A DNA stretch of 64,000 nt from Cystobasidiomycetes sp. EMM_F5 (taxonomy: Eukaryota): positions 620,001 through 684,000 of the forward strand of contig JBPGPT010000003.1 in NCBI GenBank assembly GCA_051047955.1. Reading direction: 5' to 3'. The position numbers and the translations under genes were made by a program. The notes beneath the pieces are model-generated. The model did not search any database. It saw only the letters and a list, made by a program, of their open reading frames with translations, and was not told the origin of the DNA. Below, piece after piece: positions 1 through 64,000 of this stretch (positions are counted from its first letter, which is position 1; each line of letters begins with the position of its first letter).

Positions 1-994
1 CGGAGAATGAGCAATAGTAATGAGATGGAATTCATGATTGCCAACCTTTCGAAGTCTTCTCCTGATCCTGTTCGATGTCACTGGAATCCGCAATCGTTGC
101 CATTGCTGCAGAAGTTGGAGTATCGTCGCTGATGACTACCGTACTTGTTATCGCTCGAGTAGATTCCGCAGGGGTAGCCTGTCCAGCAACCTGTCTACGC
201 CAAAGAGAATCTACGCGTGTCTGTATCTGCTCGAGCGGCAGACCAAAGTGTCGATTCAGTGTTCGCTGGCGGAAACGATCTGGAGCTTGGGAGGTCTGGC
301 TTCTATCAACACGGCTGCTGCTACCCTTCGAGCTGCCCATGCACTGCACAGCAGCTGAAGTGTTTGCAAGGAAGCTCTTCTGCTGTTTAGTCAGTGCCGC
401 AAGCCAGCTTGTTCGCATTCGACGTCAAGCTAAAGCGATTCGAGATCGCGTTTATTGATGTCGTCAAAGTGTCAATCTTGATACGCGTAACTAACCCTCG
501 AAGCAGAAGCAATAGTACAGACCGTATTTACCGCACAAGAACGTTGATGCATCTGATGATTGAGGGCTGACTCTTGGGACTCGTGCGTATCGCGCGTCCC
601 AGCGCACTGACCGCTCGTCCTTATGCACGTAGGCTTTTCAACGTGCTGAAGTAAGTGCTCAGAAGCTGTGCAGCAGCACTCCAACGACTGCATGTGCTTG
701 CTGAGATACTAGAAGACAACAGCATGACGTTTCACTGATACTTCGCAGATGGCGCACCGCCTCGCCACCAGTCGCGAGGCACAGCGAAAGGCACTGCAAG
801 AGGCTGAGCCGGCGAAAATCAAAATTCAGCTCGTCCTTGACTGACTGAGAGTATTTAGGGCAGTACGTCGTAGTCTTTGTCTCCTCTTCTTCCATCCTTC
901 ACATCTAATAACCTAATTCACAACAAGCTCGGTCCGGTACCAGCCAACCTCATCAGTCTATTTATCAGCTTCAGTCCTCCAATCTACGTACATA

Positions 995-1653
995 ATGATT
1001 TTCGCAACATTCATCGCTCTCGTTCTTCCCTTCATCGCCTCTGCTGCCCCGACAGGCTCGCCGCAAGCATGCGTTCCCGACTTTAAGGATTCATCAGTAC
1101 AGATCCGAAACGTACAAAGCGGCAAAATCTGGGCAGTCCCAGAGCACGCAACCGCTGGAGCACAAATATCTGCACAGTCGCCAAACACTGCCTTCACGTC
1201 GTGGAATTTTGTCAATGATAAGTCTGGACACCTGACCATCATGTACGCATCCTCTGTATCTTTCCCGTAGCCAGTTCACTGACAGCTCTGCACCCGTAGG
1301 TTACATGATGAAGAGCACCATAATCTTATTGTCGTGCCCGGCTGGCACGGTAATGCAGTCTTGAAGACTGTTCGCGCGAAAAAGTAAGTTTGAGGAATTA
1401 ATGTGCGCAGAGGTTTGCAAAGGCTGACAGTCCTGTCGTCGTCAGTAACGCTGTGTACGAACTGGTATGCGAGTCGTGTACGTCCAGCAAGATGCCAGAA
1501 TGGGATCTCCGCAGTGTCATTGCCTCAAACTGCGCCATTCTCAATGTCAATACCACAACATTGCAAGCTCAGGAGGAGTCAGCTGGTAACATTCGCTTTG
1601 ATAAGCCGTTAGGTAACAACACTATGCAGCTGTTCGACTTGGTCGCTGCGTAA
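995..1653 (+). CDS. Small secreted protein, possibly beta-trefoil/ricin-B-like (3 exons)
   Basis: Signal peptide MIFATFIALVLPFIASA. GT-AG introns join ORFs 995-1270 and 1453-1653. Beta-rich segments IRNVQSGK, SWNF, LVCESC, NCAI and a terminal QLFDL resemble fungal beta-trefoil proteins (by eye). Confidence 0.6.
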
Positions 1654-1930
1654 TTAGTAGCTTGAACAGAAACGGACAATTTTTAGATACGGACAATCAC
1701 AATATAATCATAATCACATAGACTCGAAGTCATTACGCTGAATGATCACGCAAGTGCAAGGCAGTGAAATGCCTGACGATGACTGTATTGCTGGGATGTG
1801 AATACTAGTCTCAACATAAGATATAAGGAAAGGAGAGCTAACAAGCTTGAAATAGCGAAACCTGTCAGAGTAGTGCAACTATTGACAACACAGACTCGCC
1901 AGCGGGTTACAATGAAGGATCCAGGAGGCC

Positions 1931-3067
1931 TCAGTTGTAGGCGACATTGGAAGCAGGGATCTCGACTTCGACAATCAAAGGTCCTGCAACGGTAGCAGGG
2001 TCGCAGAGGAACTTGCCATTGAGCACTACGACATACGACTGTCCTCCAATGCCAGGTGGGATCTTGATTTCGCCGCAGTTGCTGTTTAGCTGAACGTACT
2101 GGGTGCCAGCAGCGGCAACGAAGGCAGCATAGAGAGTCTGGCCCTTCTTGTTGGCAGTGTCTACGATAGACTGGTCGAACTGGAACTTGACCGTGTCACC
2201 GACCTTGTAGGATGGCTGGAGACTCTTGTTCTCGATTGGTGGGAAGGTGTAGAATGGCAAAGTAGGGTTGGAGGCCGGGCAGGACTTGATGAAGCCCGCA
2301 GCCAGAGTGTAGACCTGGTTGAAGTCGAGACCAGCGGCGAAAGCGCGAGGGAAACCGTCTTTCGTCTGGACAGCGCTGTTGACCCAGGTGGAGTGCTGAG
2401 TCTCAACCACAAGGACGTCACCGGCGTATCCAAGGAAATCTGATTGGCGAAATGTCAGTACACGTACAAACGCATTCTCAACGGGGAATGAAGCCTACCT
2501 GGGCTCTTGATGGATGGGGCAGCACCGAGGTAGGCAGCTACGCCGACACCCTCCAGAGTCGAGGAGAGAGCGACGAACTGGTCGACACGGTTGACACCGA
2601 AGTCATAAGTGCACTCAGCAACTGGAGTGGCACCAGCGGCGGTGAGGGCAGCAGTGATGAAGTCAACGTGGGTCTTCTCGTGGGAAGCGATCCTGAGAAA
2701 CGGGCAAGCACAAAGTAAGACCGAGTATGAGTGATCAGAGAGACTTGAACGTACTCGGTGAATCGCTGTCTGACCCAGTCAGGGTAACCAGCCTGGGAGA
2801 AGTCGGCAGCCGAGAACTTGTTGAGGGAGTCGCGGTAGAAGGCACGCTCAAGGTGCTCCAGAGTCAGTGCATATCTGTTTGTATTTGTAGATTCAAAGTC
2901 AGTGAAAACAACACATAAAGCAGTCGTCGCGATTCAGGTACGCACTGGAAAACATTGGCATCACCATAGGTGTTGACGAAAGCATCGCGCTTGTCGAGGG
3001 TGGCAGGAGCGGCAGCGACGAGGCCGGCAGCGACGAAGGGGAGGACGACTTTGCTGATTGATGGCAT
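1931..3067 (-). CDS. rds1: Secreted ferritin-like domain protein (Rds1-like stress protein)
   Basis: Signal peptide plus KR site. Spliced product contains YALTLEHLERAFY, HEKTHV, LEGVGVAAYLGAA and ETQHSTW, typical of the fungal Rds1/Ferritin_2 family. Confidence 0.88.
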
Positions 3068-4353
3068 GTTGTGTCGATGGGTTAAATGAGTGTGGGTTGA
3101 AAAGAATGTATGAAGTTGGCTGTGGAGAGTCGAGGATGATCTTGTTGTGGAAAGAAGGAAGAGAAGAGGCAGCCAGAAAGGTGGCTTTTATACGTTAGGA
3201 ACACTGATTTTCAACATCGCACCACCCGCCGCGTACATAGCGGTGGCGATCATTGTGTAACAACAATAATGCCCTGAAAGATCAACGTTGGTCATGAGTT
3301 CGTTTGAAGTCAAGTGCGCGCCCACAAATCCGTTGAGGCTGTCTTGTGAGGCCAGCTTGTGCCGTATGGCATGTACAGAACTGGACTTTCGGGCACAAAT
3401 CGCCTCGGCACCGACCTCTGCAGCGAGCCAATACAAGCCCAAAACTTCTTGACGTGCCGCATTCGAAGTTCGTGGGCAGGAAATTAGTCACCTTCACAAT
3501 TTGTCGTGAGTTGCTAATTCGCATACCAACGATCCCACATTCCTTAAAGATATGGGGCTTGGGTCCCCGCGGGATCACCTCGCATAGGCAAGTTATTTGC
3601 TGCAGCCGTTGCGGAACGACTTTCGCTGCTCTGTTGTTTCTCTTTATAAACACGCGTTCATCTTCCTGTTTGTTGAATTTGCATACCGTGTGTTTGAGCT
3701 GATCCGTCAGCGATTGTACATGTCGACTGGAGACACATGGACATTACAGATGACGAAACGTGCTAGGCGATAGTCAAGAGCGTAGTGCGGACGTGGACGG
3801 GCTTCTGAGAGAATGGAAGTCGTACGCGTGCTCTACGATTTGCTGCACGACGCGTACAGTTCAACTTGAAACTGCTAATCTGCGCGTCCACTCGTCTAAG
3901 ACCATCAAAGCGGCTGAGAGAGCCTGTCTTCCCGAGCAAGCTGACCACTGTATTGTATGTAAAGCGTCAGCTGCGTTACTCTTCAGCGCAACAGTTTCAA
4001 GGTAAACATCAGAACACACAAATCCGGAGGAATAAGGGCTGTAGATGAAACGCGACTCGTTGTACCTTCGGCGGGCGGCTGTCAGTAATTCGGCAGTGCT
4101 ACTCAGCCCGCTCAGGTAGCAGGTAGCTTCACTCTGAGTGGCCTCTCTGGATTATGATGAGTATTTCGTTGCCCGATCACTCTCATGATTTCGAACAGTG
4201 GAGCAGCTGTCGCGCACGACTGGTACTGCGCCCACACTGCCGAATGAGTCCCGGAACACGCTGCACCCTGCTCTGGTCGTCGTCCTGAACTGCCGAGTTG
4301 GGCGCTGGGCTCAACACAATTAGCGGCTGTGTCAGCGAAGCAGGGGCAGCAGC

Positions 4354-7300
4354 ATGCCCGATGTTGGCTCGAATGCGGAACAGAGTGTGACGCCAACAGC
4401 ACACCATGGCGAGGTCAACGTCGAGGGAGTTACAGAGCAGAGTACTGGCCAACCTAGGGGTGGTTTCATGACAGCGGAAGATGAAGCCAAGGAGCAGCAG
4501 CTGCAAACTCGAACGGATAAGCAATCCTTGGGCGCCAATGACACCGCTCGACTCTCCGTGGATGACGCTCCGACGTCGGATCAACCTGACGCTCTTGCCG
4601 ATGATACCATCCTAAATCTGACCGCGCCCTTGACTAGAACTGGCGCAACATCTCCCGGCAGATTGACTGTGATGACAGACAAGGCTGTTCGTCAGCGGGA
4701 AGTGCCAGAGTCAAGATCCAGTCCACCGCCAACGCCCCCAGCCAAATCATCCGCATCCTCAACTGGGACATTACCGTTCAAACGGAGAGCTGGAGGAGCT
4801 ACATCTCCGGCTTCGAGTGCAATGCACCGCTTAACGACATCTTCCGCGTCTGAGTCTCCGGACCACATTCCGTCTAGTTCGAATCTGCTCAGTGCAGGTT
4901 CGCCGACTCTCAAACGGTCACCGCTGCCTCCAACGCCAGCAAACTCACCCGCCAAACCAAACAAGGTCGCGTCTTCCGTCCCACGAAAGCGCTCGCTATT
5001 GCCCGGTAGCAGTAATGATGAGCCATTACGGAATCACAGTGCAATTCGACGCAAATCTCCGACCGTCAGGCTGTCGCCAGAGACTGACGTTGATACCGAA
5101 GCTCCGCAAGCAAGCACATCAGCTCTTACAGATAGTCCTGATCACAATGCTGGTCCCAGCTCGCCAACGAGCTCATCTTCGGATACAGTGGCATCATCGT
5201 CTCCGTCATCGTCTCCCGTCAAACTTGCTCAGGCCACGACAAAATCGTTACCGCGGCGAGTCAAGGTGTATGCACTATATGATTCTAATTGGATCGACCT
5301 CGGCACTGGCTCGTGTACATATCACCGAGGCCTGGCTCTTGTACGAGGCCGCGATGTGCTGGAGGACAGGAAAGGCAAGAAGCCTGAAAGTCAGGCCGGC
5401 AACGAAGCCGCAGAGAACCAGGATTCGTCTACGAGAAGTATCAGCATAGCTGGCCTGGCATCGCGTCAAAAGCTCATGCCCAGCGTCAATAATGACATCC
5501 CGCAATCGGATCTTGCTGAGAAAGACGTGTCAGACGATACCGAGGACGAAATTGAATTGGTGGAACTGCCTGATGGAGATGATCGGTTGCAGAGCGATGG
5601 CTGGCCTACAGACGATCTACTGAATAGCCTGGTCGGTGAGGAGGGAGAAGCAGCCTGGATCGAGGTTCGGAAAGAGGGCCGATGGAAAACGGATTCAGCT
5701 GCATCAGAGCCAGACAAAGGCGACGATAATTCCGAAAAAGAGCCTGACAGTGAAGAGGCAGACGCGGAAAAGCTCCCTTCCAATACCAACATTCCCAACA
5801 TCCAAAGCGTCGACGAACAATGGGAGAAGGTCTGGACAACCCGTATAGAAAAGCCTGACACGCATGGCAGATCAGGCGCAGACGAGTGGGACATGTATAG
5901 CCCGCAGCTCGGCGCAGAGGAGGGCGAGGAAGTCATCGGTAGATATCGGCGTCAGCAAGACACACTTATCGTGTGGAAATCGGCTTTCGGCGGTACCGAG
6001 TTGGCTTTATCTTTTGCAGCCACAGCTGGTTGCGCTGAGATCTGGGAATTCCTGAAAGAAGTGCACCTCAGGTGGGAAACGCAACTGTTTGATGCACACC
6101 ACATGGAAGACGCGGTTGAACTCGACCAAAGTCCGCGCATAAGTGACGGTGACAAACTCACAAACGGGCTGGGCGTGACGTCGGGCGTCATCCAATCCAA
6201 TGGGCCATCTACCGCAGCTCTTCTGCCTGACCCGACTCTATCGAATATCGAAACCATAACGCAAGTATTGCGAAGTATTGCGCGAACAGCAGCCGGAAGG
6301 GAGAAGCTGAGCGCATTCGTTCTAAGAACGCACTTTGTGGAAAAGCTCTTTCCAATCTTTAGGGAAAGCGAAGATCTCGAAGATTTGGATGGACTACATG
6401 ATATGTGTATTCTCATGCACTCAGTCTGTACGTGTGCACCCTTTCGGTTCTGCAGGTTTGTGTAGCTAAGCCTGCTTCGTAGTGAATCTCAACGATCACA
6501 CTCTCTGGGATTACATTCTATCTGACGAAATCTTCTGGGGCGTGATTGATATTCTAGAATGTGGGTCACCACCTTTGCGCCCAACAATGCACGCTAATGC
6601 ATGTCGTCAGATGATCCGGACTTTGGGACTATGAAGGCAGTTTACAAGACGCACCTTTCAGATCCAAGCAATTTCGTCCAGATTGTACCAATCGATCATG
6701 CAAATACCTTGGCCAAGATTCACGAAGTTTATCGCTTGCAATACCTTAAGGACGTCGTACTTCCTCGATCCCTAGATGACTCTGCCTTTAGCAGCGTAAA
6801 TTCCTTTATATACTTTCACCAGGTCGATATCGTGCAGTACCTCAATTCTCAAGCGGCATTCTGGAAGAGTGTTTTCGACATCTTCCCATCGTCAAAGATC
6901 ATCAAAATAGAGGACATTGCAAAAGCAGCGGGGGATAAGGACGACGCTTCTCTCGATTCATGGTCAAAAGCAATTGCTTTCATACAAGCTTACTGTCACA
7001 TGGTGAAGCAACTACAGCCACAAATGCGTGGACAATCATACAGAACGCTAGCCGATAGAGGACTGCATCGAGTGGTGGAGTTTGCATTAGCCAGGCTTGC
7101 GCAGCACAAGCAAACGCGCATAGCTGTCGTGGAAATCTTGATGTTAATTCTGGAGCACGATCCCAGTAGTTTACGCAGCTATGTTCTTAAGCAAGCTGAT
7201 AGTAGCAAGACGGTGACTTTCCTGTCGCACCTCATTAGCGCGTTTCACATGGAGAAGGACCTTGGCGTCAAGGCGCAGTTGTGCGAGGCTTTGCGCATAC

Positions 7301-8713
7301 TGCTCATGCCGGCAAGCGATGGCAGTGCGCCAGAAGTGGGTCTTTTCCTGCGGACGTGGGTATTGATTTATACTGACGGTAATGGGAAATAGACCCTAAT
7401 GGCTCGCGCTCGACCAGACGACCCAAACATCGAAAAATTTCTCCAACATTTCTACGAAGCCGGCGTCAGTCAGCTTCTTGAGCCCATTACCAGTCTGGAT
7501 ATGCGCCTGTATCGCGGTGAGTTCGCACACACACTAGCTCTCGTACCCAATCTAATTGAGCCATGTTGTAGATTTCGAGCCACATCAGCTGGCCCTCCAA
7601 GCCCACTTGTCTGACTTGTTGTGCTTCTTTGTTTCCCATCATTCCTTCCGCAGCAAATTTTTCATCTTATCTTCGTCGGTTACGAAGAAGATGACATTAA
7701 TGCTGCACGCAGAGCAAAAGCATATTCGATTAGCGGCCTTACGCTTCTTTCGCGCTTGCATAGGAAGATCCGACGACTTTTACAATCGATATCTTATCAA
7801 AAATGGTGCGTTCTCCGACATCATCGACCTAGCCAAAATTGAGACGCAAGCCGACAATCTGCTGGCGTCCGCCTGCCTTGATCTGTTCGAGTACCTGCGA
7901 CGCGTGAGTACAGTATAGACGACGAGAGACAGTATACTGAAGTGCTCAAACAGCAAAATGCTAAGCTGATCATAAAACACATTATGGATACCTACAAAGA
8001 CGACATTGTGTCTCTCAGCCATAGCTTGGCCGTCTTTAGCGGTCTTGTCGTACGGTGGGAGCAGAATAACGAGCCGCCTCCGACATCTGTCGCTGGAAAT
8101 ACCTCAGGTGCAGACACAGTCAATGTCGAGACAGCGAATGCGTGAGTCACCATTGTCATATTGGCAGGTGGCGCTAGCAAGCTAACTCTGTACTAGATCG
8201 CCACGGAGAGACAAAACTCTGTCAGATGAAGAAGATAGTTATTTCGCGACAGAGGACGATAACGATTCAGACAAGCCGGGAGATAGCTCTGCAGCAACGC
8301 CAATCGTTGAAGAGTCTAGTCGTCGGCTATCTCCGCCTAGCCTCTCTCTCAAAGTGCAAGATGATTCCGATGACGAAGAGGATCTTCTTAGACATAAGCG
8401 GTTGAGAACTGCAGGGGACACTGATGTGTCGACGGCGCAGCGCCTGCCGAGTCCAGTAGGTAAGGACGCGCAGAACGACTCTACAGGAGGTCACAAGCCA
8501 ATGCAAAAATCGATGTCGGGGGTGGCGCGGGGCACGGACCCGGAGGCCGAATTATCGCGCCTGCGAGAAAAGAGGAAACGCGAAGACGATATGGATACAG
8601 ACATCATATCGACCCTAAAGTCTGCGTCTAATGGCAGTGACAAGAAAATAATGTCAAGCAAGAAGAATGCTCCACCACCGAATCGATTGAGACTTGTTCT
8701 AGACAAGAAGTAG
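4354..8713 (+). CDS. PSY2: Protein phosphatase 4 regulatory subunit 3 (PSY2/SMK-1/PP4R3), multi-exon
   Basis: EVH1-like motifs RRVKVY..W.DLGTG and YRRQQDTLIVW..ELALSF..AGCAEIWEF. SMK-1 domain motifs KIHEVYRLQYLKDVVL, DLGVKAQL.EALRILL, HHSFRSKFF, LAALRFFR and NLLASACLDLFEY. Confidence 0.93.
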
Positions 8714-9820
8714 TGAGGCTGGATGCATGCTCAGTACTATTCTGTAACTGTGTTCATGACAGGAGTGTCTAGTGCAGAACTGTTGTATCCGCATCTGGTA
8801 CAAGGTTTATCGCAGTACCGCAAATATGCTCATGGTATCAGCCGTTTTTACTGCAGCGATGCTCTGTCTACTTTGGTTCAGCCTGATTGGGCCAGCTATG
8901 GAGCACTGGACAGAGTGTGGCCGGACCGCCCAGCATTGCTCGAAAAAAAGTGGGGAAGAGTCGAAGATGGACAACGCAACTCTCAATTGGTCAAATATTG
9001 CACTGCGGATGTCGTACCTATAGCCACCTCCACCTGCGTTTGCAACGCTTGTCATCAGGAAGCCGCTAAATGTGGCCAACTCCCGGACCGTTGGAACGGT
9101 CTTCTACGGGCAGGGACTGCGATCCATTCCAGCTCAAAAAAAGAAAGAAGCTGGATCTGGGAAAGGAGATTGCCGGCATTGTCAGCAACGCCAGTCGAAA
9201 CAGGGCTTTGCCAGATGTCGAGGATTCTGAGGCACGGCCATTCTCTTGAGCATTAATATTCATTCCGGTTGTCGGACTACAACATGAGAAGCTTTGGAAG
9301 AGGGTGTCGGAGTGTGCTCGTGCTCAGACGTTGTGAGAAGGATTCTCGACAGTGGAGACATTACGCAAGCCGTACAGGCAATGTCACCAGAAGCACAAAG
9401 TCCTGTGCACGGACGTACTGGGAGCATATGTGAACAGCACAAAGGGGGATGAAGAGGGAAAACCGGACTGTGAGAATCGCTGAAGCCTTAGGATGTCATG
9501 AGGATTCTGGCTGCATCCCATTGACCCGGCACGGCAACACTCAATGCAGCTGCCGTGCAGTGGCCATAATTTGCTACGCCCTTAGATAATAGTGCCGCAG
9601 CTTTCGGCGAAGTTTTGCGCGCCTTGAACCCTTCCTGTCGTTTTCAGCGCGCTTGCAACTGGAAGCGGACGCTTCACGGACATCGAAGACTGCAAGCAGT
9701 CCGCATATATCGGTCAGACTACGCCTGCTTCGACGTGTGAGTGTCGTAATTCGTCTCATTGCGGAAATCCACTCATCGTGATGCAGTGCTTAGCGCTGCC
9801 TGTCCCGTTATTCGTGGAAA

Positions 9821-12340
9821 ATGTCGGGCTTCCTACCGAACAGCTACCCCTTGGCAAGACACCGCGACTCGTCGAACCAGCGGCACAGAGGCACCGTGAC
9901 TGCGCGAGAAACGCCCACAGGGCTGTCTTCTCTGCTGCACCCAACCTCTTCATTGTCAAGACCGTCACAGCCTTTATATAATCTTCCTTCGCTTGCCTCA
10001 GGACTGGGGCCCCAAAAATCGGATATTAGTCGTGATGCATGGGACGATGACTTTCCGAATAACCTGCGAAGCAGTGATTCAAGCATTGCACGGTACACTC
10101 TTCCCTCTTTCTCACCATCGCGGGCGAATGCGAGGTCACTGCCAAGCTTGAACTTCTCCGACACTGGCGTGAACTCATCCTCGTTGAGGACTCCATCTAC
10201 GATGTCGTCACCGTATACGACCTCTACTTCGAATGGGCGATTTGCGTGTCGATGCGGTAAGGAGCATTGGGTCCGTCTAGCGTTCCATCAAACGCTGACA
10301 TATTCATCCAGGACACGACGGCACTCGCGGCTTGTCCCTTCTGACATGTCAGCTTTGTTATGGTCAACACCATCTGACATGTGTGCTGGACACAGGAGTA
10401 CGAGCGGAGGCTGCTTTCCTCTGCACAGACTGCAGACTCTTTGCACCAAGTTCGAGCGCCACGGGATCTTCACGCGCCGCAAGCTCCTCAAGATCGGGCT
10501 ACCAGAGCTTCTCGCCCGGCTTCTCCTCTTATTCGCTGCCAGTGCCGCGAGATTCCTTTCCTCGCTTCCGAGACTTTAATAGCGAGGCGAGCACGCGCAG
10601 ACAAGCGTCAGATACCCGGAATCTGGCATACACCGGCTTGACGGATTACTCCCAGCTTGGTCTGCCATTAGTTTCGCAGATTGGCAGCAGTCTACCGTCC
10701 TTCGGAGCTTCTTCCGCATTGCCCAGGCTTGGAGATCCGTACGACGCATTACCTCTTGCAACTGCAAGTCGACAGCGACGCCCTAGCCATTCTTCGTCGA
10801 ATTTCCGTGACCCCACTCAAGAAGGCCTTCGCGGCGATAGCAGCAGATGCACTAAGTCTGACTTTGCTTTGCCTGCCACAAGCGTTGGCAATCCTTCGTG
10901 GTCTTTGACCAACACAGCTGAGCCGGAGGTACAAGATAGAGATGCCATCTTCTTCGCACATGCCGACCAATTTACAAAGTATGCAAAGGATGCTCTTTTC
11001 AGGAGCCATCCACTTGCACCCTTTGAGCAGAAGAATACGTCCGTAGTTGCAATGAATGAAACGAGGTGAGATTACCACTACTAATGGCGATGTTTGTTGG
11101 CAGGGCAAACCTCATCACCGTCACATGTAGAAATCACCGAGCAGTGCGTGAGAGAGTATCGCATTTGATATCTGCAAAAGCTGACTCCGATTCTGCCTGT
11201 GATGCTACTCGCGCAGCCTTACTCGCAGCAGCGTGGCACACATTGTCCATGGGAGATGCAAGCCGAGAGACTTCACAGTAATGGCAGCAAGGCACTCCGT
11301 CTCTTGCCTTCCAAGGTCATTTCGCAGCATAATGATGCCTGTTTGTGGAAGCTTTCCAATCCGAAGCGTCCAATGACCGAGAACCCGCACTGGGCGGCTA
11401 TACAGCTGCACGATAGTAGCGGTCCGAGTGTGTCGGCACCAGCAGCCAGCAAATCGTCGTCAAATTCCTACTTCTTCTCCAGGCCTGCAGATGCACCTCA
11501 TTATAGCGCTCACGCTCTGCCAGATGCAACTCTGCAGGACAAGGCGCTGATGACGGAGCCAGGTGATGCAGTATCATACCTATCAGATCGTCCACAGGTC
11601 GTTACAGTGACACGAGGCAGTCGTGGTCGCAAATTCGAACCCCGATGCCTTGGCGCTCGGACCCAATCTCAAAAGACCAGTGGTCTTTACAAAAGTCCGA
11701 TGATCCGCAACCATTCAAAGGTGAAGATGCTGGGTGGTATACGTGCTCAGCGTACGGTCAGATGCCTTGACAGTGCTCCGTATTGCCCGCCAAAGCGTAG
11801 GTATACCACATTGCCAAGTGACCTTGTCGACAAAGTGCAGATGGAGGTGCGTCTTTCGTTCCGATCGTCCACCAGTTCCATTCAGCTGAGGGGTTCTCGC
11901 CTCTTCAGACTGAGGGAATTGAAACAGTACCAGCATGTACTCGAGAGGGTCACAATGTCCCGCGCGCAGCCGAATCGTTACCAACCCATGAGCTTCACTG
12001 CCAGCAGCTAGCAAATGAAAGCTCTTGGTTCGACGATGTCGACATTGTAGATGAATCGGATACGGATTGGGCTTCGGATTCCGATGCCGTACGCTGCAGC
12101 GTTCCTCATTATCGGCAGCTTCCTCGCGGCATGGGATCCAAGTTACACTTTGTGGAGGGTCTGCTGTCGAGCGACTCGGACACCGACAGCTGCACGTCTA
12201 CGAACATCTTCCCAGTGTCCGACATGCGAACGACTGCCGCAGAGGCCAGTGGCGAACACTCCAGCATTCGCCAAAAACGTAAGGAATGGCTGCGAGACTT
12301 CGGTCATCCTTCCAGATCAAAACGATGGGTGGAAGAGTAG
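9821..12340 (+). CDS. PHD finger plus WRKY/GCM1-like (MULE-type) DNA-binding domain protein, paralog A
   Basis: Intron 10257-10311 creates CRC-x12-CQLC-x4-HLTC-x13-CTDC (C4HC3). Introns 11066-11103 and ~11144-11216 create ITVTCRNHRA-PYSQQRGTHCPWEMQA...HND. Probable last intron 11847-11908 and stop at 12338-12340. Confidence 0.7.
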
Positions 12341-13488
12341 GTGAAGGCAGTATGATGATTCTCCTCACTCCAGTTCGAAAACGTCACATGACGGTTTTCC
12401 GGAAGCTCCGTTCATTGTTTGTCGTCTCGTTCTTTCTTTCGCAATTCTGATCGTTTGAGGTTCTTGCCATCCATTGCGACTGGCGAAAACCTACATTCTT
12501 AGCTGTTGGTCGTTCGAGTATAGAAGCCTTCAAACTCCGCTAGTACGGAAAACCAAAGAAAGCCATTGTAGACGGTAACCAGCCACTGCTGAGACCTATG
12601 ATTAATGCGGATAAGCCTGTTAGGGTCTAGGATTCCTGGTGACAGGTCTGCGCCAAGTTGAATAACCGTTTCAGTGGGCCGTCAGTTTGAAACCCCGACA
12701 ACAGCAGCAGCACAATCCGCATAGGTCAGGATTCAGAGGAGCAGATAGCTTTTAGGCAGACTATTGGTGTCTGATACCAACGCGCATACTAGCCTTCTCT
12801 TCCCAGCTTGATCCATACGCCTATTTGCGAGTTCGCACCATCTTCCGAGTTCGCCAGCGATTCATAAGGCCAAGCTTGCACAAAAACTGCAGCTGAAACG
12901 AGCAGATGTGACATTCTCAACATTCAGTACTGGTGAGCATAGACAGCGTAGCGTTGCATCGTGATAAAGCTAAGAAACATCGGTCGTCATGGCCAGGGCA
13001 TACAATGTGGCGTTGAAATATAGACAAGCAAGCAAGCGCAAAGCCATGCCACGACAGTGGGCGTATCTTTGAGGCTGTGGTCTACTCTCGTTCTCTGCAC
13101 CTTTACACTCGCACGCGACAACTAGTGCAGCCGGCCGCGACAGCGATGGAACAGCCGTTATGGACTATGCACGCTACTGCACTCCATCATTCCGAAGCTT
13201 CTCTTTTCCAAAATTCTTCACTTGCGTCTGGACATCCTGTGTGTTTCTTCTCTTTCATGCTCTGCAGAGACGAACATAGGCTTACCTCGTATGAAGCAGA
13301 TACTTGACGCGCCTTTCAGTAACAAAATCTGGTGGCAGTGATGACACCGGCCTTCCAACAGATTCTGCTCGTAAGTGAGAGAATAACGTAACTTAAGCAC
13401 ATATTGAGCGTTCGATTGCAACACATCAGATATTCATGCCACGTCTGCCTGTTTACCGCAAGAAGAACTCCTCTCCGGTTCTGTATTG

Positions 13489-14843
13489 ATGCCTTGTCCA
13501 CATCCACAATCAGCGACATCTGTTTCCAGGGCGTTGGCCGTTGGATCCCTGAATCAAAGCGTGCCCGTTTCGTTTCCAGTCTCTGATGCAGGATCGACCC
13601 TCTATTTCGCTTCTGCCACCGACTTTAGCAGATATGCGAAGGACGCGCTGCTCCAGAGTCATCCGCTTGCGCCAATCGAGCAACACAACACGTCCGTGAC
13701 TCTCAATGCTAAGTCTTCGCGGCTGATGATCCGAGACTCATCCATTACAGAACGAAAGCAATCACGGTGACTTGCAGAAACCATCGAGCAGTACGTCACA
13801 GTCAGCTCATCCAGACGTCGGCTGACCTAGTCAGCGTTCTCCTCTCTCGCAGCCGTATTCCCAGCAGCGAGGTACCCATTGCCCCTGGGAAATGCAGGCG
13901 GAGCGAATCTCCGGCAGTGGCGGCAAGACACTCCGGTTGCTATCGTCCAAAGTCGTGCCGTATCACAATGAAGCTTGCATCTGAAAATTAGCAAATCCAG
14001 GTCGTCCGTGGGATGAAAACCCCCACAGAACGACGTGGCAATCCTGGGCCATCGCTGATTGTCAGGCGACATTCCCATACAATGCTGAGATTTCACTGAA
14101 AGTCAAAGAAGAGGATAAGCTGGTGATGCCTCCGCCAGACGCGCAACCTGGTCGAGGTCGGAAATTTCAACCTCGCTGCCTTGCTTCGCAATTCAAAGCA
14201 GGATTGAGACGCAATGAACGGACTGCATACCCTCCATACAGCCGCCCAGAGTCTACACACATCACTAGACCTACTGTGCTGCGCAAAGCGGACCCAGACG
14301 ATTGTAAGTGTGTCGTCCGGCCGGCAAGAGGAGAGGAAAAGGTGGAGAAGCTGGCTGCATACAGGATTCGCGTTAAGATTGAAGACAAGGAAACACCGAG
14401 TAATATCGTTAAGGCTGAGGATGGAATAGAGCCTTCTTTATCGCTGAAAGCGATCTATCGTCGCTCAAGTAAAATGCCGCCGAAGCAGCTCCCAGGGACC
14501 ACGGCAGCCTTGGCGAACACCCCCTTTCTTCAACTCTTTACGTACGGCGAGAGTGTCACACGGCCTTCACGCTCGGGAGCATGATGATGGCTTGGTAGTG
14601 TCAGAAGCTTGTCACTCGTCCGGCGAACCCGTTGCGTGCACGACGTCTGCTATCGATGAAGCTCTGGCACGTCGCAGTGTTCCATATTATCAGGACCTGT
14701 CCTCCGCGGTCGCTCCGGTCGCAGACATTTCCTGCCGACGTTCAACGGGGCCTCTCCCGCGCAATGTCGCTGGCGCAATGAGAAATTTTCCACTGTCAAT
14801 GCTGCGTTCGACTATCGCCGTGGCGGAAGTACGGAAACGATAG
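13489..14843 (+). pseudogene. Paralog B of the WRKY/GCM1-like protein, no PHD seen, interrupted by one in-frame TGA (13982-13984); ends approximate
   Basis: Near-identical blocks to paralog A: YAKDALLQSHPLAPIEQHNTSV, ITVTCRNHRA, PYSQQRGTHCPWEMQAER and GRKFQPRCL. Same intron positions. TGA aligns with TGG of paralog A and the frame stays open to 14584. Confidence 0.6.
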
Positions 14844-15651
14844 TGTTTGATCCGATGTTCAGGCGATTGGTCCTGAGGCGCTGCGGGAAGCGAATCTGCG
14901 CAACGAATGGTCCATTCCCTGGTCTCGAGCATCTGTGGCAGCATTCGCTTCTTTGCAACCGTGTGCAGTACTCTTCATCCTTTACCTTACTCTTCCTTTT
15001 GCCTGTGTAGGACGACGACAAATGACAGGATCACCGTCGACCAGCCTGATGTAGTCGAGGCCCATTTTTAATCATAGTCAGCAAGATCCGAAAGCTCCAA
15101 CGCAGTCCAACAGCGAACGTTAGAGAAGGGCATAAGTGCGAGAGTGTAGGGCGTTAGTTCTGTTAGCGAAACCTGTAAATAGCTTGGCAGTCAGCAAAAG
15201 TCCAAGGCTGCTCAAATGGGCTAGCATGACCGCCGCTTAGTAGTCGCACTGCTGCTTTCGCCTCAAGATTGACGACGTCTGTATCGAACGTTTCTCTCCA
15301 ACGTTTTGGAGGACGTGTGGCTCGCGTTTCTTGTGGCTTCTGAGTCGGTTGACGACATTGCTCTACACCGCCGGTCGAGTCACGGTCGCGGTGTGAGCCA
15401 ACGAAGAACACGCAGTGCATGGCAGCGCATGCAGGATTCGCAGACGGAGTAGAGCTTCGGCACTCAGCAGACATGCACGTTTCCGTAGCAATGAAGTGCG
15501 GCGAAGGACGAGTGCTTTAGCTCCCTTTGCCAGCAAAGCGTGAGGCGGCTATACTAGTTATAGGCCGCAATACAAGCTCAATAGCTAGGTGAACATTTCC
15601 CGCACATTCAAGTTTACAACGTATAGTAATTTTGTATGCCAACGTGCCAGC

Positions 15652-18600
15652 CTACACGGCACCGCATCTGAAAATACTGTTTTCCAGCTGCCACTCCAGG
15701 ATCGAAGTCAACGCCCGATTCGTTACTTGCGACGAATGCCAGATTCGTTTGTGAGTAGGGGCCAGCTCCGATGCTCCTAGACGAGTCTCAGATGCCGCTG
15801 GCATGGCACTGTCAATGGAGTTGAAGTGCTCAAACTGGCTCTCGCTTGGTGAGTGTATGTCGTACGCTACCTCAAAAAGCGCCGCATCCACAAGATCCAG
15901 GCATTCATTCACGCTTGTTGCAGAGAGCATGCAGTTGCGAAGATTCATGAGTACGTGATTCAGAATCTCATTCGTCGAGGAAGTGCCATCCATGGTATCA
16001 GCAGAAAGCGGTGCGACAGGCAGAACAATCGTCGAAGCTGGTCGGGTAATACTTTCACCAGCCTCAGAAATGCTTTTCGCTGATTGACTGTCTTCTCGCT
16101 TTTGCATTTCACTGGCATGCTGCTGTAGAACGCGCTGAACGGACCATGGTGCTGGCTGAGACAGAGCAGCTTTCGGTAAGACCGAATTGGTGGAAGCCGA
16201 TGAATAATGCGAATTATGGGAGGCTTCTCTTTGTCGCGGTATATCGCTTTGACTGTCAAAATCCGACGTTGTGTATGAAGGGCTTGAGTCCGGCGCGGAT
16301 GCCATCTCTGTGGATGCAGGCAGATAACGCACTACTGACTCGGCCTCAACTGGAGCCCCAACGCCACGAAGCTCTTCCACGTCTACCCTAGGAGTGGGTT
16401 TGCGTTTGACGAGAGAAGTCCGTCGTCCTTGGGCTGGTGCTGAGGGATGACTAGCACTATTTCGAGGCGAGCTATCCACGATTTGGTCGCGATCTACGCG
16501 ATCTAGTGGGTAGGTTGCTGGAGACAAGGAATACGATCTGTCGGATCTGCTCGAGATGGCCGACGCGGCGGAAGGTCTTCTTGCTTCTTGAATCGAGACT
16601 TGGGCCAAATGGGGTTGGCGTGATGTCGCAGCAGGCGTAATGGCACTATCTCGTGGTGGTGTGAAGGGAGGAGTGTCGAGGCCGAGGGCTTGTCCATCAA
16701 AGTTGCTGCTTAGTCGGCCTGTGGGTACATGATAAGGCGATTTGGGCGTGTACAGGTCATGCTTGCTGTGTTCGGGTGTCAGCAGCGGAGCAGCGTACTT
16801 CCTTATATTGATCTCAGTGGATCCTGGGTACCCTTGTGGGCCCGATGAAGCTCGGCAATCGAGAGAGCCAACCTTGGCCGGGAAGGCATAATCGCCACCA
16901 GACAAAGGCATTCCAAAATTGAGTGGAGGACTCCAATCATCTTCAATGGGCTTGTATTGCTGTGAAATCTTGCGTCCCGTATTATCACCGGCAGGTATCG
17001 CAGTCTTGCCCAGGTCACCTTGGTCCTTAGTCAGGGTTGCCGAAGAACTTGATGCGAAATTGTGTCCGAGGCTTAAGCTTCCTTTCTTGAGTAGGCCTCT
17101 GAGACGGCTGCCAGTCTTTCCCGACATTGATTGACTAGTAGGCGAGGTAGGCTCAGGTGCAAGTGCAAGTGCACCGAAGCTTACAGATGGTGGCGGAGGT
17201 GCATTACGGAAGAATGCAATCAAATCGTCATTTGCACCCTTCTCACCGATAGCTCTTTCGTCCTTGGCTACCAACTTGCGTCCCGGAGGGCGTCGTACTG
17301 GTCCATCACCGTGAGCGAACACCTCATGCGAGGATGCTGTAGTTGACAAGTTGGGCGAGCTCTTGTGTGAAGTCAGACCATATCGGTGTGCTGAATTGGC
17401 CGTGGATGCGCTATTAAAAAATGCGTCCGCTACAGGGTGCTGCGCAGCTTTCGGGCCCGGTGGCAGCGGAAAATCACTGAGGGTTTGGCCAGTTGCACCT
17501 CCTAAGCCAGTGCCAGTGTACGTCGCACTGCTTCCAGCTGTTGACGGTCGAAGCGAGGTTCCAGTTCCGGGGCGAAGGGATCCGGATTGCACGTTAGCTG
17601 AGTTGGTGCTCGCGAGCATCGACTCCATATTTGCAATCGGAGTAATCTGCCGAGATGGTCTCTGGCTAGGACGACCAGAAGTCACCATACTGTCACTCGC
17701 AAACCTCTTGTACGCTCCGACGTGAGTACCGAGCACCTTTGGTGCTGCCTCCTCCGGTGTCTTTGCTGCCCAAGGAGGTTCACTGTTGAGGACATCCATA
17801 AACGATTCTTTCTTGCCATTCCGGGCGCTGCGGGGAACGATACCCAACGCAATCAAGTCCGCATCTTCAGCTAACTGATTGCTTGCCAGATCCTCTGTCC
17901 GTTCGTTGTCGGCCTCTTCTACGATCGCATCGCCGCGAGCTTGACGTGCAGTACGTGGAGTAAGGCGATTGACACGAGGAACGACGGAAGGCACACTCGC
18001 GGACGTCGGGGGTGCGGACGAGTGAGTCTGGCGACCCTGTCGCCGTAAAAGAACGCATGTCAACTACAATCTCAAAAAGCGATGTGCGACCAAGATACAC
18101 ACCTGCGTCCGGCCAGTACCACCTCGCTCGCCATCAGTAGACCGCGAGAGCATCATTCCAGGGAACTTGAAGCGACTCGGCGTCAAAGACATCTTTACGG
18201 TCTTGTCGCCCATGATGAGCTCGTCAAAATCGTCGGCCAGGATGGTTGATGTTGAGCTCCGCGACTGTGCAAGGCTGTTGCTTGCGCTCGCAGCGTATCC
18301 TTGTAGCGGATACTGACTTATCTGATGGTGACCTGTCGTGGCTGCCGATGTCGCTGGTCGGACCTGACCGGCAGATTTGGAGTATGTATGGGATACGGGA
18401 TGACCAATTGAAGCGGATCGTGGTTTTAGCTGCGGTAGTATAAGACGCGAGTAGGCGCACAGAGGACAAATCAAGTCAGCGCATGGTCTTTTGCTGCAAA
18501 AGTTTTGGAGTTCGCACGCTCGGTAGCGACGTTTTACAGCCTCTTGATCGAGTCCGAAGGGTCTCAACGAGTGGAGCGGTCGAAGCGACTATCTCTGATA

Positions 18601-20183
18601 CGTCTCGAGCTTACCTCGTTGAAAGGACCTTGACCAGTTAAGTCAACAAACGCCATCATCTCTGTCGATACTTGTGCGTTGCTGTTCGACCCTGCACTGT
18701 TTGTCCTATTCCTGCTTGTTGTGACTGGTATGCCAGATATTCGTCCAAATTGATCCGGAGTTGCTGAGACTGGTGTGTTACTGGAAGAAGGTATGTTGCT
18801 ATGTAGCGACTTGAGCTTCTTTCTCCTGACGAGCGATCCCTTCTTCTCAAGTATTGCCGGTCTTCCAATTGCAGGAGCTGATGATGCTAGTCCTGCACCA
18901 ATGGCTACAGCGGATTCGGGGTGCGATCTATCGTATGCTGATGATGTCACAGATTGCAGTGCATGCGTCGATGAGGGTATGATAACTGATTGAGTCTTCT
19001 GCTGCCGAAGCGTAGGTGATGACGGCGGCGGTGACAGCGAAATGACAATATCAATATCAAGAGATGGCAAGATGTGATGCGCAAGTGTTATAGAGTTTGA
19101 GTCGATGGTAGGCGGAATAAGCGTAATCGGATTGTCAGGTTGCAAGGGGTTTGGCGTAGAATGGCGACGCGAATTGCGTTTGTTTGAGAAGGAGAAAGGC
19201 GAAAGTAGAGACATTGTCATGGAGGTAGACGCCCGAAAATGGATCCGCAAATGAGTAGCGGGCAGAGAGGAAATGGGCGAGTGCATGTCGAGGGACAAGG
19301 ACATGGATTCAGGGGTCAAGTGGCATGGAAAGGAGAATATGCAAAACTTCAGCAAGGGGTAGTATTGTCAAAGCTCTTCAAAAGAGGGACTCACGAAAGC
19401 CTTCCATAGCATATTGAGGGCTATATCATCATACATTGCATCGTTCAGCTCTGCCAGCCCTGCTACGTTTTTGCCCCAATCCTGCTCGACTACCTTCGCA
19501 CAAAGCGAAACGACAAATTTTGCCAGGAATATGTTGATTGCTGAAGCATACACGCACAACAACGGTGAAAGTGCCTCCAGGCTGATATTATTCGGTGACG
19601 CGAAGAGCTGTGTTGCCGCTGCTGCCGTCGAAGCTGTCGAGGTAGTCGGGAAAGCAGAGCGCGTTCCGAGGGGAGATAGTCTCTCCAGTGCATTCTGTAA
19701 TTGTCTGTACACGTCCTGTATGTTCCGACGTTCTGGCCTGAATGTTTCAGTCATATCAAGTAAGGGCGAAGGCAACGGAGAGGGCAGCGCAAGGGCACTG
19801 AGAGTGCTTCCTCTTCGAGACAAGGTAGCAGGATGACCGAAAAGTGCAGGATCCGAAGCTTTTCCCCTTCTTTGTATCCACTCTCTCGCCTCCACTTCTG
19901 CATCAAGAATAGCGTCTCTGGCGAGTATGGATGCCGGGCAAGTAGGTGTTTTACCGACAGAGTGACTTGTGATGGCGTGCGTGAAAGCTTCCTTGTACTG
20001 CACTATGGATAGCGGTTGATTGGATGCACCTGCTTCATTGACCAAACAATCGACGGTTTCTCGCAGGAGGAAGTCCAGGAATGCATTAATGGATTCTACG
20101 GTCGCAGGATGCAGAGAGATTGACCGTGCAGTGCTTGCGTACCGAGACGCAGCACCCGCATGAACATAGCTTGTCGCTGGCAT
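15652..20183 (-). CDS. Large conserved-fungal-type protein of unknown function: folded N-terminal helical region plus long S/P-rich disordered region
   Basis: ORFs 19368-20183, 18564-19355, 18064-18567 and 15652-18063 are joinable by GT-AG introns (first 19394-19002, phase 0). Motifs ESINAFLDFLL, DDFDELI.GDKTVKMSLTPSR, SFMDVLNSEPPW and DLIAFFRNAPPP. Confidence 0.75.
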
Positions 20184-21578
20184 ATTTGCAAAGAGTGCGA
20201 CGAGACGAGCTAGAACGACGAGATTGGGTGCTTCGACAGGGTGAAGCTGTTTATATCGTTATGTGAGAGAGTAAGCTATTCCCTTGTCGCATTCGAATTA
20301 CCGATAGATCCGGTGAGGCGCCTGTGCACCCCAGCGCCTTCTTGGAAGCTCTCGGTATCAGGACTCGGCCAGTTCTTCTATCCAAAGCAGTGCGAACAGC
20401 ACGATATCAGCATGCAATCAGACCATCAGCGTTACTAGTGTCAGCCATGTCAGCGTCTCTTCTGCCTCGCATTCCAATCCTCGAAGCTTCTCTTCCCATT
20501 GTTGCAAGGGCCTGAGCTTAATTCTGGCCGTTGACAACGGGTGTCCGTGGTGCATATGGCAGTCGGCTCTGAGCTGTGCAGCGTGCAGCGTGAGCAGTTC
20601 ATGTCCCGACATCTGCATGCTTCCTTCGTGTTGCAGCTCTCTTCCAACCGCCCAAACGTCAGCTCTTGAACTTGTCTCAGAGTGATCATGACGTCTCTGC
20701 CAGACGCGACAAAGTCGAGCACCTCGTAAACGAGGCATGGCTTGGACACCTAACAATCTCGACACTGACTTCCTGCTCCCTACACACCATCCGCCATGAC
20801 ACTGCTCGAAAAAGTCAAGTCGCACCAGGAGGAGCAAGAGTGAGTGGCATCCGGGATTTGTCGACGAGTTGGGCTGATGATGCAACTCGTGCTTCAACAG
20901 ACGTAAAGGCCACTTGAATACAAAGAAGCACATGGTCAGCGAAGAGAGAGGGAGCGGCGTAGGACTGCGGGATGAGCTGCACGCTTCACACGACAAGCGT
21001 CATCATCCAGAACGACGTGGACAGCCAGTGTCGCCGTCAGACACCTCGAGCCAGGATGAGCAGCCAAAGACGTCTGGTGCGACACAACCAGACGCAGCTG
21101 TATCGGCACCGTCTGCTGTGAGTTGCCTTCCTTCCTGAATACTCCGCATTGCTCTGACGGCCACTCGGCTGGTGTAAATCACAGGAATCCCATGCGTAGC
21201 TTTCTCGACTTGAAACACAGCTATACTGGCCGCCAGTCCTTGCACATACACGCAGCTTGGATTGAAGCAGTGCAGTACGCTCAAGATCCTCTTCCTCTCA
21301 CTCTTTACGCGCTGTTACGCAAATCACGTGTACAGCAGGAGCGCGCGAATGTTGCGGAAATGTGCTTCACGGCATTGTTTGGCATTGAGTGATGAGGAGT
21401 ATATTGTTGTAGTATATCTATTCATCGTCATACTTGATTGCGTCGTCAGAAGACTTGTTTGTCAATTTCAAGCTCAAGGCTCAAACATGCAGCCGTTCGG
21501 GCGGCAGCTGTCTTGTCACGACACAATGAATTGACCTGATTTAAATGATGCCCGTAATGACTGCCATTGACCCCCAGC

Positions 21579-23391
21579 ATGAATCTGCCTCTACACCAGA
21601 TCATTCCCGAGACGCCCACACCGCTGTACACTCAGGTCATTGACCCATCCGGGCGTATCGTATGCTCAGCCGGCGGTGGGGTAGATGCGCCAGCAGGAGG
21701 AGCAGTACACTCAATCTACCCTAGGCCTGCCAAATGCCGGGTTCCGCTGGCTTATGAGAGACCGCTAAGTCTGATTGTGCCGTACGATGGACCAAGTAAC
21801 CTCTTATGGCTGGTGTCTGTTCCGGTAGCAGTGTCTGCACCTGCGTCTTCACGGGGATCCTCATACAAAGCAGGCAGATACGACACACCGCCGACTGCTG
21901 GACGAGAAGAGATACAATACCGCAGTAAAGTGACACTGTGGGATGACGTTGGTCAAACTAGAATACTGGAGCTCGGGTTCAGAGAGCCAGTGCTCGGCTT
22001 GAGGTGCAGAAAGGACAAGCTCGTCATTGCCTGTTTGAAGCGGATCATCCTGTATAGGCTTGACTTTGGGGCAAACACGGACCGCTCACACGCAGTTACG
22101 AAAGAGGGAGAGTATGAAACGGTCGACAATCCGAAAGGTAGATTGCCTTTCAGCTACAGCAGCATCATACATGACTGACGAAGTATTTCTCTCAGGCTTG
22201 CTTGACATTGCGACTGCTGCTGGATCATCCCTCTTGGCTTTTCCAGGAAGACAAGTAGGGCATGTACAGTTAGTTCGCTTGCCAGCCCTCTCCCATCAAG
22301 CGCCGTTCTCCACGGACCGCACATCATCAAAGGGCAAAGGCCCACAAGTGCCTCCTTACTCGACCATTCACATATTCCTCGCTCATGCGTCAGCATTACG
22401 CACACTTACCTTGTCATCCACCGGAAATCTGCTCGTAACGTCGTCCAACAAGGGAACTCTCCTCCGGATCTTTGACACGCGTAGCAAGCACCTCGTCCGC
22501 GAGCTAAGGAGAGGTTCAGATCAGGCGGACATCTGGTCAGTAGCTGTGGCTGACCCGGATCGCGGTCACAAGGTCGCTGCGGTCAGCGACAAAGGCACTG
22601 TACACGTCTGGAGTGTAGGAGACCTTACTTCGACAGCAGTACCGTCAACTAAAGTACCGAATCAGCACTCGAGAGAACGAAAAAAGTCGTCCGGCTCATC
22701 GAGCGGGAATACAGCGCTCAGTGCGATAACGGCAGCAGGAAAAGGTATACGACAGCTTAAGCCCTACTTACCCGCGTACTTTTCGTCACATTGGTCAGAC
22801 ATGTCTTGGAGAATCCCGCCTACGCGCCCTGCCCCGCCATCTACAGCTTCTCTGGCAAACGCAGCGAGCGGAGTGATAGGCATAGCTCAAGCATTCAGCG
22901 GGACGTCATCTTCTGAGCAGAGTTCTGGCTCACAGACGAGACAGCATCTCGATGAGAGACTTGCTGAAGAGGACGAGGTAGCAACTTGCGTCTTTGTACC
23001 ACCCATCAGTAGCTCTCCCCATGATTCTGCATCGCGCCGCGAGGCCTTCAACAAAGACAAAGAAGAGCAAGAGTATGAACTTATCGTAGTAACGCGAGCG
23101 GGTGCGTGGTATCGTCTCGGTCTTAATGGCACGGCCGCGGAAGCACAAGCTCCTACTGCGAACCTCCGCAAAGATGGAAGAAGTAGTAGAAACCGGTCGT
23201 CTTCAGCCATTCTACAACCGCATATCTCGAACACAACACGAAGGAGTGATTCCGCTAGACCGAAGGACACAACAGATACGTCTTCGAGCGACGGACAGCT
23301 GGTCATGCTCGAGTATCGCAAGCTGCCATTTCCAGATCGTGGGGATGGAGACGTCTGGAGCAGTGACGAAGAGGAGCCGGAAGACAGCTGA
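21579..23391 (+). CDS. HSV2: PROPPIN WD40 protein (Hsv2/WIPI family)
   Basis: LAFPGRQVGHVQLV, AHASALRTL, SNKGTLLRIFD, the ELRRG phosphoinositide-binding motif and SDKGTVHVW. One intron ~22138-22195. Confidence 0.88.
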
Positions 23392-23549
23392 CGAATCTTG
23401 GGCAGGGTAGGTGCAGGTCCTAGTCAACGTGAAGTTGTGTGAGATATTGCAGCAATAAGCGTCTTGTCGTTGTAACATAGCCGTGCATTGGTCAGGTACT
23501 GCCATGCATGCGGTACGCTTAAGTGGTTCGCAACCAGCTGTTCGCCATA

Positions 23550-25028
23550 ATGACAACGCAGACAGAAGCATTTAGTCACACTGATGACGCAGATGCAGCG
23601 GCCGCTGACCCTCTAAATATTCTCCGAAGATTTACGTACACGCGCCTGCTGAATGAAGGTGCGTCAAGACTTTCAGTATGTGGCAGCATGTGAGGATCTG
23701 ATGTCCGTGCCCATGATATACAGATACACAAAGCCGTTCAGTAGCCCTGCTTGGAACATACGCAAGCCCCGACGGACCCGATGTACCGGCCATATTGCAC
23801 GTAGAGCGTCTAAATTTCGAAATCTCGTCGCTTCATCAGCTGGTGTCGAGCCTAAGCGACGCGAAGCAGTTGCTGATCAACGACATATATCACCTATTCT
23901 TGGCTTGGAGCGGATCAGGTGAAGGCGTGCCGGCGGGTTAGTATGTCCCGACACACGTTCTTCAGAGATCAACCTGAATGATGCATCTGCAGATCTGAAG
24001 TTGACACTCACGCAGCCAGCAACTGAAGTAGTGAGTGCCGGTCTATCTCTTGCATCCCCGTCAACAGCTTGATGACTATCATCCGTGACCAGCATATCCG
24101 GAAAGCTTCAAGCCAAACATATCGAATGGTTCGCGAAACGCCTGCCATGTATGAGAGCATCGTTAGGCCATACATCCAATCATTTCCACCCGAGCGTCTA
24201 AACTGGTATGGCGCCTGCTCTTTACGTACTCTGAATGAACGAACCCTGACTCCCAAATTTAAACAAGGGTACACAATATACTGTCACATAAGAAGGAGAG
24301 CGAGAACATTGTCTTCGAGGATCCAGATCCGGTCAATGGTTTTCTCATCCTACCTGATCTGTCAGTATGGTACGCTATTCCTCTAATGCAATGCTAACGA
24401 AGTCGTGGCTCAAGGAAATGGGACCAGACGAACGCCTCAATGCTGTATTTACAGTGTATAGTCCATACAAGAGGCATTACGTGCATCCGAGACTTGACAC
24501 CAGATCATCTACCCATGCTCCGTAACATCAGGAGACAATCAGCTAGAGCGGCACAAAGCAAATATAAGGTGGAGCCTGGCCAATTGAGGATGTTTGCTCA
24601 CTACCAGCCGAGTTTCTGTAAGCTTTCTTGCGTTGCAAAATCCAGTCATACTTTTAACAACATTCTGATCGGCAGACCACTTTCATATACACATCGTACA
24701 TATAAGCTGTCATGGCTACGCCGGGGTAAGGACTCCCGAATTTGTGCTGCCGCCGTAGCAAGGCTGACCTTCATTCAACGCTAGTCTACCATCGGTCAAG
24801 CGCATTTACTGGACACCATCATCGATAATCTCGAGCTGGACTTGCAGGAGCCAGACTACGCTACTCGCCCGAGCTACTATGCTCGCAGAACTCTTGCATA
24901 CGGACTGGGAGAGCAGGCACGTACGATCACTTTACTTTGTCTTTTGGACTGACCTCCCGCAACAGCACGGCCTCTTCCCGGCTCTATGGGCAGCTACTCA
25001 AGAATCTGAATCCGTTTTGACAACATAG
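23550..25028 (+). CDS. DCS1: m7GpppX scavenger decapping enzyme DcpS (HIT family)
   Basis: Spliced product has NDIY, VRETPAMY, WVHNIL, GFLILPDLKWD, IRDL, HYQPSFYHFHIH (HIT triad), QAHLLDTIIDNL and YGLGEQHGLF. Confidence 0.93.
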
Positions 25029-25248
25029 ATATTGGTCTGACATCAAGCGTACGACGCGGGCGCGCAGAGATCATGACTGAACCGTGTTCGGACCTCGAGC
25101 AACAGTAGATCATCGGAATTTCAGCATACGAGTGCGGTCAAGCCAATACGTGTACGACCATTACTACGCGTGCTATGAGAGTGCATACATCGTGCTATAA
25201 TTCGTCATCACCGACAGCTGGCTACTGTGATGCTTACATTTATGCACA

Positions 25249-28075
25249 TCACAGTCGACGTAAAGCTAGCACACAGACATCCATCTCTAGTTTGAGCACT
25301 GCCCGATCTGGATCTTCCAGCTTTTCTCGTAATGTATCGTTCAAGGAATCCATAATCTCCTCGATCCTGCCTCGACTGAATTTGCCTTGATCCCGCAAGA
25401 CAGTCCGAAAGTGTGAATCGTACAAGACGCGTATAAATTGCTGAGCATGCTCAGCGAACTGGATCCGTGACATGGTAGTCGCGTTCAGCGCAGTATATGC
25501 TGGATGAGCAAGACACAGTACTTCTTCGTGTATGGGAAATGAAGGAGAGTGCGAATCACAGGCGTTGTCGTCAGGCGTTTTCGGACTGTTGCGGGCTGCC
25601 TCAGGTTCAGGAAGGCCACAGGACCATTCCAGATGCCAGTTCTTGGCACATGTGCGCAACGTGTTTTGTATCTGACTAGGTGACCGCGGATACAGTGTAG
25701 TCTGTTACAAGGCAGAATACGGTAAGAAGTCGCATCTCATAGTCCGAGCACTGTACCTACATTGAGCAGCTTGTGAGCAGTATCGCCATTTATGAGGCCA
25801 GTCGAGACGAGCCTTTGCATGCATGGTGCCAGAAGTGCGGGCAGACCTGACCACAGTGAGCAGTCTTTACTGTTGTCGAAACCGTACGACCTCCTGGACA
25901 AAGAGCTCGACCTTTCCCACGAATGTGAAGGTCGTTTTGCGTGCGTTGCTACTCTAGCTGGTATCGCTCCGGACGCAGCATCGATTGTCACACCACGTTC
26001 ATTGCTGTATATACTGGGACTGGGCGTCAAGGTAAGCGTATCATCGTCGTCCTTCTTGCTGATGAAAGCGAGCACGAGTACACCGTCCTGCTTGAATTCC
26101 TTCGCTCTAGCATCGAGGAAATTACGCATGTCCTCGTTGGCCGCGACGGTGGCAGTAACCCCTCCGAAAGTTGACATTCGACGGAAGTGCATGTCCATGA
26201 GACTGTATCCGAGGCTGACAGACGATGGCGGTGCAATCTGTCCACCGTAGTGCCTTCCTGCAAAAGATGAAAAAACCTGTGGTGCCGCAGCGGTGTAATT
26301 GCGCTCGCAGCTAGGATTGCTTAGAGCGGTGGCCATGGGTCGGAAATCAGTCGAAGGTTCATCCGCATGCGTCACGCAATAGCTTGGAAGTGATTGCGGG
26401 TCTTCCGAGCCTGTGTCGTGTAGCCGGACCTCCGCAATCCGTTGTATGATATCGTGTATGAGCTGGGGCGATGAGCTGTTGCTGTAATCGTATTCTACGA
26501 TATTGACTATGTCCTCTTGTAAAGCAGGCGTGCAGTCGGGAATGAGGACATCCAGAATATCTGCTACCTTGCTACGTACGGCTCTGCCAAAGAATCCGTT
26601 GCCGCAGCTTCCCATCAATCCGCCCTTGCCATTCGAGGCTGGAGCTGTATGATTGGTCGCCGGCACTGCATGACTATTGACGAAAGGGACTGCGCGAGAA
26701 GACGAACTCGACATGACTTGCGCTGCGGCTTGTCGCACAGCTTCGGCTGTTGCGGTATCGAAAGTATCTGGCATTTGAAGACCGAAAGATGGACTCTGCT
26801 GCGCCGAGGAAGGTGCATCATGCAGGGGTCTGTTGGGCGCTTCACTTCTGCACGAGCTGAAGGAGTGTCGACTTGTCGAAGATCCGCGTCTGGAAAGAGG
26901 AGGTCGTTTCGGCACAAGCTGCTCGCGCCATGAGCTCTCTTCCCGGTGTGCATGAGCAAGTCCTCCCGGCAGCGAGGCATCCAAACTTCTCCGCACTGAC
27001 CGGGATCGGGTCAAAGTTTGATTTTGTGGTTTGTCGATGCTGTAGCAGTGGCCACTACACATCAGCATAAATTATGATGACAATATACACAGGTGCAGAC
27101 TCACACTCCGGAAATCAGTACGCTTTTGCGATTCACTTCATTACCAGGAATAGTTGTGTCCGAATGCTGTCCGGTCCCGGGAAGCTCGTGCTCCGGAAGA
27201 GAAGCCAGAAGCGAGCGAGTCGGTACACGAAGACCCTCGCTTATGCTCCTGCCGAAAGACGGCCTCGTCGCGACATTCTGTTTTGTAGACGGGATATGGG
27301 GTGCAGGACCCGCACAGTTGCATGTTGCGCAAGTCTGTGGTTGCGGAGATTGGTAGGGCACGCGAGATGTGGACGGCACAGCGTGAATTCGGCTTATGTC
27401 CTGTGTTGGTATCGAAGGCGCGTACTGCGGAGAAAAGAGGGATCCGGTCGAAGTGCCAGTCCGTGGCGTCAGTGCACCCGTAGATGCGGCGCTGCTCATA
27501 GCGTCTGTATCTATTGACCCTTCCGTGCCAGACTGCATCAATTGCTGCAGTGATTTGGGACGAGAGAGCGGCGATTTTGGCGAGGAAAATATGCGCAGTT
27601 GCTTGGTGACGACCGCGCGAGTCGATGGAGACGAGGTATGCTGCACTATCGATGAGGCAGTAGACCTGCCTGCGGATGAAGAGGATGTTGACGACGGAGC
27701 CGCTGCAATCGGTCCAACGCCCGTCCACGAGACGTGTAGTGGATTTCTGCTGGATGTCTCGCGGTCATGGTTCTGCTCCTGACGGCGTGCAAAGAGTGAA
27801 GACGTCTGAATCCCGACATGTGGCTTTGTGACGGTTGTGCCGGTGATCTGACCAGATTCTGGCTTTGACTGCAGATTCTGCTGATCGTTGACGACCATGG
27901 CTTCAAGCTGCGCCAGTACGCTGTGAGATGTCTCGTCCATCCGGTTTACTGCCACCGTTCGCTTTGTGACTTCCGCTGAAAAGACCTTGTCGAACGGGTC
28001 GACTCCGGGCAGACCAGGTGGAGAAGGGGTCTCTGGAATTGCTGGAGAAAAAGAAGAGGAACAGTCTGATGACAT
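25249..28075 (-). CDS. Protein with long S/T-rich N-terminus and degenerate SABATH (Methyltransf_7)-like SAM-dependent methyltransferase domain
   Basis: Three ORFs joined by GT-AG introns. Ordered motifs IVNIVEY, VTHADEPSTDFR, FAGRHYGGQIAPPSSVSLGYSLMDMH, DMRNFLDARAKEFKQDGVLVL and LYPRSPSQI parallel the SABATH consensus order. Confidence 0.65.
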
Positions 28076-29425
28076 GTTGAAGATTGAAGGTGTCGTACTC
28101 CAGTAGCTGCTGTCGACTGTGTGAATGCTGCAGCCAACTCAGACCTGCCCAGAAAACGTGGCTGACAGGGATTAGGGGGTGGCGGATAGACTGAGAAATG
28201 GAGAGATCCAAGTGCCGACAAGACAGAGAAAAGGTAGCGTGTAACAGCGAAAGAGAAGGAGAGAAACGACAGCTGCTGCTATGTTCTGCAGTAATGGTTA
28301 GCTTCTACTCGTCGAGGTTTCCGTCAATTTCCAGGATTCTTTGCATGAATCTGTCGCCCAGAAACAGTCAGCTCTCGCCATTCTCGACGGTGCATGAGCC
28401 GACGACTCACAGACTCGAGTGCACGACTCATGCAAGCACCCTCACTGGGTATGCTTGTACCAACAGCCAACGCTGCGCCGATTGTCGTTGAGCTGGCTGG
28501 TTGGGTGTTTTCTGCCGGGACCACGACACTTTGGGCTCGGCAACTTGGGCGACGCGACAAGGCGAAAGCAGCAGGCTGGGTCAACAGAGGCAGGGTGTGC
28601 AGCACATATCAGGTTGGTGCATGTACAACTCATACGAAGGTAGCCGCGCCGGAGCCATCCAGGCTGTCGACCGGCCGAAAGTCTGCGCAACGCTAACCCT
28701 GCTGACCCGGGGTGCTGAGGCCAGACCGTGGCCATTCGAAATTTAGCACAAAGATCATCTTTGGCAAATCCACTGTGAAGTGAAGATCGCACATTATGCT
28801 GGCGATCATCTACTGTAACTATGTATCCAGCTGCAGTTGGTAACAGCTTATCTGCACTCGAACCCAGCAGACCTATCTTTCGAGTGAAATTGTGGTCTAA
28901 GCTTTTGTCGATGATCACTGCTTCCCATCCCGCAACTTTGGCAGGATTGCAACGCGATCCGTATACTGTGTAAGGACTCCAGTACAGTGTACTCTGCCGC
29001 GGTCCTATGTATACTTGTCCACATTACCTGCAACAAACTTGTCGATGAAATGCAGGCGGTGCGACGCGACGCGACGCGTCCTCAGACCGTCGTGCCCCCA
29101 ACTCGCCAGCACTCTTGCACAACCACTATGCAGATGGTTTTGGTTGTGCTGGTGACTGCGCTGGTCGACGCTTGACGGGCGCGTGCGCCAATCTACCGAA
29201 GTTGTATAGTGGTTGTGTAACGAAACGGCAGCCATAAACGTCTGCTGGTCGAAGATTCCGTCTAGACAATGAATGAGCATCGATATGCGAGCAGAGCGCT
29301 CGTCGAAACGAATGGAGTCCTCTCGCTCTGATGCCACGATAATGACGGACGCTAGTTGGCGACCGTACAGCTTATTGCTGGCCTTGAATGTAAAAGATGG
29401 GAATGTAAGCGTCCTGATCAAGGCG

Positions 29426-29899
29426 TCAAGATAAGTGCTTCCATGGATCTTCCATCATGGACATCTTGAAGAAGCGACTGGGTTGTTTTGCCGTTTCCAT
29501 TCCTCCTGCATCGTCGTCGTTTGTTCGGACCCGCTAAAAAAAGGCAAGACCCATGCTCAGATTTACGCCGTCTTTACGGTAAAGCAAGAGTCTGTATACC
29601 TTTTGTGGTCGGTCCCCGTCTCCCTTGTACGCTCCACGACCCCTTCCTCGAGACCCGTTATTGCCTTGCCCTCTTTGCGCAGCTCGCACATCGTCGACAT
29701 GTCCAGCCGGTACTGTGTTACTTCCTGTAGGGAAGCCGGCTCGACCTCCTCTGCCCCGAGCTTGTGCACCACCCCGTCCGCGACCCCTCCCGCGACTGCT
29801 GCCTGAGGATTTCGTTTCGTCTCCAGCGGGCAACAGAGCACCGTGATCACTCTTCATGTCAAACATGGCAGGATCAAAGTTGAGCGATTCAGACTCCAT
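29426..29899 (-). CDS. Small RG/RGG-rich protein with C-terminal FFKMSMMEDPWKHL motif (TTDN1/MPLKIP-like)
   Basis: ATG 29899. Phase-0 GT-AG intron 29599-29534 gives ...DRPQK|RVRTNDDDAGGMETAKQPSRFFKMSMMEDPWKHLS*. Confidence 0.75.
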
Positions 29900-30047
29900 T
29901 GTGTTTTGCGAGTGCGCACGAGGAGAGCCGTCGAAGCTTGTCCACGAGTGTCGACGTATAGCCGTGATCGAAAGCTGGGCTGGGACGGCTACATCCAGCG
30001 TCATTACAGATTGTCGACTCATCAAACACCCACGCCATCATAACACC

Positions 30048-31134
30048 ATGTCGTCCATGTCACCGCCTGGCGGTCTGCCATCTCCACTGCCGCCTATGCC
30101 GCTTCCAGAGAGTGCTACAAAGAAAAAGCGAGGTGCTGGTCGAGGCAGAAAGAAGGCGCTTGGACTCGACGGCAATGCAGAAGCTGGACCATCTACACCT
30201 TCTACTCGCGGAGGACGAGGCAGAGGTGGAGGTGCAAGACCCGGCGGAAGTGGTCGCGGACGAGGAGGGGGTCGGAAACGAAAACAGTCGATACAACCTG
30301 ATACGGGCAGTAATGCTGGAACTCCAGCTTCGATGGGAGGTCCGACACCGGGTCCAACGCCTGGTTCCACGCTCATGGATCCGGATACGCCAGGAGGATT
30401 CACGCCCGCAGCAGCCAGTGGAAGTGGGCGAGAAGCGAGCGTGTTTAGTAGTACAACGCGGAGGAGTGGGAATACGAGAGGCGGACAAACGAATGGTGAT
30501 GGCACCGTTGCCGGGGAAGGAGATACGGACGATGAGGATGACGAGGACGACGATGACAATGACCTGGACAGACTGCTGGGCGACGACGAGTATGATGAAC
30601 AAGCAAAGGAGCGGGCCGAAGCCAAAGAGGCATTAAGGTGATCATACATGATACTGATTCAATCATTCTATTGTTTTAACACCTTCAGATTCTCAGACTA
30701 CTCCTCGACCAATTTACTCCGGAACAGCTAGCACGCTACGAAGTTTACAGACGGTCAGGCTTTCAGAAGCCAGCCGTACGAAGGGTGAGTCCTGAAGGCC
30801 TTCGTCGATATCCTTGGCTGAGGCTCAGTTCATCCGTTACTCAGCTCATCAACCATGTCTTGCAACAGTCATGCTCGCCAAACATCATTGTCGCAGTGCG
30901 AGGTTTGGCCAAAGTCTTTGTCGGTGAGGTCGTGGAGTCTGGTAAGAATATATTGGGGCTATCTCCATATTCGCGACGTGCTAAACGTTCATTTGGCCTG
31001 CAGCCCGGCAAATACAGGCCGACAAACAGCAAGATGGTCCGCTTACGCCCGACGATGTCAGAACTGCCTACATGCGGTATCGAGCAGTCCGCGACAACCG
31101 CGGTAGTCAGAAAGCCAAGCTCTTCATTCGATAG
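30048..31134 (+). CDS. TAF11: TFIID subunit TAF11 (TAFII28 histone fold)
   Basis: Spliced C-terminus LLDQFTPEQLARYEVYRRSGF.KPAVRRLINHV..QSCSPNIIVAVRGLAKVFVGEVVE.AR...GPLTPDDVR.AY. Confidence 0.92.
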
Positions 31135-31241
31135 TATAATTCGCAGATGTCTGCAAGCCGTCCGAGTGCAGTGTAGTGAATTTGAGTATTGTTGTTGACA
31201 GCATCACAACCGTGACAACAGGTTTAGCGAATCATCGTGCA

Positions 31242-32017
31242 TTACTTCCCTCTGATCTTCTCGTCTACAAATTTTTCCCATTCAGCCTTCCCGAATGAGG
31301 AGGATACACTTGGCTCTACTAGGCCATCCAGTAGCACGGTAGGCGTGACATGTATGCCATTCTGTCGACCGAGTTTGACTTGGAGCTTCAGATCGTCAGT
31401 GATTTGGGTCCCGCTGTTGAGTGACGTGCCGGTCAGGTTGATGAGTTTTAGAACAGCGTTCTCGTCTACGCCTGATTGTCCTGCCAGTTTGGCTAGTCGT
31501 TTGCGCGTATCATTTGGCGTCTCGTTTTGAACGTTGGCGTCAAAGTAGTCTTCTTGCCTGAGGTGAAATCATCTTAGTCTGTAACGCTAGGAGAAGCGGA
31601 GCTTGTCACGAACTTCTCCATCAATGCGTACGCAAAAGGCCAGGCTTTCGCAGGATCCTGCTTGACGACGGCCAGGAATACTTCGTGGACAAAAGTGGAA
31701 CTTGCATGCCACGGCTGTGGAGTCGAGCGGATGATGACTGCCAGGTCATTCTTGAGCTCGCCGTCGACCAACGGAACGAGGTGCTCTCTGACGCCCAGCA
31801 GTTGCTTCTTTGAGAATGGGCAGACAAAGTCGAGATACAGCTCGAGGTGATGCCTGTGTTCAGTGAGGTAGCATTCATCAACGAGCTTCGAATGTCGTCA
31901 TGACGCCTTACTTTGCAGACCGGGACCCATATAAAGTAGCTGCGAAGCGGGGCGCGAGGCTGTTCAGGTGTTCAGCGAGTATATCCTCATCAGCATAGCA
32001 ATGTGAGCCCACGCCAT
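31242..32017 (-). CDS. DsbA-like thioredoxin-fold protein with CPFS motif
   Basis: 5-nt coding first exon ATGGC. Product MALAPRF...HLELYLDFVCPFSKK...PQPWH.SS..VHE...LQVKLGRQNGIHVTPTVLLDGL. Confidence 0.88.
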
Positions 32018-32481
32018 GTTTCCTCTCTACGCGCTGCGGTTGTCAGCAGTCAAGTCAATTCAGGCACACCCGTTAATGTTCAATCATCTCGGCGATTATG
32101 CGAAGGCTTCTTTGACGCGTTTGCAGCAACAACATGCAGTTTGATGCACTTGCAGTCCTGACCTGAATGCTTGCCGATGTGCTGGACTTGCTCAAAGACA
32201 TGGACAACAAAAGCCTGAATATCGCGCGAAGCGATCACTTCACGAGGAATGGGAGAGTCTGCTTAGGATTGTGCCCATCTGACGACACACTCACGCTTCA
32301 TACGGGCAAGCTGGTCTTGCGTCGCTGAATCTTCTTGTTGCACCTCGCACGCAACCACGCTCTTTCCCTCGACAGCCCTCATCCGGATCTGGTAATCACA
32401 TAGTCGCTGTTCCGGTAACGGGCCATGCGAGTGATTACATAAAGCAAAGACGAGGAAGAAAGAGGTCACTACGCAAATTCA

Positions 32482-35355
32482 ATGACACGGCGCCTCCGCC
32501 ATGGCAGACATGCAGGTCGTGTTCTTGCTGTCCGAGCGGAAGGCGATCGAACGGCTGAAGCGGTCAACGACATCGTCCCAGGAGTGGTGACGCTCGGTCG
32601 AGGCGTCGCAGTGTCGCAGCCTGCGACTATGGCTTCATTCACTGTTCTGTCTGCCCTTTCTCTCTCTCCTCAAGTCAACACAGTCCCGGCACTATCTACC
32701 ATCACTATCGTCAACAAGACGCCCGCACCAAATACCCTGCTGCCTACTCTATCCACTCCCAACCTCATGCAGACCTCCGTACCCGCCGTCTACGCTACCT
32801 ACAGCTATGCTACGCAGGGAAAGCTGTCTGCATCTTCCGCCATCGCGCCTATCAAACAACAAAGTCAAACTGTTGGAGGTTCCGTGCAAGATTCCGATAT
32901 TTTCAGGTCACTCGTATTCAATGCGCTAATCCTACTGTGCATCTTAGTGAGTTTTCCATCTCCTAAGGTCAGACGCGCAAATTGACACCCATTCCAGCTC
33001 TTTATGCTCAGCTCGTTTATAGCCGCAAAGCGGTACGTGTAAATTGCTTGCACATTCCGTTGTAAAGCTGATCCCTTTTCTAATGTCCAGGCTCGGCTTT
33101 TCAAAAGTATCTTCGAACTTCTTCCTCAAACGAGGCGCTCAATCCTGCACTGTCCACCCATGTCGAGGCGCTTTGCCACCAGCAGTGCCTACTTCGCGAC
33201 TGCAGGCACGACTGCGTGGCATGTACAACCAGTCATTTCTGCGCACAGTCCCTTGGACTAGCGGTCTCACAGTAGGCCAATGCCTCGTTATCATCACGTA
33301 CTTTGCGATGGTCCTGGTCACGCCTTTTGCCCAAACTGGCGATGTCGAAACCGATGCACTTCGGTCAGGCAGGATAGCGTGAGTGCAGCTTAGCCTTGCG
33401 AATGCCCATTGCATCTTAATCAACATCCTATATTCCGAAAGCGTCGCACAATTGCCCATTGTTTTCGCACTGGCTGCCAAGAACTCCCCGCTTTCAGTCA
33501 TGCTAGGCAAATCATACGAAAAGCTCAACTTTCTTCATCGCTTCGCCGGGCGAGCGGTATTTGTGTGCTCCACACTACATTCCCTAGTCTATATCAACAG
33601 TAAGCAGATCCAAAGCTGTGCCAAGAGACGGATATCCTGATGCGCTTACTTTTTCGTCAGAATTATCCGCAGCCAAATCTGTCAACCTCGCTAAACCCGT
33701 TCAGTTGACGGGGTTTGTTGCTTGGTTTCTCATATCTTTTATGCTTCTCACTTCTCTTCAGCCCGTAAGAAGAGCGGCGTACAGTCTCTTCCTGTACTCT
33801 CACGTTATCGGCTGGATTGGCTTCATCATCGCCATCTAGTGAGCAGCCCAGACATGCACCAGTGCACAGTCATCTAACTTGTCTGCCTTAGCATGCATGC
33901 ACCCTGGATTCACCACTGGATATACGCTGTCTTAGTTCTCGTAGCCTTTGATTTTGGATTCCGAGCAGCTCGTACCCGCGTAGCTACCGCTACTCTTGTT
34001 CCACTCTCTTCTGCAAGACAGTCTGCTAGCCCGCTGTCAACTGTAACGGATGGCACCACGCAGATCCGGATAGATGGCTTGCAATCAGGGTGGAAAGCGG
34101 GGCAGCATGTCTGGATCCGTCGAGCAGGCTGGAGGGTACACGATGGTGTGTTCCGAGTTCACTGCTCATGAAGGCCCCACTGACAGGCGCGTGGTGTTTC
34201 TTGTTCACAGCCCATCCATTCACTATCGCCTCCTCGGCCGCTTTCGCCTCACTCTATCAATCGGACACGGCTCCTGGACTTACCCTATATGCAAAGAGTG
34301 CTGGTGATTGGACACACAGCTTGCATGAGCAAGCGCAGAAGACAGCTCAAGAAGCAGTGCAAGTTAAATTGACTGTGCAAGGTCCTTATGGTCTCGGCCT
34401 GAATGGTGAGCCATAGAAGCGAGCGTTCGAATAAATAGACATTGACGCTCGCCCGCAGCTGTGACCAATGTCGAGTCTCTCATGTTGATTGCTGGAGGCA
34501 GCGGAGTATGTCATTTGGCGATTTGGCGTCCTTTTCACACTACTGACATGATTCTCACAGATTACATATGCCTTGTCCTGCCTGGAGGAAATACTTGCGT
34601 CCTCCCTTTCTGCATCACCTCAGTACGTCATACAGCGAGTCAATTTGATCTACATTGTTCCACGTATCACTACCGGCATCCTGCCTGATGGTACATACGG
34701 TATGATCGATCCTATCATTCGAAGACTAGGCGATATTGTATACATTGCCGCATCTCGGAGCCCGATCAGCATTCAGGTCGACGTCTGGGAGAGTAAGGCT
34801 GAGCCAAAGGCGGAGAATGCGCGCTTCAAGAGCCTCCGTCTGCCTACGTATCGTCAAGCTACACATTTGCCCGTTTACCGAGAGAATGAGGCGTCAAACA
34901 CCCCTGTCAACGACGAGAAGGGCTACAATGCATGGCGGCGTGACAGTATTCCAGAGTCATTGATGTCTGTTGACAGTCCTTCGGACGATAGCAGCCATCT
35001 CTTCGCGACTGTGAAGGAAGCTCCAGCGTGCGGCTTGGAAGCTCATTCAGGGCGGCCGGATCTCACACTCGAGCTGGATGCGTTCCTACAAAGCATTTTA
35101 GCTACGCGCGGAGGAGCAATGCGTGCAGAAAATCTGAACGGTTCTGCGGTTCTTGCAGGCGGGGTCGGCATCTCCGCCTGCGGTCCACCTGGCTTGGTCA
35201 CTGCCGTCAGTCTCCCCTTTCCGGAGTTAAAGATTTTGCAACGTGTACTGAATATGTATCGTATACAGGCTAGGGATGCTGCGCGCCTCGTCAACCAAAA
35301 TGTCGCTTTTCAGGTCGGAGGAATCATTGTGGATTCGCAAAAGTTTGGGTGGTAA
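32482..35355 (+). CDS. Ferric/cupric reductase (FRE/NOX family); start may be 32629
   Basis: ALAAKNS, YEKLNFLHRFAGR, SLQPVRRAAYSLFLYSH, WKAGQHVWIR, HPFTIAS (FAD), GPYG, IAGGSGIT (NADPH) and CGPPGL. Confidence 0.9.
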
Positions 35356-35702
35356 GGGACATGGACAATGCGGTGAAAGCCTGAAATGAGTCACTGTAGC
35401 CATACGTAGACACGTTAGCAAGTCGTCAATGCCAAAAGACTCGTTGCTTTGCCTGTCGTTCGATTTCGATCGCCTAAAGCCGTGCTCTACCCCAGGTCAC
35501 CTGTCTCGACTCCCTGTGCGTCTCGTCAGACATCGCACAATTCTGAAGTCGAATGGCAGCCTGAAACGACGCATGCTGTGCTTCAGCTAGTAGAGGTCTG
35601 CACCTGCACACCATGGCGGCACCACCACTGCAGCTGGGCAGTACCAAGCCCAGCAGGCGACCTGGCCGAGGCTTGGGCAACGTCTGCAACGCCTGTCTAA
35701 AC

Positions 35703-37629
35703 ATGAATCTGAGCATCGGCCTCGACACGAGCGGCATGACTGGCGAGCGAGAAGTCGAGCGGTGAGCTGGTGTCTGCCTGTGCCAGTCCTGCAAGTGCTG
35801 AGTGATATTTCCCTCATAGCCGGACGCTCCTGTTGCTGGCAGCCGGTACAACGCTGTACTCGCTCGTGGCATTTGTAACTCTGAGAGGCCTGCTAGGGTT
35901 TGAAGAGGACGATGATCCCGACGACGACATGACAGACGACCTCCTGCATGTCAGTGTCGTCTGCTCGCGAGTCTGGTTCATGGCTAGCTGTTTCCTCGGA
36001 TTCGTGGCAATCAAGGGCGTCCTACAGGTATGCAAGACGTGCTGTTGCTCTTTATTGACACTTACTGACTCGTGCCTTCTCTTCGTGTACTGCCTTGATC
36101 TATATCTATGCATCTTTTTTTGGCTCGCTCCCTTTTGTGTGCCTGTCTGCACCGGATATTCCGGACGACGCCTGGCTCAACAGACGCATCTGCCCTCATT
36201 GCGCTTTTTTGCATTACACGCTATCGTCGACACGATTCTATGCGGACTCGTTGCAATACTATTTGCACTCACCGCCTTTTCAGCAAACACTTTGGTATCT
36301 TCGCAACTTGGCCATGCATTCTGCGAGCACGTCAGCAAAGGTCACAGCTTTTTGGGTTTTGTGACATCTCCAGGTAGCGGCATGGAGAATTGTGAGGAAA
36401 AGTGGCTATACGGTATCGCTCCGATCATCATGCTATGCGCGTCGGGAGCCTTCTGCATCCGCGCAAAGACTGCACGAGCCGTGTGGGATTACTATCAACG
36501 TGCTCTGACGGAAGGCAAGATCTCTCTGGACTCACCGAGCACATCGTCGGTGTCGTCGTCTACATTCTCGCATTCGAGCAGCAGTACATTACACGTAGAT
36601 AACCTAGGCCAGGCAGCAAACTATCCATATTCTCGAGCATCAAGGTCGAGGAAGAAACGTTCCGGGACAGGCAGCTCCAGTGGTTCCTCCAATGGCACCG
36701 GTGGCCGAACGATATCACACTCCAGATCATCGTCCACTTCCACTGTACGGCCGTTCCTAGCGGCCGGTACAGCCAGTCGGATCATGCTCCTACCTTCCGA
36801 CTATGCAAATCCTGGATATCCAATCGAAAAGTCGAGTGGACAAGCCTCATCGCCCATTTCGCCACGGTCAGGCAAATCCTCCTCTTCCGAATCCTTCGAC
36901 ACGATTAGAGGGCCTCATCCTCTGCATCCACAAGGATTATCTGCGCATACTACATTGTCTTCCAGTAACACTTATCCTGCTCCACCGATACCTTCTCTCT
37001 CGCACCATCAATCTCAGTACCAACAGGCCGCCGCTTCTCACTTCACTCCAAATCCAAGCACGTCCCCGCCCGCGCTAGAAACACACCTAGCTCCTGCTCA
37101 TTCTCGTAAGAGGTCCATGTCCTACGATAGTGGATCTACTCCACACCCTAAAGTCGTTGTGTACGCTCCAATCTTGATGAGCATAGAGGAGGCGCAAAGT
37201 CTTGGTGGCAGGGAAGCACTCATTGGGAACGCTCAAGCTAAGGCACAGGCCAAGGCGCAAGCGCAAGCCAACAAAGCTCAGGTCTATGCGCAGGCTAGTG
37301 GTAGCGCTACTGCTCTCAGCTCGGCGAGATATCGAAATACCTCGCCTGCTCAAGGGCAGTCCAGCTCCAGCAAAGATGCTCTACATCATTCGGTCTATAC
37401 GACATATTCGCCTCAGCCGTATATGAGTATCGCTCAGCCTCATGTACCGCCGAGAAAGCATCATTCCGAAGATCGACCGCGGTCGTCTACGATGTACAGC
37501 CCATCGATAACACCACTACAACAATATCATCAGTCACACGCCACTCACCATCAATCTTCCGCGTTACGAAGCTTTAGAGACGAAAGTGCCACGGAAATGT
37601 CCACGATGACCTCGCACAAGTACCAATGA
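35703..37629 (+). CDS. Hypothetical membrane protein (several N-terminal TM segments, long S/P/H-rich tail)
   Basis: ATG 35703, intron ~35762-35819 in frame with ORF 35833-37629. Probable second intron 36028-36183. Hydrophobic segments with a luminal Cys pair (FCEH...NCEE). Confidence 0.7.
37231..37269 (+). repeat. Coding low-complexity repeat AQAKAQAKAQAQA
   Basis: Imperfect 12-nt repeat units in frame within the 35703-37629 gene. Confidence 0.6.
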
Positions 37630-38033
37630 CGTCGATTGTAGCGTCCGTCACTGGGAAACTACATGTAATGGTCATACATACTTCAGCTCACGACCAAGAC
37701 GACTAAGGCAACAATGTCCGCTCGTCTTGCCATACTTACAATACGAAAAAACACATGAAGTTTCCATTCGGACTTGGATGCGCATCTAACCTGTATCGAG
37801 CAGATCATCTGTGCCTCATGCCGACAATGTATCTAGTTATAATGTTCATCGACATGCGTTGTACAACATGAAAAAGATAGTAGATTGTTTGCTGGCTGTC
37901 TGCAGACGGAGTCTTTGCTGGGCACTTGCTTTCTTTAATTGCCGACAATCTGCCATTCAGCGGGAGAGATACCGTCTGTGCCCCGTTCCTGCCCATCCGT
38001 GTAGAGCTTGGGTGAGCTCTCGCCAGGTTTCCA

Positions 38034-39450
38034 ATGTCGCAACCCCGCAAGCTTGTTTGGCGTAAGATTGATGCCGTGACTGCACTCAATGCTGGGCTAA
38101 TTATGACCTTGGGTAGTGGACTGCGACGTCGGTCACGATGATGCTCTTGCAGTCCTCATAGCCCTGCATGATCCTACCCTGGAATTGATTGGGATATCAT
38201 CGGTCAGTCGGATACACGTACCCGACCAAAAATTGGCAGAAGCTCAGAGATCCCAGCTATTTTAGGTGCACGGAAATGCAGGCGTTGAGCACACTACGAT
38301 CAATGCTGCTCGCTGCCTCGAAGCTTTCGGAGCACCGAAACATATAAAGGTCTGGCCCGGCGCGTCAAAGCCGCTCATCGGCCTTCCCCACCCTGCCGTC
38401 GATATTCACGGCAACGATGGTCTGGGCGGAGTTGAAGGACTCCCTTCTGCATCGGATCCAGACGTTATCTCTCGGATCGTCAAGTCAGAAGATACCGATA
38501 ATCCCTGGACGTTTCCCGCCTTGAATGGGCTATATCAAGCGGCCACGAAAGCCGTTCAAAACAATACAAAGTTTCACCTTGCGGTGACAGGATCCTGTAC
38601 AAATGCAGCACTGTTCTTGCTCACATATCCCACACTCGCCCGTCGCGCCATTGAGCAGATAGTCTGTATGGGCGGTGGTGTCGGCATTGGCAATAGTGAG
38701 TATGCTTCTTCACGCTTCACACGACAGCTCATCTGATCTACATCTTCCGTAGTCACCGCAAGCGCTGGTACGTTAATACTCTGATCGCATCGCGGCATGC
38801 TCTACTAACGGTTACGGTATCGATGCTTTCAGAATTTAATATATACATAGACCCGGAGGCTTCACAAATTCTATTTGAATTTGGTCTTCCGCTGTACATA
38901 GTCCCTCTCAACGTCACGCACCAGATGCTGCTGCATGGCGATGCCCACCGACATTTACTTGATCCGACGTCCTCCTCAAGCGAACCTGGGTTGCCGTCCG
39001 CGGCTACACCTTTGCGACATACTCTCTCTACTCTTGTCACCTTCTTCGCACATACGTATGAAACCGTCTTTGGTTTCAAGCATGGACCGCCAATACACGA
39101 CGCACTGGTAGTCGCGTATATCGCAAGTCCCGGCGATTTCGGGTTTCAACTGTGTCGCGTTGATGCCGAATGCAGCGGACATCACTCTCGCGGTGCCACA
39201 GTGGTCGACCCGTACGACAGAGAGGGTGTGGTCAGGAATGTCCATGTAGCCCAGACTGTGGATGTGAGTGACAAAGACAGTCGAGAGGAAAATCCGAGGC
39301 TGAGCTGAAGCCTCTCACTAGGTCCCGGCTGTTCTGCGCGAGCTCTTCGCAGCAATCGCCAAGGCTGATGCCGCTAGTCCATTGAATTTGAGCGTTACTA
39401 TTCCAGCTTATACGGAGCCACCGGCCGCTGCAATTCGGGCCGTTGTATGA
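38034..39450 (+). CDS. URH1: Inosine/uridine-preferring nucleoside hydrolase
   Basis: MSQPRKLVWLDCDVGHDDA (DxDxGxDD), VHGN, IHGNDGLGG, MGGG..GNITASAEFNIYIDPEA (uses 15-nt micro-exon 38753-38767), PLNVTH and PPIHDALVV. Confidence 0.92.
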
Positions 39451-40268
39451 TTAACAGAACAGAATGCAGATAGAATGCATTATAGCATCATAGTCGCACG
39501 CCTTGGTGAAGTAGCCTTCAAAATCGAGAAGTTGGAGAAGCATTGCAGTCGATCACCTATGTACATGGTATCCCCGGTGACTTTGGGACACACTGTAACG
39601 TCTGTCAACCCGTACTGTAGCAATGCAATGATTTCAGCGGCCTCATGGGATCTTTGACTGCCTGCCGCTGTCGGTACAGTATCGCTGACGCTTCATGCAC
39701 ACCTTCGGGGAGATGCAAGGGTCACGAATTCTCAAACCGCTGTTGCGAAATTCCAGAAGCGTTAGCGGCTGGATCGCTTCGGCCATCGACTGCAGCTTGG
39801 ACAACAGTGTTTGCCCTTTCTTCCGCTTGAGCCGGCTGACGCGCTCACCCCACTCGCTGATACAGCTGTACGCTATTGGCTGACAATCTACCATACGTTT
39901 CTCGCACATTGCCAGCAACTCAGCCCAGTGTCGTGCTCTCTGCATTTGGATCGCTTGTTTGCCCAAGCACGGAGTTCAGCCGCCGAGATCCACCCACAAG
40001 ACCCACAAAGAGCGCGTGAACTCCGTAATTGGCACAAACGACGGTACAAACATCGCTGCACATTCCAATGTCCGTCCTGCCTCCAACCCCCCTCTTGTTC
40101 TAAGGTCAACTGTTCAACCGCTTCCTATTCTCATTGATGGGGTAACAAGGCCTTTCATACAGTACCTAACGTCAACGCCCTTGTGACTAGTAAACGCGAA
40201 CGACACCCACTACTCATACTGCAGAGGTATAGCGTACATCTTCTTGTATCTTCGCGAAGACAACAGCG

Positions 40269-42429
40269 ATGGCATCGGTCTCGATCCCGGTAAGCAATAT
40301 CCAGCGGACCTGCTGCAGATCCAGTTCTGACAAAAAGATCATTAGGGTACAATTTTGGCAACCAACCTCGATGCAATATCTCTTACGCCAGTCTTGAGCG
40401 CGCCTTCTGCAAATTCGAATGCCCTCGGCGGGAGCTCCACTTCGGACTCGCTACTGAGACCCTTCAAACCCAGTATGTTAAATGCTTGCTGACTTGACGC
40501 TTGAATCTAAATTACAATTTACCTCTAGATACTCATCACCCTACTGACGAGCAGCCTCATGCGTCTGAGGGGAATGATCTGACAAGGAGTGTGCAGTCCA
40601 TTCTTTCAGCGGCCTCTGCACCGGAACCATCAGTCCTGCTCGATGCCGATGCTGCCCTTCATGCATCGTCATCTTCTCATCGCCATCATCCGTATGGCGG
40701 CGTTGCAACCTCGCTACCGAGCCGTATTCTTGAAGAAGTTGTCGACGATTCTTCAGTGAAGATCGGGCCAGTGCGATCTCGCCGTGGTCAGCATATGGCT
40801 CAGCTGTCCTTGGCGTCCAATTCTACCTACGCTTCCCTTAATCCGATATCAGACAGTGATGACGAGTCTGACGGCAGAGAAGAGCGACAAGAGGGTGACG
40901 AGAACAAGAACCCAGATGGCTCCGACACGAATATGCGCACAGTCAAAGTTGAGGGGCATGCCTTCAAGATTCCTCTCGAGTCACCGACGGTCGCACCGCA
41001 GCTGCAAGCGAACGTCCGGCTGACATCGACAGGCAAGCCTTCTCATGCGCGCAAAGTACCGGATGACCATATTAAGGTGAGTAATTGAAAACGCGTTATT
41101 TCATAGGTCATTCAAGTGACAGCCATGGTAGCGGCCTCGCAATGCCTTCATTCTTTTCAGAAGTTACGCTTGCACTGCCAATCTACTGCCGCCATCCTTG
41201 GGCATCACCGATCACCGGCAAGTCAGTAGGATTGTAGGTCAGCTATGGCGTGGCCTTAAGCCAGAAGAGAAGCAAATATGGGAAAGAAAAGCCCAAGAAG
41301 AGAAGGAAGCCCATAAGCTGTAGGTCACGCGCTGCTGAGATCGCATAGTGTGGTTCTAAGGTCAATATGGAACAGGAAAAATCCAAACTATCGTTATCGG
41401 CCACAGTACCGTCGGGATGATGGTGTGCGAAGACGGCGCGTTAAAGAGGATGATGTCAAGGAGATTGAGGAGGAAGAGCGCAAATGCGAAGTCGTGGCCC
41501 GAGTTCTGCTTGAAGGTCGCGATGTGACCAACGAAGAGCTAGACCAGGAGGTAGCATCACAGCGGCAGAAGGACCAGGACGAGGGACGACAACGTGGACA
41601 ACGGAGCCGTTCAAGATCAAGATCGCGGTCGATCAATAGTAGCGGACAATCTGGCAATCAATTTCGTCATGCCTCGGCGCCATCTGGCGACAATGTCAAC
41701 GGTGATTCAGGAGCTGTGGATTACGATCTCACGTTGCTACAACCCCTGCTCAACGCACAATATGGTAGATCTGGACGACGCTCGCAGACTATGCCATCTT
41801 CTGGCCAAACCGATTTTAGCTTGCCCATCACTTTTCCCAACTACACCCACCACAATGTGGACGCTACTGGTATCAACGCTCCTTTCGCTGGCTTTGTAGG
41901 TTTCGGATCGCGGTTCGGGAGCGTCAGTTCGTCCAACAGCATGGCCGCACCACTTCCCTCGCCGCGCACCATTGCAAACATGCAGCATTTGGTCGACGCA
42001 ATGGACAGCCAGGGCACAACGAGTGTCAATGCAACAAACTCTGCGCTAACCTATCAGCCTGGGTTCAAGTCAGCTATCGATGACAATGTGACTCTATTAT
42101 CTCCTTCCTTCTCGCGCAAATTCAGCTTAGGGCGATGGGAGGTACCCGGTGTTCCCCACGCACATAACGCCTTTGCGCAGAATGCTGCGTCACAAACGCT
42201 GGCGCCTGCACCGCAGATTCCGGGTCACAACTATGACGCCTACGGTTCATCGACGCAGAGTATGCAGTACCAATCTTACGATGCGCAAAACATTCCAGTC
42301 CAACCTTACAGTAATGCCAATGGCGCAGAGGCTCCAACGTACGTTTATCTGAGTAAAGCCGATGCGCAGAACCCGCAGATCGTGGAGCATTATCTATCGC
42401 AAGGCTTCGGAGTATCGTTCGATGTCTGA
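40269..42429 (+). CDS. Sequence-specific HMG-box transcription factor (SOX/MATA/Rox1-like)
   Basis: Spliced HMG box HIKRPRNAFILFRS...DHRQVSRIVGQLWRGLKPEEKQIWERKAQEEKEAHKLKNPNYRYRP. Upstream exons from ATG 40269 are phase-consistent. Confidence 0.9.
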
Positions 42430-42558
42430 AACGCTGTGCTGGGCCAGCGTGACTAGTCATCTCAGCGGTTCGACCTTTTCAGATTAGTCCACTTGATTGA
42501 TAATGCTGTTGTTGTTACAGCAATACGAATACGGCTTGCACCCAGTCAGGCCTATGAG

Positions 42559-44016
42559 CTAAACAATAACGCCTTCGGCCACATCTGGTGGATCCCACAT
42601 GAATCGCACAGTCACATCGTCTCTGCCTAAAAGATCGCGCTGACCATCGGCAGCAATAGTCTCCGGAAGGCCTGCTGTCATCTCTGAAGCACTGGCGTCT
42701 GTCTGCCGGCTAATTGTGCGTTGCCTTCGCGAAGGTTGTTCTACTGCATCGGCGGTGTCATCCGGTCGCGCTCGCTTTGCTGCTTGAGACCGTAATTGAA
42801 TCTTGATCTGAATAAGATCCGCGTTCAGAAGTGCGCTTTGCTCCACGCTGCTGGCTGATTGCAAGCCAGGCTCTCGAGGCGATTGAAACGGTAGAATGGT
42901 CTCCGATGGTGATGTTTTCGCAGAAGATGGGCCGGCTGACCCAAGCGATAGCAGTAGGTCTAGTATTCCATGGCATACGTCTGTTGGACTTTGTCAGCCA
43001 GCTAACATTGTTGCGTACTCCCGCCTGGTCACACCTTCAATGTCCAATATATCGCACTGCACGGCGCCTTCCCAGCCTTCTTGAAAGATCGGTGCCCCCT
43101 CGCTTGACTCATCGGAAGTGAGAATGGTTGTCAGGTACAGACATGCGACGGCAATAGTGTGGGGCGGGTAGGACAAGGGAAGAACAGTCCTATGTGCATC
43201 AACAGCCATCCGGAAGGCTCTCTTGACAAAGTCCTTGCTCCCTCCTAGCGCACGACCTATTTTGATCACGTATGCGAAAACATCTTGATTTTGGCTTGCA
43301 GATGAAGTCGAGTGTCGAGTAGGATATGCCGCATTAGACCGGAGATTGAAGTTGAAGGAGATTGTTTCAAGAATGAGGCGCTCAATGCCGATGAGTTGTG
43401 GTCTTTCTGCTTCCAGAGCGTGCTGATCCGGTTCAGTCAGAGCGTGCACTCCATCCTGAGCCGACTTGACTTGATAGGCAGCGATTTGAATCTCTCGTAA
43501 TTTCTTCAGCGTATCTTCCAATTTGCAAGAAACTAATAGCACTGCGATGGCTACATCCTGCGTGGTTGCAGAGCTGCAGTCAGCATGTCTGGACTAGGAG
43601 AACAGCGGTTGCGATTCAAACTTGCTTGGACGGCGAAGTCCTTGACAGGAAAGAAGAGATGGAAGCGGTGGTAGAGGAGCTGTGCTGTAGCGGTTGTTCG
43701 CCTTGGACTAGAGTATGCATTAAACCCTCAGCTTGAGTAGACCGGACCTTCTGGTACAGCATGACTTACAAACCTAACCGCCCGCCAATCTTATCAATGA
43801 GCCCGCAAGCCTGCTGCCTGATAGCTTCCACCCTAGCGGGCGGTAGTTTGCCAGCGTGTTGCTGGATCAGGTAAGCTACCTCGTCCGGTGCGAAGCTGGA
43901 TGAAGGGATATATTGTCAATATTTTGTTGGACTTTGGCCTAGTAAGCGTTAGAGGCTGACTAGGGACGATATCTTCGTTCCGCAAAGCTTGACGATTCTG
44001 CAGCATCAGTGGTCAT
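42559..44016 (-). CDS. Transcriptional cyclin (Ctk2/cyclin K-like)
   Basis: RQQACGLIDKIGGRLGFPRRTTATAQLLYHRFHLFFP, LLVSCKLEDTLKKLREI, IERLILETISFNF and DAHRT.LPLSYPPHTIAVACLYL. Confidence 0.88.
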
Positions 44017-44101
44017 AATGTCGGTGTTTGTCGAAGTTGACATTGCTGCTCTTGCTCTTTTGACGACTGGCAGCACGCCTGGCTTCTGATCAGTCTGGCG
44101 G

Positions 44102-45103
44102 ATGGCACAGCGCCGCGTCAAGGCAAATCGACAAATCTAAGCTCATGCTGCTAAAAGCTGATAGCTATCCTGCCTTTCTTCGTGCAGGGCGTCGCCGTTC
44201 ATCGTCCAATCGTCTATGGCAACACTTCGGTCTTTCAGCTGCCTAGCGAGCGCACCAATCCCGACCATACACATCGATGGACGGTAGCTGTCAGGTCGGC
44301 AGCCAGTCCGCCGGCTGGGAAACGCGGAGATGTTCAGCAGATTGGCGGTCTCGACGATATTGGACATTTCATAAAGAAGGTGTCGTTCAAGCTGCACGAA
44401 ACCATCCCGAACTCGCTGCGAAGTAAGTTCTTCTCTGCTAAACCTCAAGAACGATGGCATCTATCGAAATTGACGACAGTTTGTTCGGGATTGACTATCT
44501 TTTTGTAACTCCAATCAGCTATCGAAAAGCCGCCTTTTGAAGTAACAGAGACGGGATGGGGAGAATTTGAAATCCAAATCAAAATCTACTTTATCCCAGA
44601 AGCCAACGAGAAATCACCTCTGACAGTTAATCACCTGTTGAAGCTGCATCCGTGGGCGGTCAAGGATGGCATTGTCGTTCCGGCTCTGGAGCCCGTACAA
44701 GGTTCTGCTGGTGTCGACAACATACCCGTGCACTCCTGGCAGTACGATGAGATTGTTTTTAGCGAGCCGACAGAGCCGCTGTACAACATACTCATTCAAC
44801 ATACGCCAACTCCGTTGTAGGTTCCAGCCTGGTTACCTGACTTGGTATTTCGGCGCTGCTTACACTTCACTCGTACACAGATCGAAAGCCTCTCGGCCTT
44901 CGCACAGCTTTACATCGATGCCCATCACGTCGCATAACGGCGGCGCCTATGGGGAATTGAGCGCGGATACTGAAACCAAAGAAGGAGAGCGCATCGATGA
45001 GGCAAAGTCGGGCATAGTAAAAGAGCTCGAGCAGTGGCGTGAGAAGCTCATTGCGTATGAAGCGGAGATAAAGGGGCTCAAGCGAGACATCGAGGGAGCC
45101 TAG
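44102..45103 (+). CDS. YAF9: YEATS domain protein Yaf9 (NuA4/SWR1)
   Basis: [66 protein letters not shown] and [12 protein letters not shown]-terminal coiled coil. Confidence 0.95.
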
Positions 45104-45274
45104 TTACGACAGGTCTATTCTGTTCAGTCTCAGTTTGTTGTTGTACAGACTGCCAGGAAGTCATAAGCTTTGACATTAGTTGCAAAATGCTGCGCTTGAG
45201 TCGAAGACGCGGCTTCATCGAATGATGCTTATTGCTTGTTTCCCTTCTATTCATTCGGCATCCGGGCTGTGACC

Positions 45275-45770
45275 ATGGCTTCCATTGCCAGCGGCGTATT
45301 CTCGCCCTTCAGGAATACTTACAGATACATGGTACGTCTGCTGCCTAAGTCTGCGCCGTTGATGTTCCCCTTTCTGAACAGCTTTCCCACAGCAACGGCA
45401 TGCCCACGAGAACCCGGTCATCTTCTTCTCCTGCGTGGTTGGTGCAGTAGGTGAGTAGTCGTTGGATGTAGTCGTGTTACAGCGCTGGCTGATACATGGC
45501 TCCATTCTGTCCGCCCATGCCTTATCCGGTGCGTTCGCTTTCCTGTGAAACCCCCGCGAAATCGACGCTGCAGGCCCCGTAGCGGTTCTGGTTGTCCCAC
45601 CGGTTCGCAAATACTTTGGATATAAGCAAATACCCCGCCCGCCCACCACCTACCCTAGTACGTGCAGACTGGCTTCTACCGCCGGACTTTGCGACTGAAT
45701 GAACATGCTATCGCTAGTGCCCAGGCGGAAGCGAGATGGCAACCTGAAAGGCTACGACGATGAAGAGTAG
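45275..45770 (+). CDS. NADH:ubiquinone oxidoreductase 9.5 kDa subunit (NI9M/NDUFA3-like)
   Basis: Four exons give MASIASGVFSPFRNTYRYMQRHAHENPVIFFSCVVGAVGPVAVLVVPPVRKYFGY..IPRPPTTYP.PRRKR...GYDDEE. Confidence 0.9.
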
Positions 45771-46143
45771 ACAGCTGAATGTGTCGGAGGATCGCCTTTG
45801 GTCGGACGAGCGTAGCCAGCGATTATACGCAAGTGCCAGCTTGATCTAAGAAGCTGGGAAATCTAGTCCTACTGGCTCGTGTAGCATCTACATCATAACG
45901 TAGCCTGCTATCGGACGCAATGGTAGAACCTGGCACACATGCGCGAAAGCGCCTACATAGCTGACGCGCTAACCTGTAATGCTTCGGCTGTGCTTCTTGC
46001 TTGCATAGCACTACTGTCAGCGCTGTACAAACAGTGGACAGCCGCGCGTGCGAGCAAGGGATGGAGCCTCTCTCTTCTTTGTGCTATTCTTTCGATACAC
46101 TTCGATTTTACGCCCATTTGGCACGATTCTACAGGACCTTGCA

Positions 46144-48547
46144 ATGCCGTGGTTGGACTCCTTGAAAGCCCTCTTTGGTCGCAACAGAGGGAATGCGGAA
46201 CACAAGTCGACATCAGCGGGTACGTCAGAATTCCAGCACAAAGCCTTGCGAGTATCGGGTGAAGCGATTGTGAACAGATCGACAGTCAGATAAAGTGGGC
46301 GATGCATTCAGACGAATGTTCAGTAATACTCCTTCACAATCGAGTAGCTCGACAGCAGCGCAGCATATCCACAAGCCAACAGCTGGAAGATTGAATTTTG
46401 GGATTTCGACGACCACATTCTTCATTTTCGTCTACGTATTGGTCATTGAAGGGTGGCTGATAAGCAATTCCGTGACGGCTTCGCAAGACCTTTCCGATAA
46501 GGCTGCACCGTCGTCAGCATCTGTCCGATCAAGTATACTTCCAATTCAGCCTACAGCATCAGCCGCACACGTGACAGATGTGTCTGTCATATGGTCGAAT
46601 GTCGAAGAACTAGATCCCGTTGTAAGCGCTCGCCATGCATCTTTCATGCTTGTGGTATTCGCTCAAACTCGGATGCCGCTCCGCAGGCGGCGGCCGATCA
46701 AAGCTTACCAACGCCCTCTCCGAAGACGCGGCTTAAGTCTAGCAGATCTATCAGCAAAAGCGCCCCGACGTTTCGTGAATTGCAGGTCAAGTGCCTGTAC
46801 ATCAAAGGTAGCAGAGTTCCAACAACGTGAGACCGTTTTATATCGTCTGCAAGTCAAATTTGAGGATTCTTTACGACAGTGGCGGAGGTCTTGCGGTCGG
46901 CATCACGGTTATGTACGATGTTTGGATCATTCTCTTTATTCTGGCGGTCATCCTTTACGAGCATAGGCGCCTGAGGTTCGACCGGTGTATGCATTCAGCA
47001 ACAGTTGTGTGAGTTAAGCATAAGGTGTGACAAGGAGAACGGGCTGAGAAGTAATCCGCTTGAAGAGGGATGCTGGAAATTTGGCTGTGAGCCTCACGTC
47101 CAGGCAAAAGACGAAGGTGTTGATGTTACATCCTTAACGGGCAGGGCTAGTTCAATTTTAACCAGAGGAGTCGAAATTCAACTTCAATTGGCAGCTGCCC
47201 TCCTGGTCCTCGCTGCTTTGCCAAACTTATGGTACGGCTTCCCGGAAACGTATCGTAACCGTAAGAGGCTTCTTGCATTGTTTTCATCGCGTACAGGCTG
47301 GCCAGGTGTGCAATCGGGACCCACATATCCATCAAAACCTCGATCCGCTGTGACGATTCAGCCTGTGCAGCCGTCGGATGGTACGGCTGTGCCTCCAGCG
47401 GCGGCAGCAGCCGCAGCACCCAGCTCGTCAACCGATCAAACCTCCGCCCCAGCTGCAGGAGCTGCGCCTGCTGCCGTGACAGTACAGCCCACTCGCCAAG
47501 AAGCTGAAATTGCGCTGCCAGAAGTGGATGTGCGTTATCCAGTTCCATTTGGATGATTGCGATTTGACAAAACCATCTGTGATGTAGCTCAAGCCGGCTG
47601 ATGAGGTGCCAGCATACGTCTACGACCGAAGTCTTCTGACTGGCCTAAGTAGGCTGAACTACGATATCGAGCGACACCCCCGTTCCGCTAAAGGCGTATA
47701 ATATCTGTTCTGCAGGTGATGAGGAGATCAAGAGGCGGTTTGGCGAGATTCCAGATGCAGGTACGTGAACATAGCGCGGACTGACCGACACTAAGACATG
47801 ACCACTCGCAATGCGAATCACATCCGCATCGACGCGACGCCTATCCTTGGAAAATGATGTACTGCATTTAACGATTCTGGTTGCCGAATCGATTTCATGT
47901 GTGCTGCAGTCAGGAAGGGTGAGCGGGAGGATGTGATTACAAGAAGAGCTGCCACTCGCGCTGATACTATACTGTGCCACTTCCTCACTCGCAGCCATCC
48001 CTGGAGGCGTTATGTCGTATACCAACCGCCCATTGACCATGCAAGAGATGATGTACAAAGTATGCCATTAATCCGGTCGCAACGAAAAAGGGCTGACCAA
48101 CTTCCCGCCGACTCCAGGCCATGTTCGACACTTCTGGCGGAGGTGCTGGCGACAGCGCTAGAGATGGGAAGGCTGCAGGAACTGGCGGGATGAATCTGGA
48201 TCGTATGATGATGGCAAGTCGTGTCTACATATTTTCTTGGACCCGGCTAATATAGCTCAATAGATGATGGTACCTCCGTGCTGTCTCCAATCCTGCAGAT
48301 CATCTTCTGATACATGTTCTTTGGACAGATGATGAATAACATGACTGGAGGCAATGTCTTTGGACAAGCTGCGCCGCAGCAACCTGGACGCACCATGAAC
48401 CCTTTCGGCCCTTTAAGTCAACAGAACCCGTATGCTTCTGGGGGCTATGGTCCCAACCCGTACGGCAGTGCGGTTGGCAGAGACACTGCTCTCTCCCGTC
48501 TCCTGCAACGGGAAGCCGCTAAAGAAGCGGGCTACACAGGATTCTGA
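46144..48547 (+). CDS. Orphan ~4-TM membrane protein with Gly/Met-rich tail, tandem copy 1
   Basis: Multi-exon. MPWLDSLK..., HKPTAGRLNFG-TM1, CLY..GS, TM2-YEHRRLRFDR, GMLEIWLAS..RGVEIQLQLAAALL..PNLWYG, PAYVYD, EEIKRRFGEIP-VRK-AIPGG, LTMQEMMYK and DTALSRLLQREAAK. Confidence 0.8.
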
Positions 48548-49032
48548 AACATCGTGTGCGGCCTGCTATAGTACTCAGCGCGAGCCGATGGCGGTGCAAT
48601 CCGCATCAGATTACGCTCGCCTGAAAAGGCGATGGTGTTCGAAACGAAGGTATACAACACCGTTACCGGTCACAGCTCTATGCGAAGTATGATTAGTGAT
48701 ACTGAGCTCCGTCAACCTGATATTTGCGATTGACTGTGCCGCGCTATTTTGACTTACTTACTGAGTCTTGTCTAGGATTTTACATTGTCGTTATGCTTAC
48801 CTCACGCGTGCTAGGGCATACACAACTTCATTTGTAGTCGCGATGAAGGATGTCTACTGAAAGGGAAGACGCGTCAAGGCAGTGCTAATGCAGACAAGAC
48901 CGTCACAATGTATGACAAAGACAGTAATCGCAGTAGTCGCAGTAGTCTGAACAAGCAGGATCGAGGCGGCTTGTCTCCTACAGTATCGGTACCTTTTCTT
49001 ACATTCTAATAACACAAGTCTTGACCTCAGCG

Positions 49033-51534
49033 ATGGCGAACAACCCTGCCACGAGTGTCCCTGGTCCCGAAAATCCCTCCACTGCGTCATCAGCACAACC
49101 TAGTAGGTCGGATGCCAGTATTTGGAAGGTGTGTCAGCACTAAGTAATTTCCCCTTGCCTGCCTTCTGTGTCAGGTCATTCGGCTTCAAGCCTACTGACA
49201 CGATTCTTCAGCAATTCAAAAGCCCAACAGACCGCTGTAACCAATGCACACAAGCCAACCCCTGGAACTGTCAACTTCGGCATTACAACGGGCACATTCC
49301 TGATCCTAGTTTATGTACTAGCAATCGAGTTTTGGCTGATTGTGCATTCTGCCCAAAGTTTCAGCGGCAAAATCGAGATGCGAAGCCAGTCGTCTCAAGA
49401 CGCACGAATCGGTGGTTCGCTGTCAAATTCAACACAGACGCTGTATAATTCTTCGACATCGCGAACAGCGACGCAGCCAGTGACCAGTGGGGAGACGACC
49501 GAAGTGGTCTTCTATGCTATGCACGAACCTACGAGCGACCTCCGTCTCAGGAAGGCACCGCGTCAGAAGAGGATGGACACACAGCCGAGACAAGACCCTG
49601 AGTCGCGCCTCAAGCATAGGTCGCTCAGCAAGCCAAATTCAGCGTTTCAAGCAAAGAATCCAATGTGCCTTTATCACGAGGGGTCACAGCTTCCAAATGC
49701 GTCAGTCTGGCAACAGACACTCGCTGCTATGACTGACGAGCTTCGGCAGTGGTGGATCAACAGCTCTTGCAGTATGCATTCTGTACGATGTCTGGATAGT
49801 GATCTTCGTCTTGGCAGTCCTTGCGTATGAACACAAGCGATTAAGGTTCGACCGGAGAACGCACTCGGCATCAGTTCTGTGAGCATCTGACAGAGACATA
49901 ACATCGACTTGCGTCTGACTGAGCCTTTACTGCCATGTTGGTCAGGGGTTTAATGGAGTTTTGGCTGTAAGATCGATGCTCGGAGCCGCAGAGCAATGCT
50001 GATAGCATGACCTCACAGTGCGAGCGACATTCTTGTCAGAGGCGTTGAGGTGCAACTGCAATTAGCTGCAGCCTTACTCATCTTAGCAGCGTTTCCGAAT
50101 TTGTGGTACGGCCTGCCTGAAACATATCGACAGCGCGAAAAGCTTTTCGCGCTTTTGCTGGCTCGAGCAGATTGGGCAACGGGCAGACCCGGCGCTACAG
50201 GCTCGGGAACACCTGGCCCTTCTGGCCCAGGAGCACTGGCTGGACCGCTAGGTGGGGCTGGGGTTGGCGCTACCGCTACCGCTGCCGCTACCGGTACTGC
50301 GCCAGGCGGTTCCACAGGCGCCGCTGCATCAGCGCCTGGCGGAGCACCTGGTGCACCCGCGGGTGGACTGTCTGGTCCACCGCCTGTAGCTCCCGTAGCT
50401 CCGCCAATCGTTCTGCCGGAGAAAGATGTGGGTGTAGTCTTGCTGAGGTTGCATATCGTACAAGCTCAATTTCACTATCCTAAAGCTTGTCGCCGCTGAC
50501 GACTTACCTGCATGGGTATTCGATAGTTCGGTAGGGGATGGGTTGAGTGAGTTCACGCGCCTTTGCTGCCGATCTGAGCTGAATCAAGTGTTATGGTCAG
50601 GCGGTGAAGAGATTAAAGCGCGCTTTGGCGAAATCCCGGAACATGGTCTGTTCACTCATACGTCTGCTGCCGTCTGTTGTGCTTTTGCTAATCTACCGAT
50701 TCTTGTACTTATTTTCGCTGCATCAACAAAATACGTGGCCGTCTCGCACGCTTCCCTCCCATCAACCACTGTCGCTCACTTCGTTCCACGATACTGCGTA
50801 TGGTACATACCGTCGGCGTTCCGCTCTCAACCGTATTGGATTGCTTTGTGCAAATCTGCTTTGCTAATGCAGTAAGAAAGGGTAAATGCCTCGTCTATGC
50901 TACAAAGTTCTCAAGCTAATTTCCCTCTTCCCCTTTTCTCCCTGTAGCCATTCCAGGTGGCTTGCCCGATCCGCGTCATCGACAATTGACTATGCAAGAG
51001 ATGATGTGGAAAACTCTGTTCGACCAGCAACAAGGCACAGGTTCCGGAGGCAGTGGGACAGCCAGCGCAGGGGGATCGGGCGGTGGAATGATGGATCGTA
51101 TGATGGTGGTGAGCATCTCGTCAGCCAAGCGCAGATTTTCGTCAGCTGTCGCCAGCCGTTTTCATTTCACGTACTTTCCGTCAGCTGAATGTCCTTTCCC
51201 GTCCTGCAGATGATAATGATGAACATGATGGGCGGAATGAGTGCGCCAGGTGGAACTGGGGGAATGATGCAGCCGCGGGAGCAACCGGTTGTGGCTTCGA
51301 CGAGCATGCAAACAGGCCTGCCTCTGCAAAACGCCTATGGTTTAGGCGGATACAGTCAAAACCCGGTCAGTGCATATATGCATGCAAGCGAGTACGACGT
51401 CGCTAACTGACAATCTTTCCCACGATCCTTACGGCCACGCACAGTACGGTAACGGGGCCACGGCTGGTGGAGACTCTGCTTTAGCGCGACTGATGCAGCG
51501 CGAAGCTGCCAGAAATGCAATGTTTCAGCAGTGA
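49033..51534 (+). CDS. Orphan ~4-TM membrane protein, tandem copy 2 (start approximate)
   Basis: Same motif order and mostly the same splice phases as copy 1. Ends DSALARLMQREAARNAMFQQ*. Confidence 0.8.
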
Positions 51535-52357
51535 CATGACATTCAAGCCCCTGTATGTAGTATCCGGATGGAAATGCACGTTGTCGGTACTAGAGTTCAC
51601 CCGATATGTATCAGTCACCATTTGATATTCGCATCTGTCATCCGCTCCGCAAGGCTGCATGACCCGTATGCATTGCTTTTCAGTGCGTGCAAGTCATGTG
51701 GAACGAGTAGCTCTGCGCTGCATGCTTGATGATCTTATTTACCACATCTCGTCGACCCGCTGAGACAGTGCATTCAGGAGAGATGCATATGGCGATATGA
51801 CCTATCTACATGATGGCAACCGTGACGCCCGCAGTACTCGAAGCTGTTGCTGGAAATGGGGTCCGACTTGTGGCATTGGGTCTGTCTGCCATCGCAGCTG
51901 CATGGAGTACCAGACTCGACCTACTCTTCACGGAATCCGATGAACGCTAAACTAACGGCGAATGGCACTGATACTTAGTCCAGCATCCTAATAGGCAAAC
52001 ACCGAGCGGCTCCATGAGTGCTGCCGCTGTTCGCAACCATCGCGGGGGCAGCGATGCATGGATATGTCTCGAGAGATGACAACAAAGCATGATAGTACTG
52101 CATGGCTCAAGCAAGTCAAGGAACAATCCTCGTTCTCCCCTAACCACATGTCCTGGTCTCTGGCGGGTGAGCCGTATGAGCCTGCGCTTGGGATGAACGT
52201 GCCTCCCGCGAGCCATGGAGCAACAGTTGCGGCGGTGTTTTCTGGGAGACAGCTCGGCGCTGCTTACAGCAGCCTGAGTAGGGAGCCATCAAGCGGCGCG
52301 TTACCTATACAGGACACCGTCAGCTTGTCATAGACCAGGAGATCCCGGTTTTGCGGG

Positions 52358-54934
52358 ATGGCGTGGCTGGACTGGCTGAGGGGCAAGTATGGACGAGATG
52401 CAGGGACTTCGCCCAATGCGGTCACCAGCCCTACTACATCTACCGCAAACCCCGCTGCATCATCCAGCGCACAGGCATCTAGTATGTTAATGGCCGAGAC
52501 TCCAGGCACGCGTCTCGTTTAGCACTGACGCTTACTTATAAGGCAATACGAGCCCGAGCCTTCTAACGCAGTTTTTTAGCAATGCGCAACCTCCACAGAC
52601 CGCTGGAACGAATACTCACAAGCCAACCTCTGGGACTGTCAACTTCGTCGTCACAATAACGACATTTTTTATTTTTATTTACGTGCTGGCAATCGAGATC
52701 TGGCTAATAGTCAATTCTGCTCAAAGTGCAAACGGCAGCATTGAGGTCCGTAGCCGGTCTTCGCAAGCGTCGCAAGCAGGAGCAACAACGTCTAGAACAC
52801 ATTCGCAAGCTCTGTATTCTTTTTCAATCACAAAAACGGACACCAAGTGGTCGCAGGAGACCAAGTATAGTGACAAGACGTCTGACATTGTGTTTTATGC
52901 CCTGCCCGAATCCACTACAGAAGTGGGCGTGAAAAGAGCGAGACGAGCCACTAGCCTTGCCGTAACACCAGTGGCAGCGGCTACTGCGTCACGCCATCAA
53001 CACAGAGCACTCAGCAAGCCAAATTCTGCATTTCAAGAGAAGGTTCCGACATGCCTCTACCATCCGGGATCACAACTGCCAAACGCGTCAGTTTAGGGAA
53101 GGTTCTAACTTCTGTGACTGACATGCTCCTACAGTGGCGGAGGAACGGCTCTGGCAGTATGCATTCTGTACGATGTCTGGATTGTGGTTTTCATTTTGTC
53201 AGTCATGGCGTATGAGCAGAAGCGACTGCGGTATGATCGGAGTACGCACTCGGCTTCGGTTGTGTGAGTTGTCGTCCTCAAGTGGAAAGCTCGTAGTAGC
53301 TGACTCGCCCGTACGGCAAAAGGGGTCTAATGGAGTTCTGGCTGTAAGGTCTGAACTGCAAGCGCAAGCCCAATGGCTGAGCACATCATCACCCAACAGA
53401 GCTAGTGACGTTCTCGTGAGAGGCGTCGAGGTGCAACTCCAATTAGCCGCAATCTTGCTCATTTTAACAGCGCTTCCGAATTTGTGGTACGGCTTACCCG
53501 AAACATATCGGCAACGGGACAAGCTGTTCGCGCTTCTGCTTGCTCGAGCAGACTGGGCAACGAGCAGACCTGGGGCTGTAGGTCCGGGTCTGCCTGGCCC
53601 TTCCGGTCCAGGAGCATCCGCTGCGCAAACGGGTGCACCCCCTGCTGGGGCTCCTGCTCCTGCTTCTGGGGCGGCCCCGGGTGCCGTGCCACCGCAAGCA
53701 TCCGGCGGACCCCCTGGTGCAACCGCGGGCGCGCCGCCTGGTCTAGCACCCACAGCGCCTGCAGCTCCGCCAATCGTTCTGCCAGAGAAAGATGTTGGTG
53801 TAGTCTCACTTACAACGCTTACTTCAATACTGATCAAGAGCTTATCTGCAGCTAATCGCGACCAACGACCTGCCAGCATACGTATATGATACTTCATTAC
53901 TAACTGGCTTGAGTCAGTCAACTGCACGCTCATACCGTCGAGCCGTACTCAAGTCAGATTCTACGAACAGGCGGTGCGGAAATCAAAGAACGCTTCGGAG
54001 AAATACCCGAAGAAGGTGCGTTGCCTTCCGTTGTTCGATGACGACTAGCCTTCTTTAGTGTCTTTCGCTAAAAGTTCTCTTCCTGCATGTGCGCCCACCC
54101 GATCCCGTGATTTCGTTCACGCACACTTCGATGCACCAAACCACTTTACAATCTATGGGCCGTTGGTGGATCTTCCTCGATGCCCGCGGGCTGTTCCGAA
54201 CGGCGCTTGAACTCGCCCCCAATGTTACGCGTATACACCTCCTGGGCATACACAGTTCGAAAAGGTGGGCATGCGGCTGAAACACCGTCAGGATGAGAAA
54301 ACGCCTGACCGCGCACCCCTCTCCTTTTTCTCTCCTTCAGCATTGCCTGGCGGAATTCCTGATTATCGCAATCGGCAATTGACGATGGAGGAAATGATGT
54401 ACAAAGCTATGTTCGATTCTGGCGGCGGAGCTTCAGGCGGAGCCAGTGGAGGAACTGGTGCAGGTACAGGCGGGGGTGCTGTTTCAGGTGGTGGGGGCAT
54501 GGATCGTATGATGATGGTACGTGTCGCTCTAACTGCGCTAGGTTCAGCACCTGGCAGGCTGCAATTTGCCTTTTCCGCGGCTCTATAGCATACAATCGCT
54601 AACACTTGTCATACAGATGATGATGATGCAGCAAATGTTCGGGGGAGGCGCATTCGGCAGTAAAGGCGGCATGATGCAACAGCAGCAACCTCCTGGACCA
54701 AGCGGCAGTATGTCGGCCTTCCCACAACAGAACGCATATGGTCCAGGCGGATACGCTCAGAACCTGGTCGGTTCATTGAAAATACAGCATAGCATGCTAT
54801 AAATTCTGATATTAATATCGCAGAATGCTACCCAATTGGGCACTGGGCCATTGGCTGGAGGAGATTCTGCTCTAGCGAGACTTATGCAAAAAGAAGCTGC
54901 CAAAAACGCCTTACAACAGCAATTCGGGGTCTGA
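52358..54934 (+). CDS. Orphan ~4-TM membrane protein, tandem copy 3
   Basis: Starts MAWLDWLRGKYGRD, similar to the copy 1 start. Same motifs. Ends DSALARLMQKEAAKNALQQQFGV*. Confidence 0.8.
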
Positions 54935-55258
54935 GCCTGTCGCAATACGTTAAAGAAGTCAGTGTCGCTGTTCTCCCCCTCTTGCTCATGCAAAGTTGCC
55001 TTCTAGAGACACCGCTTCATAATGAAGGCTGCGTGGTATCACAGCGCATTGACAAAAAAGCTTTACGCCGATTGCTCATGGCGTAGACATCGACTCATGC
55101 ACATGCGGAATTGGCGGGTACAATTGCAGATTGAAAGTCGCATGTTCAGCGCGAATTCTGCTTGATCCGCAGCACATGAAAGTACTGAGATGCAGGCATT
55201 AAGCGTCATACAATAGAGCTGATTACGGAAGTCCTCGTCGAATTCCATGCGCATATTT

Positions 55259-57438
55259 CTACTGCTCGTCGTCTAATTCTAGCCAACTTTGGCTTTGCGA
55301 CATTGGTACATTCCGTGCGTTACGGCAACCAGATAGTTGCGCTGGTTGCGACAACAGTTCTCGGCTTTGCCGCTCATGCCTGATCCACTGCCGGGTGTGT
55401 TGACTTGCTTTGCGCACAATCGTCGGTAATGGCGGTACGAAGGAAGAAGCTTCGGACTGTCTATCAGCTTCTGCAGCTGCTTCCGTCGTTGTGTAAGAGA
55501 CGACAGAAGGTGCTCGTGGAAAAGTCGGCTCGCTGCGTTTTGTTCTGGCGGGTGGCGGCGTGGCCGTGTACGCTGTATGGTCAGTCATTGGCCCACCGAA
55601 TGTCGAAAGCGCTTGCAGCGGTATTTTCTCTTTGAACATAGTCGATGCTGACCTCTTGCTCATTGCAGACCTCGGTGTTCCTGGCGTGCTGGGCACCGCT
55701 CTTGGCATGCTGAAGGAGAGGTATACGTAGAATCCTACCGCGACGCCCGTCGGTACAGCGTAACACCATAATGACAATGTGTAGACAACGAAAACGATAG
55801 TCACGGTGTCCCAATCTGGGATCATACGGTATATGACAGCTGCGCTTGCTGGAATGAGCTACTACATCGCGGCTTAGGATAATCTGAACCTACAGCAGCC
55901 AATTATGAAGGCAACCAACCCCATCCACGCGAGGTTCGTAAACACAGATAACTCCGTTCGAATTCGGGCCAATTTTTTGGCTCGCGTCAGAGGGAATTCC
56001 GGAATGGATATATGGCCCGCAAGGCGATTCGCGCGATGTGCAAGACCAGTAGGTACCGGTTCGAGCCTCTCGGCGGAATCCTTTGCGAACCGAACTGTTA
56101 CTGGCACACTTCCGTTGCAATTATGGCACACAACGGTCGCTGTCTGAGCAAGGTACTTGTCGAAGTTCGGAGACTGCTGGTAGCCGTCCTTTTGCACTTT
56201 GCTTGTATTGGCCCTACGGTCGCGCCCTGTCGAAGCATGATCGTTTGGTGCAGTGTGCCCGATGTGCTGGCTTCCTGCTCGAAAATAGTCCTCTGCCGCC
56301 CTGATCTACATTGTTGTTAGTCAGCTGACGCAGGCCATCATGGTTCATGAAAATATCTCAATCCACTTACGAGACTAGAAATCTGCTGATTGAGCAGACT
56401 AAACAGCTTCCAGCCGACGGTGAATGATACGACAGCATACACGACCGAGAGCGATACCCAGACTAGAAGCTGTACGCGAAGCGCATGAGTCGCTCGTTCA
56501 TTCTCGACCAAGAGAAGTTGCGCTTGCGGAAGTAAGGATGTAAGGGCTGGAAAACCAGCAGACGTGACCGATGGCAGATTCAGATATTCAAGCATCGTCG
56601 CCATGGTGGCGTCTGCGCGGTTGAGCCAGTAGTCATTGATAATCGGCGCTACCATGATGCCAGCTGTCACTAAGATGAGCCATACACAAAACAAAGTTGT
56701 TCCGAAGACCCTGGCGTCGACTGCGGCGCCTTTCTTTCTAAAGAAGAATCGCATGACTTTATTCTCAAAACCCTAATCTTAAGTATTTTAGCAGGTCCTT
56801 CAGCTCGCACGTCTGTTAGTCTTAGGAACTCACCACTGGCAAAGATCGATAGTACGAAAACAAATTCACTGAAAACATTGCTGAAATGATGACGAAGCTA
56901 CGAATTCGTCACAGTCAGCCACAAAGGTCTGTCTGCGCCATCCTCAGCATCCACCCACCAGCTGAGTTGGAAAGCGGCACTTCCACGTAGATATTGCCCT
57001 GTTGACTGCTGATGAAGGAGTAAGGCGGAATAAATGATAGCCGTCGTGGAGTATGCGGCCAAGAATCTGATCCAAATCTCCGTTAGTATTGTGGACAAGC
57101 TCGAGAATTTGGCTACTGACAATTGCACCATCACAGTTGAGTTGAGACGTGTTGTGTCCTGGTGTTGCCGAGTCAACCAGAAGTGTCCATTGCGTCTGCG
57201 GAAGTCGGTTGCAACAATGATACAAATTATAATACTACAGGAGTCGCAGGCAGGGTGAGCAAGTTGTCAAACTGTAGCAGCAGACAAGAGGCACTCACAA
57301 TGAATGCAGAACGATTCCAGAAATGACATTTGCGTAAAAGCGCATAGGCTGAGAGGGCATCCTTTGTGCCTCCAGGAATCGCGTTAGCCACGCGACTGGA
57401 TCTTGCTGCTGCGCGAGCATCGAAATCAAGGCATCCAT
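55259..57438 (-). CDS. Orphan multi-pass (~7 TM) membrane protein
   Basis: ATG 57438 (MDALISMLAQQQDPVAWL...), TM1 followed by RRRNGHFWL, further hydrophobic ORF segments at 56898-57176, 56338-56754, ~55900 and ~55750, a long polar loop before the last two TMs, and an S/P-rich tail. Internal exon boundaries are only partly resolved. Confidence 0.7.
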
Positions 57439-58272
57439 AGATAAGCCGGCATCTCTCGCAAACAGCGACATGTTCGGGTCGAGTAATGTTGGAGTGCACT
57501 TTGAGATATGGCGATGATGTGTTTCCCTGATTCACAAACTTGTGGCGGCGCAATAGCCTCGTGTGCCGGGAGACAACAGAGCGAAGAGAAGACTGGCAAA
57601 GCATGCGTGTGCGGCGAGTCAGATTTTCCGGAGTACACATGACATATCCGGACCAAACATCAGGATGAGGTAGGTGCGCTTGTGCGCGCGATATTCCGGC
57701 AATACTCTTTCAAACCGCTGGCAGCCGAACGCTGCGGATGGGAAGCGATGCCATTCGTTCTCCTCTGCGATGTTCACGGAAGATGCGTAAGTAATATAGG
57801 AATAAGTCAGCGTGATTGGCGTGCCTCCATTCGAGGGGTTTGCGATATTGTTAGCAAATCTTCTCCGACAGCATACGCAGAGCGAATCAGGGTGAGAGGG
57901 GAACCGGAAGCCTTGCACGGCCATAGGATCCCAGACGGTGATTAGTAAACAGCCAAATTGAACGGCACCGGTAGCTCTGGCTGTCTATCAAGATGCCGGC
58001 TTCCGAGCTGTCTGTGACTCTCTCGGCTGGACGCTGTCTGGTATGTCGCCTTTCTGAGAGAGATGTTGTGGCAGATGTCCCCTCAGCGACATCATCGTCA
58101 CCAATTCCAGTCGAATGCTGAGCTCTTGCTCTTCCATGTTGCCAACCTCCAACCGTCGCGTCCTGCACCGACGTCAAGGATGCGATCGACCTTTTCGTGC
58201 ATCCCAATTCACCGCGACCCGTCCCAAGCCTTGCTTCGCTCACCAACACAGTCTCGTCTCCAGTCTGTCAGC

Positions 58273-59192
58273 ATGTCGCTACCAGCCTACATTGTCAGCT
58301 TAAACTGCGCCTTCGAGTTTGGCGTGCTCAGCAGTTTAATCGTGCGTCACCGACAATGTGCCGTGCAGAAATAGCAAAAGCTGATATAACTTCTTGCCTG
58401 AATGTGCCGACTACTACCCATTTCATTCTTCCCATCCGCCGCCTCAGCTACCAATGCCGCTCACCATCCGCAAAAACTATCTGCGGTTCCTGATGACGAG
58501 CCCAGTCGTTGCAAAAGTCACCTACGCAATCAAGATTTTCCAGATATTCGTTGCGATCCTGTTTGTAGACTCGTTCCGGACAGCCTACATCGTGACGTTC
58601 AAGCCGGAAGCCGAAGGGTTCAACAGCGGATTAGATGGGTATGTGCCGCGTATTTAGTGAATAGATTTTGACACGACGAGCTCTTTGCTGACTGGGTATT
58701 ACTGCACTCAACAGTGGAGATGCATCAGTAACCGCTATTCCCGGCTCCAATTCGAGAAAATTACTGGCCGAACGGAATATGGCCTTGACGTCCGTGTCTC
58801 TGTTTCTCGCGTTCCTCATCTGGCGGGTCTACGAACTCAACATGGAGAACGTCCGCTTTGGCGAGACTGCCGCAAAGCTGCAAGGCGTTGATGTAAGTTC
58901 CGGCCATCTCGGGTCACACAGGCAGCCCATCCTGATACGCCTACGCACAGACTGGTACCCCTATCGATGAGCACCGCGATACCTTTGCTAAGAACTACGA
59001 CGACAACAAGGTATGTCGACGGGCGCTGGTATTATGGTTTTGGATTACAGCTAAGTTCTTCTAATCTCCACTCAGCCGGATCATCAAGCGGCTACTCGCA
59101 AGCGTAATCTACACAACAAAGAAGCACCAGTACCGGATCACGACGATAGTATAGCAGCTGAGAAGATCGCGCCAGTGACATCGAAGCAGTAG
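58273..59192 (+). CDS. BAP29/BAP31 (Yet-like) ER membrane protein
   Basis: MSLPAYIV...FEFGVLSSLI|LPMPLTIRK, FVAILFVDSFR and RKLLAERNMALTSVSLFLAFLIWRVY. Confidence 0.82.
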
Positions 59193-59442
59193 ATGGGTCT
59201 CACTGTCTTTAGTCACGGAGCCATGTCTACTCGACGTATGCAAACAATGTGCCAGTCCAATCAGTCAGTACAGTAGAATGACGGATACCGCAATAGAAGT
59301 GCCCATGCGAAATGGACAGGCTATTGTATTGACCGCCACACCCTTATGACCTTGCGCCGTACGCGTCACCGAGAGTCGAGCATGTTGGTCTCCACCCAAC
59401 CGGAGCACACTCTGTTGCATCTGATTCGCACAATAACACAAA

Positions 59443-60444
59443 ATGGCGTTCCTTGCTACAGCACATCTGCCAGGCCAGTCATGGTCGTCTGCTCCCAGCT
59501 ATGATTTTGTGTCATATCCGGGTGCTGCCTCGACATCCTCCAGCTATGGCTCCGGAGACCCCACGTCACATACGCAGCAGCCAATCATGACTGGTACCTC
59601 AGTTCTCGGTATCAAGTACAACGGAGGAGTCATGCTTGCTGCAGATACGCTTGGTGAGTGTGGTTCTGTCATTACGATGCTTGCGCCGTAGCGCAGAACA
59701 GCAGGCGTTCACCGACGCCCGACGAGTATAACGTCACTTACCTTCTTGTGCACGTATGAAGCTTCGTACGGTTCTCTGGCCCGCTTCGACGATGTGCAGC
59801 GATTGCATCCAGTCGGGACACACACTTGCGTGGGCGCGAGCGGCGACATGTCGGATTACCAAGCTTTGCAGCACCTTCTCGATACAGTAACGACGAATCA
59901 GAGTCAACTAGATGATGGCCATATCCTCCGTTCGTCTCAAGTGTTCGAGTACCTCAGCCGCGTCATGTACAATCGGAGATCCAAGATGGACCCGTTATGG
60001 AACGCTCTCGTCGTAGCTGGATGGGAGTCTGGCAGTATCGACAGCGACGGAAAGGCAGTAGGCGGAGAGCCGTGAGTTATATCTCGCTTTGTACGAAGGT
60101 GCTTTGGCTTATCATCGATTCTCGACAGGTTCCTATCTTTTGTTGATTTGCAAGGTACAACATACACTGCGCCCAGCATAGCTACAGGGTACGGCGCCTA
60201 CATGGCTCAGCCTCTCATGCGCAAAGCTTTGCAACAAGCGGGAACGGGATTGTCACTCGAAGAAGCGGAAGAGCTGCTCAAGACGTGCATGAAGGTATTG
60301 TTCTACAGAGATGCACGCAGCATTAACAAATTTCAAATTGCAAAGATTACGAAGGACGGAGTCGAGATTTCAGATTCAATGTCGGTAGAGACGAACTGGA
60401 AGTTTGCAGAGAACATAAAGGGGTACGCTCATCAAACACAGTAG
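59443..60444 (+). CDS. PRE4: 20S proteasome subunit beta-7
   Basis: HTQQPIMTGTSVLGIKY.GGVMLAADTLASYGSLARF, SGDMSDYQ, VMYNRRSKMDPLWN, ATGYGAYMAQPL and CMKVLFYRDARS. Confidence 0.96.
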
Positions 60445-60545
60445 GGTTTTTGGCGTTGTAAGACAAAGTGTTGCCCGGTATGCTGGAGCTGCGCAATCCT
60501 GCTATATATGGCAACAACAATAGCACGTCCATTGACTACACTTGG

Positions 60546-60964
60546 TCACTCCTCGACGTTGTTCTCCACAAACGTCCGGATACTCGCTTCGATATCCGCT
60601 TTGTCGGATGCTGGAACGGTAGCTGTGGCACATTCAGCATCGGATCAAGGATAAAGACATAGATACAGTGTCATAGCTCACCTCTAGCATGCGCTAGTAC
60701 AAGCTGCATTAGCTCGTCCAGATGTATAGTGCCTTCGGCATTCGAAGCTTGTTCTGCAAAGCATCCTGAGCACTAACTCGCATTGTCCAGTATCAAAAGA
60801 CACATACCATTCGCATACTGCTTGAGCGATGTGTCCCATTCAGACGATTGTAAGCTGTTGAACAACTTTTTGGACATCCGAGCCCAGTCTCCGGATGAAA
60901 CCAGTCTGGCGTGAAGAGATTCAATGAGGGCGTCCACCTCAGCGTCCTTTTCTGAAGTAGTCAT
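60546..60964 (-). CDS. SUS1: SAGA/TREX-2 subunit Sus1 (ENY2)
   Basis: ~100 aa spliced product with RLVSSGDWARM..L...L..SEW, LDELM and ARATVPA.DKADI...IRTFVE. Confidence 0.85.
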
Positions 60965-61086
60965 ATTTCTGCGACGCCATGCACGTTTCGTGCAGATCTA
61001 ACATGACATTGTTTGTGACGAAAACAAGAAAGGGTCTCCAGCATGAATTGGTCTTGCCTTTGCTCACAATTCCCGCTTTGCGGCCA

Positions 61087-61492
61087 ATGGAGTCTCTGCA
61101 TCCCCCGTGTACACCGCTCAAGAACAAGTACGATAGTTGCTTCAACCACTGGTTCGATGAATATTTGCGACTGGCAGCACCCCAGCGGCCGCCGACTGCC
61201 CTCACACCGACATCGTCACACGCAAACGAGAACAACAAAAGCGCCGAAGAGCGACAGGGTGCGATAAGAAAGAAGGCGGAGGAGTACGAAACGCGTTGTG
61301 GGGAAACATGGAGAGCGTATCGAAGCTGTTTACAAGTGTGTCGAACGTGTAAGCTGCATAAATGAAACGGGCTTATGGGTTTTCGTCTCGTGACAGGCAG
61401 GACTTCACGAAAAGGATCTGAATTCGTTACTGAGTGAAGCAAGAGAAGAATTCCCACTCAAGAAACCCGCAGACGTGGACATGGATGCATGA
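61087..61492 (+). CDS. MDM35: Mitochondrial twin Cx9C protein Mdm35/TRIAP1
   Basis: SLHPPCTPLKNKYDSCFNHWFDEYL ... CGETWRAYRSCLQ..L.EKDL..LL.EAR. Confidence 0.9.
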
Positions 61493-61714
61493 CTGTGAAG
61501 AAGTAAATAAAACCCGATTCAGGATCGAGGTGCGCATCCCTGAACGCTGCTTCAATGCTTATTCATGCTAATTGTGGCAGAATGAATCAATACAGATCAT
61601 TTCCTCGTTATACATCTCTAATCTCTCACGGGCCGTCATTTTGGGTTATCATGGCGAGCAAGGCCAGAATGGCAACCTATAGGCAAGACTGGCTGCGGAG
61701 ATTTTTAATCACAC

Positions 61715-63188
61715 TCACCGTGCGCCGTACCCATTTTGATTGCCATATGTCCTGGCATGGGCCTCTTCGACCGTCATGGGGTATCTCGGTGCTTCGCCAG
61801 GTTTGATGGTAGAGCCATCAGGATTCAGCAGACCGCGCTCTGCACGGACTTCAGCTTTGGCTAGAGTCTGTTGTTTACGCAGCTTCAAGCTTGCATATAC
61901 TGTAACCAAAGATAATTTGTCAGCCAAGATTTGACAAAAAAAAAATGGTATTTTCAAAGATCAACTTGCGTGTAACCAAAACGAGAATGCCCACGGCTAT
62001 AACTTTTGCAACCTTGACTCCTCGCGAATTGTTGGATGGATTACCAAGAGCTACAAAGACAATGTTCTTCGGCAGCGAGAGGATGACGGAAGCCATGTAT
62101 CTGTATATCGCAAAGTCAGCAGTTGTATGTAACATGTAAATCAAATCAATCGGCATCTCACAATAAGAAAGACATTCCTGTCGTTGCGAAAAGTGGATTT
62201 GCCAGATCTGAGAATAACGGCTTGAGTGGGAGGTATGCGCTGCTTCATCGGAAACAGACTCACGAGGCGGCACTATGCTGTAGCGAATAAGCATCACGTT
62301 CCAGAAGCCTGACCGCTGAAGCACTCTTGCAAGAGCTTCCCACTTGATGTTCTTCTCCCTCTTTCTGTCGACGTAACCGGTAAATCCGTATTTGAACAAA
62401 AGAAAGCACAATGCTTCTCCAAGAATCGTGCCCAGACACGCAATGCCGATAGCGATGCCAAGTCCAAAGGTAAGTCCTGTAACGACTGTGCGATAAAGCT
62501 ACTTTCAGTCTGCTGCAGACTAGTCGCAAGCATCAAGCCAGCTCACTAAGCACAACCTCGTGTCCGAAAAGAGGAGGGATGGATAATATGATTAAAATCA
62601 AAACTGGTAACAGCCACGACCAGGACTTTCGGGCAGACAACCAGTTTGTCAAGGGCTGTACCCAGCGTTCAAAGTCGGATTTGTAGACTTCGAATAGAAT
62701 GATTATGATCAAGACTAGAATCGCTAATGGAACCATCCTAGAGACAGAGGAGACCACGAGATGAGCATTCCATCAGAGTATCAGCTTTGCGATGTGAATG
62801 CTAGTCGCATTACATACCAGTATAACCGCTTCTTCGCTTTATCTGTGAGATGGAAGCGGCCCCGCTTGACAGTCTCTTGTGCAACAATTTGCTGTTGTTG
62901 CTGTCCATTCATCTTCTGTGATTGGTATCCTTCGTACGAATATGGATTACTAGATCCATTGGCTCCACTCCCGTAAGCTTGCGTTTGCTGCTGTGCATTC
63001 GCTCCGTACGCATACGGATGTGACGCTCCTTCAGTCTCAAAAGGATTCTGTTGCTGCTGCTGTAGATGGCCATTGCCGTAGCTCCCGTAATTATCGCTAG
63101 CTTGCGGATGGCTTGCATAGGCGTTCCCGTGAGGCAGTGGCGCTTGACCATAAGCAGACTGCGGGTAAGCGGCATCCTGGGTGGCCAT
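61715..63188 (-). CDS. TVP38: Golgi membrane protein Tvp38 (SNARE-associated/DedA-VTT family); ends approximate
   Basis: WLLPVLILIILSIPPLFGHE, GTILGEALCFLLFKY, IRYSIVPP and SVILSLPK. Q/Y-rich N-terminus. Confidence 0.85.
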
Positions 63189-63635
63189 GGCTTGCAAGTC
63201 GCCCGTGTCGGGCGTTTGTGTGTCTTCCCAAGTCCCTGCTCTGTAGCTTTCCGTCAAAGAGGCGTAGCTGTCAAGTTCGGCGACAATAACGATGCAAACT
63301 GCACCGGTCGGCTATTTATACATCTGATGTGTAGAGCATGGCAGCAGGAGCAGAACAGAACTTTAGACTAATAACGAGTGAAGGGAGCTTGACAGTGTAC
63401 GATGCAGCGGAGAAGGTTTTTCGAAAACAAAAAACCCCTGGTGACGAGTTGCGGGGCGCCAAATCTTCATTAAGCTGTAACTAAAGAGACACTACTGAGC
63501 TTTTTGATCGTCGCATCTTGCCTTCGAAATAGACTGTCCACGTTTGCGTCGACGTCTGCTGCCAACAGGGGCATGATGTACATAATGGAGTGGTCTGAGG
63601 CGACTCTTAAACGAAAGGCGCACATTAGTCGTGGC

Positions 63636-64000
63636 TCATGGAAGGGCCAGACTGCCATCCCCCTTGCTTTTAACGACTTGCTCGGCATCTGATGGCAAGT
63701 TGCCTATGCCGAAGAATTGCTTTATGGCTTCAATGCGTTCCCTCTCGGTCGAAAACTTGATAGTCCGCGGTGGTTTGCCGTATGTTTTGATCTTGAGGGT
63801 ATCATTGAACAGCGTCGTCAGTCCCAGTGGCTTCTCTGAGTTTTCTGGTTGAGTGTAGATAGCCAGAACCAGATTTCTGCTAAACAGAGCGGACCGATTC
63901 GAGACTGCGTAATGCAGCATGGCAAAACTTCCGAACATCTTAGTTGATATCGTCTTCGAGCACAAGCTTGAGCGACGTACTCTTTCTGGAAGCACTCTTG
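63636..64000 (-). CDS. 3' end of probable arylamine N-acetyltransferase (runs off the window)
   Basis: C-terminal pattern F..NLV...G..TL....LKI...G......TERERIEAIKQFFGI resembles fungal NAT C-termini. The catalytic N-terminus is outside the window. Confidence 0.6.
   Translation of the reverse strand, partial: RVLPERVRRSSLCSKTISTKMFGSFAMLHYAVSNRSALFSRNLVLAIYTQPENSEKPLGLTTLFNDTLKIKTYGKPPRTIKFSTERERIEAIKQFFGIGNLPSDAEQVVKSKGDGSLALP

Follow-up and report, generated by a model that had tools for sequence, protein, structure and literature searches.

The 64,000-nt stretch of DNA analysed here (the window) carries three tandem paralogs, A, B and C, of one membrane-protein gene (n=3 copies in the whole window), and between two of their exons each holds a block of only 9 nt. 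The question that this locus raises is whether the block is a coding micro-exon and, if so, whether its inclusion in the mRNA would be constant or regulated. The host is a lineage-restricted membrane-protein gene, without known family, in a Cystobasidiomycetes yeast.

The 9-nt block and the gene models around it

An earlier note on this DNA had described three 9-nt blocks, each preceded by cag and followed by gt, and we recovered exactly the same strings at the positions listed in Table 1. AG lies directly 5' and GT directly 3' of the block in all three copies, and the length is 9 nt in each, which is inside the micro-exon limit of 15 nt or less given in the available text of PMC12230235. The sequence, splice signals and phase of the micro-exon can be read directly from the DNA: the upstream exon, named after its GEIP motif, ends in phase 1, and with its last G the blocks read GTC AGG AAG (A), GTA AGA AAG (B) and GTT CGA AAA (C), which is VRK in each case, while the final G of each block is the first base of the Ala codon in A(I/L)PGG. 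The spliced motifs across the GEIP-PGG region are GEIPDAVRKAIPGG (A), GEIPEHVRKAIPGG (B) and GEIPEEVRKALPGG (C). The same note had claimed that the copies encode VRK with synonymous differences only, and this was borne out when the reading was taken from the phase-1 G and from the starts of the downstream exons. Its claim that the block is frame-neutral also stands, since 9 nt make three codons and the translations of models in which GEIP is joined straight to PGG remain open. Its proposal of a hidden coding micro-exon agrees with the canonical signals, the right phase and the full amino acid conservation, with synonymous-only change, between old paralogs.

Table 1. Features of paralogs A, B and C; positions are those of the window
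Paralog	Feature	Position	Strand	Length and content	Remark or basis
A	Whole inferred coding region	46144..48547	+	12 exons, 525 aa	One open frame when spliced
A	Second small exon	47066..47086	+	21 nt, G-M-L-E-I-W-L	Alignment and BLASTP against homologue P0010
A	GEIP exon	47716..47760	+	45 nt	Ends in phase 1 (G at 47760)
A	Upstream intron	47761..47909	+	149 nt, GTACGT...cag	Branch-like motif TTAAC only, 38 nt from 3' end
A	Micro-exon	47910..47918	+	9 nt, ctgcag/TCAGGAAGG/gtgagc, V-R-K	Splice signals, phase
A	Downstream intron	47919..47994	+	76 nt, GTGAGC...cag	CTGAT 30 nt from 3' end; pyrimidine fraction 0.75
A	PGG exon	47995..48059	+		Split by extra intron 48060-48117, which B and C lack
B	Whole inferred coding region	49033..51534	+	11 exons, 558 aa	One open frame when spliced
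B	Second small exon	49946..49966	+	21 nt, G-L-M-E-F-W-L	Aligns with GGLEFWL of P0010
B	GEIP exon	50601..50645	+	45 nt	Ends in phase 1 (G at 50645)
B	Upstream intron	50646..50872	+	227 nt	Sole CTRAY is CTAAT, 5 nt from 3' end
B	Micro-exon	50873..50881	+	9 nt, atgcag/TAAGAAAGG/gtaaat, V-R-K	Splice signals, phase
B	Downstream intron	50882..50947	+	66 nt	CTAAT 28 nt from 3' end; pyrimidine fraction 0.95
B	PGG exon	50948..51108	+		
C	Whole inferred coding region	52358..54934	+	11 exons, 587 aa	One open frame when spliced
C	Second small exon	53323..53343	+	21 nt, G-L-M-E-F-W-L	Alignment and BLASTP against homologue P0010
C	GEIP exon	53971..54015	+	45 nt	Ends in phase 1 (G at 54015)
C	Upstream intron	54016..54255	+	240 nt	No NTRAY in last 60 nt
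C	Micro-exon	54256..54264	+	9 nt, acacag/TTCGAAAAG/gtgggc, V-R-K	Splice signals, phase
C	Downstream intron	54265..54340	+	76 nt	CTGAC 32 nt from 3' end; pyrimidine fraction 1.0
C	PGG exon	54341..54516	+		

The complete proteins of A, B and C (525, 558 and 587 aa) are obtained only with splicing. The three models contain 31 introns with a median length of 61 nt, 30 of them GT-AG and one GC-AG. Two features of the model for paralog A are predictions, namely its start codon and an intron within exon 2 (46622-46686), for which there were 19 frame-keeping options; in paralog B, a tblastn search with the spliced model returned matches on its own exons. For paralog C, a public 181-aa protein model matches only the unspliced exon-4 ORF, and this record, identical to part of the paralog, is a read-through fragment of the sort expected from RNA-free prediction (PMC12697161). 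The evidence base for the micro-exon is three paralogs in one genome, and their divergence is old: pS is 0.757 (A-B) and 0.777 (A-C), both saturated, and 0.609 for B-C (dS 1.25). The same codon is found in all three paralogs at 38 of 170 invariant degenerate codon columns.

Flanking introns and mode of inclusion

Splitting the GEIP-PGG interval at the block leaves an ordinary downstream intron (66-76 nt, CTRAY 28-32 nt from the 3' end, 75-100% pyrimidines). The introns upstream of the micro-exon (149, 227 and 240 nt) are the three longest of the 31 and have no well-placed consensus branch motif, but weak upstream branch motifs say little either way, because consensus CTRAY is absent in 15 of the 31 introns. 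Introns around the micro-exon cannot be aligned between paralogs, and a scan of 14-mer triples over the three GEIP-PGG intervals found conservation only at the exon with its splice dinucleotides and in no intronic element. An intronic snoRNA as the cause of the long upstream introns was unsupported, with no Rfam match over 46000-55100 at E up to 1. A recursive or twin-intron reading was rejected as well: the junctions in A (G+TCAGGA) and B (G+TAAGAA) are donor-like, but their use removes the phase-1 G and breaks the frame, and the junction in C (G+TTCGAA) is not donor-like.

The 9-nt block is probably a genuine, constitutively included internal coding micro-exon in all three paralogs. The pre-mRNA would have two separate spliceosomal introns, a long one upstream (149-240 nt) and a typical one downstream, and, given intron definition in fungi, each would be excised separately and the 9 nt retained in the mRNA. 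Val-Arg-Lys, with its two positive charges, would in this way become part of a conserved motif in the tail, RFGEIP(D/E)x-VRK-A(I/L)PGG. Judging from the genomic sequence, inclusion is most likely constitutive; the presence of the micro-exon in the mature mRNA, its constant inclusion and the role of the tripeptide are what we infer.

The earlier note had raised a possible splicing switch, but a regulated 9-nt cassette, in or out by condition, is unlikely; each of the three paralogs would then have isoforms with and without VRK. In its favour, the block is frame-neutral and the direct GEIP-PGG join is open, although frame neutrality is weak evidence of a switch because it is expected of any exon adding whole codons. 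The length of the upstream introns, well above the median, and their weak or missing branch motifs could make inclusion inefficient or tunable, and a condition-dependent fungal micro-exon has a precedent in Xlr2 of Trichoderma virens, as reported in the accessible part of PMC11121469. However, the intronic flanks are not conserved between copies beyond the exon and splice dinucleotides, and skipped exons make up ~3% of fungal alternative-splicing events, with intron definition thought to operate, according to the text available from PMC3925392. Moreover, the coding-sense selection described below shows that the included form matters and gives the skipped form no support. A coordinated form of this cassette, in which the long, weakly signalled upstream intron makes inclusion tunable and the membrane-protein tails switch between +VRK and -VRK by condition, appears quite improbable, and our literature search found no paralog-wide micro-exon switch of such kind described in a basidiomycete yeast.

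Homologues, selection and chance

A profile of exon 4 searched against 1.84 billion representatives gave nine matches at E up to 0.001: two ORFs of this locus, six short ENA/Logan ORF fragments and one sequence of full length, P0010 (CAD6582543.1), a hypothetical protein from Cyphobasidiales sp. No other full-length homologue was found. P0010 shares the N-terminal two thirds of the paralogs, including three hydrophobic segments, with E about 1e-41 to 1e-36, and its GGLEFWL stands opposite the second small exon. At the level of protein alignment this 21-nt exon is clearly supported by P0010, as omitting it cuts the BLASTP score from 129 to 111 (A), from 146 to 120 (B) and from 147 to 128 bits (C). 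The 21-nt exon was found by the same approach as the VRK exon, and is a precedent within these genes.

As for the VRK exon itself, the sequence of P0010 appears to back it only weakly. ARK-YVLGG lies opposite VRK-AIPGG, and both MAFFT and the tail profile set VRK opposite ARK of P0010 (EARKYVLGG). However, the tail of this homologue, known here as a protein sequence only, is poorly conserved, and the tail-profile match over the motif is not significant (0.2 bits, E 0.04 in a single-sequence search). The BLASTP match stops near residue 321-324, before VRK, so that adding or dropping the 9 nt leaves the score practically the same (129/129 bits for A, 146/147 for B and 147/147 for C). A contiguous stretch in P0007 and P0009, GR(S/T)P(D/E)EA...KK/ARISKYN..AIP, had been likened by eye to GEIP-VRK-AIP and was discarded at tail-profile scores of -2.1 and -2.5 bits.

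P0010 as query matched itself alone, the PGG exon of C returned the window's own ORF only, and exon 2 of B gave zero matches; metagenome scans for orthologous DNA with the exon-4 and PGG-exon alignments produced 426 and 284 pattern matches, of which tblastn confirmed 0. Pfam hits for the exon translations were all sub-threshold (DUF4834, Hira, and DUF7298 at 14.5 bits, where the cutoff is 27), and P0010, P0005, P0007 and P0009 matched no family up to an E of 1. The ESM Atlas offered a DUF7598 cluster at a score of 0.75, which is a lead only, since more would take a score of 0.9, and structure matches at TM below 0.2.

Among the micro-exon copies 4 of 9 positions vary, in every case synonymously, and when five substitutions were placed at random, V-R-K-A was preserved in 562 of 200,000 simulations. 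As judged from this comparison of the three copies, the differences between them show purifying selection at the amino acid level on the 9-nt block. Such confinement of variation to the synonymous positions of VRK argues against a reading that we consider very unlikely, in which a single long intron would span the distance from GEIP to PGG, with the conserved block as a non-coding element within it, such as an enhancer or a splicing signal, and the mRNA would join the two exons directly. That join is indeed in frame, and P0010 does not significantly separate the two forms. Nucleotide conservation is also modest: cag+9 nt+gt is the single best of 19,927,128 14-mer triples from the three intervals, with 9 summed mismatches over 14 nt, and the next unrelated triples have 12-13. 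However, the spacing of AG and GT is exactly 9 nt in every copy, no other intron of these genes would come near a single one of 234-325 nt in length, and the region is the one in which Rfam had no match.

Candidate blocks between an AG and a GT, 3-30 nt long in multiples of 3, number 4, 3 and 4 in the three GEIP-PGG intervals, and VRK alone is common to all. In 20,000 dinucleotide-preserving shuffles, a candidate of at least 9 nt was common to all three intervals in 0, a candidate of any length in 64, and a pair shared a candidate of at least 9 nt in 9. In a control that kept the relatedness of the genes, a candidate peptide was shared in one of seven orthologous intron intervals, namely VRK. 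Some common sequence is expected of paralogs, but chance coincidence, or residual similarity after recent duplication or gene conversion, can hardly account for a block that no shuffle reproduced, in genes with saturated synonymous sites and unalignable introns whose remaining six intervals lack such sharing, and recent gene conversion predicts identical nucleotides, whereas synonymous differences are seen.

Known micro-exons and the meaning of the VRK exon

Neuronal micro-exons of animals are 3-27 nt long and frame-preserving, and they add few, often charged residues in conserved protein regions; dedicated factors act on conserved flanking intronic sequence, and the exons are defined across long introns. 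The VRK exon is also tiny and frame-preserving and would bring charged residues into a conserved region, but its flanks are not conserved and its introns are short and of the fungal type.

Likenesses are also offered by fungi. Micro-exons are common in basidiomycetes, and internal ones, at most 15 nt long, occur in ~9% of Coprinopsis cinerea gene models, according to the accessible portion of PMC12230235. As in the long-read catalogue of that species, so far as the same portion describes it, the VRK exon would be an internal coding exon of 15 nt or less with short canonical introns, of a kind that predictors easily miss and whose omission harms gene models; it differs in that its omission keeps the frame and in that its basis is conservation among three paralogs, not reads. 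The Trichoderma virens transcription factor Xlr2 is another likeness, as a fungal micro-exon whose inclusion alters the protein; there, in the text at hand from PMC11121469, inclusion is glucose-dependent and decides the presence of the DNA-binding domain. In contrast, the VRK exon would add three residues to a motif of a basidiomycete membrane protein, and is known from sequence alone.

The VRK exon looks like a further case of an ordinary, always-included fungal micro-exon missed by gene predictors. For annotation, the complete proteins depend on recognition of both tiny exons, of 9 and 21 nt, and the shorter one is absent from the public model. Frame-neutral micro-exons are invisible to ORF tracks and ab initio predictors, and comparison of paralogs, through an identical peptide, synonymous-only differences and unalignable flanks, can expose them. 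Skipping of the exon, if true, would be a rare fungal case of a protein-level micro-exon switch. Included, the VRK exon would put two positive charges in the tail motif that is best conserved in this lineage-restricted family of membrane proteins.

Host genes and their proteins

The window holds three copies of a membrane-protein gene, here paralogs A, B and C, arranged in tandem on the same strand, and no further ones. Their gene models, which were obtained from a three-way DNA alignment, enumeration of frame-keeping introns and translation, have frames that are open only if spliced; the start codons are uncertain, as is one intron within exon 2 of A. Of the 31 introns in the models, whose lengths have a median of 61 nt, 30 are GT-AG and one is GC-AG. 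Each protein has three hydrophobic segments and a long tail with abundant Gly, Pro, Ala and Met; conservation within the tail is highest in the stretch ...RFGEIP(D/E)x-VRK-A(I/L)PGG...LTM(Q/E)EMM(Y/W)K...MDRMM, and a Pfam search matched none of the three proteins to a family.

Intron positions vary among the copies. Exon 2 of A has an apparent extra intron (46622-46686, ambiguous with 19 frame-keeping options), the PGG exon of A is apparently split after ...EMMYK by an intron at 48060-48117, and the last intron of B (51366-51444) and of C (54767-54823) is absent from A (3' end 48329-48547). The A intron at 48214-48328, after ...LDRMMM, starts with GCAAGT and is the apparent GC-AG intron; at the same place B has GTGAGC and C has GTACGT. 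A Met-rich run continues across this intron as MDRMMM/MMNNM, MDRMMV/MIMMNMM and MDRMMM/MMMMQQM (48199-48340, 51091-51240 and 54499-54640), and is followed by Gly/Gln/Pro-rich low complexity and a conserved C-terminal (D/R)(S/T)AL(A/S)RL(M/L)Q(R/K)EAA(K/R). Just upstream of A, at 44155-44820, two adjacent ORFs match the YEATS domain (PF03366; E 2.5e-08 and 4.3e-15), in a gene that is interrupted at least once, by an intron or a change of frame.

Gene models and small exons of the three paralogs (positions in the window; slashes mark exon borders)
Feature	Paralog	Position	Strand	Detail
Gene model	A	46144-48547	+	12 exons, 525 aa
Gene model	B	49033-51534	+	11 exons, 558 aa
Gene model	C	52358-54934	+	11 exons, 587 aa
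21-nt exon	A	47066-47086	+	from homologue comparison
21-nt exon	B	49946-49966	+	from homologue comparison
21-nt exon	C	53323-53343	+	from homologue comparison
Intron upstream of 9-nt block	A	47761-47909	+	149 nt
Intron upstream of 9-nt block	B	50646-50872	+	227 nt
Intron upstream of 9-nt block	C	54016-54255	+	240 nt
9-nt block	A	47910-47918	+	ctgcag/TCAGGAAGG/gtgagc
9-nt block	B	50873-50881	+	atgcag/TAAGAAAGG/gtaaat
9-nt block	C	54256-54264	+	acacag/TTCGAAAAG/gtgggc

The 9-nt block and its flanking introns

In each copy a 9-nt block lies between the exon that encodes GEIP and the exon that encodes PGG (the GEIP-PGG interval). The earlier note had described it as a frame-neutral micro-exon that encodes V-R-K in all three paralogs with synonymous differences only, and this observation is correct in every detail: the strings stand where they were reported, with cag before and gt after each. 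The upstream exon ends in a single extra G (47760 in A, 50645 in B, 54015 in C), which sets the frame to GTC AGG AAG, GTA AGA AAG and GTT CGA AAA. The last base of the block, a G, starts the codon of an alanine that is completed by the downstream exon, which begins with CC or CA (at 47995, 50948 and 54341). Four of the nine positions vary among the copies, none of them altering VRK, and skipping the 9 nt leaves the frame intact.

As an exon, the block would be flanked by two separate introns. Once the interval is split in this way, the downstream introns are ordinary in size (76, 66 and 76 nt in A, B and C), with CTRAY 28-32 nt from the end and 75-100% pyrimidines. In length, the upstream introns of the three copies exceed all others among the 31, and a well-placed consensus branch motif is missing from them. 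According to a survey of 23 fungi (PMC3925392), splice-site pairing in fungi is thought to take place across introns and not exons, so that exon size would be no obstacle. In Coprinopsis cinerea about 9% of gene models are reported to contain an internal micro-exon of at most 15 nt, with sizes down to 1-3 nt (PMC12230235). On these grounds we read the block as an exon that is most likely included constitutively, in which case VRK would insert two positive charges just downstream of GEIP(D/E)x, an acidic stretch.

Regulated inclusion and skipping of this exon, the splicing switch that the earlier note had considered possible, is improbable. The long upstream introns without a well-placed branch motif would leave room for inefficient or tunable recognition, skipping would be in frame, and for Trichoderma virens a micro-exon switch that depends on glucose is on record (PMC11121469). 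However, CTRAY is absent from 15 of the 31 introns anyway, the upstream introns do not align with one another, the three-way DNA alignment and a comparison of 14-mers showed no intronic element conserved among the three copies besides the exon block itself, and skipped exons are given as about 3% of alternative-splicing events in the 23 fungi surveyed (PMC3925392).

Coding signature and chance controls

Nucleotide conservation of the block is only moderate, and it is informative. The variable sites are the third position of all three codons and the first position of an arginine codon (AGA/CGA), and V-R-K-A survived five random substitutions in 562 of 200,000 simulations. A non-coding element within a single long intron is likewise improbable, since it would have to account for a pattern of synonymous-only variation and for an AG and a GT spaced by exactly 9 nt, and an Rfam search of 46000-55100, the upstream introns included, returned no match.

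The shared block was also weighed against coincidence. Every AG-N-GT block with a length that is a multiple of 3, from 3 to 30 nt, was enumerated in the three GEIP-PGG intervals, which yielded 4, 3 and 4 candidates (A, B and C), VRK being the sole one in common. Dinucleotide-preserving shuffles of the intervals gave a common candidate of at least 9 nt in 0 of 20,000 cases, one of any length in 64 (all single codons) and a pair sharing one of at least 9 nt in 9. Because shuffling ignores relatedness, the same enumeration was run on all seven intron intervals that are orthologous among A, B and C, and a shared candidate peptide occurred in GEIP-PGG only. When 14-mers of the GEIP-PGG intervals were combined into 19,927,128 triples, cag plus the 9 nt plus gt was the single best, with 9 summed mismatches as against 12-13 for unrelated triples. 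Outside the block, the intron sequences could not be aligned.

Judged by their divergence, A, B and C are old paralogs: synonymous differences reach a proportion of 0.757 for A-B and 0.777 for A-C, both beyond correction, and 0.609 for B-C (dS 1.25), the proportion for non-synonymous ones is 0.21-0.39, and of the 170 columns where a degenerate amino acid is invariant, only 38 retain one codon in all three. Chance or recent homogenisation of the paralogs is, given these controls and synonymous distances, very unlikely. The age of the paralogs and the few retained codons indicate that VRK has been kept by selection on the protein and not by recency or gene conversion, and it is from this selection that we infer the presence of the 9-nt exon in the mRNA.

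Homologue comparison and public annotation

Sequence searches returned one full-length relative, a hypothetical protein of Cyphobasidiales sp. (CAD6582543.1, 611 aa), and six short ORF fragments; two metagenome scans gave no confirmed orthologous DNA of other species. The relative is homologous over the N-terminal two thirds (BLASTP, E 6e-36 to 1e-41). In a global alignment its ARK (GTGPSAEARKYVLGG) stands opposite VRK (GEIPEHVRKAIPGG), and a tail profile gives the same register, but at 0.2 bits, with E 0.04 in a single-sequence search. The BLASTP match is significant up to about residue 321-324, short of VRK, and its score is therefore the same whether the 9 nt are included or left out. The register is weakly consistent with a VRK exon.

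The same comparison supports a second small exon, of 21 nt, which lies between hydrophobic segments 2 and 3, with the TM2 exon before it and the exon that starts with ASD(I/V)LVRGVE after it, and is flanked by introns of 52-67 nt. Its peptide, G(L/M)(M/L)E(F/I)WL, aligns with GGLEFWL of the relative, and its removal lowers the BLASTP scores from 129 to 111, 146 to 120 and 147 to 128 bits, a loss of 18-26 bits. Tiny exons between short introns are thus a demonstrated habit of these genes.

The public record KAL7009497.1 (NCBI; hypothetical protein, 181 aa, from Cystobasidiomycetes sp. EMM_F5) corresponds to an ORF of paralog C, with 179 of 179 residues identical. This ORF, within exon 4 and the following intron (53122-53889), is unspliced and continues beyond the donor of exon 4 (53794) into that intron, so the record is a fragment without most exons, and neither the 9-nt nor the 21-nt exon is included. 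The genome announcement of EMM_F5 describes a Funannotate prediction based on DNA-only data, and mentions that MycoCosm and NCBI have 27 Cystobasidiomycetes genomes (PMC12697161). On the evidence of sequence comparison, the 9-nt coding micro-exon, conserved in three paralogs and missed by the public annotation, is a real feature, and it belongs to a kind that has proved common in basidiomycetes.

Follow-up and report, generated by a model that had tools for sequence, protein, structure and literature searches.

Sur7/PalI proteins have a long tail and, separating helices one and two, a large loop; they localise to plasma-membrane domains (MCC/eisosome). Three or four helices, and a long loop with at least two Cys residues in a conserved motif, are described for them (PMC7178836). 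The tetraspanin hallmark is a large TM3–TM4 loop with CCG and two further Cys residues, and basidiomycetes carry several copies of the long-tailed tetraspanin Tsp2 (PMC2278132). Nce102 is an example in which not every one of four predicted helices has to span the membrane (bioRxiv 10.1101/2022.01.03.474785), and a transmembrane MxxxM together with N-terminal Met motifs is given as the hallmark of Ctr transporters (PMC6981102).

The window (the whole stretch of DNA analysed, 64,000 nucleotides, from Cystobasidiomycetes sp. EMM_F5) contains three tandem genes, A, B, and C, which look like a real, unnamed membrane-protein family that extends to at least one further order of the class. Their layout is shared in part with several described systems. 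Sur7/PalI proteins, which are claudin-like fungal tetraspans, also have three or four passes, a large first loop, and a long tail; the fungal tetraspanins Pls1, Tsp2, and Tsp3 also have four helices with polar residues, with long tails in Tsp2; and DUF7598 and MARVEL/Nce102 are likewise fungal multi-pass proteins. However, the large loop of tetraspanins lies between H3 and H4, whereas that of A–C lies between H1 and H2. Ctr (PF04145), which forms a trimeric pore conducting Cu(I), resembles A–C in a Met-rich low-complexity region and three clear helices, but A–C have their Met-rich part at the C-terminus, lack a transmembrane MxxxM, and do not match the profile.

Gene structures of the three copies

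The gene models, all on the + strand, are as follows.
Gene A, 46144..48547, + strand: 13 exons, 527 aa, spans 2404 bp; open spliced frame; most divergent copy
Exons of gene A: 46144-46219, 46290-46621, 46687-46826, 46880-47008, 47066-47086, 47145-47529, 47588-47648, 47716-47760, 47910-47918, 47995-48059, 48118-48213, 48264-48269, 48329-48547
Gene B, 49033..51534, + strand: 11 exons, 558 aa, spans 2502 bp; open spliced frame
Exons of gene B: 49033-49102, 49175-49700, 49750-49878, 49946-49966, 50019-50427, 50486-50546, 50601-50645, 50873-50881, 50948-51108, 51210-51365, 51445-51534
Gene C, 52358..54934, + strand: 11 exons, 587 aa, spans 2577 bp; open spliced frame
Exons of gene C: 52358-52481, 52543-53086, 53135-53263, 53323-53343, 53400-53793, 53852-53912, 53971-54015, 54256-54264, 54341-54516, 54617-54766, 54824-54934

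The splice models were built by hand from the sequence, and their boundaries are predicted. The predicted frame of each gene is open throughout, with one stop at the end. The introns of the three genes start with GT in 31 of 32 cases and with GC in one, all 32 end with AG, and a branch-like motif is found in 24; the median intron length is 59 nt. Nine intron positions are common to A, B, and C in both column and phase, and they flank micro-exons of 21 and 9 nt. The initial annotation had described three same-strand genes of about 2.4–2.6 kb with open spliced frames, in agreement with the spans above, and every motif that it listed is found in A, B, and C in the order given. Its many-exon structure also holds, though not its counts of about 10–12 exons each, for which we model 13, 11, and 11.

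Searches of the same genome with single exons each returned exactly three places, namely A, B, and C. The full-length homologue CAD6582543.1, described below, gave eight matches in the genome, all within the three genes. The public gene calls found at the locus are single-exon fragments, probably because gene-finding programs fail on the micro-exons (21, 9, and perhaps 6 nt). No upstream motif shared by A, B, and C was found, common 6–8-mers being not above shuffles, and none of the gene neighbours is informative.

It is barely conceivable that the copies are decaying duplicates or a modelling artefact. The models are hand-made, gene A includes a predicted GC–AG intron and a predicted 6-nt micro-exon (48264-48269) that exist as a model only, and the public call P0001 takes in just one exon, all of which would suit an artefact. 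However, the independent CAD6582543.1 matches the same spliced sequence, which supports the splice model, and decay is opposed by the complete lack of stops and frameshifts in A, B, and C although synonymous sites are saturated.

Homologues and distribution

A profile search gave the full-length 611-aa homologue CAD6582543.1 (P0008) and seven unnamed fragments. The homologue is labelled at NCBI as a hypothetical protein of Cyphobasidiales sp., a lichen yeast. Its alignment with B is the best blastp match (33% over 290 columns, E 2e-36), and it shares 50% identity with C over 113 core residues (E 3e-31). The residues from the 21-nt micro-exon align with CAD6582543.1 and with the relative P0010. 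The order of parts, the core, the micro-exon-encoded residues, and the Gly/Met-rich tail are all as in A–C, marking CAD6582543.1 as a true homologue. It differs from A–C in a longer loop and in that PAY/WVYD, EIKxRFGEIP, and the terminal DxALxRL are not retained; its C-terminus comes from an automatic gene model that may be wrong.

One of the eight outside relatives bears a taxon name, and all named members are from Cystobasidiomycetes. Since the other seven are without a taxon, restriction to the class is not established. The family had been regarded as a lineage-specific orphan; the lack of a known family stands, but with a homologue in another order it is not the orphan of one genome. Scans of metagenomes gave 0 confirmed pattern matches among 87 and 0 among 144. 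A word-based protein search gave two true candidates out of 1336, both from the A–B–C locus, and further searches of this kind gave only CAD6582543.1 itself among the 7999 and 8000 candidates listed, both of these being weak negatives. No paper on the family appeared in a literature search that took in few subscription papers and no supplements, so that an orthogroup table may yet mention it; within the same scope, no paper contains the locus tag or accession of CAD6582543.1.

Comparison with known families and folds

The initial annotation recognised no known family, and this is borne out: a strong full-length match to a characterised family was sought in Pfam, the PDB, and by fold, and none was found. 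Pfam gave no family for CAD6582543.1 at E ≤ 10 and none for 14 core rows at E ≤ 1. Searches of the PDB by sequence gave one match to the core profile at E 0.7 and nine others to the Gly-rich stretch only. Foldseek gave no match at E ≤ 0.001, and VIA-align gave no Z ≥ 8, its matches being only to coiled coils and to hairpins of a generic kind, the best of them a two-helix hairpin (Z 7.7; 81 residues at rmsd 3.7). Both fold searches rest on predicted models with pTM < 0.3, and thus neither exclude a known fold nor show a new one. In the claudin-like fold, a four-helix bundle is combined with an outer beta sheet; our models predict a four-strand meander in the loop, but the helices are not packed reliably (pTM 0.26–0.27).

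The ESM Atlas gave nothing scoring ≥ 0.9, and its single lead, DUF7598 (PF24535; 0.81, 165/256 features), was rejected, the genome's single match lying elsewhere on contig C113 and the reciprocal profile giving E about 7.5. MARVEL (PF01284) was also rejected: its three genome matches are all on other contigs, CAD6582543.1 has none, and the genome's MARVEL members score only at background against the profile of the A/B/C family. For tetraspanin (PF00335), the one weak match in the genome is elsewhere, on contig C101, and CAD6582543.1 gives none at E ≤ 10. CCG is absent from all four full-length proteins (A, B, C, and CAD6582543.1), which have 1–2 Cys residues each and no H3–H4 loop. Sur7/PalI (PF06687) has five matches in the genome, none of them on the A–B–C contig, and none for CAD6582543.1; each of the four proteins has one loop Cys, and W-x-x-C is absent. 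A likeness to Orai channels, noted by eye, was dropped for lack of a Pfam match.

Membrane core and topology

Transmembrane helices were called from Kyte–Doolittle (KD) hydropathy with a 19-residue window and a cut-off of 1.4.
H1, first transmembrane helix: B 49273..49344, A 46391-46462, C 52641-52712, + strand; KD 1.9–2.3; ends with a conserved Glu and Trp
H2: B 49757..49825, A 46887-46955, C 53142-53210, + strand; followed by a basic stretch
H3, marginal: B 49862..50034, A 46992-47160, C 53247-53415, + strand; KD 1.43, hydrophobic moment 0.03–0.06
H4: B 50047..50109, A 47173-47235, C 53428-53490, + strand; N-L-x-Y-G-x-P cap at its end

Three helices clear the cut-off, whereas H3 is marginal, with KD only 0.85 in CAD6582543.1. 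In B it is encoded over three exons, one of which is the 21-nt micro-exon 49946-49966. H3 holds 1–2 charged residues and is hydrophobic on every side (moment 0.03–0.08 in five of five sequences), a pattern that does not suit a helix at a surface or in a coiled coil. The cap after H4 is common to most relatives. The flank after H2 has 4–6 K/R vs 1–2 D/E in 12 residues, and that after H4 has 4–5 K/R vs 1–2 D/E in 20 residues. These basic flanks after both H2 and H4 favour an even number of crossings between the two helices.

Four passes with an outer S/T-rich loop are the likeliest topology for the family as judged from sequence. The four transmembrane helices of the initial annotation are thus favoured by hydropathy, moment, and flanking charge, but not by AlphaFold. 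Two models of CAD6582543.1, both of low confidence (pTM 0.26–0.27, from alignments of 10–12 mostly fragmentary rows, two alignments that set H1 against H2 being left out), merge H3 and H4 into a single unbroken helix (304–339 and 298–367), implying three passes. Such a protein would keep H2 and H4 as a pair in the membrane, with the residues between them projecting out as a salt-bridged helical hairpin and the loop and tail on the same side, and would act in membrane shaping or tethering. A hairpin at 260–340 appears in both models with local pLDDT mostly 70–92 and resembles generic two-helix hairpins, the H2-to-H4 segment as a whole is near charge balance (5–7 K/R vs 4–5 D/E), and only three helices clear the hydropathy cut-off. 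However, the low pTM of the models, the uniform hydrophobicity of H3, which is unlike a helix of a soluble hairpin, and the differing compositions of the sequon-bearing loop and the G/M/Q-rich tail, which would share one side, make three passes rather unlikely.

Across A, B, C, and CAD6582543.1, 43 of 117 core positions are invariant, against 3 of 103 in the loop. The invariant polar residues in or near the helices are E75, Y211, E226, H237, E246, R256, E259, Q261, Q263, and N276 (B numbering). Homo- or hetero-oligomers formed by the paralogues could be channels, or pores for small solutes, in which these residues of H2–H4 line the conduit and the tail has a gating or clustering role. The buried charges of the marginal H3 and the constraint, strongest in the membrane core, would fit such a channel, which we nevertheless consider unlikely: no channel family is among the Pfam results, the near-zero moment of H3 leaves no clear polar face, and helix-packing contacts explain the polar residues equally well.

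Loop, linker, module, and tail

The regions outside the core are listed below.
Variable S/T-rich loop of B, 49345..49700, + strand: putatively exoplasmic; ends in the Cys-Leu-Tyr motif
Cys-Leu-Tyr motif at the loop end: B 49666-49674, A 46792-46800, C 53052-53060, + strand; conserved
Pro/Ala/Gly low-complexity linker of B, 50179..50421 (approximate), + strand: 47–74% P+A+G in A–C
'Cytosolic module': B 50425..51021, A 47527-48126, C 53791-54411, + strand; includes the 9-nt micro-exon
Gly/Met/Gln-rich tail of B, 51022..51534, + strand: composition retained in CAD6582543.1, terminal motif not
Helices in the tail of B, + strand: Met-rich, 51088-51230; terminal, 51478-51516

The S+T content of the loop is 24–28% in the four full-length proteins, vs 9–14% in the tail. 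N-glycosylation sequons occur in the loop of three of the four, A having none there, and A, C, and CAD6582543.1 each bear one sequon in the tail. The AlphaFold models of CAD6582543.1 (pTM 0.26–0.27) predict a four-strand beta meander in the loop and a helix at 507–521 in the tail.

A conserved cytosolic module and terminal helix had been proposed as features of the family. The module is invariant at 34 of 64 positions in A–C but at 13 of 64 once CAD6582543.1 is included, and the terminal helix is then invariant at 2 of 23, so that both are kept chiefly among A–C and mostly lost in CAD6582543.1. As aligned, the cross-order conservation is that of the membrane core, far above either region.

Met makes up 10–14% of the tail in all four proteins, and the tail had been suggested to bind Cu(I). 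Copper handling by a protein related to or like Ctr transporters would accord with this content and with the end of H2, which looks by eye like helix 1 of the Ctr encoded in this genome. However, every MxxxM is in the module or the tail (all beyond residue 414) and none is in H1–H4, and the N-termini have no Met motif and 1–3% Met. PF04145 matches two other contigs and not this locus, E values for the Ctr loci of this genome are about 2 at best with the family profile, and CAD6582543.1 has scattered Met in Gly repeats without a poly-Met run. With neither a Ctr hallmark nor a PF04145 match at the locus, a copper function is very improbable.

Divergence of the copies

Pairwise protein identity is 44% for A–B, 45% for A–C, and 64% for B–C. 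Synonymous sites are saturated between A and the other two. B and C, the younger pair, align at 72% over 852 nt by blastn. For B–C, dN/dS is 0.22 overall; it falls to 0.10 across the membrane core and to 0.16 across the 'cytosolic module'. The purifying selection earlier proposed for all three copies is supported. Introns had been described as diverged, which holds in part, as those of B and C retain some similarity (4 of 10 with z ≥ 2.5).

In the loop, dN is 0.53 vs dS 2.1 for B–C, with an uncertain loop alignment, and positive selection is rejected at this resolution. The loops appear to drift under relaxed constraint, with no sign of the diversifying selection implied by the earlier description of diversified loops. 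The triplication would have been local, A splitting from B/C first and B from C later, giving variants that differ chiefly in loop and linker.

Discussion

We tentatively favour an undescribed four-pass family, placed so far only in Cystobasidiomycetes yeasts, that may, like tetraspans of the Sur7/claudin type, scaffold the membrane or organise microdomains in it. As no homology to Sur7, MARVEL, or tetraspanin is detected, 'scaffold' is a statement about architecture only. In such a scaffold, the N-terminus would be cytosolic, H1 would run outward and H2 inward to a short basic cytosolic turn, and H3–H4 would form a tight hairpin before a long disordered cytosolic tail. The loop of ~100–150 residues, probably glycosylated and outside or luminal, could act as a spacer or contact the wall. 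The conserved polar residues of H2–H4 (Tyr, Glu, Arg, His, Gln, and Asn) may hold the bundle together or make lateral contacts between subunits, and the Met-rich helix in the Gly-rich tail may act as a sticker of low affinity, gathering the protein into clusters and bringing in partners from the cytosol.

Cystobasidiales are described as having septal pores with cystosomes and nanometre-fusion mycoparasitism (PMC4777780). With the low-complexity tail clustering them, the proteins might be part of a class-specific structure for cell contact: a plug or cystosome of the septal pore or, in mycoparasitic haustoria, the nanometre fusion pore. All named members are indeed from this class; however, the same source describes Erythrobasidiales and Naohideales as without cystosomes, and most outside relatives are without a taxon, making this placement improbable. 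Equally improbable is its strongest form, a new oligomeric pore or pore-plug protein of novel fold that builds the cystosome septal plug or the fusion pore, with a condensing Gly/Met tail and mixed paralogue assemblies.

It is common in fungi for lineage-restricted membrane genes to occur in tandem. The A/B/C family appears to be an unnamed fungal membrane-protein family missed by public annotation, and the splice models and cross-order invariant residues make its topology, localisation, and mutagenesis directly testable. To our knowledge, cystosome and nanometre-fusion structures are known from microscopy only, and a pore or pore plug, if true, would be the first molecular handle on them. The importance of the family would be high only if it proves to be a new channel or part of the septal or fusion structures of the class.

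Gene structures of the three paralogs

Cystobasidiomycetes are basidiomycete yeasts within Pucciniomycotina. The assembly comprises 18.3 Mb in 253 contigs, and the window lies on contig C177. Exon boundaries of the tandem genes were placed by hand from a three-frame translation of the region, giving the following models.

46144–48547, + strand, gene A: 13 exons, 527 aa
49033–51534, + strand, gene B: 11 exons, 558 aa
52358–54934, + strand, gene C: 11 exons, 587 aa

Each model is open down to one terminal stop. The 32 introns begin with GT (31) or GC (one), all end with AG, and 24 contain a branch-like motif. Nine intron positions are common to the three genes (same column and phase), three are private to A, and one in the tail, the Gly/Met-rich C-terminal part, is common to B and C. 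Genome searches with three different exons each returned at least three places, corresponding to A, B and C, and a search with the outside homolog P0008 (CAD6582543.1) gave at least eight matches, all within these genes. The three intact same-strand genes of the initial annotation are thus borne out, every motif listed there is found in the models, and the triplication is real, far beyond chance.

P0008 is colinear with the spliced models, including the residues of a 21-nt micro-exon, and the fragment P0010 covers the predicted helices H2 to H4 unbroken, independently supporting the core of the splice model. Decay or an artifact is therefore very improbable, since the frames are also open.

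Some features of the transcripts should be noted. The intron preceding a 9-nt micro-exon is long in each gene (A, 47761–47909, 149 nt; B, 50646–50872, 227 nt; C, 54016–54255, 240 nt; median of all introns, 59 nt), and may contain elements controlling micro-exon inclusion. In A, the stretch 48214–48269 is predicted to hold a GC-AG intron and then a 6-nt micro-exon coding Met-Met, both of which the model requires. The B intron 50547–50600 (54 nt) is in frame without a stop, and its retention could add 18 residues to the module, the segment following the linker. A 91-codon + strand ORF (52058–52333) stops 24 nt upstream of the C start in the same frame, possibly as an upstream ORF or by chance. 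A short Trp/basic helix-like N-terminal segment is present in A (46144–46185), C (52358–52395) and P0008 but absent from B, which could alter the targeting of B.

Public gene calls found for the locus are limited to P0001 and P0002. Both are single-exon fragments with intron read-through, suggesting that related genomes probably have more members of the family than are annotated. P0001 matches C and carries the NCBI class label Cystobasidiomycetes; this label and the short introns, which have branch sites of fungal type, place the genome in that class.

Surroundings of the locus

A cyclin-like gene lies upstream. Downstream are a multi-pass gene that Pfam does not match, a gene for a proteasome subunit and a UPF0203 gene. 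Neither neighbors nor promoters gave a functional hint. Further observations along the window are as follows.

about 55260–57300, − strand: convergent neighbor with about 6 or 7 hydrophobic segments distributed across several exons; its tail is rich in Ser and Pro, and it may be a receptor-like multi-pass protein; the two exons searched had no Pfam match
35806–37629, + strand: open frame of 607 codons that contains several hydrophobic segments and whose long tail is rich in Ser, Pro and His; on visual inspection it looks like a further multi-pass protein ending in a disordered tail; no significant match to the family profiles
about 9794–12340 and 13408–14843: short peptide blocks in common by eye (e.g., frames 10299–11069 and 13408–13770), suggesting a further diverged tandem pair

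Relatives and sequence constraint

A profile of the H4 exon had 10 matches at E ≤ 0.001 among 1.84 billion representatives, two from the A–C locus and eight from elsewhere. The sole full-length outside match is P0008 (611 aa), labeled as hypothetical and assigned to a Cyphobasidiales species; the other seven are unnamed fragments of 95–265 aa from ENA or Logan assemblies. No second full-length outside member appeared among the matches listed (one of 7999 and one of 8000 candidates, each being P0008).

Conservation across orders is uneven between regions, so that the membrane core is what defines the family. Invariant positions (B numbering) in A–C, and then with P0008 added, are 66 and 43 of 117 in the core (186–302), 18 and 9 of 33 in H1, 34 and 13 of 64 in the module (384–447), 11 and 2 of 23 in the terminal helix, and 9 and 3 of 103 in the loop between H1 and H2. 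The "conserved cytosolic module" claimed initially is kept among the paralogs but mostly not in P0008, the C terminus of which is an automatic model, and so appears to be largely a trait of A–C rather than of the family.

Nei–Gojobori counts on the spliced models of B and C gave dN/dS pairs of 0.086/0.83 for the core, 0.23/1.47 for the module, 0.35/0.87 for the P/A/G linker, 0.53/2.14 for the loop, where the alignment is uncertain, and 0.27/1.22 overall. Constraint is found in each copy, in agreement with the proposed purifying selection on all three. As for the diversified outer loops proposed initially, the B–C loop, within its uncertain alignment, shows relaxed constraint with no hint of diversifying selection.

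B and C share 72% DNA identity over 852 nt, introns included, and are the younger pair; A is 44–45% identical to either in protein, with saturated synonymous sites (pS 0.73–0.75). A tree of a 54-column H4 block (11 rows) separates A, B, C and the fragment P0003 from the other seven rows with support of 98/98, suggesting, from this short block, that the triplication is probably younger than the split from the P0008 lineage. A+B+C alone are supported at just 46/0, with P0003 on a long branch.

Membrane topology

Hydropathy was taken as the best 18-mer KD per helix, together with the hydrophobic moment. H1 (1.9–2.3), H2 (2.1–2.7) and H4 (1.6–2.1) are clearly hydrophobic. H3, which contains one or two charged residues, is marginal (1.43 in A–C, 0.85 in P0008, 1.17 in P0010). 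Its low moment (0.03–0.08) indicates hydrophobicity on all faces, as expected more of a buried helix than of one that is soluble or lies at a surface. Each of H2 and H4 is followed by basic residues, favoring two crossings in between under the established positive-inside rule. Ser+Thr make up 24–28% of the loop, which has sequons in B, C and P0008 and none in A; its Lys-Arg pairs in B, C and P0008 are a weak pointer, since dibasic pairs occur elsewhere too. The tail is Gly/Met/Gln-rich. Hydropathy, charge and composition jointly favor four passes with the N terminus in, the loop out and the C terminus in.

AlphaFold, run twice on P0008 (alignments of 10 and 12 rows, mostly fragments; pTM 0.27 and 0.26), instead joins H3 and H4 into one helix forming a long hairpin with H2, and draws a four-strand meander within the loop. 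A three-pass hairpin protein would agree with these low-pTM models, but the all-round hydrophobicity of H3 and the basic residues after H2 and H4 speak against it, and we regard it as an unlikely account of the family. For the topology itself, either four passes or a re-entrant hairpin made by H3 and H4 is fairly probable, and three passes are a lesser though appreciable possibility. The initial four-helix layout stands for H1, H2 and H4 and is favored by the charges; H3 is marginal. Nce102 and Vps68 are examples of how such topology predictions can mislead (bioRxiv 10.1101/2022.01.03.474785).

Comparison with known families

Pfam gave zero families for P0008 at E ≤ 10 and no match near the cut-off for A–C exons and fragments. 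PDB searches gave only low-complexity matches by sequence and, by fold, nothing beyond generic hairpins (the best with a Z of 7.7 and 5% identity, at rmsd 3.7 over 81 residues), the latter uninformative since the P0008 model is so poor. These results accord with the initial view that no known family is recognizable. In this genome, every match to Ctr, Sur7, MARVEL, DUF7598 and tetraspanin falls on a contig other than C177, and the 11 loci for the first four scored at background against the family profiles (best E about 2).

The motif test for tetraspanins failed, since A–C and P0008 lack CCG and the large loop is misplaced (hallmarks from PMC2278132). That for Sur7 failed on its loop Cys motif (PMC7178836), A–C and P0008 having a single loop Cys. 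An ESM Atlas lead to DUF7598 (0.81) was not borne out, the genome's match lying elsewhere and scoring at background. The motif test for Ctr also failed, as neither MxxxM in membrane helices nor N-terminal Met motifs (hallmarks from PMC6981102) are found; the suggested Cu(I) binding by the Met-rich tail fails these tests, making copper handling quite improbable. No account of the family appeared among the papers listed by literature searches.

Possible function of the family

Orphan membrane genes in tandem arrays are commonplace. The A–C family is real, intact and unnamed, and no link to a known family was detected. Its anatomy and constraint are the sole parts directly observed; we infer the location, oligomeric state and partners of the proteins. 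A channel is a doubtful reading. A part in septal or fusion structures, known from Cystobasidiales (PMC4777780), is improbable.

We tentatively propose a tetraspan-like scaffold, the likeness to tetraspan scaffolds being in layout alone. Invariant polar residues of the constrained helical core would pack the bundle or join subunits, and the variable, putatively glycosylated outer loop would serve as a spacer or wall contact. The inner tail would be disordered, with its Met-rich helix clustering the protein and recruiting partners.
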